This document shows positions 1 to 64,000 of a stretch of DNA of 64,000 nt, one piece after another. This DNA is from Podospora anserina (Eukaryota). The stretch lies in assembly GCA_017654855.1 (NCBI GenBank), contig CM030332.1:3224001-3288000 (forward strand), read 5' to 3'. The translations under genes and the position numbers were made by a program. Position 1 is the stretch's first letter. Each line of letters starts with the position of its first letter. The notes under the pieces were generated by a model. That model worked only from the letters and a program-made list of their open reading frames with translations, ran no database searches and was not told where the DNA came from.

Positions 1-1
1 T

Positions 2-256
<255 letters not shown>

Positions 257-672
257 GTGATGAAACCTTGGCTTGAAAGAGGAAGTGTGAATGTCTTTAT
301 GGCTGGTTTGGGTCATTTGGCATAGGGAAAGGAAGGGGGTGTCACGGCGTTTAATAGCTCAGGCGGGGCTGCGAATACACAAAACACATTTAATAAGGGA
401 TATGATCTGATTGAAAATGGTTGTGTTTTTCCTTCGGGGTTTTAGATCGGTAGCTTCTTCTTCTTCGTCGTCGTCGTCGTCGTCGTCGTCGTCCTCAGTT
501 GAGCAGCCTATCGCCAGGCCTAGCCTTTAATTTCTCGGCTCTTTAGCAGAGAGAGAAAGAGAGAGAGAGTGAGAGTCGAATAATACAAATCGTCGCTTCC
601 AAACCATCTTACCACTTTCCAATCCCTAGTTGCTGTAACTCTTCGTATTATCTGTGAACTATTTCATCATGT

Positions 673-1812
673 CTACGTCGGCCTCCAAGACCGAATCGCC
701 CCATCCTCACCCCCCGTGATAACCAACTGCTGCTCGTCATAAAAAACAAAACTCCTCACCAACTCCTGCCCGTGCGCCCCCGGCAGAGCAACCACGCTCT
801 CCCTATCCAACCCCCACTGCCCGTTCCCTCCCTTGGCGAGATGAACGAGTTGAAACAGTTCTTGACTATATAGTTTTCCCACGTTAGCACACTCCCCATA
901 CCTACAGCCCCAAGGTATGTACTTACTCCTGCGCCCCCACCCCAACAACCGCCCCATTATTACCCCCAAGTTTCGGGACCACATTCGCCAGATACTGACA
1001 CCCCACCGCCTCTCGTATATCCCCCATATCCAAGACTGCCGCCCCCTTTTCAATGGTGCCGTCCGACATGTCGTAGATGGCGAACTTTTCGTCGTGGGAG
1101 GCGGCGTAGATTTCAGAGGACTGATTGAGGAAGCCGGCGTGGTGGACGGAGCCGTGGTTGAAGGTTGTGATGACGAGGTCGTCTTCGTCGGTGATGAGGG
1201 TGTCGCTTATCGAGAGGAGGCCGTCGGTCGAGCCGGAGAGGAGGAGGTTGGGGGTTGTTGGGTGGAAGGTGAGTTCGGTTATGTCGTCGGAGTGGATTTC
1301 GGTGTAGGTGATCTTGGGGGAGGACGGAGAAGAGCGGAGGTCCCAGAGGAGGATGGAGGCTTGGTGGTTGGCTAGTTCGGTGCCGGCGGCGAGGGTGTGG
1401 GTGGGGTTGGAACAGGCTAGGGAGAGGATGGGGATGGGGTCGGTGTTGCCTTGTATATGGTTAGTGATATGTTTAGACGGGAGGAAGAAGGTGGGTGAGA
1501 GAGAGACTTACCTCGTATTTGCATGGCGGGTTTGATGGGATTTATCCTGAAATCCCAGATGGAGACGGTGCCATTCTCACCTGCGGTGCAGACTATCGAC
1601 TCGGCGGGATCGTATACTTTGGCACAGGTGAGGTTCCCATGATCGGTTGTGATTTGCTTGAGAGGGCCGGCGTTGAGTCTTGTGGGGTCGAAGAGACTGA
1701 GGGTTTGGTCTGAAGCAATGGCTGCGAGGCCGGCAGCTATGGGGAGAATTTCCAGAACATAAGTGTCTGGTTTGGGGTATTTGTAGCCGTCCACGGCCGT
1801 GAGTTGGTACAT
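673..1812 (-). CDS. WD40-repeat protein, WDR89-like; 3 exons (1812-1512, 1449-927, 865-673)
   Basis: Spliced reading gives VCTAGENGTVSIWDFR, LAAGTELANHQASILLWDLR, HSDDITELTFHP..LLSGSTDGL and LVITGGEDGAIRSW. Both introns are GTAAGT..CTAA..AG. Confidence 0.8.
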
Positions 1813-2321
1813 TTTGAGGTTGAGCTTTGTATCCGGGGTGCCTGTGAGCAGTGTATGTAAGTGAGTGAGACCAAAAAAGAAATTTAGTCAGGTTGCAAAA
1901 GCTTGGGTGAGAGGTTGTGTGAGAGTCCAATTTTCTGTTTGCAGAACCTACAAGATGAAAATATGTATTCAATGACCTTATTCTAACACGATATTCTCAA
2001 TAAAATCATAAAAAGTCAAATGAGAACTCAAATTGTTTGATATCTTTGAAGAAGTATACCTGCTGGGGAAAGTGACTTGCAGCAAATGAACCGGCTTGGC
2101 AGCTGGCGCCACCTGGGCCGCATCTTCAAGGGCAGCTTACATGGCCCTTGTCACAACGGGAGCTGTTATGGATCTGGACAGCTTACCTACAATCAACACT
2201 GACAACATCATTCAGACCACTTTTCGCCAAACCAAGTTGGTCGATCCCGAATTTCGACTTTCTGGGCGAGCCATGACATGACAGACTCTTTCCATATCAC
2301 TTTCACCACTACCAACCCACC

Positions 2322-5040
2322 ATGAGGCGGTACTTTCTGTGGTTATTCCGTGAGCCAACCCATCACAACTAGAGATGTCGCAAAGACGCCCACCGTAGCC
2401 CACTAACACACGTCACTTGCAGTGCTCTTGCAGGCCCTCGCTTTCTCCTACGCCGAAGCGCAAGCCGATCAACATGTCCTCACCGGCGATTCAGCAAAGC
2501 CAAAACAAGCAGACGACGATGGATTCCGCCCAGATATGGCTTCGGCCCCAAGCGGAGGGCAACAGCCTGGTATGGATAGTTGGACATACAAGGGGGCCAA
2601 GAACCAAGAGACCACTGACAAGCAACCAGGCGCCGAACTCGTCCACTCCGCCATGACCGAACTACGAAAGCTATACCAGCCATTACATCACAAAGCAAAG
2701 AGACACCAGGGCGTTGTCAGCTTGATCCTGAACTTCGCTCTCAAAGCCGTCCCAACACTGCGGCTCACCGCACCCCCGGCCGAGACGTCGCAACCCACCC
2801 CGAGTCTCAGCGGACCGCTCCTACATGCATCCAAACTCCTCAATGAAGCTGCACGACAGAACAACTCGGACGCCCTGTACATTCTGGCCGAGATGAACTT
2901 CTATGGCAACTTTTCACACCCAAGGAACTTTAAGGAGGCCTTCGACAACTACCACAAGCTGGCACTGCTCAATGGGAACAACTCGGCCTTGTACATGATG
3001 GGGCTCATGTATTCGACTGGAATTGGTGGTGCTGTGGAGGCAGACCAGGCCCGGGCACTCCTGTACTACACGTTCGCTGCGAATAGGGGTCACACGAGAG
3101 CGCAAATGTCACTGGCTTATCGACACCACGCAGGCATTGGGACACCGAAGAACTGTGACGTCGCTGTCAAGTACTACAAACAGGTTGCCGACAAGGTCAT
3201 TGCGTGGTATCGGTCAGGACCGCCGGGCGGGATGCGCTGGGTCGATGAAGCACACAGGATTGCCGACGAACTTGGAGGAGTGTATGGCGAAGGCGCCAGC
3301 GCGTACAGTGCCGGAAGGGAAAGTGTCCAGAAGTCGCCCGACTCTTATGCTTCGATCGAGGATATCATTGAGTATCTCAACCTGATGTCCGAAAAGGGCG
3401 ACTTTAAAGCATCGTTCAACCTGGGTAGAATCTACTACGAGGGGCAGAGAGGCCACGAGATCAACTTGGCCGAGGCAAAGAGGTATTTCTATGAGGTTGC
3501 GCAGCAATACTGGGTTAAGGGCCAACAAGTCCAGAATCCCAAACCTGGGCTCGATAAGTATGCAGCCAAGGCGGCTGGATACATTGGACGTATGTATATG
3601 CGTGGAGAGGGCGTTGACCAGAACTTCATCCGAGCCAAGTACTGGTTCGAACGGGGCTCTTATCTCAAGGACTCCCAGTCACAGTACAGTCTCGGCCTGC
3701 TATACCTCAATGGATATGGAGTGCCTGTGGACGTCCCCAAAGCTACGGAATACTTCAAGGCGGCCGCGATGCAGGACTACCCCTATGCCGAAGTGGCGCT
3801 AGGTGCTCTTCATCTTGACCAAGGCGGTACCGATGACCTGGCGGCGGCCAACCACTACTTTGAACTTGCTGCCCGGTGGGCCAGCATCGAGTCATATTAC
3901 TATCTCGGCGAGCTCAACCTTCTTGGGGTTGGCCGTGAGAAGTCGTGCAGCGCTGCGTTGGGTTATTTCAAGAGCGTGTCTGAAAGGGCTGAGCCTTTTG
4001 TGTCCTCCTGGGCCGAGGCTAACCTGGCCTATGACGACGGCGACGAAGAACTTGCTCTGCTTGAGTATCTTGGCGCCGCTGAGCAGGGCTATGAAAAGGC
4101 ACAGAACAACGTTGCATTTATGCTCGACCCTGAGCAATCACTCCTGGAGATCCCACAGTGGCTTTACCGTAGGGCTGTCAAGTCGCCCCTTCTTCGAAAC
4201 CCCCGTCTCGCCCTGACGTACTGGACTCGCTCCGCCCGCCAGGGCAATATTGATTCTCTGGTCAAGATGGGGGATTACTATCTTCATGGGATCGGGGCAG
4301 AGCCAGATGTGGATAAGGCCCTGCAGTGCTACCAGGGCGCGTCGGAATACCAGCAGAGCGCGCAAGCCATGTACAACCTGGGCTGGATGCACGAGCACGG
4401 GGTCGGTCTCCAGCAGGACTACCACTTGGCCAAGAGACACTACGACGCAGCGTATGAGATCAATGAGGAGGCGTATTTGCCGGTGTCGTTGAGCTTGTTG
4501 AAGTTGAGGGCGAAGAGTGCGTGGAATACGTTCACTAACGGGGCGATCAACAGCATCAGGGATGAGCCAGGTATGGACTACCTTTTTCTTTTACTATCGT
4601 TTGAACATCCAAAGCTAACATGCTGTGATACAGTCGAGAAGAAGCACTGGTCACTCCGTGAGTGGATCAACAACTTCCTCCAAGAGGAGAATGCAGCGGG
4701 GCAGTTGTATGATGACTATTACTCGGACGAGTACTATGATGAGGCCGCCGCCGGTCAGACCAGTGCCGGTCAGATGCCCGGGGGTGATGGGCCAGACTTT
4801 GACGAGGATGGTGTGCTAGATAGCTTGATCATCATGGGCTTGGTTGTTTCACTGGCGTTCTTGTTGTTTTACCGGGCGCAGAGACAGCAGAGGCAGGAGG
4901 AGGCGAGGCGGAGAGAGCAGGAGGGTGGGAACATTCAACCGCAACAACAACCGCCACTTGCGGGTGCGGCCCAAGCACCATTTCCTCAGCTTGGGCAGCC
5001 GGGGTTTGGGGGATGGGGGGCAGGGGGGGTTGGTCATTGA
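2322..5040 (+). CDS. HRD3: ERAD ubiquitin ligase component Hrd3/SEL1L; exons 2322-2349, 2423-4570, 4634-5040
   Basis: Signal peptide MRRYFLWLFLLLQALAFSYA is formed after splicing intron 2350-2422. Multiple SEL1 repeats, AEQGYEKAQNNVAF, LVKMGDYY, QDYHLAKRHYD and a C-terminal TM helix follow. Confidence 0.92.
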
Positions 5041-5464
5041 CTCGCGAGGGACTGGTAGTCCCAGGTTTGAAAGAATATCATTAGGGTGATATAGGTGAAG
5101 TATGGAAGGGATTGAATCATGTGTATCATAAGGGCACAGCTGCAAAAAGGCATTGAGCGAGGCGTATTTCTAGGGTGGCTTTGGTGATTTTTGTTTCTTG
5201 GTAGTTGGTAATAGAGAATTTGCTGTTTCATAGCCAACACCAATCATAAGATCAAGGTTTCGAGGGGTAGATGGTGGTTGAACAAGGGAGATAACCCCAA
5301 CCCCAACCCCAGACTTTGGCAGTTGCAGTGTAACCCTGCCACATGGAATCTCCCATCTATCATCACCTGTCACTCACTCACTCACACCATCTTTCTTCAC
5401 TCTCTCGCCAAACTACTTTTTTATTATTAAATCATAATTCGTTAATCCCCCTATCTCTTGTATG

Positions 5465-5938
5465 CTAATAACTCATCCCGAACTCCAACCCCTTTCCTTC
5501 CCACCTCCCCCACCGTTCTTTACCCTCTTCGCCCAACCCCATGATTACAGGCATGGAGATAACCCCAGCCATGACCCACCCCCCGAGACCCTTTAACCCC
5601 CCATATCCCATCTCGTACTCCAACCCGGAGAGCAGTTCCTCCATTAGGAAGATTATCATTCCTGCTAGGAGGCCAACTGCGGCCCTGAAGCCAATTGCGG
5701 GGGGGACTTGGAACCGGTGGGTGAGGTAGCGTGTCCAGAGGGCTGCTGATACGAGGGTTGTGATGGGGGAGGAGGGGAGGGGGGAGAGGATGAGGTGGGA
5801 AAGGAGGGTTAGGAGGGCGTAGAGGAGGGTGAGGCGGATAGCGTAACAGGCGAGGAGGAGGTCCCAGAGGATGGGGATGGGGGAGTCGGAGAGGGGTTCG
5901 AAGTGGAGGATGGGGTGGTGTTTGGTTGTCGGTTTCAT
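5465..5938 (-). CDS. Hypothetical small multi-pass membrane protein (157 aa)
   Basis: ATG in CACCATG context, several hydrophobic segments, and the same C-rich to G-rich codon gradient as neighbouring genes. Confidence 0.6.
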   Translation of the reverse strand: MKPTTKHHPILHFEPLSDSPIPILWDLLLACYAIRLTLLYALLTLLSHLILSPLPSSPITTLVSAALWTRYLTHRFQVPPAIGFRAAVGLLAGMIIFLMEELLSGLEYEMGYGGLKGLGGWVMAGVISMPVIMGLGEEGKERWGRWEGKGLEFGMSY

Positions 5939-6914
5939 GGTGGTAAAGGAGCAGGATGGTTGTGCTCAGTAGAGGTTGTTGCGAGCAGTGGTTTGGTGTG
6001 CTCGAGGTAGGTTGTTGAGAAGTGTAGAGCAGATGCGTGGTTTGTTCAAAGTTGATTTGTTGTGTGTGATTGGACTGAGAGCGATGGTTTGGTGTGCTCA
6101 AGGTAGGTGTTGTAGAGAAGCAGTGATATGTCGTATGCTCAAGATTGTGTGGTGGTTTCTTGCGATAATGTTGTGCAAGGTAGGCGTGTGTATAAGTGGT
6201 GTTGTGTAGGTAAAGCTGTCAGTCTTGTCGACGACAGCAGTGATAAATAATACTCGACAATAATGCCTAATCCAATAAATTGTTCTTTTTGCTTGACCGA
6301 AGCCCCCAGCCGCAAACGAGAAAAAAAATTGCCTTGGGGGTATTTATCAACGAAGGATTCATTCACCCTCCCAAAATGTCGCTGGGAGGCTCAGACTACA
6401 TTGGTGGTATGACTGCGCATCTGACCGGCACACCACCACCGACTCGAACCACGATCACTCCATCCAAAAAGCAGCACATTTCAAACCTGCCGGCACACAC
6501 ACACACATAGACGATAAGACTTTCGTATGTCTCCTGTCATTCTCGGTGCACGGTTTTGGTTATGGGCATGATGTTTTGCATCATGAGACCAGGAGGTCCA
6601 AACACCATCAACAGGCATCCAGCCAGTATCTCATCTGGGACACCCAATCCCCACCCAATAAAGAATCCATTCAATAAAGGGGTTTGTATTGTATACCTAA
6701 ACTCTACCCTCAGACAGTACTGCCAGACAAGAACAAACGCTTCAATTCTAGTGTAACAAACCATCCCAATTGCCTCCCATTTGTCAAGACCAACAATCTT
6801 CTCCTCTTCGGGTATCGTGGTAAATCATGGGCAAAAACAGCACCTCGTCTAGAGGTCAATACTCCTTTATTTCTTTCTGTTTTGTTTTTGTTTTTGTTTA
6901 TTACCCCCCCAGGC

Positions 6915-8247
6915 CTAGATCGTAGCCTTGGAGAGCTTGCTCGCCAACTCGTCCACCTCCTTGTCCTTGAGCTGGACGACTGGCTCCTCCTGAGCCTCCT
7001 CGGCCTCCTTGATGAGCTTCTCGGCCCGCTCCTCAACCTCCTCTTCCTCTTCCTCCTCTTCTTCCTCCTCATCAGAATCCAGCTCCTCGAGATCGCTCAG
7101 GCTGTCAAGACCCCAGTCGTCCTCAACGACAATGTCGCCGCCAAACTTCTCCTTGCGCTCCTCCAACAGCTCCTGCAGGAGGATAACCGACTCGTCGTCC
7201 TCGGTGAACTTGTTGCCGTTGAGCTCAATCTTCTTGAGCGCGGGGAGAGCCTCCTTCGCAGCCTCGGCAAGGCTCTTGAGACCAGCGGCGGTGATGTCGT
7301 TGTACTGCAGGCGCAGAATCTCGAGGTTCCTATTCTTGCCCTGAGCGAGGGACTCGCCCAAAAGCACACTGCCCTTGGCACTGAGAAGAGAGTCGCCGAC
7401 GCCCAACTCGAGAAGCTCAGTCCAGCCGGGCGCAACCTTGGCCAGAGCCTTGGCGCCCTTCAAGGTGAATGTGTTGTCCTGGAGGTCCAGCACTCTGAGC
7501 TCCGAAGTGTGACGCAGACCCTCGCTAAGCAGATACGAAATACCCTCTTGCCTAATGCCGTTCTGAACCATCTTGATTTCCTTGACCTTGTTGTGCAGGC
7601 TGAAAGTCTTGGCCCAGGCGGTCATGCTGCCGTTTTCCAACCGGTTGCGACCGCAGATGACTGTCTCGAGGTCGGGCACATCTTGTCCTTGCTTGCGCGC
7701 CTCCTCCTTCTTTGCGTGGAGCTCCGAGAGCGCATCGGCGATCAGGATACCGGCGTGGGGGCCCAGGCCGTTGTTGTTGAGGTAGAGGTGCTGCAAGGGG
7801 ACGTGTGCGGCGAGGAAGGCGACGAGTGGCGCTTGTGTGTTGAGGCCAAAAGCGTTGTCGTTGAGGTTGATGGTGTTGAGCTTGGGGAGGTTCAGGATGG
7901 AGGTAAGGAGGGAGGAAAGGGCCTCTGGGATTTCGTTGAGAAGGCGACCGGTGAAGATATCGGCGAGGTTGGCAACCTGAGTCGCGAGTGGTTAGTTCAG
8001 TCACCTGGGGCTGGCGAGTAAGCAACAAAGGAGGTGGAAGAAGGAGACATACGCGCAATGTTTTCTTGGTCGCAAGCACCTCTCCAAGCAGTTTGCATGC
8101 GCCGACACCGAGTGTGTTACCAAGCAGATGGACCTCCTCGACATCTTCCATGGCGCGAAGCTCGGCGATATGGGGCTCCAGGTCCTCGGCCGTGTCCAGC
8201 TTCAGACCTTTCCCCTCGAGGGAGAAGACCTTGGTGGTGGGGGCCAT
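6915..8247 (-). CDS. RNA1: Ran GTPase-activating protein (LRR plus acidic tail); exons 8247-8053, 7976-6915
   Basis: MAPTTKVFSLEGKGLKLDT, GNTLGVGAC, ADIFTGRL, CGRNRLENGS, LDLQDNTFT, LRLQYNDI and a poly-Glu tail. Confidence 0.95.
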
Positions 8248-9049
8248 GTTTGTATATTGAATCCTGAATCTGACGATGAAGAGCAAAGAATGAAGAACGT
8301 GAACTTGAGGTGGTAGGCTATTGCAAGAGGTGCAAGGTTTGGCTCTATGTCGGGTAAGTCGTAAGGGCACGCGTATCTAGGTGGTGGATGGCTGCAGGAG
8401 CGAGTCTTTGCTTTGGGTTGGTACATATAAAAACAGCGATGGTGGGGGAGGGGCAGAGGGGTAAACAAGCTGAGAAAAGTCCCTGCGTTCCAGATTGTTT
8501 TGGGCGCCAACCAAGCAGTGCCAGTGGCAACCATCTGTTGCGTGCGCACCGTGTGCCTGGGAGGTGGCCTTGAGTGACCAGCTGTCAGCCGGCTGCCGGG
8601 AGCTCATGTCATTCCCGTCACCGTCCCCGCCCCTGCGACTTGCATGTCACTGTTGCTGATCGGCGGCAGACACGCTCCTGCTGCTGCGGCAGGCAGAGCA
8701 GAGCAGAGCACGGGTGCTGGCACTCAACCAGCATCCTGCCGTCCATTGAATGTTTTGCGCCGTCCACGATTGTTCCCCCAAACCTAATAATTCTGACTTT
8801 TCAACAATTCTCTTCACTTTTTAATATCCTTCAGCAGAGCCAACGCCACGTATCATTAGACTGCGACGCGGATGAGCTTATATTGCTGAGAATTAACTTA
8901 TAAAAGGGAGCACAGAACACCAGGGTATACTTCATCCATATCCATCTCAACACGACCATAATCAAACCGCACCCACAACAACCAATCTACCTATCGTCCG
9001 ATCCATCAATATCCCAACTCGCTCTTGCCTTGCCACAGAGCCGATAAAA

Positions 9050-10163
9050 ATGGCGCGATTGAGCAGCCCGATCGACGACGACTCGGGCTCTCCCCTCTCT
9101 TCCATGGATTCCACCGACAACGAGTTTCCAGATCGCGACGCCCCCGAAGACATCATGGAAGACGCACCACCAACCAAACGGCTCAAGACGGCCACTGGCT
9201 CGGTAGCCTCGCCAGCATTTCACAAGGAGGCCAGCGTCGACCCAGACATTGATACTGTATCGCAAGTCTCCTCCGACACCGATGGCGACGTGCCAAACTC
9301 GCCCATCAATGCGCGCCAAGAGGAGGAAGAGTATGCGGAACAGGTCACCATCTGCCATTGGGAGGGCTGCAAGGCTGGCGACCAGGGCAACATGGACAAT
9401 CTGGTCGAACACATCCACAGCGATCATATCGAGACTCGAGCAAAGAAGTATACCTGTGAATGGATTGGATGTACTAGGAAGGGAATGGCCCATGCCAGTG
9501 GTTACGCTCTCAAAGCTCACATGCGAAGTCACACCAGGGAAAAGCCATTTTACTGCTATCTTCCAGGTAGGCTCTGCAAAACAGCTGCTCTGCATCGTGA
9601 TGATTGGTACTAACTACTGCCTCCCAGAGTGTGATCGCGCCTTCACCCGCTCCGACGCCCTGGCCAAGCACATGCGAACAGTCCACCAGACAGAAGACCT
9701 CCGACCCTCAGATCCCGTCTCGAAGGCCCACCAAACCACGGGCAAGTCGAGCAAGAACCTCCGTATCATTCTCAAGACACCACAATCGCACGCTGCCGGC
9801 CAGGATGACGCGGTAGATGACAGCGATGTTCCCTACGAAGACTCCGAGGACATGCTCACACCCTTGGACGAAGAGCTGTTTAGTCCCGAGGAGATTGCTA
9901 TGCCACGTGAGAAGCTATTCCAGCTAACTAAACTTCAGCTAAAGTGGGCCGAGGAAGAAGGGAAGCGGCTCGAGGCTGAGCTCAAGGAAGTCGGTGAACT
10001 TTACAAACAGGAGTGGCTGGAGAAGGAGGTTCTTCTGGAGCAGGTCATACGGAGCGAGAAGGACTGGTTTGCTCGTAAACAGGCAGTGTTGTCGGGAGAG
10101 GCGGACGTGGTGTTGACGGCTCCTGAAGCCGCCGCAAATTCTGTCGAGGATGCGCAAAACTAG
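9050..10163 (+). CDS. C2H2 zinc-finger protein, INO80 subunit Iec1/YY1-like; exons 9050-9566, 9628-10163 (350 aa to first stop)
   Basis: CHWEGC..HIHSDH, CEWIGC..ALKAHMRSHTREKPFYCYLPECDRAFTRSDALAKHMRTVH, then a coiled coil. TATAAAA at about 8899. Confidence 0.8.
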
Positions 10164-10637
10164 TCTACGGGCGCTCAAGATCAGCTTTTGGACGCGTCTT
10201 CTGTACCTTTGGATATCCAAGGACCCCCTTCTTCCGACAATGCTTCGGATCAATCCCCTTCTTCCAACAACGCCTCAAATCAATATGTACATTTGACTTT
10301 TCGATCCTGCGATGTCAGCGAGACGTATTTGGCCACCGCTGAAAACACTGCTGAGGCTGAAGTCGTCTGTTTGAAGCTGCGCATACCTTTTTTCGCCGCG
10401 CCTTACGTATGTCGATTCAAGAACTGTGAGAGGTCTGAAACGCCTTACATCAGTTATCGAGGTCTCCATAGTCACTACTCTTGGGTGCACAAGTCCAAAG
10501 ATGCAGGCGGCAATCCTATTTCACAGTCTGTTACTTGTCCGGTGAAAACTTGCCCCCGGTCTGAGGAGGCGATCAAAACTATGGATTACCTTTGGATTCA
10601 TCTCGAGAAGCGGCACAATGTTTCGTACCCCGCCTGA
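10164..10637 (+). CDS. In-frame C-terminal extension of the Iec1-like gene beyond TAG 10161-10163, with two further C2H2 fingers
   Basis: Same frame and stop-free for 157 codons. Contains CRFKNC-x15-HYSWVH and CPVKTC-x15-HLEKRH. No ATG precedes the fingers. Confidence 0.7.
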   Translation, partial: STGAQDQLLDASSVPLDIQGPPSSDNASDQSPSSNNASNQYVHLTFRSCDVSETYLATAENTAEAEVVCLKLRIPFFAAPYVCRFKNCERSETPYISYRGLHSHYSWVHKSKDAGGNPISQSVTCPVKTCPRSEEAIKTMDYLWIHLEKRHNVSYPA

Positions 10638-11129
10638 CGGTTCGACTGGGGATGGGAAATGTGGTCCGGGACAAGCGTTGTAGGTAGAGTCACTTGACAA
10701 GATAAAATCAAATGCTTCTTGGGCATCTCTTAAGAGGCATATCAATGCATATTTAGCGCCTGTTTGCTATCTTTCAAGGCCCATTGACTATCTTTTTGAG
10801 TGCGTGTGTGTGTTGAGTGTTTGAAGGTCTAGCTATTAACTATCCTATGCCTGCTAACAATCCTCAAAGGCCTGCTTAATTTTCTTTGCAGGTTTAAATA
10901 ATTACTTTTCAAAAAACCCGTGGGCTGGCTACCTATCTTTGAAGGTACCTATTTCCCCGTGGCATTATCTCTATTTTCTTCTGTCCATGACATGCGAGAG
11001 CATTATAGACTATAACCACAAAACATGCCATTTTACACCTCTTATGACACACACACACACACACACACACACAAGGTTTTTTTTTCTATGTCCAATGTCC
11101 AACCCTTTCCTCGTCCTCATCCTGAGGCC

Positions 11130-11735
11130 TCAACCCGACTTCTTCTTCTTCTTCCTATCCGCCTCTTTATTCCTGAAAGGCCACCCGCTAGTAGCCTTAT
11201 CCGCCCCGGTCCGCCTGCTCAGTCTTTTCCCATCTCCGAATAGGAGGACGTAGAGCCCTACGCAAGCGAGGAAACTGCTTGCTAGACAGCCCAAGAGGTG
11301 GATCGGTTGGGAGGTGCGGGGGGTGGTGTACCGGGTGTAGGAGTATACCCCCGTGGCGGAGTGGTATAGTGTTGTGATGAGGACTGCGGCGGAGGAGTAA
11401 GGGGATGGGGAAGGGCTCAAGGGGAGGAGGCCGGAGAGGGCGAGGAGGAGGGCGGCGAGGGTTAGGTTTGTTAGGGCGAGGGTGCGGGCGAGGTAGGTTG
11501 AGACGAGATCGGAAGAGGAGGGGGGGTAGTAGTTTGGGGGCGTGAGAAGGGTTGTTGTTAGAGAGGGCCAGAGGAGGAGGGGGAGGGATTGGAGGAGGAG
11601 GTAGAGGAGAGTGGTGAGGTGGAGGAAGGTGGTTGACTTGGTGAGCATTGGGTTAGTTTGTGTGATGGATTATAATTGTAGGGGGGGTTTGGTGAGTAGG
11701 GAACTTACGTCCATTTCGGAGGGTGAGGTGTCCAT
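11130..11735 (-). CDS. Small fungal multi-pass membrane protein; exons 11735-11709, 11636-11130
   Basis: GTAAGT/CTAAC/AAG intron, four hydrophobic segments, and C-terminal RRTGADKATSGWPFRN plus a basic tail. Confidence 0.75.
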
Positions 11736-12318
11736 TTTGGCCGTTCTTCCAAATGGTTTCAGAACAAAAGAATTGTATGTGAGAATTAGACTGTGAAAGT
11801 GAGTTCCTTGTATCGTGGTGTTGAAGCTCTACATAATGTGTGTAAGTACCCTTGTATCCCCGCTACGTCATATCGCAATGGCACCCCAGTGATTGGCACA
11901 GTGCGCGACGCCGAGGAGACGGGCGGGGCTCCTGGCGGGTAGCGGGGCGCCCGCTCAACCGCCACCGGGGGAGCCGATGTCGCATTTTCGCAGTTTTGGT
12001 TTGGAGCAAGCGCATTTCAAAGCAAAAGAGTCACTGAATTTACAAATTGTGCATCTCCGGGAGTGGGCTTGAGATAGGAACTTGGGGATTATCTTGGCTC
12101 TGGGTGTTCGCTGTCTTCTTTTAGACTCAGCTCTCTTTCTTTCCAACCTATACTGGAGCTACACTGAAGTCAACTGGAGGCATTGCTTGCGACAAGATCT
12201 ATTCACGACGACACCTTTGACATCTGATCGTGGGGTAAACAGCCCCTCCATCGATCGGCCCCTCGACAACCACACCTCGAGTCTGAGCTCTTTTTAACTT
12301 CCACAGCCGGCCGTCACA

Positions 12319-14094
12319 ATGTCAGCCATCCTCTCTGCCGACGATCTGAACGATTTCATATCCCCCGGCGTCGCTTGTATAAAACCGATCGAAACCCTTC
12401 CCACCGCGCCACCACCACAAGCTTCCGAATCTCTCGAATTCGAAGTCATCCTCGACGGTCAGCAACCCTCTGCCTCACAACCCGCAGGCCCGGCGCAAAT
12501 ATCCCTCACCGACTGCCTAGCCTGCTCAGGCTGCGTAACCTCGGCCGAAGCCGTCCTCGTCTCCCTCCAATCCCACAATGAAGTCCTCTCCCTGCTGGAC
12601 TCAGCCCCCAGCCTCGCCCTCTCCCAAGATGGCACCACCATAACCACCAACCTCGACGGAAACCCCTCCTCCAAACTCTTCGTCTGCTCTGTATCCCCCC
12701 AAGTCCTCGCCTCCCTCGCCGCCGCGATAGGAAACAACACCACCCAATCCCAGGCAGCAAACATGATCACCCACCTCCTCTCCAACCCCTCCCTCGGCCT
12801 CCCCTCAGGCGGCAGACACAACAACGGCTTCACCTACATCGTCCCCACCAACCGCGCCCGCGAAGCCTCCCTAGTCCTAGGCGCCGACGAAGTCATCTCC
12901 TCCTCCTCCAACGACATCAAAAAACCAGTCCTAACCTCCAGCTGCCCAGGCTGGGTCTGCTACGCCGAAAAGACCCACCCCTACGTCCTCCCCTACCTCT
13001 CAAAAGTCAAATCCCCCCAGGCCCTCACCGGCACCCTCCTCAAAACAACCCTCTCCAAAACCCTCAACATCTCCCCAGACAGGATATGGCACCTCTCCAT
13101 AATGCCCTGCTTCGACAAGAAGCTCGAGGCCAGCCGGGAAGAGCTCACCGATGCCGTCTGGAACAACACCTCCAACAACCCAGCCACAACCGCAACTCAA
13201 AAAGGAATCAGAGACGTCGACTGCGTAATCACCACCAAAGAAATCCTCATGCTCGCCGAATCACGCAACATCAATTTCTTCTCTCTACCTACAACCCCCC
13301 TCCCCCAGACCACGCCCTTCCCTCACAAAGCCATGGGCGATTTCCTTTTGCCTTTTTCCGCCCCGGGGAAGAAAAACGAACAGCAATCCCTTTCTGCGGG
13401 CACCTCCGGTGGAAATCTTCATTACATCCTCCACACCCTCCTCTCCCAAAACCCCGGTTCAACTTTGACCACCACCCGAGGCCGCAACGCCGACGTAATA
13501 GAGTACTCGATTCTCTCCTCCTCGGGGGAACAAATCTTCAAAGCCGCCCGCTACTACGGCTTCCGCAACATCCAAAACCTCGTTCGGAAGCTCAAGCCCG
13601 CCAGACCCCCCCGCATGCCTGGAGGAAAACCGTTTGGTTCAGCTCGACGACCTGGAAAGGCCGCGGGAGCCACCAACGCGCTGGATTTCTCCTATGTCGA
13701 GGTGATGGCGTGTCCGGGGGGTTGCACCAACGGTGGTGGACAGCTCAAGGTGGACGACCCGATTGTCCTCGAGAGGATGGGTTTTGGTGGGACCGAAAAC
13801 AAACCTGGGCCGCAGGAGCAAAAGGCTTGGTTGGAGGTGGTGGATGAGGCGTACTTTTCTGGTGATGATGAGGAGACATCATCATCTGAAAGGACAGATG
13901 ATGGCCTCGTGGTGGCTGGGATATCACCCGGTTATGTTCGGGATGTGCTGAGGGTGTGGTCGGAGCTGACGTCGGTGCCGGTGGAGAAGTTGGCGTATAC
14001 CACCTTTCGGGAGGTGGTTAGTGATGTGGGAAAGACGCAGACTGACACTGAACGGGTGGTTCAGTTGGCGGGGAAGATTGGTGGTGGTTGGTAG
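12319..14094 (+). CDS. NAR1: Cytosolic Fe-S cluster assembly factor (hydrogenase-like)
   Basis: MSAILSADDLNDFISPGVACIKP, ISLTDCLACSGCVTSAE, SSCPGWVCYAEK, MPCFDKKLEA, YGFRNIQN, EVMACPGGCTNGGGQ and a C-terminal W. Confidence 0.97.
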   Translation: MSAILSADDLNDFISPGVACIKPIETLPTAPPPQASESLEFEVILDGQQPSASQPAGPAQISLTDCLACSGCVTSAEAVLVSLQSHNEVLSLLDSAPSLALSQDGTTITTNLDGNPSSKLFVCSVSPQVLASLAAAIGNNTTQSQAANMITHLLSNPSLGLPSGGRHNNGFTYIVPTNRAREASLVLGADEVISSSSNDIKKPVLTSSCPGWVCYAEKTHPYVLPYLSKVKSPQALTGTLLKTTLSKTLNISPDRIWHLSIMPCFDKKLEASREELTDAVWNNTSNNPATTATQKGIRDVDCVITTKEILMLAESRNINFFSLPTTPLPQTTPFPHKAMGDFLLPFSAPGKKNEQQSLSAGTSGGNLHYILHTLLSQNPGSTLTTTRGRNADVIEYSILSSSGEQIFKAARYYGFRNIQNLVRKLKPARPPRMPGGKPFGSARRPGKAAGATNALDFSYVEVMACPGGCTNGGGQLKVDDPIVLERMGFGGTENKPGPQEQKAWLEVVDEAYFSGDDEETSSSERTDDGLVVAGISPGYVRDVLRVWSELTSVPVEKLAYTTFREVVSDVGKTQTDTERVVQLAGKIGGGW

Positions 14095-14214
14095 AGTAGT
14101 ACACTGGTATCTTGTACAGCGGTAGTTGGAGACATTTTCTGTTTTTGGGATACAGATCATATAGAATGATACCGTGTAGCGTCAATGCATTCTAGTCATG
14201 AAAGAATGGAAAGA

Positions 14215-15139
14215 TCAGCCGTTGGTTGCGCCTCGCTTGGCGAAACCGAAACCTCCTCTTCCGCTGCCGTCTGGACCTCTCGGTTGGCGGGTGATTTGGT
14301 CTTCTTCACGCGGTGTGTGAGAGCGGCTGGGCTGTTGAGAGGAGGAGGGGCCGCCGCCTCGTCGGTTGGGTGGTTTGGGGGAGTATTCCGCGTCGAAGAG
14401 CTCCCTCGACGGTGGTTCAGTTGTCTGCTGCTGAGGTTGCCGGTTGGTATTCCGCCCATTGTTGCTGCCCCTCCCGTTCCCTTCCCTCCCCCTGCCCCTC
14501 CCACCACCACCCCGTCCTCTATGTCCTCCTCCCCTACCATCATTCCCGGCCTGCGGGGGCGTCACCGTCCCTGGGGATGACTGCCCAGAGGAAGGGTTTG
14601 AGTCCCCAAAGATCTTTGCTCTTTGTTCTTGATACCGGCGCTGCTTTTCCTCTAGTTCTCTCCTCTGGCGCTCCTTGCGCTCTTGGGGATTTTCGGGCTT
14701 TTGGGCGGCCGTGTCGGGGTCTTCGTCGTCGAAGTCGTCGGGTTGGGTGATGGTGAGTTGTTCGAGACCGGTGGCTGGATCGCGGACGAGGGTTTTCTGG
14801 GGGATTGGGCGGCGGGAGAGGAGCTGGATGGGGGGTTTGAAGGGGGTGGAGAGGGGGATTGGGTTTGTGATGGGGAGGTAGGGGGTTGGTTCTGGGGCTT
14901 CACTATATGGTGTTAGTGATGGGGGAATGGTTTGGGTCTTGAGGGACGTACGCTGACTCCCATAACCTGCGCTGCTCCTCTAGGTGTTTCGCGCGACGCT
15001 CGGCTTTGGAGAGGGGCGCTGGTGGTGGTGGTGGTGGTGATGGTGGTGAGGGTTCGGCCGGGGTTTTGGAGAGGCGGTCGGCTTTGGGGGCCCAGTCGTC
15101 GTCCCAGGCGTCGGGGATGGGGGTTCGGTTTTTGGACAT
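14215..15139 (-). CDS. SUZ / SUZ-C domain RNA-binding protein; exons 15139-14952, 14902-14215
   Basis: IPDAWDDDW, KPPIQLLSRRP, EEKQRRYQEQRAKIFG (SUZ), an RGG-rich stretch and RQPRGPDGSGRGGFGF (SUZ-C). Confidence 0.8.
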
Positions 15140-15580
15140 GGTTGGGTTGTGGTTTGTGTGTGTTTGCTGGTTTGAGAGTTAAGTTTTTCAATTCACGAAA
15201 TCGGTCCAATATCTGGGAGGAGGGGGAGAAATCATGAACTTGCAATTGAAAATGGAGCCTCGGTCGAGAGACAACCCGCCCCCCCCCCCGCCCCCCAGCA
15301 CAATAGCAGGGATCCCTGAACCTGTAGGGCTCCGCCGCTGTTGAAGGCAGGTGCACGGACCATGGGTGACAGGCTTGGCAGGGCAGGTAGGGTAGGGAGT
15401 TGAATGACATGCTCCTCTGGCCTTCATCTTCTTCTCTTGGAGTTGGAAAAAAGTACATTTTCGAAATTACATATCAAAGTCGTTCCTCCTCACCAGTTTG
15501 ATACGAGCCTGCTGTGTCAGTATCGGAAGAGACCTGCGTTCAGTCTAGTTTCGGTTCGAAATTCAATACAAAAGTCAGCC

Positions 15581-15972
15581 ATGTCCACCGATTTGACCAT
15601 GTCCGACTTGCCGGACCTCAGCACACCCCCAATCCAGACTCCTCAGCATCAACATCAGCAAACCCCGGCCGGGAAGCCGCTGGCGTCGTGGAATACACCC
15701 AAGTTCAGGGAGGAGTATGAGAATGCCAGAGCTCGGCTTCAGCATGGTGATTTCAGTTGTTGTAAGTCATGGATTGTTTCGAAATTCAAATCTTGAGAAG
15801 CTGAAGCTGGGACCTATCAATACTGATTCCAACGTCAGCTGCTCTCCCTGATCCGCTTGCTCCTCGTCCAGCCATAGCAACCCACAGTCGGTTTGATCCC
15901 CAGACGGAGGAGAGGCTGAAGGGTGTTCTCAGAGCTGCAAAGGAGTCTGTTCAAGGTGGTGGTAGTTCATGA
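15581..15972 (+). CDS. Small hypothetical protein; exons 15581-15761, 15839-15972
   Basis: GCCATG start; the GTAAGT..CTGAT..CAG intron joins SWNTPKFREEYENARARLQHGDFSC to SALPDPLAPRP...GGSS*. Confidence 0.65.
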
Positions 15973-18938
15973 TATCTATGAGATGGCTTGATGTGGGAAA
16001 GGGGAAATATTCAAGAAGTTTTGTGCGGTGGTGAGAGGGATATTGAAGTTCATGGCTATGTTATGATGATTTGAAGATTCGGGAATTGTTATAGAATGAA
16101 GGGAATGAACAACTCTGCCCATGATAATAAAAACTTATATGAAGGCATGTATGTTTACCTCATTCAAAGATTATGAGTCTTCCCACCCCGGTCACTACGA
16201 ATGATTATGATAGTCTGATGACTGTGGTGTAGCTATCACTCTACCACTTTATGAAATTGGCAAGATGTGTGGCGTAGGTGGAAAGACATGACGGAATCCG
16301 AGACATGTGGCTCTGAATGACATGGGTTCAGTTTGGAATCTCGATTCTCTTTTTCTGCTAAAGGCAAGCCAAGACACTCCGGGGGTTTGGTTACACCGGC
16401 CCTTTTTGAGTTTGTATACACCCGAGACAGAAAAGGGGGGTTGTTTGCGAAGCTGAAGGGTTCGCAAAGATACACACCCGGAGTGCTGGACTCGTAAACG
16501 CTACCACTCAGAGTTCAAGGTTAGGTGACATGCTCGGTTGATGAATTGTGAGATACACTTGTGTAAGATCATGTACAAAAAAGGTCTGATTTGATATCTT
16601 GTGAGCAGACATAGTGGCAATGCTGGTACTCACTGAACATAAAGTTAGATGTTCCCTGCCAAGAGAGACAGATTGACACCGCTAGATATTGCCCTTTGGG
16701 TAGTCAAGCCGTTAAACTTGGAACGAACTGCTCAACGTGGAACCGAGCGTGGCAACACAGATCACGAGTGTTGACGTGGTGGTACGGGGTAGAGACCGGA
16801 GTGTAAGCGGTGAGTTCTAGTTGGTCTCCTCTCTGAGCATTCTGATATCAAGGTGGAACGTGCCACAAAGTAGTTGTCACTTCTGCAGGTGTATAGATTC
16901 TGTATCGAGGGCAGAAGGTAGGCCGAGAAGATGCCAGCATACATACAGTTCCGCCATGTCATTGGTACAGCTACATGCAGTTGGCCGCAGAGGTTCTGTC
17001 TTGGCCAGGTGGAAGATTACGATGTGGTTCTGGAGACGAGAAGAAGATTCGCCGCCGCCGCCCTCTTGCTTCTTCTGCCAACAGCGCCATTCGATGTCGG
17101 ACAGTAAACCTGATCTTTGGAGGCCAAGCGGCATCCTCCTCGGCCTTGTATCGATGTCAAGAGACTCCGGTAGTGATATCTGTACGACCCTTGATAAGGA
17201 GGGGGATGGACGGTTGCTAGCTTCGGCAGATTGTCTTTTCTCGGGAGTATACAAGGCGGCTGTGGGAAGTCGTGTCTTTTCTCGCGCGTTGTGCTAGAGA
17301 ACACGAAAGGTTATTTGGAAGGTGGCGTTGAGTGCCCCAGCTTTTATAAGACTGACTCCCAACGTCTCGATGGTACGGCCGGGCTGAGGCGATTTCGATC
17401 AGAGCTGACGGGCACACGAATCAGGTCTTATTGACACATGCGTAACAGTATGAGAAGGTCCAATACTGTGTTGTTGAAATGACCTGCATGTCCTCGGCGA
17501 GACCTGTGGGCGGAAGGAGAAGGAGCATCCGTCTGACGGCAAGTTGTTTGTATCTACTTAGCGATAAGGGGCACAGTCTTCGGTTTCAACAAGTCCAGGC
17601 TAACCAACGGCTCGCAATATTGATGATGACAAGATGTGTGACGGCAAGGTTTGGATGGCTCTTATGCAATGATTAACGAGACTCGATCCGCCATTTAGGC
17701 TAGGGCGGTGTCGGAAACAAACCTGTAGACCAGAACCGAGAGAGACCTCGCTCGACTTACACCACCCCAAATAGGAAGTCTTGGCATTTGATTTGGGTAT
17801 TGGAGCACCCGGGCAAAAGAAACCAAAGCAAGCGTAACAAAGCCAAAAAGCAGAATTCAGTTCCTTCCCTAGGTACCTGCAGCCACGTTAAAACCCGGCC
17901 GCTTTCAAGGGCCGGGTAAGGCCTGACCCAGCATTGCGGGTAGATGGTCATGACCGTCGCAAACAAAAATAGCTGCTTGGGCCCAGAGCACTGAACTCAA
18001 TGGTTGGGGGCAAATGTCATTTCTCTTTCTGACCACTCTTTTCCACTCAACTTTGTAACTGTCACTCTCGGCTGTAGACTGAATGGAACTGCCATCGCCG
18101 CCATCAATACCAGCCATCCTCCAGCCATGTGCCTGTTGTATCCGGTGACCTGGCAGCGCTGAGACACTGGACGGAGACAGAACGCTTTATATACGACAGA
18201 CAGCCAGAGCAACAAGCCGCATCGCCCGCATCTCAGAACCAGAGGCAACAGGCCCTTTATTTCTTGACGTAATATTCAAAGCCAAAGGCCGTAACCCGTC
18301 GGAAAGCGCTCTGCCAACACGACCACCCAAAAATCCATTCCCACGACAGCCACCTGCACTCTCTCACTGCCGAGCTTTGAATAATTGCCCCTCTCTTGAC
18401 ACCTCACCTGCCTGCGGCGCTGTCGTCGAAGCTCCCCAGCTGCTCCCCAGCTGCTCCCAGAGCAACTCGCAACCCAGCTGGAGGGGCTCGTAGCCAACCA
18501 TTGCCCCACTATTCGCAGCCTAGGCTTTGCACGGTGGAAGCCGCCATTCAACGCATTCACTTTTTAACTTCTTGAAGAATTGCTCCGGTGTGCGAATCTT
18601 CCGCTTTTCCAACTCTGGATTCACCACTGCCCAACCCCAGACCTCCCAACCTTGCCGCAGGACCCCGCGGCCACTTGGGCGCTTCCAACACCACACAGCT
18701 CAGCAGACACTTCTCTCAGTATACCGCCTCATTCTTGTCTTCATTCTTCCTCACCCACCTCATCACCTCACCACCTCACCACCTCACCACGCCCACCCAT
18801 CACCGACAACACCGACAACAGCCGCATCCATACCCGCAAGATCCCCCACGGCCACCTGCGCCGACAACCCGGTCCGAGTCGGTCTCCTCTGTCTCTCCCC
18901 GATCGACTTCTGCTGAGCAGACCAACGTGAGGCAAACA

Positions 18939-20902
18939 ATGTCGGGCCCCGCAGGCGAAACTGCTGCCGCACCCTCCACCGGCGGCTCGGGAGGGGGTTT
19001 TGATCTGCTCCGGAGGGCAACTCAAGCCATGATGTCAAAGTAAGTATCTTCTGCTCGCACCCCGTCTGTTGTTGTTGCATCTTCCCTGTCCCGTCGCTTC
19101 GACCTTCACTTTATCCCCATATTGCCCACATCTTCTATTCGGCCTTCCAGAAGGCCGGCATTGCTTTTAGCCACGACGACGCTCAGAGTCCCAACAACAT
19201 CCAAGAAGTCGCACCGCATCGACATTGCAATCCATCAAAGCCCGGAGCACACCGTCTCATCAACCGACAAACCCCTCTGGTGGCTGGGTCTCAAGCGGCA
19301 GCGAGGTGGCGATGGAGACAGAGGGGCCTGACAGCTGTCGTCCTGTCGGCGCGTTACTTGGGACCACCCCCTTGCCCAAACATGGATAGACAGTCTCTTT
19401 CCTACCCCGCCACGGCTGCTCATACGTACACTACGAAACGTTGCAGACTCCGCATATCTCCCTCCTCTTCGCTGGCCGTCCGCCCTACGGGAAAGTTGAG
19501 TCAGTCTGGCTAGTGCCGTCATCGCAAGTGCAAAAGTTGGGCGAGTTGCGGATTACGGTATCTGTCATCACACAATGCGGCGCTCCTACTCCCGCTCCCG
19601 CTCCCCTTGCAAATGAGGGGCGTTCCTCTATGATTGCACCACCTCACTCGGTTCCGCCTACCGGATGTTTCTTGACCTGGCAAGGGCCATGTACCCATCG
19701 GTGTCGTATCTGCCGTCCTCACCAATCTGATGTGCACATGCAAAAAGCGCATTGTCGTACCGGGATTGCGCCGGCGGCGACGGGGGTCGAAGACATTCGC
19801 GTGGGCTGAGAGGGGGTGCGGGCATATCAAGCCGAGAACGGCCTGACTCGCTGAGTGAGCGAACCTGGAAGCTGCTGGCTGCTGGCAGGCTGCCCTGGAT
19901 TGTTCAGTCGGCACACCCCCCTCAGCGGCCCCCTCACCCCTCCGTTCAACCCGATCTTGGGGCTTGGAATTGGGCCATGGGCACTGCAAAATGCTCGATA
20001 TTCCCCCACTCACAGGCCTTTGCACCCACGATAACCACATGGCAAGCATCAAGGTTGCTTCCATATCCAGTCTGCCTGATGAAGGGTTCGGCAGCGCAAC
20101 AGGCAAGAAAATCCTCGGCCAGAAGGGGTTCTGTTCGCTCTCGGCCTCCCGGGTTTTGCAGATTCCTGCAATTCCTGCACAGCACTGCCAGCCCGACGGC
20201 CTGCCCCTACCTGCCCCATAGCCGTCCTGCCTTGCTTTCTACTGGGTGAGGCCATTTCTGGGGCGATCGTTAAAAGCCAGCAGGCCGCTGCCCCCTCCCC
20301 TCCCCTCCCCGTCCCCCGGCTACAGCTTTCTCGTCATAGATGTAGTATATCCCACCCCTCTCCCCTCCCGAGAACCACTTCGTCGGCTCAACTGTTCTTG
20401 TTGTTGGAATCTACCCCAACCCAATTCGCCCAAAATTCACCATGAGCTAGCACCCTTTCCCCACGGCTGTCATCGTCTCCTGTCAATTTGTGCCCCACCT
20501 TATTACCCCCCCCCTTTTTCTCCTCGGTCAACGAACAACCCCTGCCTTGGTTTGCCTGCTTTCTCCGTGCTTCGGAAAAAATAACTCATCGTCAACATGG
20601 AAGGTATTAACCAGCGCAGCAGGTCTGTCGCGGCAGCGGAAGAGGACGGTGCGGCGGATCAGATTGGTTACGAATCGCCGCGCTCTGGCATTGCGACTCC
20701 GCAGCCAGACCTTCAAGATCGACGGCTGCCGGGCATCATGAGCTACTTCAACCAGGTTCGTGCAAGCTCTTTTCCGCGACTGTTTTCTGGTTCTTTCAGG
20801 ACGAGTGGACAAGCCGCGACTACTCAGAAGGCCTCCGACCACCAGACCGACGAGGCACGGGAACCCGATACACCGCCAGAGGTCCCACTCTCGCCCGCTG
20901 GG

Positions 20903-20939
<37 letters not shown>

Positions 20940-23375
20940 CAGAACCATGCACCGATGCGTCAGATGAGGGTCCTCCTCTTCTGGCTCACGAGATTCTGGG
21001 ACCTCCATCTGAGTCGTTGCCCCAGGAAGGCAGCCGGTTGCATCCCTACCCGACCCCTCCAGTCTCGCAGCCTTCGTCGTTGCGCAACTATGCTGGAGAC
21101 CGGGGTAGCGTAAAGTCCCGAAGCGGGACGCCTCCTCTGTTTCGCCGTCCCAGCGTCTCTGACGCCGGCAAGGGCAAAGCAAGGAGGATGTCGATGCTGG
21201 CGCCCCTGACAACGACCACGGTGAACGGCTCCGTCGTGACGGCTTCTCACCTTTCCAACCCGGCTGGCCGTGCCTCTACTGTCCCTAACTCTCCAAGTCG
21301 TCCCACATCTCACGACAGAATTTCTTACGAGTCCGCCTCTGTGTTGCATCTCAAGAAGCTAACAAGTGTGTCGGGAAAAAAGAGCGGTGCCAACACCCCA
21401 ACTCGTGCACTCTCATCTACCCAACATTCGCGCTCCAGCGATGGGCATGACAGTAACTCTAGGCACAACGGCGAGAGCATTGATCGGACTGCGACCAACA
21501 CACCAACACCTCAGGGCGCCCGAGTACCAGCCCCAAGAGGAAAATTGGCCGTCAAGATTTCCGAAGCCAGAGGGCTAAAGCGATGTCAAAACCCTTATGT
21601 CGTTGTTGTTTTCCAGCGAAGCGAGCTCATCTCGGCCGGCCCTCGACCTTCGGAGATGGACGACGATGCCGCCATTGCCGCTGTGGCCATGGGCGGAGTG
21701 CCGATTCAGCGCACAGGGAGCGATTCTGGCAGGCCAATGGCGATTCCAATGCGAAGCAGACAGAGCAGCAACACCAGTCTTTCCGATTTCAACACTTTCC
21801 GCAACCGCACCTCTGGGTCGCGGCGGTCCTTGACCAACCCAAAGTGGGACGCGGAAGCCATCTTGTAGGTGACAACTATGTCGCGGGCTCATGCGACGAT
21901 GCTGACAGCAGAACAGCGATGTTATTGACTCGGACATGCTTGTGGACATTTCGGTTTACGGGCAAGGACAAAATGGGGAGGAGTTCTTGGGTCATGTCGA
22001 TTTCGAGGCCAAGTCGTCTGAGAGGGAGGGACCGGTCCGTGGTTGGTTCCCACTGAAAGGACATGCCGACACAATGGCCGAAAATGCGCCGACGGGCGAG
22101 ATTTACGTCGAGGCGTTTTACCAGCGAGCGGAGCCGAAGCATTATGGACCCGAAGACTTTCAGATTTTGCGACTTATCGGCAAGGGCACGTTCGGTCAGG
22201 TATATCAGGTTCGCAAGAAGGACACCAAGCGCATTTACGCCATGAAGGTCTTGTCGAAGAAGGTGATTGTGCAGAAGAAGGAGGTGGCACATACCGTTGG
22301 CGAGCGCAACATTCTGGTACGGACAGCGATGGCCGATTCCCCATTTATTGTGGGCCTTAAGTTCTCCTTCCAGACTCCTTCTGATCTCTATCTGGTCACG
22401 GATTACATGTCGGGTGGAGAGCTCTTTTGGCATTTGCAAAAGGATGGCAAGTTTGAGGAGAAGCGCGCCAAGTTCTACATTGCGGAGCTGATTCTCGCGA
22501 TTCAACATCTCCATAAGAACGACATTGTTTATCGCGATTTGAAGCCCGAGAACATTTTGCTGGATGCGAACGGCCACATTGCGCTCTGCGATTTCGGTCT
22601 TTCCAAGGCCAACCTCACCAAGAACGACACCACCAACACATTCTGCGGCACAACGGAATATCTCGCCCCAGAAGTGCTCTTAGACGAGACGGGTTACACC
22701 AAGATGGTTGACTTCTGGTCTTTGGGCGTCCTGGTTTTCGAAATGTGTTGCGGGTGGAGCCCATTCTACGCCGAGGAGACGCAACAAATGTACAAGAACA
22801 TTGCTTTTGGCAAGGTTCGATTCCCTCGGGATACTTTGTCGTTGGAAGGCCGGAATTTTGTCAAGGGGCTGCTGAACCGCAACCCGAAGCATCGTCTCGG
22901 CGCGACTGACGATGCCGAAGAGCTGAAGAGACACGCGTTCTTTGCCGACATTGACTGGGATGCTCTTTCTAAGAAGTTGATCACCCCTCCATTTAAGCCG
23001 CAACTCAAGAACGACACCGATGTCTCCTACTTCGACCCCGAGTTCACCAACGCTCTCAACACCAACGGGTCACTCAACGAGCGGGCGGCCGCCCTGGCCA
23101 AGGGATACGCGACATCGACTCCCCTCTCACCATCAGTACAGGCCAATTTCCAGGGATTCACGTTTGTGGATGAGAGCGCGCTTGACGACCACATGGGGAA
23201 CAGGTATAGCAAGTACGAGGACGAGGACATGGATGATGATCACGACCGGAGGAGGGATGATGACTGGGACGACATGCGCGATGTCGATCCCCGGAATTCA
23301 AATCGCATGAGTGGAATCGTCAGGACCAACACTCACGATGAGCAGATGTTTGGTGCATCAAACTTCGACATGTAG
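18939..23375 (+). CDS. SCH9: AGC kinase Sch9 (C2 plus kinase domain); putative exon 18939-19039, then 20623 (or own ATG 20597)-21864 and 21917-23375
   Basis: ESPRSGIATPQPDLQDRRLP, C2 domain, GKGTFGQV, VAHTVGERNILVRT, GWSPFYAE and hydrophobic motif FQGFTFVDES. The upstream exon is inferred from splice phase. Confidence 0.93.
20903..20947 (+). repeat. (CCAGAG)n coding hexamer repeat encoding (PE)n in Sch9
   Basis: About 7 tandem copies seen directly. Confidence 0.9.
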
Positions 23376-23827
23376 TCTTTTGCATGGCTCTCTGTCTCTC
23401 TTTCTACCTATGACAATCCTCCGTTTCTTCTCTCTCGATTAATCTTGTTACTTTTCAGCTTTTTTTTTAACCTTCTTTGACTACATTTGTGGGCTGGGGG
23501 GAGAGAAAATGGCACATAACTCACTCGAGCAAAAAGAAAAGAAAACCCTTTTTTTTACAGACACTTGTTTGATGACCCCAACGAGGCTCTTATTACGCAC
23601 TACTTACTTATAACCATAGCATTGTGCATTTCAAGGTCGGTTTCTAATGGGGGTGGGTGCATGGGCTCGGTCGGTGGTGTGTGTTTTGGTTGGTTGGTTG
23701 GTTGGTTGGGGGAGGTGTTGAGGTGTTTGATGTTTTTTTCTTTTTCTTGATTTTTTTGATGATGAAATGGGGAGCAGCAGCACACTATAAGAACAATAAT
23801 AAGAACCAACTGGCAAGGTGTTCTTGG

Positions 23828-23907
23828 GTGTGTGTGAGTGTGAGTGAGTGAGTGAGTGAGTGAGTGAGTGAGTGAGTGAGTGAGTGAGTGAGTGAGTGAG
23901 TGAGTGA

Positions 23908-23940
<33 letters not shown>
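23828..23940. repeat. Compound microsatellite (GTGA)n followed by (TG)n
   Basis: Seen directly downstream of SCH9. Confidence 0.95.
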
Positions 23941-24077
23941 GAAGTTGGTTGGGGGGGAGAGAAGTAGGTAAATTAATAATCTTTAATGGACAGCGAGAGG
24001 TTGTTCAACGTTTATGAAGAGTGCTTTGCTCAATGAAAATACTCTATGGTGATGTTTGTGAATGTGTATTTTGTGGG

Positions 24078-24078
24078 G

Positions 24079-24136
<58 letters not shown>

Positions 24137-24149
24137 GCTGCTGCTGCTG
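24078..24149. repeat. Microsatellite (GTT)n grading into (GCT)n
   Basis: Seen directly. Confidence 0.95.
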
Positions 24150-24978
24150 TAGTTGAGAAACAAAATCGGTGATGGCAAGGTGTGTTATGGTCACAGAAAG
24201 AAAGGTTGAAAAATAATCATGGTTTTAATGAGGATGAAAGTTGAAGACAAGCCTGGAATACTGATCCTCGTATTATGGATTGGTCTGTTTATATGCTGTG
24301 GTGAAAAGAAGAAGTAGCCACGTAGAGCTGAATGGCGACGTCTTCGCTTCATAACGTGGATGACATTCAAGAGTTTTTATCACCCATGGCGATCGATCCG
24401 TTCCCCCTCTCACCATGGCCTTGATGGGAGTTTTTACGTCACATAGGTAGGTCGGTGATTACCCCAGACAGCCTCATGTGCTGCCCAGAGAAATTGTTTT
24501 CTCTTGGAGTTGGTATCCGCCTTAAAAGGGGGTAGCCGCCCCCCCTCCACCTCCGGGTCCGGGCGAGATCAAAGAAGCTGAGCTAGGAGCTTTGACATTG
24601 TCCCTTCAGCTCTGGCAGAGCTTGTAGTAGGTGGTTGGTTCACCCTCGCAGTCAAGAATCACCGTTTTAAACCAGCAGGGAGATTGTTCAATACCGCTGC
24701 GAGCGAGCCATCATAAAAAAACCAAAAAGGAGAAAAAAATCAATGTACACATTGACTACGGCCCATCTGTCCGAAATCAATCATCCTCCCCCACCCACCA
24801 TCAACGCAAACACACAGCTTCATTTTTTTGCCATCTTGGAAGTCCAGCGTGACCTAACCGCCAAGTTCCAATAATGTATAATTCCCCATCTACCTCCTTC
24901 CATTCGTCCGAAAGTCCCCCCCTCCGGTCCAAGGTGAAAGCGGATGTTTATTCAGCGCTGTCGAGGATAAAAGGAAAT

Positions 24979-25850
24979 CTAGTGGTGAGCACCATCATCC
25001 TCCTCCTCCTCAACAAGCCAGTCCTCCACAACAGCCGTGGTCTGACCACCGCTGGCATCAACCTCGGAGCCCTCGACCTCGACAGCCATGCTCTCGTACT
25101 CCTTGAGGCTGGAGGCGAGGTCGGCCTCCTCGGGCGACTTGGGCGTCTTGGGGAGGTTGAAGGTGGCGACCTGGCCGACGGCGTCCGAGTCCTTGACGGG
25201 GGTGGGCTTGTAGGCCTTGAGCTCCTTGAGGTAGAGCTCCTGGACGAAGTCGGCTGTAAAACAGAGATAATCTGTCAGTATTATTATTCCTCAACGTGAA
25301 AATGATGACCAGTATTATGATATCGGGGTTCGGTCGTCGTCAGGGGGGGGTATCGTTGGTTGAAGTGGGTGGTTGGTGGTGGTGTTGTATCATGTCGAGC
25401 TTCCCTCCCTGTCCTCCACTATAGCTCCCCTCAAGCTTCCATCCACGTCATTCCCATTCTCCCCAATATCTCTCCTCTTTTCATATCCTTTCCCCAACCC
25501 TCCTTTTTCCTCCCTATCCACCCCATCTCCTTCCAGTTCGTCATCTCGGTGTCGGTATTCGTCATGGCTCCGTATCGCCCCTCGATCCCCCTCCCCTCCT
25601 CCCCTTAGTCAACAGAAATCCACATACCTCTCCTCGCAACAGTAGGAGCAATAAAAGTCCTAGCCTGCACAGCAACAGCAGTCCGGCCAGCAGCAAGTCT
25701 GGACACAGCCGAGACGGCCTTGGTCTGACAAAACGAGTCAATTTCCAAGTTCACACCAACACCAACACCAACACCAACAACCTTGTATTTAAATCAATTG
25801 AAACAATTGAAAGATGGATGGGTAGTACATACCGAAGCCCGGGAGAACAT
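24979..25850 (-). CDS. ATP14: Mitochondrial ATP synthase subunit h; exons 25850-25833, 25724-25628, 25253-24979
   Basis: Spliced reading: presequence MFSRASTKAVSAVSRLAAGR...ARR, then ADFVQELYLKELKAYKPTPVK..DAVGQV..F..PKTPKSPEE...DWLVEEEEDDGAHH*. Missed by the ORF track. Confidence 0.9.
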
Positions 25851-26447
25851 TTTGGAAAGGGTTGTGGTTGTTGTTGTGTTTTCGGGGGAGGAAAAAGAAG
25901 AAAACAACAAGGCCTAAACGCTCGAGGTGTCGTCGGAGTAGTCGCGGGGATGTGGAAAGGGTGTTGGTCGGCTGCTGCGGTAGTGGAGGTTCCTTGGCTG
26001 AGAGGTTTTCAAAAAAAAGCCCCCGGCTCAACGTCGTGCAGAGGGAGGTGCTCCCCCACCCAAAAGTTGCCGGGAATCATCGGTAGGCCGCGTCACGTGA
26101 TGGCCCCAGCTATCACCACTTGTCATTTATTCACTTTCCGAACTCATTCATTCAAGAAATTCAGGAACACCGTGGACGATACTCGAGCCTTTATCATCCA
26201 TAGATGCCTCGAATGAATTAATCACTGCATCCTAGCTCAGCCTCAACTCTCACACTGACTAGCACAAAGACAACAATCTAAGTCAAAACTCGGTACCAAT
26301 TCAACAACTCACGCCCAACTCGAGCCAAAGAAAAATAAAAAATAAAAACCTAGATAAAAACCCCGCGCATATGCCAATCCCGCATGTATCTATGAGCACC
26401 CGATGTCATAAATCTAATCCCAATACCCCCCATCTCAAACCCACCCT

Positions 26448-27897
26448 CTAAGCATACCTCCCACCATGCCGCCTCGACTCTTGGTACGGCCTCCTCATGT
26501 TACCAGGGACTCGATCTTCCTTATAGCTCCTCCCTTGTGCCTTCTGAGCCCCAATAACCGTAAACACCTTGGCAAGAATATAACATAGGAATATAACGCC
26601 GGCAACCACGCCGTAGGCGATCACGAGCTCTTGCCGCTCTCCGACAAGCCGGAGGCCCAACCCACCGTTGATGATGCCCAGCAGCATCAGGATCCGGCCG
26701 AGCCAGATGTGTACGTAACTGACGGCACCGCGGCTCTGCGTCTGAACATACTGACGATGATGAATGTAGCCGAGCGCAGGCTGTACCCCAAAAAAGGCAA
26801 CAACCACGGTACCGAGAATCGTGTGCGTCTGTGTGAAGAGCTGCAATGGCTGTCAGTCAAATTCTGACAGGGGTCTCATGAAGAAGAAAAAAACACTCAC
26901 CATATTCCGGTCTTTGGCGCTCTGAACACCGAGACCGAAAGCCGCCCACATCAGAGCAAAAGTGATCACCTGCCACGCTCCATGGACATACCATCTCCCA
27001 AGAAGCGGCATAAGAAGGGAGCCCAAAGGATAAAGCACTGCCATAACCAAAGCCCCGATAACACCGTGAGCTGCGAGAATCGCGGCGGCATTGGGGTTTC
27101 CTCTAGCCAGCGTTATCCCATTGCCCCCTGCGGGTGAACCGGAACCGGAACCGGAACCACCGCTACCACCAGTGTCGCGGGAGGTAAGGAAAGGATTACT
27201 ATCGGAGCTGATGGTTGCCGTAGTCAAATCGATATTGAACCCGGTATGGTCGCTGCCTCCGTGCTGAGAGATGGTGGCGCCCTTATTTGTCGTCGCCAAC
27301 GAAGATCCCGATCTCCAGGCTGCGATCCAAGGCACGCTGGTCCCCTGAAGAGACATCTCACCCCCATTCCAGGACTCGCAGTTCGCACACGCAACATTCG
27401 CCGTCATGATTCCACCAGCAACACCGCTTCCAGCGAGCAACGTCTGCAGGTGATGTCAGCGAGGGTCAAACTCCTACAAAACGATCTGGGAGAAGCAAAT
27501 CATACCAGTTGCGCCGCTGTGCTGCTCTGGTCCCACTGGGGCTGACTGTGGGCAGTTCCCAGGCGTGGCGAAATCGTCACGTTGCCGTTGCCGTCCTGGT
27601 ACATGACAAAGATGCTGGCGCCAGCCATCTGCGAGCCGGTGCCCAGAGCCACCCATGAGTACGACGTTGGCGCCTTCAACTGGAAGTAGATGTTGCCCGA
27701 ATTTGAGCTTGCCGAGGAGGTGGGAACGGCGATGCTGTAGCAGATGTTGTCGGTGGCACAAATGCTCTGAGGGTCGGCTTGTACCAGTCTGGCACCTATG
27801 ATGGTTGTCAGTATCATGCAATGTGGGCTTGGTGCTGTGAAAGAGACATACCCAGCAACGCCGAGGCCACCAACGACTTGCCCCCAACTCTCTTCAT
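26448..27897 (-). CDS. Secreted-domain membrane protein with a CDH-cytochrome-like DOMON domain and a cytochrome b561 TM domain; 4 exons
   Basis: Signal peptide, IYFQLKAPTSYSWVALGTGSQMAGASIFVMY, VTISPRLGTAH, CANCESW, AAHGVIG, HTILG and YVHIWLGR (heme-ligand His pattern). Confidence 0.85.
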
Positions 27898-30232
27898 TGT
27901 GTCAAATAATGCGTACCGGGAGGGAAAATACACCACCAAGAAGAACAAGCAACAACGTCAAAAGAAACCAACACACAAGGGACCAATAATTCCAAAAAAA
28001 AAAAAAAAAAAACTGGCGAACCAAAATAAGTTGCCCGAGGAAAAGTACACAAAAGGTGTTGGTTGGTTGTATTCGGTATCAAACCAAGAAAGAGACTGAA
28101 AAAAACGTTCTCAAGACCAGTTCCTATCCGTTAGATATATGAAGAACGGTTTTGGTGTTTTAGTTTAGGTCGGGGACAATCCCACACTCGCACCAGTGAC
28201 GGTTTCTGCAACGACGGGCTGGCAGCTTAACGAACTGGTGTAACGCGCGGGCTGGCAGGCGGCGGCGGCAAACTCTTTGGTGCTTCTTTCTTGACTTATT
28301 TTTGTAGAAGGAGGCGCGGTTACTGGGGGGGGGAAAGATACACACATAACAAAGCGCTTGCTGGGTTGTGTTTTGAAGAAGGGGCCGTTTAAACTTAGTA
28401 ACTGACTCTCTCACAAACAAACCCCGAAAATGTGTTGCTGATGCAGGAACGAGAACGGGAAGGGGGGGTGATGATAGGGCTGGAATGAGGTCAGGAAAAT
28501 ATTCCGGCCGGAAAGAAGAAGAAGAAGAAAAAGAAGAATGACAGGCCGCCTGAAGTTATAGGGGAGGTTTCAGCTCTATGATGGGCAGGGACGATTTTCA
28601 TAGTATTCCTATTTTGTAACTCCTTGATGCAAGCCCCTCCTTCCTCCCACGAACCCGGGGCGATGCATGCGGTTGCTGATGGGATGGATGGATGGGATGA
28701 AAGCCCCCTCTCCCCGTCCATCCTTCACCTCGGCGCTTGCCATGTTCGTCCTCTTGGTTGTCAGTCAGATCAGACCTCCTCAATATGCAAAGCGGCGCGG
28801 CAGTACCTATCCAGTCCGGTCTTTTCTCAGCCGCTCCCATTTGCCTAACCAATCCACGCCAGTCCATTTCTCAGACACCAAGTGCGATCCTTGTGTGATA
28901 GGAGACATACGTATGTCTCAAGAAAAAAGAAACGGGCTGACGGACATGCAACGCTCGGCGAATTGATAGATCTGTTGAACTGCTCACTCTTGGCAGCATC
29001 ATCTTTTCCGATAGAACGAAACCTTCAAAGCGCGGCTCAGCCACAACCGTCCACGTTTGCCCATCCCTTTCCCCCGGACACCAACACCGACATCCGTCAT
29101 ACTCGGACCCGAAGAACAACAACACCTACCTTCTTGCTTTCTTCCTCCCTCACGGCACACGGCACGCACCATCACCGTGAAACGAACAGCGAGAGGGAAG
29201 GGTAATGACGTCCCTCGCCCAAAAAAAAGGCAACGAATGGCTAACCCCCAGATGCGGTGGTGGTGAGATCCTCCCCCGGCCCGCTCCAGGAACGACTTAC
29301 AATACCTAACACCAACCAACCGACCAAACTCAGTCTAGCGCCTGCCCTGCTGGGCTAGGCGAATAATAAACTGCCGAGCTTTTGGGCTGCGCTTGGTTCT
29401 TCAACTAAACTTCAGACGAGCGTTAGTGTGCCAAATGCACTGCGGTGTAACAGCACTTTGTCGATCAAGATTGTGTCCGTGGTATGTATTTATTCAGGGC
29501 CACACATTGCGAACGTTGGGATGGGGGAAGACGGGATGACGACAGGCTGGTTGTTGAACGGTGCACGACGGTCAGAGGGGCAGTGATCCCCGGTCACGGC
29601 CAGCCTAGTTAGGTCTGACATGGTGAGGACCAAGTAGATAGTCGCATTTGTCCCAGTCTGGGCCTTTCTCGAAAGGTAAAGGACAAGACTGTAGATCCTA
29701 CTAGTTCCCGCTGCTTGCGGCTGGGTGGCTGGCTTGCCCCTCCCCCACCATCTCGTTTCCATTCCTTCACCAGCCTGTTCGTCTCAGATTACGCAAAGTA
29801 ACCCCCCTCCCCAGGGGTTCGGGATCCCTTGGCCAGCAAATAGTTCGGTATAAAAGGGGGCAGATATACGCTCTCTCTGCCGTTCCGTCCCATCCCATCC
29901 CATCCGCACTTGTACAAGCCTCTTCTTACACCCTTTGCCAAGTGTGAGAATTACGCGTCATCAAACTTGCTCATGTACAGCAGGCACATCACATAACGCT
30001 TTCCAATCCAGTCCAGGAAGAGTGATGGTCGATCCCTTGTTAGGAGTTGTGATTAGGATATCATGAGTAAACAAAAGTGAGGCCGCCGATGACGACTGAC
30101 ATCGAGATACGGCAGTTTGGTCACCAAAACAAGCATAGCAAGACAGTTTTGGACAGGACAAACCCAAACAGAAAAAGAAAAAAGAAAAAAGAAAAAAGAG
30201 CAAACTTCCCATTGACAAACCCCACCTCACTC

Positions 30233-30235
30233 TTC

Positions 30236-30281
<46 letters not shown>
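30233..30281. repeat. (CT)n microsatellite
   Basis: Seen directly. Confidence 0.9.
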
Positions 30282-30283
<2 letters not shown>

Positions 30284-30618
30284 CCTCTATAGTAGAAATA
30301 CTGTAATTTCTAGTCGGTCTAGCTTGCTCTCTGCTTGGTTGGCCATGCTCTAACTTCTTTCTCTGTAAAAGATAGAAGAATGATGTGTCCACAATTGCCC
30401 CTCGCTCGCTTGCTTCTGTTTTCTTTTTCTTTTTCTTTTCTTTTTTTTTTTTTTCACAACCAAAAACGCCTCGCCCAACTGCCCGAATTAAAAATAAAAT
30501 AAATAAAAAAAAGTTCTTCCGTCTCTTGTCCCGCCAAAGGTCTCTTCATTTTGTTTCACCCAATTCAAAAACGTCTCTCTCCCTAGTCTCCCCCTTCCCA
30601 TACACACACCTCATCCTT

Positions 30619-32244
30619 CTAAACCCTCTGCATCCCCCCAAACCCATGACTCTCCAACAAACTGCTCGAAGCCACAAAACTAAAACCCCCAAAAGGATCA
30701 TCCCTATCAACAGCCTCCCTCCTGCCCACTCCCTGCACACTCCCCATCTCCCTCCCGCCCCAACTCCCCGCCTGATCAAACCTCGACACAACCGGACTCA
30801 AACTCAACTCGGTAAACTCGGCCGAGAAATTCTCCGCCAGCTCCGGGTCAGAAATATACGGCTGAATCGGCGGCTCCACCTCCCTCGCCTGCAGCGCCTT
30901 CCAGTTGATCTTGCGGAAGAACCTGTGCTTCTTGATCGTCTCCAGATCCTTCGGCATGTTGCTCCCCAGGCGCTTGGCGGGATCCTTGCGCAGCAATCTG
31001 GTAAGGAGATCCTTCGCGTCCGGACCCAAAAAGTAAGGCAGCACCAACTTCTGCTTGATGATGTTGTCCTGAATCTTCTTGTTGTTTGGTCCGCGAAAGG
31101 GGGGGTTCCCAGTCATGAGATCGAAACCAAGCGCGCCCAAAGACCACCAGTCAACCGCCTTGCCGTACTTCTTGCCTTGAATCACCTCGGGAGCCATGTA
31201 CTCGACCGTTCCCAGGATCGAGTTGCACGTGTCTGAGTCGACTGCCACTTTGGAAAGGCCAAAGTCGGTCAGCAAAAGGTGGCCCTGAGAGTCGAGGAGG
31301 CAGTTCTCCGGCTTGAGATCGCGGTAAACCACGCCCAGGTTCTGGTGGAGATGAGACAAGGCGAGAACCATCTCGGCCATGTAAAAGGCGGCAGTCTCTT
31401 CGCTGAACATCCTTTCCGTACTGAGATGAGTGAACAGCTCGCCACCCTGGCCGTACTCGAGGATGAGGTACAGTTTCTCCTGGTCCTGGAAGGCGTAGTA
31501 CAGCTTGACAACAAAAGGGTGACGGTTGACGCTCTCGAGGATCTGGCGCTCCGTCTTGGTTTGCTCCACCAGCTTCTTGTGCACGACGAGAGAGGCCTTT
31601 TTGAACTGCTTCTGCGCGAAAAGGCGGCCTGTGGCCTTCTCCTTGACGAGCAAGACGGTTCCATAGGTTCCCTTCCCGAGACACTTGAGAGGTTCAAAGT
31701 CGTCCGCCGTCATCTTAGGACGGGGAGGCACAACCTCGCTAGCAGCGTTGGGGACATCGCTGACAAAGTCGTGCTCGAGGTTGATCTCGTAACTGGTAGA
31801 TCCCACCGAAGCCGTCTCATCGCTACTGCTGGCGCGGCTCTTCAAAGTGCTTCCACGGGAAAGGGGGCGGCTGTCACGGCGGCCGCTGCTGATCGTAGTC
31901 TCGCTGGAGAACGGCGAGGAGGCCTGGTGCTCGCTGCTGCGGGTCAAGGAGCTGGCACGGGAAGAAGCGGCGGTCGTGTCGTTGCTGTTGAGGCTGAAGT
32001 TCTCGATTTGCATACGCAACTTTCCTATGCCGCTTATGCCAGGGGAGGTAACGGGCTTCAGCATAGGGCTGCAGTTAGCACTGACGACGTCGCCCAACAG
32101 GTGGGTCGCCTTCTGGGCCCGCCTGCTAGGGGTCTTTGGGGCCGCGGGGCAGCCGCAATGATCAGAGTCCTCATCGCCAGAGGCCCCGGGGGTGTTATTG
32201 AACCCGCGCACCGTCTTGAGCGCGGGCGTCGCCTTTGCAATCAT
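30619..32244 (-). CDS. psk1: p70 S6 kinase-like AGC kinase (Psk1/Ypk3 type)
   Basis: LGKGTYGTV, ERQILESVNRHPFVVKLYYAFQD, YRDLKPENCLL, GTVEYMAPE, DPELAENF and hydrophobic motif FGGFSFVAS. Confidence 0.88.
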   Translation of the reverse strand: MIAKATPALKTVRGFNNTPGASGDEDSDHCGCPAAPKTPSRRAQKATHLLGDVVSANCSPMLKPVTSPGISGIGKLRMQIENFSLNSNDTTAASSRASSLTRSSEHQASSPFSSETTISSGRRDSRPLSRGSTLKSRASSSDETASVGSTSYEINLEHDFVSDVPNAASEVVPPRPKMTADDFEPLKCLGKGTYGTVLLVKEKATGRLFAQKQFKKASLVVHKKLVEQTKTERQILESVNRHPFVVKLYYAFQDQEKLYLILEYGQGGELFTHLSTERMFSEETAAFYMAEMVLALSHLHQNLGVVYRDLKPENCLLDSQGHLLLTDFGLSKVAVDSDTCNSILGTVEYMAPEVIQGKKYGKAVDWWSLGALGFDLMTGNPPFRGPNNKKIQDNIIKQKLVLPYFLGPDAKDLLTRLLRKDPAKRLGSNMPKDLETIKKHRFFRKINWKALQAREVEPPIQPYISDPELAENFSAEFTELSLSPVVSRFDQAGSWGGREMGSVQGVGRREAVDRDDPFGGFSFVASSSLLESHGFGGMQRV

Positions 32245-33525
32245 GGTCGTCGTGGTCGCCGTGGCGTGTGTTGTCGTCTAATATGTCAATTGTCAATGTC
32301 TCGTCAATGTATCGAAATCAGATGACCTGGTTTTCCCCCAAGGTCCTGAGCCGATAACGTGCGAATCCGAGTCTCATAAAATCCGGAGGTCGCAAAAAGG
32401 CAAACCGTTCAAGGCTTTCCACGACGCCGTCCAGCGTCAGCGCGCACTTCGGTGTCTCGGCTCAGTCCCTTGTGGCTTGGAGTCGCACGCATCTGGTACT
32501 TGAAGAAAGAAGAAGAATTGTCTTGCGCGGTCGTTTGGATATGCATTGATGGTCGGGTCGGTCGTTCGGGGAAGTCGTGGTGGTGAGAGCCTGGAGAAGG
32601 TCGCTGTTCGCGTGGGAAAATGCGAGAGAAGGAGGGAACCTTGATTTTTGAACATTTCAAGAAAACGTGTGGTTCACGGTCCAGTCCTGCGGCCGGGCGG
32701 TCGTACATGCGGCGCTGTCTGGCACCGCCTAGTGGTGCCATGCCCGCTGCAACTACCTACAGGCGCCCAGATCCCCCACTAAAAAGTCCCAACCAGCGGG
32801 AGCCTGAGAAAAAAAAATTCGCGTCAGCACCCACCGGAGAGCCCGCTCATTGGGTCCAGGCCGTCCTTTCAGTCCCAGATCGCCCTGTTTTTCTGCGTCT
32901 TGAAGGGTCGGCGCTGCCGCCAGATTCCTTGGTCATCTGGGGTACCTATTCATGCCCAGCTTCCCCGACCTCGAATACGGCCATGTAATCCACGGAAGCA
33001 AAAGCAGGCTCTCCGTTCCGATGCAAACCGGTACGTAATGGAACTGAGGGATGTCATGCCAAATCAGCATGTTATGCCCGTGGCTGATTTAGTGTCTTTC
33101 ATGCCTGAATCGCACGCCGGCACGTTTCATTGTCTGCCCTAACAAGAAGGAGAACAAGCCAGACGGGTGTCAGGCACCGGTACCCGTAGCACAAAGGCTT
33201 CCAAGATCTCCCATGAGGCGGTTCAACAACAAAGCCATGCAAGCCACAGGAGAGGATATCGTGTTGATGCCTCCACCTCCCGGAGAAAGGTGCCGAGTAG
33301 CAATGTGAAAGGATGATGGGAACACCTTAATTTTAAGAGTCTAAAACCAGGCTAAAGCTGATGTCGCTTTAGGCCAGGGTTAGGGTTAAAAACTCCCTGC
33401 ATAATCGATGGCAGGTTGCCTGCCGGAGCTCAGACGCTCAAACTTGGGGGTGCAAGCCGCATTTCTCAAGTATCATGACCAGGAACCAGCCAAAAATACA
33501 AACAAAATCAATACCCACCGCAGTC

Positions 33526-35268
33526 ATGATGCACCCATCACGTAGGGCGTATGTTGAGGAGGCTGACACTGAGGTAAGGTCTATCATCCACACCCCTATC
33601 TGTCATGAATCGCAGCCGCTCAACATTACAGCCCGAACTCGAACTGACCCGCATCGTCGTTTGCAGGACCGAGGAAGTGGAGGCATTGACATAGATGCCA
33701 TTCGTGAGTAGCCTCCGATAACACCCCAAACACTTTGTCTCCCATGTACTGACTTTGTCCCAGCAATCGACCGCGACTATGACATCCCCGGAGCCGGCGC
33801 AGGCATTGCGCCCGAGAGAGCATCAGCCATCATCTCACAATTCGAGCGCAAGCGATTCGCCGCCACTATCGCGGTCCCAACCGACGATGGACGTGTCCGC
33901 GCCAAACTTCGAGAGCTAGGCGAGCCTATCACGCTGTTCGGCGAAGGACCGGTCGATCGACGCGACAGGTTACGAGAGCTTCTTACCGAGCAGGCGCAGC
34001 AGGCGACAGGCCAGGAGAGCGCAGATGTGGAGATGCAGGATGCTGGCAACGACGAGGAAGCGGAAGAGCAAGAGGAAGAGTTTTACTCTCGAGGAACACA
34101 GGAGCTTCTCGATGCCCGAATAGAAATCGCCAAGTTTACGATCCCCCGAGCGAAACGGCGCGTCGAGTTTCAGAAGAAGGAGGCTACGATTCCTCTCCGT
34201 ACCCATGTCAAGTTTAGGAAGGAGATCAAGGAGCGGCTTCAGACGTTTGAATTGCAAGCCAGTCAGACTGCGGGAGATCGTCATGTGAGCATGACGAGGT
34301 TTTCGCCAGATGGACAGATGATTGCGACTGGAAATTGGGGCGGTCAAGTCAAGCTTATCGATATACCGACTTTGGAGCATCGCAAGACGCTGCGAGGACA
34401 TACCAACAAGATCAGCGGTTTGGCCTGGAGGCCTGGTGCTACCCTTCCCGAGGCCAACATCTCGGAGGACACGGTCAACCTTGCTTCGGGTGGTGCAGAG
34501 GGCCAGGTTCATCTTTGGTCGCTAAACCAAGATACACCGCTATCGACGCTCTCTGGGCACTCGCAAAGAGTATGCCGTGTCGAGTTTCACCCTTCTGGAA
34601 AATACCTCGCATCTGCGTCTGAGGACACGTCGTGGAGGCTGTGGGATGTCGAAACAACAACCGAACTGCTTCTTCAAGAGGGACACTCGCGGGGAGTGTA
34701 CGCCGTAAGCTTCAACACCGACGGGTCCTTGCTGGCCAGTGCAGGTCTGGACAGTATTGGAAGAATCTGGGATTTGCGGTCGGGACGGACAGTCATGATT
34801 CTGGACGGGCATCTGGATGGCCACATCAAGCCGATCTACGGGCTGGACTGGAGTCCGGACGGGCACCGAGTCCTCACGGCCTCGGCAGATGGATGGATCA
34901 AATGCTGGGACGTGAGAAAAGTGCAGAGGACAGGCGGAATTGGTGCGCACACAAGCGCGGTATCAGATGTCAGATGGTTCAAGGGGATGGATGAGCCCGT
35001 TGACGGGAAGCCACCAGGCGAGGACGACAAGGGAAACCAGTTGCCAAAGAAGTCTGGGACGTTTTTGGTGTCGTCTGGGTTTGACCACAAGGTCAACATT
35101 TTCTCGGCTGATGACTGGGCTCTTGCTCAGTCGCTGAGCGGCCATACTGGCCCAGTAGCGAGTGTCGATGTAAGCCGGGACGGCAAGTGGATCATCAGCG
35201 GTGGACATGATCGGACTGTCAAGTTATGGGGTCGTAATGATGCAACCGGTCTGTATGGTGACTTTTAG
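33526..35268 (+). CDS. PRP4: U4/U6 snRNP WD40 protein Prp4; exons 33526-33573, 33668-33704, 33764-35268
   Basis: PRP4/SFM motif VPTDDGRVRAKLRELGEPITLFGEGPVDRRDRLR, and WD repeats RVCRVEFHPSGKYLASASEDTSWRLWD and ELLLQEGHSRGVY. Confidence 0.95.
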
Positions 35269-35884
35269 GGATCACTTCCTTGCAAGCCAGAGAGGGGAGG
35301 AACCGGGCCGGAATTAATGGGGATGTTAAATGTATAGTAGCTAGCTGTGAATTGATACCCGAATACAAAGACTGGTCTGGTGCCATTTTCATCCTCTGAA
35401 GAAGTACTTTTGTACCTACCTGTGTTGGACTTGGCCCAGATGCGGCGGCGAGATGCGCGGGCTGCGCTGGCGTCACAGGTTGCTGGGACCGACGCACGGG
35501 CCACATTTTAAGTGGTTTGCCGATAAAGGCCGATAAAGTCTTGGGGGATCTTGAATCTTGGGGTGATTGTTTGCTTTCAGCTTTTCCAACCTTCAAGCTT
35601 AACAGCCTACAACTCTTCATCGCGTCGCTCGACTTTTCTAGCAGTGATCCAGCTCGCCTTGATCGATTCCGACGACGACAACGACGACAACGACGACGAC
35701 GACGACGACGACTGCTCAATGAACGAGATCGAGTCCCACACTTGAGCAAGGGGGAGAGAGAGATCGATTCGATTCTCCACCGAAGGAAGCAAGTCGCCGC
35801 CGCCGCTCGAGCCAGGGAGTAGTTGCTTTTGTCTCTTGATCTTTTCGAGACGACACACACGACACGACACGAAGAGGCAAGGAA

Positions 35885-37466
35885 ATGTCTTCTTCCAACA
35901 ACTTTGACCGATACCGACCACCAAGAGAAGCACCCGCTCACCCGCCAAAACCGCCGTTTATCGCAGAGTACAACAACACTTCGCAGTCGTCATCGCCTGC
36001 TACTACTGGGAGAAGGCGCGAGGGAGGAGGAGGAGTGCCGCCTGCTGTACCGTCGCCTCCGGTTTATTCCTCCAGGACATCGCCGCCGCCGCCGCCGCGA
36101 CCGCTGCGGAGCGCCCCCTCGCCTGCCATGTCTAGCCCGCAGAGGTCGCAGCAGCAGAGGAGGGAGCAGTGGCTGTTCACGCTGGACGAGGTGAAGAGCA
36201 CGCCAAGCATCATGGACGGGCTGCCGATTGGGGAGGAGAGGTTGAGGAGGGCGAAGGGGGTGAATTTTATTTACCAGGCGGGCATGTTGCTGGAGCTGCC
36301 GCAGATTACGATTTGGGTGGCGGCGGTGTTTTTTCATCGGTTTTATATGCGGTATAGCATGGTTGAGCAGAATGGGGGCATACATCACTATGTAAGGAGG
36401 GTTTTTATATTCCTGGGAGAGTTGGATGAAACCGAACTAACCACGAGGAAAAATGATTTAGAATATCGCCGCCACGTCGTTGTTTTTGGCGAATAAGACG
36501 GAGGAAAACTGCCGCAAGACGAAGGACTTGATCATTGCTGTCGCCAAGGTGGCTCAGAAGAACACCAAGCTGATTATTGATGAGCAATCGAAGGAGTACT
36601 GGCGGTGGCGGGATTCGATCCTTGCGTTTGAGGAGATCATGCTCGAGACGCTTACCTTCGATCTCATGATTAATAACCCCTACGGCGAGATTTTTGACCT
36701 GCTGGCGGAGCTGGATCTGATCAAAAACCACAAGCTGCGGGATGGGGTCTGGGCTTTTTGCAACGACGCGTGTCTGACGGTGCTGCCGTTGGTGTTGAGC
36801 ACGAGGGAGGTGGCCATCTCGGCGATTTTCTTCTCGGCGACGGTGAACAAGGTGCAGATTGGGGATGTGAGGGGCCAGAGCTGGTGGGTGTACTTGGGGG
36901 GGACGGAGGAGATGGCGGCGTTGGGGGTGAATTTGATGTGTGAGTTTTATAGGGAGAACCCGCTGCGGAAGCAGGAGAAGCGTCCTCCCAGTCCGGAGTT
37001 TAGGCTGGAGAGCACGAGGAGGAGGGGGGATGTGGCTTTTGGGCTTGGGGGGATGATGGAGGTTGATAGTCCGGGGACTGGGACGCCGACGCCGGTGGGG
37101 ACAGATAGGGCTGGGACGCAGAGTCCGGGGCGGGGGAGGGTCAATGGGAACGGGGTTGTCAAGGAGGAGGAGGGGGGGGTGAAGAGGGAGGGGTCGTCGT
37201 CGGCCGAGGAAAGGAGGGCGGCGGCTGTTAGGGCGAGTGTGGAGAATGGGGATTCGGATGCGGCGTTGAAGGCTGCGGCGAATGAGTTGGGGGTTCATGA
37301 GAATGGGGATGGTGGTGGTGGGGGGTTGGTGTCCCCTGGGCCGATGCTGGCGGCGATCAAGAGGAAGAGTGCCGAGTTGGAGGATGCGGTGGATGCTGCG
37401 GAGAGGGAGGCGAAGAAGATTAAGTTGCAGGATGATGAGGATGAGGGGGAGATTAAGGGGTCTTGA
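35885..37466 (+). CDS. Transcription cyclin, cyclin K/T (Pch1/Bur2-like); one intron 36391-36461
   Basis: QWLFT..TPS, RRAKGVNFI, VFFHRFYMR, IAATSLFLANKTEE, and EEIMLETLTFDL. Confidence 0.88.
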
Positions 37467-37994
37467 TTGAGGAAGATAATGGGGGTGCGAGAGATTGGAC
37501 TGGTAGCACTTCCCTCTTCAGCGGTTGACTCTTTTGTTGACGTTATCATTATTTTTATTTGTTGTTTTGGAGTTTTTTTGTTGTTGTTTCCGGCGCCAAG
37601 GATTAGCGAACGGGATATTTAGGGGGTGGTTTAACCAGGAAAGGAGGGTTTTCATATCGAGGGGTTCAGATTCTGGTGTATCATTTTTTTTATATATATT
37701 TTGATATCCCTCTTTTTTTTAATCTTTTTTTTTTCTTTCCGTTTCATCTCTTACCTCTCCTTCTATTTCAATGCTAATAGGCGATGTGGAATGGGGGATT
37801 GTAGTCAGGCAGAATCTCTATGGTTTGAGAGATGATATATGTGTTGTCCGTTGTGTGTATCGGTCTGTGTGTGTGTGGTGAGTGATATTTGGATGGTGGC
37901 GGTAGGAGTAAGTATCATTATTATGACAAAAGTTTCAATAAATAGTGTTTAAACCTTTGTACCCCTTTCATTTTTTTTTATGTTGAATATATAT

Positions 37995-39351
37995 TCACAT
38001 CCTTCCTATCCCACCGGGCTTCTTCTCCTCGAGAAAGTCAATCAGCTCAGTCATGTCCCCGACCTTCATCAACTCTGCCCTCTCCTGCTTGTTCAGCAAG
38101 GCGACCTTGTCTTTTTGGCTTGGGCCCATGCCTGGGGAGCACATCTCGTTGATGTGGTGCAGGACGAGCTTGAAGGGCATGGGCGCTTTGATTGTTTTGT
38201 TGAGGAAGTATTCGACTGCCTCCCAGGGGCAGGAGTTTCTGCCGGAGAAGAGGGCTGGGTTTGCGAGGAGGGCGCGGGCGGACATTAGGCCGGAGAGGTG
38301 GGGGATGTTATGCTCTGGTGGGGAAGAAGAGGAGGAAAGGGTGTTGTGGAAGGGGGAGGTGAATGGGAGGGAGTCGAGGGTGAAGACGTCGCCTGAGAGG
38401 AGGATGGGGACTTGAGTTCCGAAGGTGGAGGTTAGGATGGAGAGGGACTCGACGTTGATGGGGGTGGAGGAGGGGTTTGGCGGGTTCGGGGGTGGATGGT
38501 GAGGAAGTCGATTGGTCGGGTGGTGGTTAGGGAGCAGGGGGCGAGGAGGGTGGTTATGAAGTCGATGGTTTTTCTAAACGGGAAGGGGGGGGTTAGGATG
38601 GGGTGGAAAAGGGGAAAGGGGGTGGGGGAGGAGATGTACCGGAGATCTTTGTGGACTCGTATCTTGATGCTGACGCTCCTGCCTTTGGGGCTGTTGATAT
38701 CCTTTTCTAACCCTGAGACATCCCAGCCGTCTTGGTGGAGTTGGGATCGAGTTTCGAGGACCATGTCGCGGACTAGTTCTCGCTTTTCCATGAGGGCGGC
38801 GCCGAGGGTGGAGGAGCAGGCCCATGATTGGGGACAGCCGCAGTTGAGGTCTACTCCTGAGGCGAATGGGACGACGAGGGAGGAGGCTCGGGCGAGTTCT
38901 TGGGGGACGTTGGCGCCGAATTGGACGATGGTTGGTGGTTGGGGGCCGGCGGTGGAGATGGTGAAGTCGCTGTCGCGGGCGAATTTGTTGCGGTTGAATT
39001 CTTTGGCGAGGATCATGGGGGTCCAGCAGAGGTCGGTGCCGTAGTGGTGGACTGTTTGGCGGAAGGCGAGCTGGCAAAGGGGTTAGAATAGGGGTCGTTG
39101 TGGGATAGTGAGAGGAGGCTTGCCTTGCTGTACCGCACCATGGGGGCGGAGGTGTGTAATAGACGTTTCTCATTTTTGGCAACCTCGAAGAGTTTGAGGG
39201 GACTGGTTTATGTGAAGATGGTGGTGTAAGTGAGTGTATCTACCAGATGTGGATGGCTTACAAGCTATGAGCGAGGACAGGGGTGTAAGCGAGTAAGTGA
39301 GTGATGAGGGCCAGCTTACTGTATGAACTCTTGGTTCAGTGGGTTCGCCAT
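37995..39351 (-). CDS. DUS4: tRNA-dihydrouridine synthase, Dus4-type; 4 exons, with an apparent frameshift at about 38472-38475
   Basis: APMVRYSKLAFR, WTPMILAKEF, IVQFGAN, DLNCGCPQSW, SIKIRV and TIHPRTR. In a shifted frame: VPILLSGDVF and GLMSARALLANPALF. Confidence 0.85.
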
Positions 39352-39842
39352 TTTGAATAATTCAATTTGATTTAGTTTCAATAAGATCTCTAATGCTACG
39401 AGTTCATCTGATGGTGAGTGAGTCTTTCGTGAGCCTTGGTTTACCCCAACTCAGACTTACACAGTTGAAGCTCACCTAGGTGAGTCAAGGTCTACAAACT
39501 GGTAAGATGGTAGGATAATGGGCGCTATGCTAAGGTAGTGAGTGCACTGTTCTCCGATAACAGGTGTGCTCATTGACCCAGCTCACGGGAAACTCTGAAT
39601 CTGTTCGTGAAAAAGTTGCAGGAGTTCAGTTGACAAACTCCAGATTTTCCCCGCGAATGTGGGGGATCAGAGACTGACAGCGGGCATTTTGAGTGCTCTG
39701 ATTGGCCGAAAGTATTTTTTGCCCCTCGGTGACGAGGTTCACCCCGCCATATCAAGCATCAGGAATCAGTAATCGAGGACTTTACAAGGGCACGGTGACA
39801 TCAAATTCGAGTCATTCAACCGAAGTATAAGGTTTAGCTAGT

Positions 39843-42049
39843 ATGGATTCGGCTCCCCGTCCCAACGCCCTCAAGTCGATGGGCCATAGGCTGTCACTGA
39901 CCAAACTAAGAAGAGCGTTGAGTGGCAGGAAAAAGAAGCTTCAGGAGATCCAGGAACCCGACGAACCCTACCAGACAACACCAACAACAACCAAACCAGA
40001 GGAGGGGCAAGAAGAAGAAGAAGAAGACGACGACGACGATATGAACGAAGGAAACACTGTCATCGGCCTGCTGGGTGGAGGGCAGTTGGGCCGCATGCTT
40101 TGTGAGGCCGCGAACCCCCTGGGAATCGACATTGCCATTTTGGACGAACACAATGCGCCGGCCAAGCAGGCGCACAACACCAACCGCCACGTTGTTGGCT
40201 CTTTCAAGGACCCCGGGTGCATCAAAGAGCTCGCTGCCCGCTCTGACTATCTCTCAGTTGAGATTGAGCACGTCGACACCGAGGTGCTCGAGGACATTGA
40301 GAAGAATGGCGTCCCCGTTGAGATCAACGGTGAGGTTGTTACTCACAGACCACCAATTCACCCATCATGGAGAACTCTCCGTCTCATCCAGGACAAGTAT
40401 CTCCAAAAGGAGCACTTCAAGTCCAGCGGCAAGACGATCCCTATTGCTGAGCAAATAGCCATCGAGTCTGGCGATGCCGCCCTTGACTCGCTCAAAAAGG
40501 CTGGCAAGCAGTTTGGTTTCCCATTCATGCTCAAGGCTCGCAAGGGGAGTTATGATGGAAGAGGAAACTTCAAGGTCGACAGCGAGGATGATTTTGCGGA
40601 AGCGATCAAGGCTCTGGGAACACTGCCTCTTTATGCCGAGAAGTGGGCTCCCTTCGTCAAGGAGCTCGCTGTTATGGTCATCAGGACAGAGGACAGCGAC
40701 GGCAAGCTCAAGAACTGTGTCGCCTACCCGGCAGTTGAGACCATTCACGAGGATAGCATTTGCACCAAGGTGTTCATGCCCCCAAGAGACGTCTCTGAGG
40801 ATATCTGTGAGAAGGCGAGGAAACTTGCTACCGAGGTTATCAGCACATTGTGGGGGAGGGGTGTCTTTGCCGTAGAGATGTTCCTCCTCGAGGATGGTAA
40901 GCCATTGCACCATCAGTCTTGACGCAGCAAGCTAATACGATTTCAGCTTCTCTCATGATCAACGAGGTTGCTCCTCGCCCTCACAACTCTGGCCACTACA
41001 CTATCGAGGCAGTCCCTTACATGTCCCAGTACAAGGCTCAGCTCCACGCTGTTCTTGATCTCCCGGTCCCGGACAAGCTCATCCCCAGAGTCCAGTCCTC
41101 CATCATGCTGAACATTCTCGGTGGAGCCAAGCCAGACTCTCACCACCACCTCTCCGGTCTGGCGCGGAGCACATACGACGACGACATGGACGTCTATCTC
41201 CACCTATACAACAAGGAGTCCAAGCCTAGTCGTAAGATCGGTCACATCACCCTCACCGGATTCTGCTCAGTCCAGGAGCTCGAGGCCAAGGCGAAGCCCT
41301 TTATCGATCTCGTCGACCAAATCAGACTTGACCGCCTCGAGGCCACCTCGGAAACTCTCCGTCCTACCCAGGAGACTAACGGCTCGGCCAAGCCTGCGGA
41401 AAAAGCCCCCGTAGAACCTGCTACCGATAACCACGTTGAGGCCCAAGAGCTGTCTGCTGAGGCAGCCTCCAGTGACAAGCCCCTGGTCCTGGTAACAATG
41501 GGCTCCGACTCTGACCTCCCCGTCCTCAAAGCTGGCTTGGACATCCTGAAGGAGTTCAACGTCCCCTATGCTCTGGATATCACCTCGGCCCACCGCACAC
41601 CAAAGTACATGATGAAGGTGGCCGACGAGGCGGCTGGCAAGGGCATCAAGGTGATTATCGCTGCTGCCGGTGGAGCGGCTCACTTGCCGGGTATGATCTC
41701 TTCTGAGACGCCGCTGCCGGTGATTGGTGTGCCGGTCAAGGCTACGCACTTGGATGGGATTGATAGTTTGTTGAGTATTGTGCAGATGCCGGTATGTACC
41801 CTACCTTTTGAGTGATGATGGTGGTGGTGGCTGACAAAGAAACAGAGAGGCGTCCCTACTGCTACGGTGGGTATCAACAACTCGACTAATGCTGCGCTGT
41901 TGGCGATCAGGATCTTGGGGGCGTTTGTGCCAGAGTATCAGCAGGCTATGAAGAAATATCAGGTTGATATGGAGGAGGCGGTGATTGTGAAGGGGACTAA
42001 GTTGAGGGAGGGGGGGGATGCGGCTTATCTGGCGGGGATGAAGAAATAG
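39843..42049 (+). CDS. ADE2: Phosphoribosylaminoimidazole carboxylase; introns 40897-40946 and 41792-41845; start at 39843 or 40041
   Basis: [64 protein letters not shown] and SIVQMPRGVP. Confidence 0.97.
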
Positions 42050-42400
42050 ATGCAACGGTTGTAGGTTGAAATGTGTGCGAGTTATATCGGAGTGGGGAAA
42101 GGGGGGTACATAAAATGGTGATAGGTCCGGAGTAACCTGTAGGATGGCGAGTAGCTTTGCTTTTTCGTTTGTTCGTCCTTATCTCTCAATGTCACATTTG
42201 GCAATTTTTGACCAAGTAGTTCCACCCGGCTGCTGATGATACAAATATTTTTGCTATATCTGGTCAACTGGTTCCATCGATGAGCGTCATTCTCATTCCA
42301 GTCACAACCCCCCCACCCGGCCAGCTTCTCCTCTCAAAACATATTCACGCATGCACAAATTCCTTCTGTCATACAACAACCCTGCCCCCTTTCTCCCCTT

Positions 42401-43493
42401 TTACTGCCCAGTCTTCTTCCCGCCACCACCCACCCCCTTCTCCCCAGCCCTACTCCCAATCCCCTCGGCGATATCCTTCCAAACCCACCCCGCCCTGCAA
42501 TTCTTCTCATTCCCCTCCTGGATGTTGAACCTCCCCACCGCCCTCCACCTCCACCACTTCCTCTTCTCGTTGACCGCCGTCGTATCCCGCGTGAAATTCA
42601 CCATGCCGAAGCGCTCCCTTGTCGGCTTGAGATCAGACAGCATCATGGACGAGTGGCGGGGCGTCCCTGTCAGGCTGAGGGTGGTGATGTCGACCTGGGT
42701 GTTTGGCGGGGCTGTTTTGGCAAAACGCTGGAGGATGGGGGTCGACCAGCGGGCGTACGGCGGCAGGCGGAGGTGGATGAAGGTCACGAAGGGGGTGGTG
42801 AAGTAGCCGACGTAGAGGAGAGGGATGAGGCCGCAGGCGAGGGAGGCGAGGGGGTACTGGGGGGGGGCGCCGGATTTGATGTAGTGGGGGGTTAGGACTA
42901 GGCCGAAGCCGGCGAAGAGGAGGAGGGTTGCGAAGCGGAGGGTGCCGAGGAAGGTTGTTTCTTTGATAGGGGGGTTAGCTAAAAATGGGGATAGGATATA
43001 AGGTGGGGGAGGCGGGAGGGGGGGCTTACTGCCTGTGCCGGCGTGGTAGATCATTAGGCGTTCGGGGTATTCTGGTTGGGGGTGTTAGCTTTGATGTGTG
43101 TCAGTTGAAAGGTGATGAGGGAGATGACATACCGGTCTTTTCCTTTTTTCCGTGGCCTTGTTGCTGCTGTTGCTGTTGCTGTTGCTGCCCACCCTTGGCT
43201 TTTTCTGCTGCGGCGAGCAGGGCTTGCTCTTCGAGTGCTACGTTTTTGGTGGAGGTTTGAGAGTTGGGTCTGGATGCATAAGTTGCTCTTAGGATAAGTG
43301 AGGATTGATGACTCCCTAGTCTGAGGATTTCTGGTCTGGTTGTTGTTGTTGTTGTGGTTGTTGATGTGAGTGATGAGAGAGCTCGGGCGGTGGTAATAAT
43401 ATGAGGGTATGTTGACAGCTTGACACCTCCCCGCACCCCGTTGCTGAGCGGTGCTCGAGATAAGCCTCCAGTTAGTCTCAACTGAATTGTCAT
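42401..43493 (-). CDS. Probable mitochondrial membrane protein; exons 43493-43133, 43071-43030, 42960-42401
   Basis: Arg/Ser/Thr-rich presequence-like N-terminus, poly-Q, EYPERLMIYHAGTGKTTFL and two TM helices. Confidence 0.7.
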
Positions 43494-44271
43494 GGTTTAG
43501 AATTGGCTTGTGAAAGCAGAATCATGAGTGAACCTCTCAGAGGTAAGATGGGTAAGAATTTCCAGATTGGAGGTTTGAACGATTGATGAGTGGGTGAAAC
43601 CAATCAAATTGCTGTTTGGGAGCTGTGGTGGAAAGTGGCCCAAGCTCCTTGGACGACACATCAACTCGGCGACCACCAAGGTATTTCAGAGATGTGAAAG
43701 GAAATCTCACGTTTGACGTCTGCCAATATTCAGGAGACGGCGCCGCCTTTTTCGCTTCACTGAAGAAAGAGAGTCGATGCGGGCCGAGTTATGAGACAAC
43801 TGCTGATCAGCACGATGTCTCGCCCCCTTAACTGCTCACGGGACCTACAAGGTTCGAGATCTTTCATCTTCCCACAAAGCTCTCGCTCCTCACCATGATC
43901 GCCACTGGCACATTCCTCCAAGTTCTGACTCGGATTCAACAACAATGAGCAAGTGTCAAGATATCATCCTCTCCGCCGAGAATCTCATGGCGGCCGGAGG
44001 TTCTGAAATATTTCCAGCGGCCCCTGAAGTGTTCAGGATAAATGCCCTGAAAGCAAAGAGCGTAAAGGAACCTACCTTGTGTTTCCACGACAATCTTTTG
44101 CGATCTAGATGCCATAAAGACCCATTCAATCCCATCCCGAGATGAGAAGTTGAAGTTAGGTTTAGAGGTAGGCAGATAGCTACCGACATCTTGATCTCAT
44201 CAAGTCTCAACTTAACTTCTAACACCTGTCCACGATACTAATAACTCAGTCCTCATTGAGACTTCATCAAG

Positions 44272-44684
44272 ATGTTTGTATGTCCTTCTACCACCGCTCC
44301 GCTCTTCGCTTATTTTTCCTGACCCAAGAAACTCGGCAGTTCTACCTCCTTGCCTTTGTGACGACCGCCTTGTTGGTACTGGAAATCGTCAAATCAGGCA
44401 ACTCGTCACCGCAATCCAAGCCGGATCACCAGAACGAATTCACGACTACCTCTACTTGGAAACTCGAATGCTCGCCTTTTTCGGTTCCTGGGCGTGCTCG
44501 GAACGCCGCCCTGTGGTGTACATCGCAGCGCTTTTATTGTGATGTGGATGGAGAAACGAGATACAAGTACGCTCGGGGTCACGAATTTGATGAACGGTGC
44601 GTCAGCATGTGTCAATGCAGAAGGAATGTTGTCCCCGGAGTCGACCCCCTGTTTGACACAGAGAGGCCGGTGCGCCGTATTTAG
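44272..44684 (+). CDS. Small secreted six-cysteine protein, copy 1; exons 44272-44277, 44340-44684
   Basis: ATG TTT|GTATGT..CTGAC..CAG| then FYLLAFVTTALLVLEIVKSGNSSP. Cys spacing C-x15-C-x6-C-x19-C-x3-C-x-C. Confidence 0.75.
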
Positions 44685-45359
44685 AAAGACTAAACTTGGG
44701 GGGGAAGGGGTAGTTGTGGTTATTGTTGGAGATAATAATGGGTTTGGATTGGCCGATATGATCATGATAATGGATTTGATCTCCATCCAATTGTAGTCTT
44801 TGACTTGCACTCCCGCTTGATCAAGTGACGGTTGAGGTGGGTTCTTTCTTCTGAGGCGTACCAGTAGTAATTCAAAATGGATATCATCAGCATCGCCGAT
44901 ATCTGCACTTCCCCATCGAATTGCCTGGGCGGACCCAAGAAATCCAAGACACTTCGGAATCATTTCTTAGCCTTCGGGTCCAACCTGAAGCAAACTGGCG
45001 ATCTTCGGAACATAGTTACCGGACTGCAAGACATTGTCATCTCCGGCGAGTTCTTCAAACCTTCTTTGAAGATAAGCCACCGAGGAGAACCACAATGCGG
45101 GCCGAAACTACAAGACAGATCAACAACTAATCACCGTATCCGCAACAGGGGGTCTCAACATCGTTATGTTCATCCGAAAACGAGTCCAGTTATTCGTTTA
45201 GCTCTACAACTATAAAGGGACCGCATAGACACTCAAATTCAGACTGAACTTTTGGACCCTGCAAGCTCTTCAGTCGACAATATCAGTTCACCACAAAATC
45301 CATCTAATCACAACCTGCCTAGCTTGCTTTCTCTTGCCCTCTCGCCCAAGTCCAGCACA

Positions 45360-45739
45360 ATGAAGGTGTGTCCCTCGATAGGTAACAACTGCCAATATCC
45401 ACTTTCTGATCTAGCATGCCTATCCAGTTCTCCCTCCTCACCGTCCTCGCTATGGGCACCGCATTTCACCAGGCCCTTGCCTCGCCCGTTATGTCCGATT
45501 CAGCACCGGCCAAACGACAAGACCTTGTCACCCCGTTCGTGATCGAATGCTCACCGGGGACTGTCCCTGGTGGTGGGGACCCCAACGTCTTCTGCTCACG
45601 CAATGGGATCTCCTGCACTCTGGATGGAGAGCTGGAATGGACACCTACTACGACGGATCAAGCCCCTGAGCAAGTCTGCTTCGATATCTGCTATTGCCGC
45701 GTCAACGTCATTCTCGACCCGCCTGCCGGTGGTATTTAG
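45360..45739 (+). CDS. Small secreted six-cysteine protein, copy 2; exons 45360-45365, 45428-45739
   Basis: MK|FSLLTVLAMGTAFHQALASP...AKR-QDLV. Cys spacing C-x14-C-x6-C-x20-C-x3-C-x-C. TATAAA at about 45211. Confidence 0.85.
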
Positions 45740-46609
45740 GGGCTGATTAGAGGAATATGGCGCTTTGAAGCTGCTGTGGTGCTGAGGGGGTGGTGGTTTT
45801 GATGAAGGAGAGGTTGATGTGGGAATAATAAGGATGTTTCTGCTTTGATGGTGTGTAATAGTGGCTTGCGTTTCTTGCGGCATTTGAAGCCTAATCGGTT
45901 GATTTGGTGGCTTCTCTTATCAGCTTAGTAGCTTAGGAATCTATGTGCGTTTTGTTACTAATTCATAATCTGCTTTGTCTGATACTACAGCACTGCATAT
46001 TGGACCGTAAATTTCTGTCCAAGGTGAGAGTTATCATCGAGTTAGGGCACCCTTAAACGTTATATTCTTCCATTATGTCTCGCCTGTCCTTCTCAAGTCA
46101 AAATCTTCCGTGGGTTGAAACAATCAGAATGCAAAGCAGCATCATCTTCAAACCTTCTTAGTGGGTTACCTGCCTAACGAGAGGTGATACGGACCGAAAT
46201 ATAACACAGCACCAAGCCAAACAACTTTCCCGCACCGCTTGGTTACCTTATCCTGAATCCCATACAATTACGGTATAATGAGAATCTCGCAATCTCCACA
46301 CTGGCGATGAGGACGGTTTCTACATGACTCCCGCGTAGCAAGCTATCTTGAACACACCGATGAACTGAGACAAGGCTTGGTGCTGTCCATCTAGCGCGTG
46401 ATTGTCACTTGAAGGTCCGCAACGAGATTCAAAGAGACATGATGAACAAACCACAGCTGTGTTAATCAACAGACTCAAACCAAAGAGCCTATCAAAGACA
46501 CCAACGTCATAGACATCAGAGGGGATAACCGCCACAGGGGAGTATACCTCTTTCTCTGGCAGAGCCAGCCTACAAGGCAGCATTTTTCTCCCCTACTCTC
46601 TCCCAAGCC

Positions 46610-46877
46610 ATGTAGCTCAACTTCTCAACACAGCTTCCAGTTTCCCGCTGGGTCGGTGCTCACAAAGTGTCAGACCGTGTACCAGCTGGTATGCAACGAT
46701 GCGGTCTTGAGCACCGCCCAAGCCACCCAGCTTTGCAGACAGCTGGGCTGGACGTGCGATGAGGACGGGTCAATGGTGAAGGAGAAGGATCCAAACACAT
46801 CAACAGGAGACCTTTGCAGATTTTGTGAATGCCTGTCGTCCTACGGTATCAGCCTGGTATGTTGTGGGCTTGAATAA
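46610..46877 (+). pseudogene. Decayed copy 3 of the six-cysteine secreted protein family
   Basis: Core C-x13-C-x6-C-x19-C-x2-C-x-C with TCDEDG is retained. There is no in-frame ATG or signal peptide; ATG TAG at 46610 follows a paralog-like CCCAAG leader; KCQ replaces KRQ. Confidence 0.6.
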
Positions 46878-47385
46878 GAGAATAGGAAGGGTGGTGCTGG
46901 ATATCTGTGGTCTAATGACGACGAGGAAACTGTGGCTAGATGTGTGGGAAGTGGCGCTGGGAGAATACGAGAATGCCCATATCGCGTGTATCCGGATCGC
47001 TTGTGGCTTCTCATCCGTTTGGAACGGAATAAAAGACTCCCTATTGGCATTCTCACCTACACTGGACAAATCACGGCCCATTTGAAAATCAGACCGCGAA
47101 CAGTTTAAACCCTCCCGCTATCAGCCGGAAGCCATGGCATCAGCCCAACACCCATTGCTTCCGGCAGAGTCTCGTCGATAGATACCCCGAAACAGAAGGA
47201 ATGTACACACTAGGTAAGGTAGCCAACACGGCTGGAATGAAGACGGGTTCATCAAAAACCCTGACATCACCGCCCCGATCTGCCGGAACATAAAAAGGGT
47301 CCCAAGACAGTTTCGGTCTCACTTAACCCTCCTTCGGACAACCCACCCACCAACCCAAGAAATCTCCCAAGTCCACCGCCCAAAA

Positions 47386-47692
47386 ATGAAGAAGGTAAAT
47401 CACCCCTTCTTCCAGCCATCCCCTTCCACTAACAAAAACCATCCAGTTCACCCTCCTCACCCTCCTGGCCCTGGCCCTGGCCCAACGGCATGCCCTCGCC
47501 TCGCCCCTCGTCTCCCTCCGTCAAGACCTTGTCGTCCGGTCCTTGCGGTGCGACTTTGGCACCGCCTCCATCCAGGCCGACACGGCAAAGTGCACAGCCA
47601 AAGGCGTCTTTTGCAAAGAAAGCATCGGCGTGGTGATCACCGCCGGCACTGCCGCGGCTTACACCTGCCTGCAGCAGTGCAGCTGCGTGTAG
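47386..47692 (+). CDS. Small secreted six-cysteine protein, copy 4 (84 aa); exons 47386-47394, 47447-47692
   Basis: MKK|FTLLTLLALALAQRHALASPLVSLRQDLVVRSLRCDFGTASIQADTAKCTAKGVFCKESIGVVITAGTAAAYTCLQQCSCV*. Not in the ORF track in this frame. Confidence 0.85.
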
Positions 47693-48078
47693 CGAACCCA
47701 CAACTAGCTACCTAGCCTCTTGGAGGACATGTGTCAGGCGTTTGGGATAATGCATGTGCCCGATGATAGGCTCTTAATAATAATACAGCACTATATCATC
47801 CCGCCGTTATCCCCTTGGTGATGTTTACACCCCCCCCCCTTTTGTTCTGCTCTCCCGGCGAGATGAAGACAAAAAAAAGATTTATTTGCAAAAACCAGCC
47901 CCATCATGTCTAGATAGCTTACCATATGAGACTCTTCCATATTCAGACAGAAACAAATGACATGTCTTCCAGTTCTTTATAAACACTGTCCCCACCAGAC
48001 AAGAAGAATCTTTCTTGGAATTACTGTCGATTAGCCCCTAAGGTCAAAAACCCTTACACCTACCCAAACCAACCCCCC

Positions 48079-49551
48079 CTACTCACTCTCCTCCCCCTCC
48101 TCCCCCCCAGCATCCCTACTTTTCCTAAACCTCTCCCTCCCCGTCGCAAAAAACGCCTCCACCGTCCTCCCATCAAACTTCCTCCCGTGCATCTTGCTCA
48201 GACACTTCTCCGCCGCCTCCCGACTCCCAAACTTGACCATCACGATCCCCTCCTCCTCCTGATCATACAAAATAACATTGTTCACCTTCCCCAACGTCTC
48301 ACACTCCTCCCTGATATCATCCTTGATGTCCAACAGCGCAGCCGGATCCTCCTCCAGCTCCTCCAGCGTAAACATGTGCCTCAAAATGACAACCTTGTCC
48401 CACTTCCCCCCTCCCCCACCCACCTTTTCCTCCTCCTCATCCGACCAATCCGCCAACTTGGCCGATAACTTCTGCGTCTTCCTAATAATCTTTTGCTTAT
48501 CCTGACTGGCCTTCTTGTTGTTGTTATTACCCCCCTCCTGTTTAACCCCCCCTCCCCCCCCATTACCCCCCTCCCCATCCCCCTTTTCCTCATCATACTT
48601 CACCCTCTTATAACTCATATCCGCCGCCTGAACCCTCATTTTCGTTCCCCCCTCCCCAAATCGAAAATCCGTGTCATCTAGCAACATAATCGCCATCTCC
48701 ACGCTCTGCGGCTTGAAAAAAACCACCAGCGCGTCCCCCTTAAACTTTCCCTCCCCGTCCGTGTACATCTTGATCCTCGGCCTCCCCGAGTCAATCTCCT
48801 CGGCAATAACCCCGCACTTTCGCGAAAACAACTCGGCCACTTCTTCGACTGTCGCGTCCGACGGAAGACCAGTGACGTACACGGCCGTGTTTTGCCTTGG
48901 TTGCGGGGGCGGGCGTTGCTTCTTTTTGCTTTTTGTTGAGGTGCCATTCTGTGAGGAATCCTGTTGTGGGGGGAAAAGAAAGAAAAGGTAAAGGTATGGT
49001 TAGTGTTCTGTCCTTCGGGTTGCATAATGGTGGTGCTTTGATATCATCCAGAAAAGAGGAACGGATATATGGAGGCGAAAAAGTTTCTTTATTGTTCTCA
49101 GATTGTCTGGTGTGATATGGTGTCTTCCTTCTCTTCGCGTATAGAAACATCATCACGGAGGTAGGTAGTGAAGGAAGGATAAGAAAAAAAAAAAAAAAGG
49201 AAAACAACACACAGCACGTAGCCGATGTTGCAAAAATGGTGGTGTGTTCGCTCTTCGCGGCAAGCTTACCTCTCTATCATCCCCATACCCCATCTTCCTC
49301 TTCACACCCTGCGCCGACCCATCATCATCATCATCCACCCCGGGCACCATGTATCCCCTCTGCTGCTGCTCAATAAGCGCCTCGTCGATGATAGGGATCC
49401 AGCGCCTCAGGCCCTCGTCAAACTCGTATTCGGTGCCGTCGTCCTGAACGGCAATGTACTTGTTGTCCAGCTTCGAAAACGAGATGCGCTCGTCCTGATC
49501 AAACAGCTCCTTGTCGGTTGGAAACGTCCAGTATTCGGCTTCGGCGGCCAT
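48079..49551 (-). CDS. CUS2: U2 snRNP-associated factor TAT-SF1/Cus2/Uap2 (RRM plus UHM); intron 49269-48961
   Basis: NTAVYVTGLP, KCGVIAEEIDSGRPRIKMY, FKGDALVVF, KLADW, VILRHMFTLEEL, DIREECETLG and MHGRKFDGR. Confidence 0.9.
49010..49160 (-). ncRNA. Candidate intronic box C/D snoRNA in the CUS2 intron
   Basis: On the sense strand: GTGATGA at 49156-49150 and CTGA at 49101-49098, with further C'/D-like TGGATGA and CCGA downstream. The intron is 309 nt versus about 60 nt typical here. No guide target confirmed. Confidence 0.3.
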
Positions 49552-49927
49552 ATTGACGGATGTGGTGGTGGTCAGAAATGGTTTTGGTGTTTGTGTAAAA
49601 GGCGAAAAGAGAATCGAGGACGTGGAATGTTTTTTTTTGGAAAACAGTCGAAACCAGCATTGAGATGACGTTGCGCCGCTTGCGACAAGAAACCTGGGGT
49701 ACAGCGGCCTTGGCGCGACGGCCCCACATTGAGGTTGGAGGCCCAGAAGAAAGAGATCGGGGCTGGCACTGTTTATTTACGCATTCTACTACCCCTTGGT
49801 TCCGTGCAAAGGACAGTCTTGTTATCATTACACATCCCTATTCTATTCATGTCCGTGTTTCTCGACGAGAGGACTATAAACGTTCCCCTTATTAAAGAGC
49901 CTCAAATCCAGAAATCAAGACGTAGCT

Positions 49928-51420
49928 TCACTTCTTCTGCACCGTCTTCTTCACCCCCTCAACGAAAGCCTCAACAGCATCACCACCACCCAGTGGCACA
50001 GACCCGCCCCTCACCAGACCACCGTTCTCAACCGCAATACCCAAAGAACCCGCGACAGTAGGCAGGCCGCCATCCCGGAGCGCTGATGTCAGGCTTGCTA
50101 GACTTTGCGTAAACTGAGGACTGCGCAGCACCTTCTTGAGGAGAGCGCGCTTCTGCCCGGAGCTCATGGCCTGCTTGGCAGCCTCTACTGCCTCCGCACT
50201 GGGCTCCTTGTCAATGTCATCCCCGTTCTCACCCTGCTGCGAGAGAACCAGTACCATGGGTGGGAGGTAGCTCAGCAAGTTGTCGACGTATTCATCTGAC
50301 GCCGAGTCGAGCATGGGGATTGTAGTCGATGGTTCGAGAAGATCATTGAGCAGGGGATAAAGCTTGCCCTGAGCTGACTGACCACCGCCCCCGCCGAGCT
50401 TCTGGTTGGCCTGGATCGAGGCCAGGAAGTTCCGCACCGCATCGGCAGCGTCGTTGTTTGCATTGTTGCTTGCCCTGTGAAAAGACAACACATCAGCACT
50501 TGCTCCAACGTTAATGCTCAGATATAACCGGGAAAGTAAACGCCAGAATTCGCATTCTTTGAGGGCCCTTTGCTGGCCAAGTCTAGGAAAGTACATGCTA
50601 TCTGCAAGCTTGTCTATCCTCTTGCGCCAGAAAACCATGATTAAGCCATGCGGATAGAGTATCAACACCTACGCTCTCGCACCATCAGCACCTCCGTCTC
50701 TCGAGTCCTCGCCCTCTTGCCGGAAGTCTCCCCCAGTAGCTCCAGGACCGGCACCTCCGCTGCCGCCGCGGTGGTGGGCATGGGCGTCGCCGTGCCCCTC
50801 AACGTCCTCCATCGTCTCGTCCTCGTCATCACGTCGGCTGTCGTCGGTGTTGTTGCGGACCGAGGCCAGCTCACGGGTCACGTCCACCTCCTCTCCCTGC
50901 AAGAGCTGGTCGACGATCTCTCCGATCTTGAGATCCCTGGGGCTGAACCAGGTGGGATCGCCGCTCTGCCCCTGTGGCTTTGACTGGAGCCAGAAGATGT
51001 GTCTCTGAGAGGATGAAGTGAACTTGAGGACGAAGATGCGACCGTTGGTCTTGGCTGAGGGCTCGATGGGGTTGCGGGTGTTGTAAGGGGTGAAGTGACC
51101 ATCGGTTGGGACCATGACGAGATCAATCTCGGGCTCGTCGAGGGGGACATTTCTGGGTCGCCAGCAAAAGTGGATGAGGTCTAGGTGTGGCTTGTGTTAG
51201 CTGGTGTTTGTCGCTGGAGAGCTGGGTGATTGGCATAGCATACCATCTTCCGAGTACAGATAGATATAGCCAGGTCTGGAGTCGGGCTCAACCTTGTAGG
51301 GCTTCGAGTTGTGCTGTTGCGTCGTCAGTAAAGTGGGGGATAGCTCGAGACAAGAAGGACCAGACGAACGTCGACCTGGCAGAGGCCCGCCTTGAAGGTG
51401 ATGATGGGTGTTATCGACAT
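49928..51420 (-). CDS. RPN13: Proteasome ubiquitin receptor Rpn13/ADRM1; 4 exons
   Basis: MSITPIITFKAG, PGYIYLYSEDDLIHFCWRPR, GRIFVLKFTSSSQRHIFWLQ (Pru domain) and LRSPQFTQSLASL (UCH37-binding region). Confidence 0.92.
50510..50660 (-). ncRNA. Candidate intronic structured RNA (H/ACA-like) in the last RPN13 intron
   Basis: Two hand-foldable hairpins separated by AGACAA (ANANNA), plus a 13-nt element complementary to a conserved 18S rRNA segment. No canonical ACA tail is evident. Confidence 0.35.
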
Positions 51421-51963
51421 TGCGGGAGGTGCAGCCTGTGGACGAGTGCGAGAATATGTTGGAGTGACGGTGGCGTGATCGAAAAGATGACCGAGTCGGT
51501 GCTGAGGCTTGTCGGCGATCTGTTTCTTGTACAGCTGTTGATTGTGATCTGGAGTTTGTTCAAGTTGCGTTGTAGCTCTGGCTCTGGCGCACTGCTCAGG
51601 CTGCCTGCCGTGACGCAGCTCAGCCAGGTCCACAGTGTGCACAGACAGTGTGAATGACGGTGTTTTTTAGTGCCGTTAGGTACGGCAACTCTCCACGCCA
51701 GCAAAGCCCCTGACTGTTACTGCAAACAGTCCCTGGGTTTTATATTTTTTATAACGGCCAGACCCTGAGATGGAGGCTGACCTTCGGGGCTGAAGCATGG
51801 CCACGCTTTGTCTGACTCGCTATTATAAGACACTTGGTTTTATCTTCACTGAATATCCATACTGCATAGGTCACTGCTCGATCAAGGGCCCCTCTTTCAA
51901 GCACTGGTGGTCGCACACGTACCTACCTGGCAGTAGTGTGCCAAGTCCGCCCCTTGCCATTAA

Positions 51964-53494
<1,531 letters not shown>

Positions 53495-54167
53495 AACGTT
53501 GCAAGATACAGCAAGCAAGAAAGGCAGTAGCACTGCAGCTGCGGATGGGACTGGGTTTAAAAGTCCCGGGAAAAGTACTTTGGGGAAAGGGGAATGAGGT
53601 GTGTAGCTGTGAGGGGCTATAATGGGTAGTTGAGCATGTGTGTGTGTGTGTGTGTGTGTAGAGGAAGAGAGAGACGAGATATTTGAAGCAGAAACCATTC
53701 ATACGAATTTTTTTTTTTCTGGTTTAGTCATTTATCAAATGTAAATGCGGGAGGTTAGGGAGTGGGGAGGGGGAGGCCGGTCTACAAAAACATAGAGAGG
53801 ACATTGAAGCCGGGATGGGAACCTGGGTTTGGTGTTCAAGCTTTCAATTGCGAAACGAATTCATGGAGACTTGGGGCGAGCAAGGGGTGAGGGGTTGTCT
53901 TTTTTGAGTCGTTAGAAAGTTGTACAGATACCACATGATATGATTCAAGTTTATGATTGGGGTATTATGGGGCTACGAGAAAACGGGATGAGAGATGATG
54001 TGAAGGCCCCCCCCCCCATGTATTATCTTCCAGAGTTTGAGAGTTCCAGAGTTGACGATCAACATCTCTTTCAAAGCCAACTCATATCCTACTCCTGAAA
54101 CGTGCGCTATTACGATTCGATATCGTTAATCCAGACCGCCTCCTGTCCTATCCCATCCCCAGGTTAG

Positions 54168-54791
54168 TTAACTCCCCTCATACCTCCCCCCAGGCTGATC
54201 CCCAATCCAAAGCTCCACCAACCCCCTCGCGCCAATCTCATCCCCCTCCCTGAGCAGCGCAGCAACGTCGACGTTGAGAGGTGAGTCAATCCCCGGATGA
54301 TCAAGCAGCATCCTCACTGCCTTTACACACTCCAACACACTATACGCCGGGCTCCAGGCATCTTTTAGTAAATCAAGACATATCTCCCCGGTCTCTAATT
54401 TCACGTTTGCATGGACAATCGAGGTTTCAAACTTGATTTCCGGCGGGGAGAGGGGGTACGTAGGGGGGATGGTGATTTTTAGTAACCACCTGCCATCTAT
54501 TATCGCACAATGTCAGCGTTTGATCGGGATATGGCTGTAAAGGGGAGGATAAAGAGGGAAGAAAGACAAACCAGCATATCCACCCCCTAACCCTCTCCCG
54601 TTCAGTACCGCCTCCCAATGCAACAAGTCGGTTTGGTCGGGCGGGCCGAGGCGTTCGATCCCGAGTTCTATCTCTTCGTTTGGGGCGTCTGACAGTTGGG
54701 ATTGGATGGAGGCGTATTCTTTTGCCAGGCGGCGGATTGCCGCCCGAGCTCCTGCGGCTGAAGAGGACGATGGTTTTGATCGGGAGGACAT
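54168..54791 (-). CDS. PEX4: Peroxisomal ubiquitin-conjugating enzyme (E2); one intron at about 54571-54497
   Basis: RRLAKE, DLLHWEAVL, GRWLLKITIPPTYPLSPP, HANVKLETGEICLDLLKDAWSP and DSPLNVDVAALLREGD. Confidence 0.85.
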
Positions 54792-54876
54792 TTTCTTCTG
54801 AATCTATGTGGGAGGAGGGGATATCGTCACGTAGGTCGGCTGGAGGTTGGAAGGGGGTGGAAGTCTATCGAGGTGC

Positions 54877-54933
54877 CGTATGCGACGAGGTATGCGGTAT
54901 GCGGTATGCGACGAGCTAATGCGATGCGATGCG
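54877..54933. repeat. Short tandem repeat (GTATGCG)n / (ATGCG)n upstream of PEX4
   Basis: gtatgcgacgag-gtatgcg-gtatgcg-gtatgcgacgag-ctaatgcgatgcgatgcg seen directly. Confidence 0.8.
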
Positions 54934-55873
54934 CTGGTGACAGAACCCTAACAGTCGGTGTTCGAATACCCTAATTCTGAAAACAAAAGCTCGCGAATGG
55001 ATTATGAGGGAATCTTGGTTCTACTTGTCGTCGTTGTCGTCTTCAAAAAATAAATGTTGATGATTGCTAATCTCCAACCAAACCTGTCACGGTTCAGCTC
55101 ACACACGGGCAGCAGCTCAGCTGAACACGGCACGGCACGGGCACCCACTCACCCCCACACCACCTCCGTGCATCGAACCCGCTGAAACTGCCGAACCAAA
55201 CGGCCCCAAATTACCGAGGCACCGTACCGTACCTCGCCCTGGAACCCGGAGCACAGTGCATGGTTTTCAGCATCCCAAACCCCCGAGTGCCAGCGGGCTG
55301 ATCATACATACACATCCCAAAAAGGAGTCCCCTCCACACCTCTACAAAACTCAAAACCATTGCGTCGACTTCGTCATGTATTAGATGCGTGAACCGCCCT
55401 AACTACCTCGCTATGGTCGAACACATTGTGCGCATTTGATATGTCCAGAGAATCAAAAACCATCGTCCTCCCCCAAATTTGTGAATCATATGTCCATCAC
55501 CCATCATGTCCTCCCCTCCTACCTAGCCTCCTCCAGCAGGAAAAAAAAATCATAAAGAAACACAAGCAACCTTTGGCAATTGAGATCATGTTCATCTACA
55601 ACTTCCATGCAACCTGGTTCTCATGCGACCAAACACAAAAAAAGAACAGAAAATAAGATAAACAACGCCATGCTCCCCGAATTAGAAACCTCACCCTCAA
55701 AGTCATAATCCTACATAAATTCCCAGTACTCAAAAGCCACGCGAAGTAACGAACGAGTACCAATTGTTGTCTTGTGATTCATTCCCGAGATAAAAGTCTT
55801 GATCATGGCGACCTCGTAATCAAGCCATCTATCAGAGTTGTGTGTGATGCGTATGCCGAGACGCCGATGCAGC

Positions 55874-58738
55874 TTACGCCGCCTCGTTATCCTTGGGCTT
55901 CCAGAACTTCACCATCCTACTCAATCTCTTGGCTTTGCTGACTTTGGACTTCTGCTCTGGCTCGCTGTCCAGAGGAACCTCCATTGACAGCTTGCTCCGC
56001 TCGCCATGAGAGCTGCTAATCAAACGGCTCAAGCTGGCCAGACTGGAACGCCTTCGCCCAAAGGCAGTCGAAGTGAACGAAGCCGGCCGTGGCAAGTCGT
56101 GCAACGGCGGGTTTCTTGCCTGGGGGTGCTGGGGGAACAGGCTTTCGCGCGTCATGGTCGAGTTGCTGCTGGTGAGCGAAGGGATATCATCGACCGAGAT
56201 GCGCACTTCCGGACCAGGCTCGCCCAAGAGTAACGACTGGAAATTATCCTCCGTGATGGATGACGGCGCTGTCGAGATCCGATGGGCGTCGTACGACATG
56301 GGTGTGCGTGGAGATGGGAATGCCGATGACTGCGTCATGGAAAAGGGGCTGATGGGAGGCATCGAGGATGGCGGAAGGCTCAGTGGCCCAACATCGACAG
56401 GCGCCAAATCCTTGGGACGGGAAACGTGACGTGGGGATGGTGTGGTGGATCCGGAGTAACCGCCGTGAATCGAAGAAGAGTTCCTCGGGGTGCCCGGTGC
56501 AACGGCAGGGACGGCGTCCGGAGTGTCGCTATTCGCCGAGCCCATCGTATAGTCTGGCACCACAGTAAGGAACGCCTTCCCTTGCTCGCCATCCTGAGAG
56601 GTCCTAGCAGCGGGAGACTCCTGAGGGACGATTGGAGAAGGTCTCGCTTCAGGGGCAAGGCTTGTGCTCTCCGACTTTTCCACAACAGGGGTTTCAACCA
56701 GCGGTGTAGATTGTCCAGCGGAGCTCTTGCCGGAATCGCTGTCCTCCTCTTCTTCTTCTTCATCCTCCTCAAACACATCTGCCATGGTGGAGCTGCTTCC
56801 AAAGCGTCTGAACCCAAGCCTACCGCCTTCAAAAGGCACCATTTCTGGTGCGCTTTCCGCACGGCGATGGTGGTAGTGCATGCCCGGGCCAGTGAAGCGG
56901 CTCATTCCGGCTGCGCTGTGAAGCTGCTTCTTCACGTTGCCACCGGCTCGTTGCGCCGCCTCCCACTCAGGGTTTCGAGGCAGGGGCGTATTGAAAGGAC
57001 CAAGAGCCGCATCAAGGTCAATCATCTGGTACGACATATCCTCATCAGGGACAGAGACAGGCTTGGGGAATGTCCAAGACTGGAAATCTCCTGTATCCGG
57101 GGATTCGGTGACGGTGAAGGTCGGAACGTTGATTTGCGCATCGGTCGAGTCTTGCTGGAGAGCATCGACTTCCTCCAGGAACCGAGGTGGAGGCGGGGTT
57201 GGCGTTCTCCTCTTTTGCTTTCCGTAGCGATGTTTGGACTTGCGAGAAAGAATCGTTCCAGCCCATGTTTTGACCTTCTTTTGCTTCTTGCTCCTCTTCT
57301 TGGTGAGTGGCTTCATGGTGTTCAAAACCACGTCCGGTTCAAGAGCCATGTCGTCCATAAACTGTTCCGCAGAAACGCGCTCAGGAGCTGGCGAGTTAAC
57401 GTGAGAACTGGAGGCGAGGGGGCTCTCTGATTGAAAGCGTGTGGGTGATCCTGTTGCCTGTGAATCACGACCCTCGCGACCAAAGAAGGCCCATTTCTTG
57501 CCAGACCGAGTTGGGCTGGGTGTTGCCGGACTGTGGGGAAGAACAGGAGGGATGGCACCCAAAAACGGGATTGATCCTCGTCTCCTTGGCGAAGATGGAG
57601 TAGGCTCCTCTTCCTGAGCACTCAAGGTGTTCTCCAACACCGCCCCAGCTGTACTGGGCCGGCTATCGCTCATTTTGGCAGCTGGGCCGCCGAATGCGAA
57701 AGGTGTGCTGAAATCACGCTCACCGGTAGTGAGCGAGATGAGCGAAGAGATGCTGCCCGAGACAGAGTGTCCAGGGCGGGCGGTAGCCGTGCTGGAGGCG
57801 TCACTGGAGACCAGAGAAAGCGGTCTGGGGATATACTCCAACGTGTCTGAAAATCCCACACGGTTTCTGGCCGGTGGCTTGGCGTCACCTTCCACGTCGG
57901 CCATCGGGACACCAGTGGAGTTATTGGGCGCCTCCGATGGTGATCCAATGTTTGGCTCCGATTTTCTGCCCTGCTCGGCAGTCGGGAAGTCCTGTCCACC
58001 GGGGCGATTCGGAAAAACAGGGCTGGCAGGAGCGCTGCCTCCCCTCAAGTTGGGGTTCGGTGGTGGAGGCAGAATGATGGAGGAAAGATCGTGGCTGGAT
58101 ATGGCGGCAGATCGACGATGAGCGTGACCTCTCCGTGGTCTTGTGGGTTGCAACATCGGTGAGGCCATCCCGCTTTCTGGTTTTGTCGGGCTGACATTGG
58201 TGATCGTGATGGCCTCCCCGTCACGAAGCTTTCCTCCAACAAATTCGCTTCCGCCACGACGATGTCCGTGGCCACCAGGTCGGGTAGCAGCTGTTCTTGG
58301 AGAGCTGGGAGCAGAAGGTGACTGCGCAGGGCTGAGGTAGGTGCTTTCAGGACTGAGGGTGGACGTCAAAGAGGCGCCAGGGTTGAAGGAGAAATTGGGA
58401 AGCGCTGGCGTTCGAGGCTTGGAATTGTCAATCTCTTTAGTCAAATCCAACCCGGCGATATGAGGCTCTATCGCAGATCGCGGCCGTCTCCCAGTAGCGC
58501 GCGAGAAGGTGGATGGGGCCGAAGCCGAAGAGGATGAAGGTCGTGCTGGAAACACGAATGGCGGGTTTGGAGGAGGCGGAATCGTTCTCGGCGATGTCTG
58601 TGGGCTGGAAGAGTAATCATCGTGGGGACCCATAGCGTCGGGGTTTGTGGAATCCGCAAGCCGAAGCATCGTGAGGTTGTTGAGGCCGTCGGCCATGGGA
58701 GCATCGACCATCATGTCGGAACCGAATGTGGTTGCCAT
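55874..58738 (-). CDS. Large Ser/Pro-rich, probably disordered fungal protein
   Basis: Intronless ORF of about 954 aa with motif islands GHRRGGSEFVGG, HAHRRSAAISSHD, VGFSDTLEYIPRPLS, IDLDAALGPFNTP and HHRRAESAP. Confidence 0.85.
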   Translation of the reverse strand: MATTFGSDMMVDAPMADGLNNLTMLRLADSTNPDAMGPHDDYSSSPQTSPRTIPPPPNPPFVFPARPSSSSASAPSTFSRATGRRPRSAIEPHIAGLDLTKEIDNSKPRTPALPNFSFNPGASLTSTLSPESTYLSPAQSPSAPSSPRTAATRPGGHGHRRGGSEFVGGKLRDGEAITITNVSPTKPESGMASPMLQPTRPRRGHAHRRSAAISSHDLSSIILPPPPNPNLRGGSAPASPVFPNRPGGQDFPTAEQGRKSEPNIGSPSEAPNNSTGVPMADVEGDAKPPARNRVGFSDTLEYIPRPLSLVSSDASSTATARPGHSVSGSISSLISLTTGERDFSTPFAFGGPAAKMSDSRPSTAGAVLENTLSAQEEEPTPSSPRRRGSIPFLGAIPPVLPHSPATPSPTRSGKKWAFFGREGRDSQATGSPTRFQSESPLASSSHVNSPAPERVSAEQFMDDMALEPDVVLNTMKPLTKKRSKKQKKVKTWAGTILSRKSKHRYGKQKRRTPTPPPPRFLEEVDALQQDSTDAQINVPTFTVTESPDTGDFQSWTFPKPVSVPDEDMSYQMIDLDAALGPFNTPLPRNPEWEAAQRAGGNVKKQLHSAAGMSRFTGPGMHYHHRRAESAPEMVPFEGGRLGFRRFGSSSTMADVFEEDEEEEEEDSDSGKSSAGQSTPLVETPVVEKSESTSLAPEARPSPIVPQESPAARTSQDGEQGKAFLTVVPDYTMGSANSDTPDAVPAVAPGTPRNSSSIHGGYSGSTTPSPRHVSRPKDLAPVDVGPLSLPPSSMPPISPFSMTQSSAFPSPRTPMSYDAHRISTAPSSITEDNFQSLLLGEPGPEVRISVDDIPSLTSSNSTMTRESLFPQHPQARNPPLHDLPRPASFTSTAFGRRRSSLASLSRLISSSHGERSKLSMEVPLDSEPEQKSKVSKAKRLSRMVKFWKPKDNEAA

Positions 58739-61700
58739 CTTTTCAAAGCCGCTCTGCGGCACCAGAAACGAATGGCAGGGTCAGTCCCAAGCAACTGACA
58801 TGTGGACGTCGTCGAGAGTAAAAGCGATCGCTCGGCAAGATCGATGAGTACCGAGCTGTGCGATCTAGCACCCAACCGGGCTGGTTGGGTTGGACGTCTG
58901 GTCGTGAAAATTAAATGATTAAAGACAGTTTGCAACCTGAGATCTAAATGGGGTCAGCAATGACCGGAACCACCGGACACAAAGAGCGTGTTAGAACAAT
59001 CAATCGTGACAAGAAGCCATCGAGGCAATTGAAGCGATTGCGAAGCGCAGGAGTAAACAAAAGCAATTGAGTTCCTCTCGAAGAGGAGGCAGACTCACCA
59101 TCAATCGGGATCTCGGAATGGCTGCAAAGGGCACTGGAAAGAGCAGCGAACAAACAATGAAGCAGCAAAACGCTGTTTTCCCCAGAGGAATCCAAGGCGA
59201 TGAGGTGTTTTTAAAGGAGTGGACGGTCAACCCAGCGCAAATCTCGAGATCTGCCACCGGAATTGAACCAAGTTGTTTGGGGGGAGGGGGGGGTCGACAG
59301 AGCGACGGGGGCGGTGGTGAGGAAGAAGGACGCGGGAAAAGAGGATGGAGATTGGGAGTGGTAAAAGAGAGGGCGAGGTGAACCGAGCACACAACACAAC
59401 CAGAGAGAAAACTGCGGGTGGGGGCCTAGCGTTGTTGCGTGTGCCCGGGAGTGCGTGAGTGCAAACAGTGTCAACCCCTGGAGCTCATACCGTGGTGAGC
59501 CTGGGCGCGCGCGGGAGCGGAGCAAAGGACAGGTTTGGGGCAGGGTGGGTCCAGGATGGATATGAACCGAACACAGGCTCGCTGTGCTGTTCATCTGATT
59601 TACCCCAAAACTGATTGCTGTTTTGCTTCGAGTACCTGGAGATAAAAAGACAATAACTAAATACTGCGTATGATGAGAGCAAGGTCGGAGCAGCCACTGT
59701 CCCCGGCATTGATACCTACCGTCCGTATCTTATCCTATCCTCCGTACCTACACAGTAATGCCGAGCAACCACCAGTTCAACCACCAATCATCCCACGGCA
59801 ACTGAGTCCTCCACGCCTTCAACTCCCTTCTTGGAGGCCGATGCTACACACAGTCGCAGCGGAGAGGGGATCGCGTACAGCAACAGACAAGTCACTTGCA
59901 TATGTGCCTCTTCAGGAACAGGTATCCAAACTACGGATTGCTACCCCAGATCCTGTTTCAACCACCTGCGATTGCCAGGCTCCTCCTATGGACAGATGAC
60001 TGCTCGGATGAATCTTGAAGATCCCGCCACTGAAATCTGGCGCTCAGATGCCGCTCTCCCTCTTCTTGATGCCATCGCCATTGTTCCGTGCCCGAGTCAA
60101 TTTCGTATTGCCTGTATCGCAGCGCCCCGGATTATTAGATGGAGAGCTACGCGACCGTCTGCGCCTCATCACTGTCGCGTTCAATACCCCGCTATTGTTC
60201 ATGATTACAAGAGGCCAAGTCCCTGTGACCCGCAAAAATACAGCCGGGATGCCGGCTCACAGGCCAGGTGATGGAGCGTTCCTGAATGCCCCTGGCCAAG
60301 TGACAGTAAGCCGGATTTCGCACACACTGTGTATCTTCCTGCATAAACGCCGCCGTCTGGTGTGTGTGCATACCGGGGAGCGGTGAAGGGCAAGGAACAT
60401 CGAGCCTTCTCTACCTCTGATGCTGTCAAGTGGCAGAGTACAGAGAAGAAGGGCAAACCAAGCCCTGATCACTAACTATCACGAAGCAGGTTGAGGTGTT
60501 GGAACATTTTATCTGGCCTGGCTATATCAGCCTTGTGCTCAGACTTGATTCCACTCACGATCTGAGGTTTGATTCATCTCTCTCAATGATTGAATGCTGG
60601 CTCGCTTCGACAGTCATACAGATCGGCCTTTGAACCAGACATAGGCCCTGGGTGGCGCCCGCGACTACTGCATGCAATCGGTATCCTATCTCGTCGGTCC
60701 CTGAGCTTGGTTCCTCCTGGTTGCTCAAAGGTTGCTGTTTTGATGCGCTGTTCGACTCTGGATAGAACTCCCTAGGCCTGCAGAAGGCCGACGCTAGACC
60801 CTGTCGCTAGATCGATCTCGTCGTCCACTGTGAGCTCGAAACGCCCGACTAGCCAGGTGGGCACGGATCTTTCTGCATGCGCCACTCACATTCAGCCGGA
60901 CGCCGTAAGGCCCAGATGGCGACACCGAGTTGCTGCATGCGTGCACCACCATCTCGCTCGCAGGAGTGTCAGGACAACATCACCTGTCATCCGGACAGTT
61001 GGCGGGGATGACATGTCAGGCGGGGCTTATGGTTTGACAGCCCGAAGCCTCATCCATTGTTGCTGACAAGTGACAACCACACAAGGCTGGGCCGGCTGTG
61101 GTCTCTCATCTCGGAAAGTCACTGGCGTACCATTCCACGAACACCCAAAGTCTGTTCGTCTCGAACTCAAAGGATGCTCCTGTTCGTCAGACAGGCACAC
61201 TTTCGTTGGTTGTCGTTTGTTTATTTGCAAGGGGCATCGAGGAAATGCCTCAAAGCTTTGTACACCCAAGCCGAACCAGTCCGGGCGAGAGCGGCCAGGT
61301 CTGAATAACTGAAGAGGCTCAAACTAGAAGTTTGAACATTGTTCTGGTCTTGCGCCAGAACTGCGCAGTCGTTGGCTGTCATGGAATGCCAAGTTGATGA
61401 AAGTAATGTCGGGTGTTTCTGAGTATTCCTAGTCATATAAAAGGGCTCTGCTAAGAGGAATCTCGACGGGCCGTGTTGACACATGGCTCTCATTTCCCTG
61501 GGGAATTGCTGTGAACAATATTTCGTACAATAATACTAAACAACCCACGGAATCCTCGAATCAAGCTGCGTGTTTCAATATTGAGAAAAGCAAGACCATG
61601 AACCCTCCACAAGGCCAACACCACTCGATGCCCGCTCCGTGACTGGTGCCGTCGCATTCACCCCGCGCCTCCGCGCCGTGGTGGAGAATGACTTCGATCG

Positions 61701-62068
61701 ATCCCTGCAAAAAAGCAACGGAGCTGCGGAACATGGAAAGGACTTTGGGATTGGCGATGGAATTGTTTGCTGAACGAAATTGCGGTCGTTTGGAAAAGCG
61801 TAATTACGGATTACGTACATCGCGCGAGATGAAAGCAGGGGTACCGCGGACGAGCACAGCCACATGTGGCTTTCAACATGCTTCGCCAAGAGATCTGGGA
61901 CCAGGGGGCCCCACAAGGGAAACGGCTGCCCCGCAAAAGATTGGAAATTCTGCCGCCCAAATTTTTAGAATCTCGAGATGTGTTGACCGCCTTCAAGAGC
62001 TGACCTGTAGGTGAGGAGCTGCGTCCTTCTTCAGTGCTTCATCCTCCCCGCATCAGTCTCTATCAACA

Positions 62069-62572
62069 ATGTCTGCGACAACAACAGAAACCACGACGGC
62101 GTCGGCGCCAGCGACCACCGCAAGTAAGCCCTTGGGCATGCGCGTAAATGGTTTGTCGATTTCCCATCTCTCAGCCTCTTCTCGACGGCCAATCTAAATC
62201 ACAATGCTGACAACAAGCACAGGCAAGCAATGGCATGCCCCAAAGAAGGCATTCCGCCCAACCAAGGGTTTGACCTCGTATGAGGCGCGCGTCAAGTTGA
62301 GAGCGGACCAGGCAGCGATGAAGGCAAAGGAGAAGGAGATGAAGGAAGAAAAGGAGGCTGAGCGCAAGGTGGGCATCGCTCTACACAAACTCGGGATATG
62401 TCGGCAGTCCAAGCTAACTCAACATCTGCAGGCACGAATGGAGGCCCTCAAGGCGAAGCGCGCGGCGAAGGAGGAGAAGGAACGATACGAAAAGATTGCC
62501 GAGAAGATGCACAAGAAGCGGGTGGAGAGGCTGAAGCGCAAGGAGAAGCGCAACAAGTTGATCAATTCGTGA
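62069..62572 (+). CDS. CGR1: rRNA-processing protein Cgr1; introns 62151-62222 and 62369-62431
   Basis: [18 protein letters not shown], a Lys/Glu coiled coil and [22 protein letters not shown]. Confidence 0.92.
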
Positions 62573-63222
62573 TCGCGTTGATGAGCAAGATACCCTTTTG
62601 ATTTATTCGATACCCCTACGCTACAATGTCGTCGATAACCTGGAAACGACATCGACACAACTGCTAAGGGGGGCTCTCGGACGTCCCTCACCAGCAACAA
62701 ACGACGACACGGAACTGAAAAGGGCTGGATGAGGGGGTGGTCGGTCGTGAGGTCTACACTATCATCACATAGTGTGGGTAGGGATTTGCTTGGACGAAAA
62801 TCTGGCAACCGTCCTCCAAACCCAAGACTGTCGTTGGACCTGCCCTCGGGTTGTGTTGTGCAGGCTGAGTTGCTCTAGGACATGGAAAGTCCCAGGGTTA
62901 CTCGTCTTTGGATCCATGTATACGGCTCAACATAGACAGTGAGATGTTATGAGAATCTATTAAACCCAAAAAAGTCCACTGCCACCTAATGCATACCAAT
63001 CTGCCTTATATGAATGTGCTAGACTGCGAGGCGCCATCACATGCCGGTACGACACACAGCTGATCCCTTCCGTCAACCAACCAGGTTGTGCCCCACCCCG
63101 CCCAGACACCAAATGCAGCCACCACGGTGCTTTTGACTCCCGCCTAACTTCACAAGCTTGCATCGAAACCAGGGACTATCGTTGTGCGACGGCGGCCACC
63201 CAGCCCAATTAAACAGAGGACG

Positions 63223-64000
63223 ATGTCTCAATATGCCGTGGAGACGTCTAAAGTCCCCTCCCCGGGGCGCCCGCGCCACCAAATCACTCGCTCCATCTCC
63301 GAGATATCGTCGCCAATCCGTCTCCATCGTCACCACTCGCATCGCGTCATCCGAGAAAGGGAGCGCGACGCTCTCAGCCCCATAACACAGTCCGCGACGT
63401 CACTCCAACGGCCGTCACCGCAACCGTACGAGGTCTCTTCCAAATCTGCAGGAGGCACCCCGAACATTAGCCCAAACCCAAGTCGACGACCCAGTCTTCT
63501 CTACGCCTCAGCCGACGACGAAGGGATGCCCGCCAGTCATGGACCAACGCTTGTGTCGACGTCTGCGCCTGCCTCGATAACGAAGTCCTCGGCCGAGGTT
63601 GACTTGGTGAAGGAGCAGCAAAAGGCAGCTGTAAGAAACAGGTTGGTTTTCCTTTTCGCCTTTTGCCATCCGCTTTCTCACACATACGACTAACCGCTGC
63701 TCAACACTCTCCCAGTGGACTCCAACGATCACTTAACGAACTAGAAACCTTTGCGAGTACGATTACTAGGCGCCTCGACGAGACGTACTATTCGGTGGAG
63801 GAGAAGCTGGGGACGCTTCAAAGCACGATTGCGGCCCTCAAGGGGCTCGCGGAGCTCTCCAACCAGCTCAACAACAGCTTCAGCGCCGAGGCCGAAGAAC
63901 TCGTGGCGGATGTCACCTCGCAGCTGGATGCGCTCGGTAACTTTGAGGACCAGCAGCAGCGTATCGAGTCGTTACAGAATCGCATCAGCACAGGCCGGGA
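63223..64000 (+). CDS. Hypothetical coiled-coil protein, runs off the window; intron 63642-63715
   Basis: HQITRSISE, then after splicing SGLQRSLNELETFASTITRRLDETYYSVEEKLGTLQSTI..., open to the end of the window. Confidence 0.75.

What the first reader, a model, noticed from the sequence alone, without database searches (positions are those of the whole stretch)
10161..10637. Hidden two-zinc-finger extension behind one UAG in the Iec1-like gene: candidate stop-loss A-to-I editing switch
Seen: the gene ends ...GAT GCG CAA AAC TAG TCT ACG GGC..., and the same frame continues without a stop to TGA at 10635-10637. That adds 158 residues counting the recoded stop, with two identically spaced fingers (C-x4-C-x15-H-x4-H). 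The only in-frame ATG lies inside the second finger, so an independent gene is unlikely. Established: Sordariomycetes (Fusarium, Neurospora, Sordaria) carry out ADAR-independent A-to-I mRNA editing during fruiting-body development. It prefers U at -1 and converts UAG to UGG, giving C-terminally extended proteins. The +4 base is U rather than a typical leaky-readthrough context. Inference: a chromatin-remodeller targeting factor goes from 3 to 5 fingers (350 to 508 aa) in the sexual stage, which could re-target INO80.
Basis: partly seen in the sequence, partly recalled or inferred. Interest (0 to 1): 0.9.

Follow-up and report, generated by a model that had tools for sequence, protein, structure and literature searches.

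The report
Zinc fingers hidden behind IEC-1 stop
A Podospora chromatin-remodeller targeting gene ends at a real UAG stop, and the same messenger RNA then encodes two intact zinc fingers in frame; RNA editing of that stop could add them to the protein, but editing itself has not been shown.

Summary
The iec-1 orthologue (350 aa, three C2H2 fingers) ends at TAG 10161-10163. The same frame stays open for 157 codons to TGA 10635-10637. It holds two C-x4-C-x15-H-x4-H fingers, the only two such motifs in six frames of the window; 0 of 200,000 residue shuffles gave two.

Intron-spliced RNA contigs from three runs cross the TAG and the whole extension with no further splice. All three, and a DNA run, read A at 10162. 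That argues against an assembly error and against a dominant alternative splice. Contigs cannot show partial editing.

- **Homology:** the finger pair has one distant relative, a Clonostachys kinase with PF17017 fingers (E 8.4e-8).
- **Distribution:** no annotated IEC-1 homologue carries the extension, nor do 12 distinct Sordariales-like metagenome loci. The Podospora spacer is about 470 nt longer, so the module is lineage-specific.
- **Context:** 8 of 12 orthologous loci end in TAG, all eight in predicted hairpin loops.
- **Against:** codon usage is barely coding-like, and +3 is C.

[quoted passage not shown] An untranslated captured gene fragment is nearly as likely (about 0.3).

The parts
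9050..9566 (+). iec-1 orthologue, exon 1 (start codon at 9050; fingers 1 and 2 and the start of finger 3)
   Evidence: PF23561 at 28.7 bits; PF13465 below its cut-off; the homologous protein P0003 is 350 aa.
9567..9627 (+). 61-nt intron (GT..AG, CTAAC branch site)
   Evidence: the joint 9562/9624 (cut +4) is present in contigs of X1, X4 and X5 and absent from DNA run X17..
9628..10160 (+). iec-1 exon 2 coding part (rest of finger 3 and the C-terminal region up to ...SVEDAQN)
   Evidence: Triangularia and Apiosordaria orthologues end with the same SVEDAQN.
10161..10163 (+). TAG stop codon; A at 10162 is the candidate editing site (U at -1, G at +1, C at +3)
   Evidence: A is read in X17 (DNA) and in X1, X4 and X5 (RNA contigs).
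10149..10176 (+). Predicted hairpin: 4-bp GCGC stem (10152-10155 with 10171-10174) around a 15-nt loop that holds the UAG
   Evidence: It is no more stable than shuffles (z -0.06 to 0.52), and in the 101-nt fold the A is a bulge instead.
10164..10634 (+). In-frame open extension of 157 codons: a low-complexity linker of about 80 residues followed by two fingers
   Evidence: one distant homologue at E 8.4e-8.
10410..10490 (+). Finger A, C-x4-C-x15-H-x4-H (CRFKNC...HYSWVH)
   Evidence: aligns to the repeat units of P0123.
10536..10616 (+). Finger B, C-x4-C-x15-H-x4-H (CPVKTC...HLEKRH); holds the only in-frame ATG
10635..10637 (+). TGA that ends the extended frame
10638..10777 (+). Sequence still covered by the RNA contig that carries the iec-1 exon junction in X1; the true 3' end is not known
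   Evidence: table 8 (X1 record 3: 9336-9562 joined to 9624-10777). Contigs cannot show an RNA end.

Best explanation
The gene is the Podospora (anserina-complex) orthologue of Neurospora IEC-1, the YY1-like C2H2 protein that recruits INO80. Its normal product of 350 aa ends at a genuine UAG.

The same unspliced mRNA carries 157 more in-frame codons. They encode a disordered linker and a lineage-specific pair of intact C2H2 fingers of the PF17017-like type.

The most likely route to their expression is stop-loss recoding. During fruiting-body development the sexual-stage A-to-I mRNA editing activity, attributed in the review to FgTad2 and to the TAD2/TAD3 orthologues, would change UAG to UIG, which is read as UGG (Trp). 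A fraction of transcripts would then give a 508-aa isoform.

- Shown: the ORF, the fingers, the TAG in DNA and RNA, and RNA contigs that bridge the stop and the extension without a splice.
- Inferred: that editing happens at this site at all, that it is stage-specific, and what the extra fingers do. They could add DNA or RNA contacts, or merely change protein stability.
For: 1. The open frame and fingers are beyond chance. P(157 open codons) is about 1.1e-3. Two identically spaced fingers occurred in 0 of 200,000 residue shuffles and nowhere else in six frames of the window.
2. The fingers are a real domain type. The only hit among 1.84 billion representatives is P0123, at E 8.4e-8 with 5 matched stretches. 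Its repeats have the same spacing and pass PF17017 at 39.9 bits against a cut-off of 27. In the alignments with P0123 repeat pairs, the four Zn ligands of each finger align; at the core positions a Leu three residues before the first His is identical for finger B and similar for finger A, and an aromatic/aliphatic residue (Y, I against F) is retained.
3. No independent start exists. The only in-frame ATG lies inside finger 2.
4. The extension lies under RNA contigs that also carry iec-1 (a contig across both does not by itself prove one transcript). Contigs of 3 of 3 RNA runs carry the iec-1 splice and run through TAG and extension with no other joint. No consensus frame-keeping intron spans the stop.
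5. It is not a recent copy of an annotated gene. Nothing closer than 28% identity exists in the library, and the P0123 family was found only in Clonostachys, 3 of 3 hits.
6. The stop position is old. Triangularia and Apiosordaria proteins end with the same SVEDAQN.
7. The site fits the main editing preferences, U at -1 and G at +1, and in 31- to 61-nt folds the A lies in a hairpin loop.
8. There is a hint that the iec-1 stop is an editing target in the order. 8 of 12 distinct Sordariales-like loci end in TAG. In 8 of 8 of those the A is in an MFE hairpin loop, against 57% and 46% of 269 control TAGs.
9. Base rate: 403 F. graminearum genes have stop-loss editing. Editing has been reported in the Sordariales N. 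crassa and S. macrospora.
Against: - No editing was seen. The contigs of the three RNA runs read A at 10162. Contigs drop minority variants and the stages of the runs are unknown, so this is weak.
- Codon usage is barely coding-like. GC3 is 0.50, against 0.60-0.75 in eight long ORFs and the iec-1 exons. The codon score is -0.004, at the lower edge of 92 in-frame windows of real genes (minimum -0.012, median 0.33). With stop codons left out it is -0.045, little above noncoding flanks, and 105 of 2,000 shuffles reach it.
- The +3 base is C, not the favoured A or G, whereas all 8 TAG orthologues have A or G there.
- The hairpin is no better than shuffles. 31% of control TAGs sit in a loop closed by 4 bp or more.
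- The extension is absent from all 12 distinct orthologous loci and from all 120 listed homologues of 699.
- Editing has not been reported for Podospora in the two literature searches made.
- Characterised stop-loss extensions are short, disordered and destabilising.
- A published comment, seen as an abstract in the search listing only, argues that stop-loss editing is not generally adaptive (PMC13684035).
Confidence: 0.4

Rival explanations
1. Untranslated relic. A fragment of a zinc-finger gene (its last roughly 157 codons and its own TGA) came to lie in the iec-1 3' UTR in the Podospora lineage. It is in sense and in frame by chance, and it is simply part of a long 3' UTR.
For: - Lineage-specific extra DNA. 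The distance from the iec-1 stop to the conserved segment of the convergent downstream gene is 993 nt here, against 296-545 nt in 7 of 7 loci that hold that gene. The surplus is about the size of the extension.
- Codon usage and GC3 look like noncoding or foreign sequence.
- The extension is absent from 12 of 12 distinct orthologous loci.
- A sense, in-frame landing of a coding fragment has odds of roughly 1 in 6 to 1 in 12 (my estimate). A scan of very many windows would turn such cases up.
Against: - No donor or close paralogue exists among 1.84 billion representatives, and the library does hold Podospora proteomes. The fragment is therefore not a recent copy.
- An old neutral fragment should have collected stops (P about 1e-3) and lost ligands, yet both fingers are intact.
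- There is no RIP signature (TpA/ApT 0.64).
Confidence: 0.3
2. Editing occurs, but the extension works as a dosage or stability tail, or is a neutral by-product, as for FgDbf2. It is not a DNA-binding module that retargets INO80.
For: - All six tested F. graminearum extensions, and that of Dbf2, lowered protein levels. The authors state that the extension adds no new biochemical activity.
- The first roughly 80 residues here are low-complexity.
- TAG-ending orthologues have unrelated extensions of 24-63 codons.
Against: A degron does not need two intact fingers with conserved ligands and core residues. The orthologues' in-frame extensions are not significantly longer than the out-of-frame runs (Mann-Whitney p = 0.10).
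Confidence: 0.12
3. The fingers are expressed by another route: a stage-specific alternative splice that removes the stop, a separate shorter transcript with non-AUG initiation, or ribosomal readthrough of UAG without editing.
For: Contigs show only the dominant form, and the stages of the runs are unknown. A contig across a region does not prove a single transcript.
Against: - No joint other than the known intron appears in 3 of 3 RNA runs.
- 0 candidate introns have a GTRNGY donor, a CTRAY branch site, a YAG acceptor and a length divisible by 3 across the TAG.
- No usable in-frame AUG exists.
- UAG-U is not a leaky-readthrough context as I recall the motifs; this was not tested here.
Confidence: 0.1
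4. Assembly or sequencing error: the true codon is a sense codon, and the gene simply encodes 508 aa.
For: None found.
Against: A at 10162 appears in a DNA run and in RNA contigs of three runs from three studies, of a strain that differs from the window at 9160. Annotated proteins of three genera end at the same residue.
Confidence: 0.01

Closest known systems
Stop-loss A-to-I editing of FgDBF2 and 402 other F. graminearum genes (PMC13123824; passages and section 15 read)
   Same: A canonical UAG with U at -1 that can sit in a hairpin loop, an in-frame extension on the same mRNA, and stage-specific recoding to UGG as the proposed mechanism.
   Different: Those extensions are short (24 aa for Dbf2), disordered and act as degrons. 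Here the extension is 157 aa and ends in two folded-type zinc fingers. Editing is demonstrated there and not here.
Premature-stop-correction (PSC) genes such as PUK1 of F. graminearum (PMC4817773, abstract in the search listing; review PMC11156358)
   Same: A domain-coding part of the ORF lies behind a UAG and can be translated only after editing.
   Different: In PSC genes the downstream part belongs to the conserved orthologous protein. Here the upstream 350 aa are already the complete conserved IEC-1, and the downstream module is a lineage-specific addition.
Neurospora crassa IEC-1 (NCU03206) / S. pombe Iec1 / YY1 / PHO (PMC5406019, passages read)
   Same: A C2H2 protein of about 350 aa that is conserved in ascomycetes. 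Several homologues are named INO80 complex subunit 1 by their sources.
   Different: None of the 120 listed homologues covers more than 58% of the read-through query, so none has the extra fingers. Binding to INO80 was not tested for the Podospora protein.
PF17017 (zf-C2H2_aberr) finger arrays, for example the Clonostachys rosea kinase P0123
   Same: The same ligand spacing, C-x4-C-x15-H-x4-H, in pairs with a short linker; 28-29% identity over 71-73 residues.
   Different: The extension scores 20.0 bits, below the Pfam cut-off of 27. P0123 has about ten fingers behind a protein kinase domain and comes from another order.

Membership tests
Fungal sexual-stage A-to-I stop-loss editing site | RNA reads G where the same strain's DNA reads A, in sexual-stage RNA | tested here: inconclusive
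   Contigs of 3 RNA runs read A at 10162. Contigs drop minority variants, the stages are unknown, and no raw reads were available.
Fungal sexual-stage A-to-I stop-loss editing site | UAG stop with U at -1 and A/G at +1 | tested here: met
   The sequence reads C-U-A-G. The preference is stated in the review.
Fungal sexual-stage A-to-I stop-loss editing site | A/G at +3 (a preference, not a requirement) | tested here: not met
   +3 is C (TAG TCT). All 8 TAG-ending orthologous loci have A or G at +3.
Fungal sexual-stage A-to-I stop-loss editing site | Edited A lies in a hairpin loop | tested here: inconclusive
   In 31-, 41- and 61-nt folds the A lies in a 15-nt loop closed by 4 bp; in the 101-nt fold it is a bulge. 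Z-scores run from -0.06 to 0.52. 31% of 269 control TAGs do as well.
Fungal sexual-stage A-to-I stop-loss editing site | The organism performs sexual-stage mRNA editing | not testable with these tools
   No genome is held. The review lists N. crassa and S. macrospora (same order) but not Podospora. Searches found no Podospora editing study.
IEC-1 / Iec1 (INO80 subunit, YY1-like) | Sequence homology to proteins named INO80 complex subunit 1, with three C2H2 fingers | tested here: met
   699 homologues were found; the top ones reach E down to 4.6e-106, and several are named INO80 complex subunit 1 by their sources. Pfam finger hits: only PF23561 (28.7 bits, cut-off 27) passes its cut-off. Three fingers can be read.
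IEC-1 / Iec1 (INO80 subunit, YY1-like) | Physical association with INO80 | not testable with these tools
   Shown for N. crassa IEC-1 by co-immunoprecipitation; not tested for this protein.
PF17017 zf-C2H2_aberr finger pair | Score at or above Pfam's gathering cut-off (27 bits) | tested here: not met
   20.0 bits, E 7.9e-4, residues 81-152 against profile positions 1-66.
PF17017 zf-C2H2_aberr finger pair | Ligand spacing and alignment of residues shared with a member that passes the cut-off | tested here: met
   C-x4-C-x15-H-x4-H occurs twice. The pair aligns to the repeat pairs of P0123, and P0123 scores 39.9 bits for PF17017.
C2H2 zinc finger fold | Predicted beta-beta-alpha fold | tested here: inconclusive
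   The single-sequence AlphaFold2 model has mean pLDDT 39.6 and is not usable. There was no PDB sequence match at E up to 1.
Programmed ribosomal readthrough | Leaky stop context (for example UGA-CUA or UAG-CAR-YYA; motifs recalled, not from a call) | tested here: not met
   The context is UAG UCU ACG.

The most novel reading that the evidence does not exclude
Stop-loss A-to-I editing acts here as a developmental domain switch. In the sexual stage only, the INO80-recruiting factor IEC-1 gains a lineage-specific pair of zinc fingers that was captured downstream of its already editable UAG. This changes where the remodeller is sent. It would be the first stop-loss edit that adds a folded nucleic-acid-binding module rather than a disordered degron. 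It would also be an example of new domain accretion made possible by an editable stop codon.
Probability: 0.2. Interest if true: 0.8.

Novelty: new variant of a known kind. Interest (0 to 1): 0.55.

Why it matters
Functions of fungal stop-loss editing were uncharacterised until recently (review). The cases now characterised in F. graminearum are destabilising tails, and whether such editing is adaptive at all is in dispute.

An extension that carries an intact two-finger module on a chromatin-remodeller targeting factor would be a different use of the same mechanism: a conditional change of domain architecture. It is directly testable in Podospora anserina, a tractable genetic model, with locked TAA and TGG alleles.

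It would also show how an editable stop lets a gene try out a captured domain in one life stage without cost in the other. If the relic reading is right instead, the locus is only a curiosity: a gene fragment sitting in a 3' UTR.

Tried and rejected
- **Sequencing runs:** no RNA holder is listed on record; 16 runs were only guessed to be RNA. I laid 4 of the 22 listed (X1, X4, X5, X17). Splicing of the known intron showed that X1, X4 and X5 derive from RNA.
- **3' end of the mRNA:** it cannot be placed. In X1 the contig changes at 10755-10777, but this is one study only, and contigs cannot show ends. All contigs stop at 11037, next to a CA repeat, so that part has no cover.
- **Structure:** AlphaFold2 on the extension alone gave pLDDT 39.6 and was not used for fold searches. 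The PDB sequence search gave 0 hits.
- **ESM Atlas:** it gave only generic C2H2-like clusters at 0.89-0.93, with 146 shared features or fewer, so these are leads only.
- **Extension as a duplicate of IEC-1's own fingers:** rejected; the best BLASTP E-value is 0.004 over 44 residues.
- **RIP:** rejected; the indices are unremarkable.
- **Other copies of the module in the window:** none; tblastn found only the self hit below E = 4.
- **Longer-than-chance extensions behind TAG in orthologues:** not supported. The median is 32.5 codons in frame against 14 out of frame, Mann-Whitney p = 0.10.
- **Literature:** 'Pa_1_9030' (a gene name I guessed from the locus tag) and 'PF17017' each gave 0 papers. 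NCU03206 appears in 3 papers, none on editing. A-to-I with INO80 and perithecia gave 3 papers (2 listed), neither of which, by title and abstract, concerns editing of iec-1.
- **Mis-framed calls:** searches were translations in the wrong frame and gave nothing.

Full report
**1. What is there**

The window carries the Podospora orthologue of IEC-1.
- The best homologue is a 350-aa Podospora pseudocomata protein, 100% identical over the aligned exon-2 part. It differs from the window by one residue (K/R) in exon 1. Other homologues are named INO80 complex subunit 1 by their sources.
- N. crassa IEC-1 (NCU03206) is a YY1/PHO/Iec1-like C2H2 protein that co-immunoprecipitates with INO80 (passages read).
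- The gene runs from ATG 9050 through a 61-nt intron (9567-9627) to TAG 10161-10163, giving 350 codons and three fingers.
- Behind the TAG the same frame runs 157 codons to TGA 10635-10637. Read through with Trp, the product is 508 aa.

**2. Is it more than chance?**

- From the local base composition, 157 open codons have a probability of about 1.1e-3. The other two forward frames stop after 43 and 58 codons.
- The extension holds two C-x4-C-x15-H-x4-H motifs, at 10410-10490 and 10536-10616. They are the only two in six frames of the 64-kb window. 44 of 200,000 residue shuffles gave one match or more, and 0 gave two.
- A full HMMER scan of 1.84 billion representative proteins found exactly one relative. 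P0123 (E 8.4e-8, 5 stretches) is a Clonostachys rosea protein with a kinase domain and about ten fingers of the same spacing.
- P0123's fingers pass Pfam PF17017 at 39.9 bits against a cut-off of 27. The extension itself reaches only 20.0 bits.
- In the alignments to P0123 repeat pairs, the four Zn ligands of each finger align. At the core positions, the Leu three residues before the first His is identical for finger B and similar for finger A, and an aromatic or aliphatic residue (Y, I against F) is retained.
- The module is not a copy of IEC-1's own fingers.
- The sequence therefore encodes, or very recently encoded, a real finger pair.

**3. Can it be a separate gene, a splice product or an error?**

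- The extension has one Met, inside finger 2.
- I laid contigs of four public runs on 8900-11100. X1, X4 and X5 skip exactly the known intron, so they derive from RNA. X17 does not, so it is DNA.
- The RNA contigs that carry this junction continue through the TAG and the whole extension, to 10777 in X1 and to 11037 in X4 and X5. No further joint appears.
- A scan for introns across the TAG with a GTRNGY donor, a CTRAY branch site, a YAG acceptor and a length divisible by three found none. The same donor and branch-site patterns match the known intron.
- All four runs read A at 10162. The three RNA runs share one synonymous difference from the window (9160 A>G, with A at -1). They are thus another strain and give independent support for the TAG.
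- Limits: contigs show neither RNA ends nor minority variants, and the stages of the runs are unknown. Editing is therefore neither shown nor excluded.

**4. Comparative evidence**

- None of the 120 listed homologues (of 699) covers more than 58% of the read-through query. No protein model in the library includes the extension or resembles it.
- Triangularia setosa and Apiosordaria backusii proteins end with the same ...SVEDAQN, so the stop position predates the genus.
- One metagenome scan gave 16 loci, 12 of them distinct, whose C-terminal tails match the ends of annotated Sordariales proteins.
- None of these loci has the finger module.
- Their stops are TAG in 8, TAA in 3 and TGA in 1. 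I did not measure a genome-wide baseline for TAG use.
- In all 8 TAG loci the A lies in an MFE hairpin loop, one at the tip of an uninterrupted 9-bp predicted stem. The control is 57% (31-nt windows) and 46% (41-nt windows) of 269 other TAGs in the same loci. The 8 loci represent only about five lineages, so this is a hint, not a proof, that the iec-1 stop is a conserved stop-loss site.
- Their in-frame extensions (24-63 codons) are not significantly longer than out-of-frame runs (p = 0.10).
- Synteny is kept. From the iec-1 stop to a conserved segment of the convergent downstream gene is 993 nt here, against 296-545 nt in the 7 loci that hold it. The Podospora lineage thus has about 450-700 nt extra, roughly the size of the extension.

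**5. Evidence against a long-maintained coding region**

- GC at the three codon positions is flat (0.50/0.47/0.50). GC3 is 0.60-0.75 in eight long ORFs and 0.64-0.66 in the iec-1 exons.
- A codon log-odds score trained on the window's genes gives -0.004. That is the best of six frames, but it sits at the lower edge of 92 real in-frame windows (minimum -0.012, median 0.33).
- With stop codons excluded the score is -0.045, close to noncoding values, and 105 of 2,000 shuffles reach it.
- The editing context is only partly favourable. U at -1 and G at +1 fit, but +3 is C.
- The hairpin (GCGC stem, 15-nt loop) is no more stable than shuffles.

**6. Reading**

The facts to reconcile are these:
- an intact but compositionally odd finger module;
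- no close relative anywhere;
- lineage-specific extra DNA;
- an exact in-frame position behind an old UAG, under the same RNA contigs as iec-1.

A neutral relic explains the composition and the restriction to one lineage. It has to be young to be intact, yet no donor exists among annotated proteins, Podospora proteomes included.

Maintenance by selection explains the intactness and the frame, and it needs a way past the UAG. In Sordariomycetes the known way is sexual-stage A-to-I editing, which prefers U at -1 and hairpin loops and edits the stops of 403 F. graminearum genes.

My estimates are:

| Reading | Probability |
|---|---|
| Recoding by editing | about 0.4 |
| Untranslated relic | about 0.3 |
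| Editing with only a stability effect | about 0.12 |
| Other expression routes | about 0.1 |
| Assembly or sequencing error | about 0.01 |

What the fingers would do is inference only. The characterised extensions are degrons that add no activity.

**7. Novelty**

Stop-loss and premature-stop-correcting editing are established. An extension that adds a folded finger pair to an otherwise complete, conserved protein was not among the cases I read. No paper on Podospora editing or on editing of iec-1 turned up. Supplementary site tables were closed and may already list the orthologous sites.

Noticed in passing
L001, L002, L004-L011, L014 (stop positions listed): Sordariales-like iec-1 orthologues from metagenomes end in TAG in 8 of 12 distinct loci. 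In all 8 the A sits in a predicted hairpin loop; L006 has an uninterrupted 9-bp predicted stem with the UAG at its tip. All 8 have A or G at +3. The iec-1 stop may be a conserved stop-loss editing site in the order.
   Followed up: partly
window 10164-11154 compared with L001, L003, L004, L010, L011, L013, L015: The spacer between the iec-1 stop and the conserved convergent downstream gene is 993 nt in the window, against 296-545 nt in seven other loci. The Podospora lineage has about 450-700 nt extra there.
   Followed up: partly
window 9160: All three RNA runs read G where the window and the DNA run read A (GAA>GAG, synonymous). The -1 base is A and the change is complete in each contig, so it looks like a strain difference, not editing.
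   Followed up: partly
P0123 (Clonostachys rosea), residues about 540-951: This is a protein kinase followed by about ten tandem C-x4-C-x15-H-x4-H fingers, an unusual architecture. It was found only in three Clonostachys proteins by the word-based search.
   Followed up: partly
window 11038-11062: A (CA)n microsatellite lies between the two convergent genes. All laid contigs stop at it.
   Followed up: no
window 11130-11669, minus strand: The convergent downstream ORF (179 aa in the stop-to-stop listing) is hydrophobic and Leu/Thr/Pro-rich with a lysine-rich C-terminus. It is conserved next to iec-1 in seven metagenome loci.
   Followed up: no
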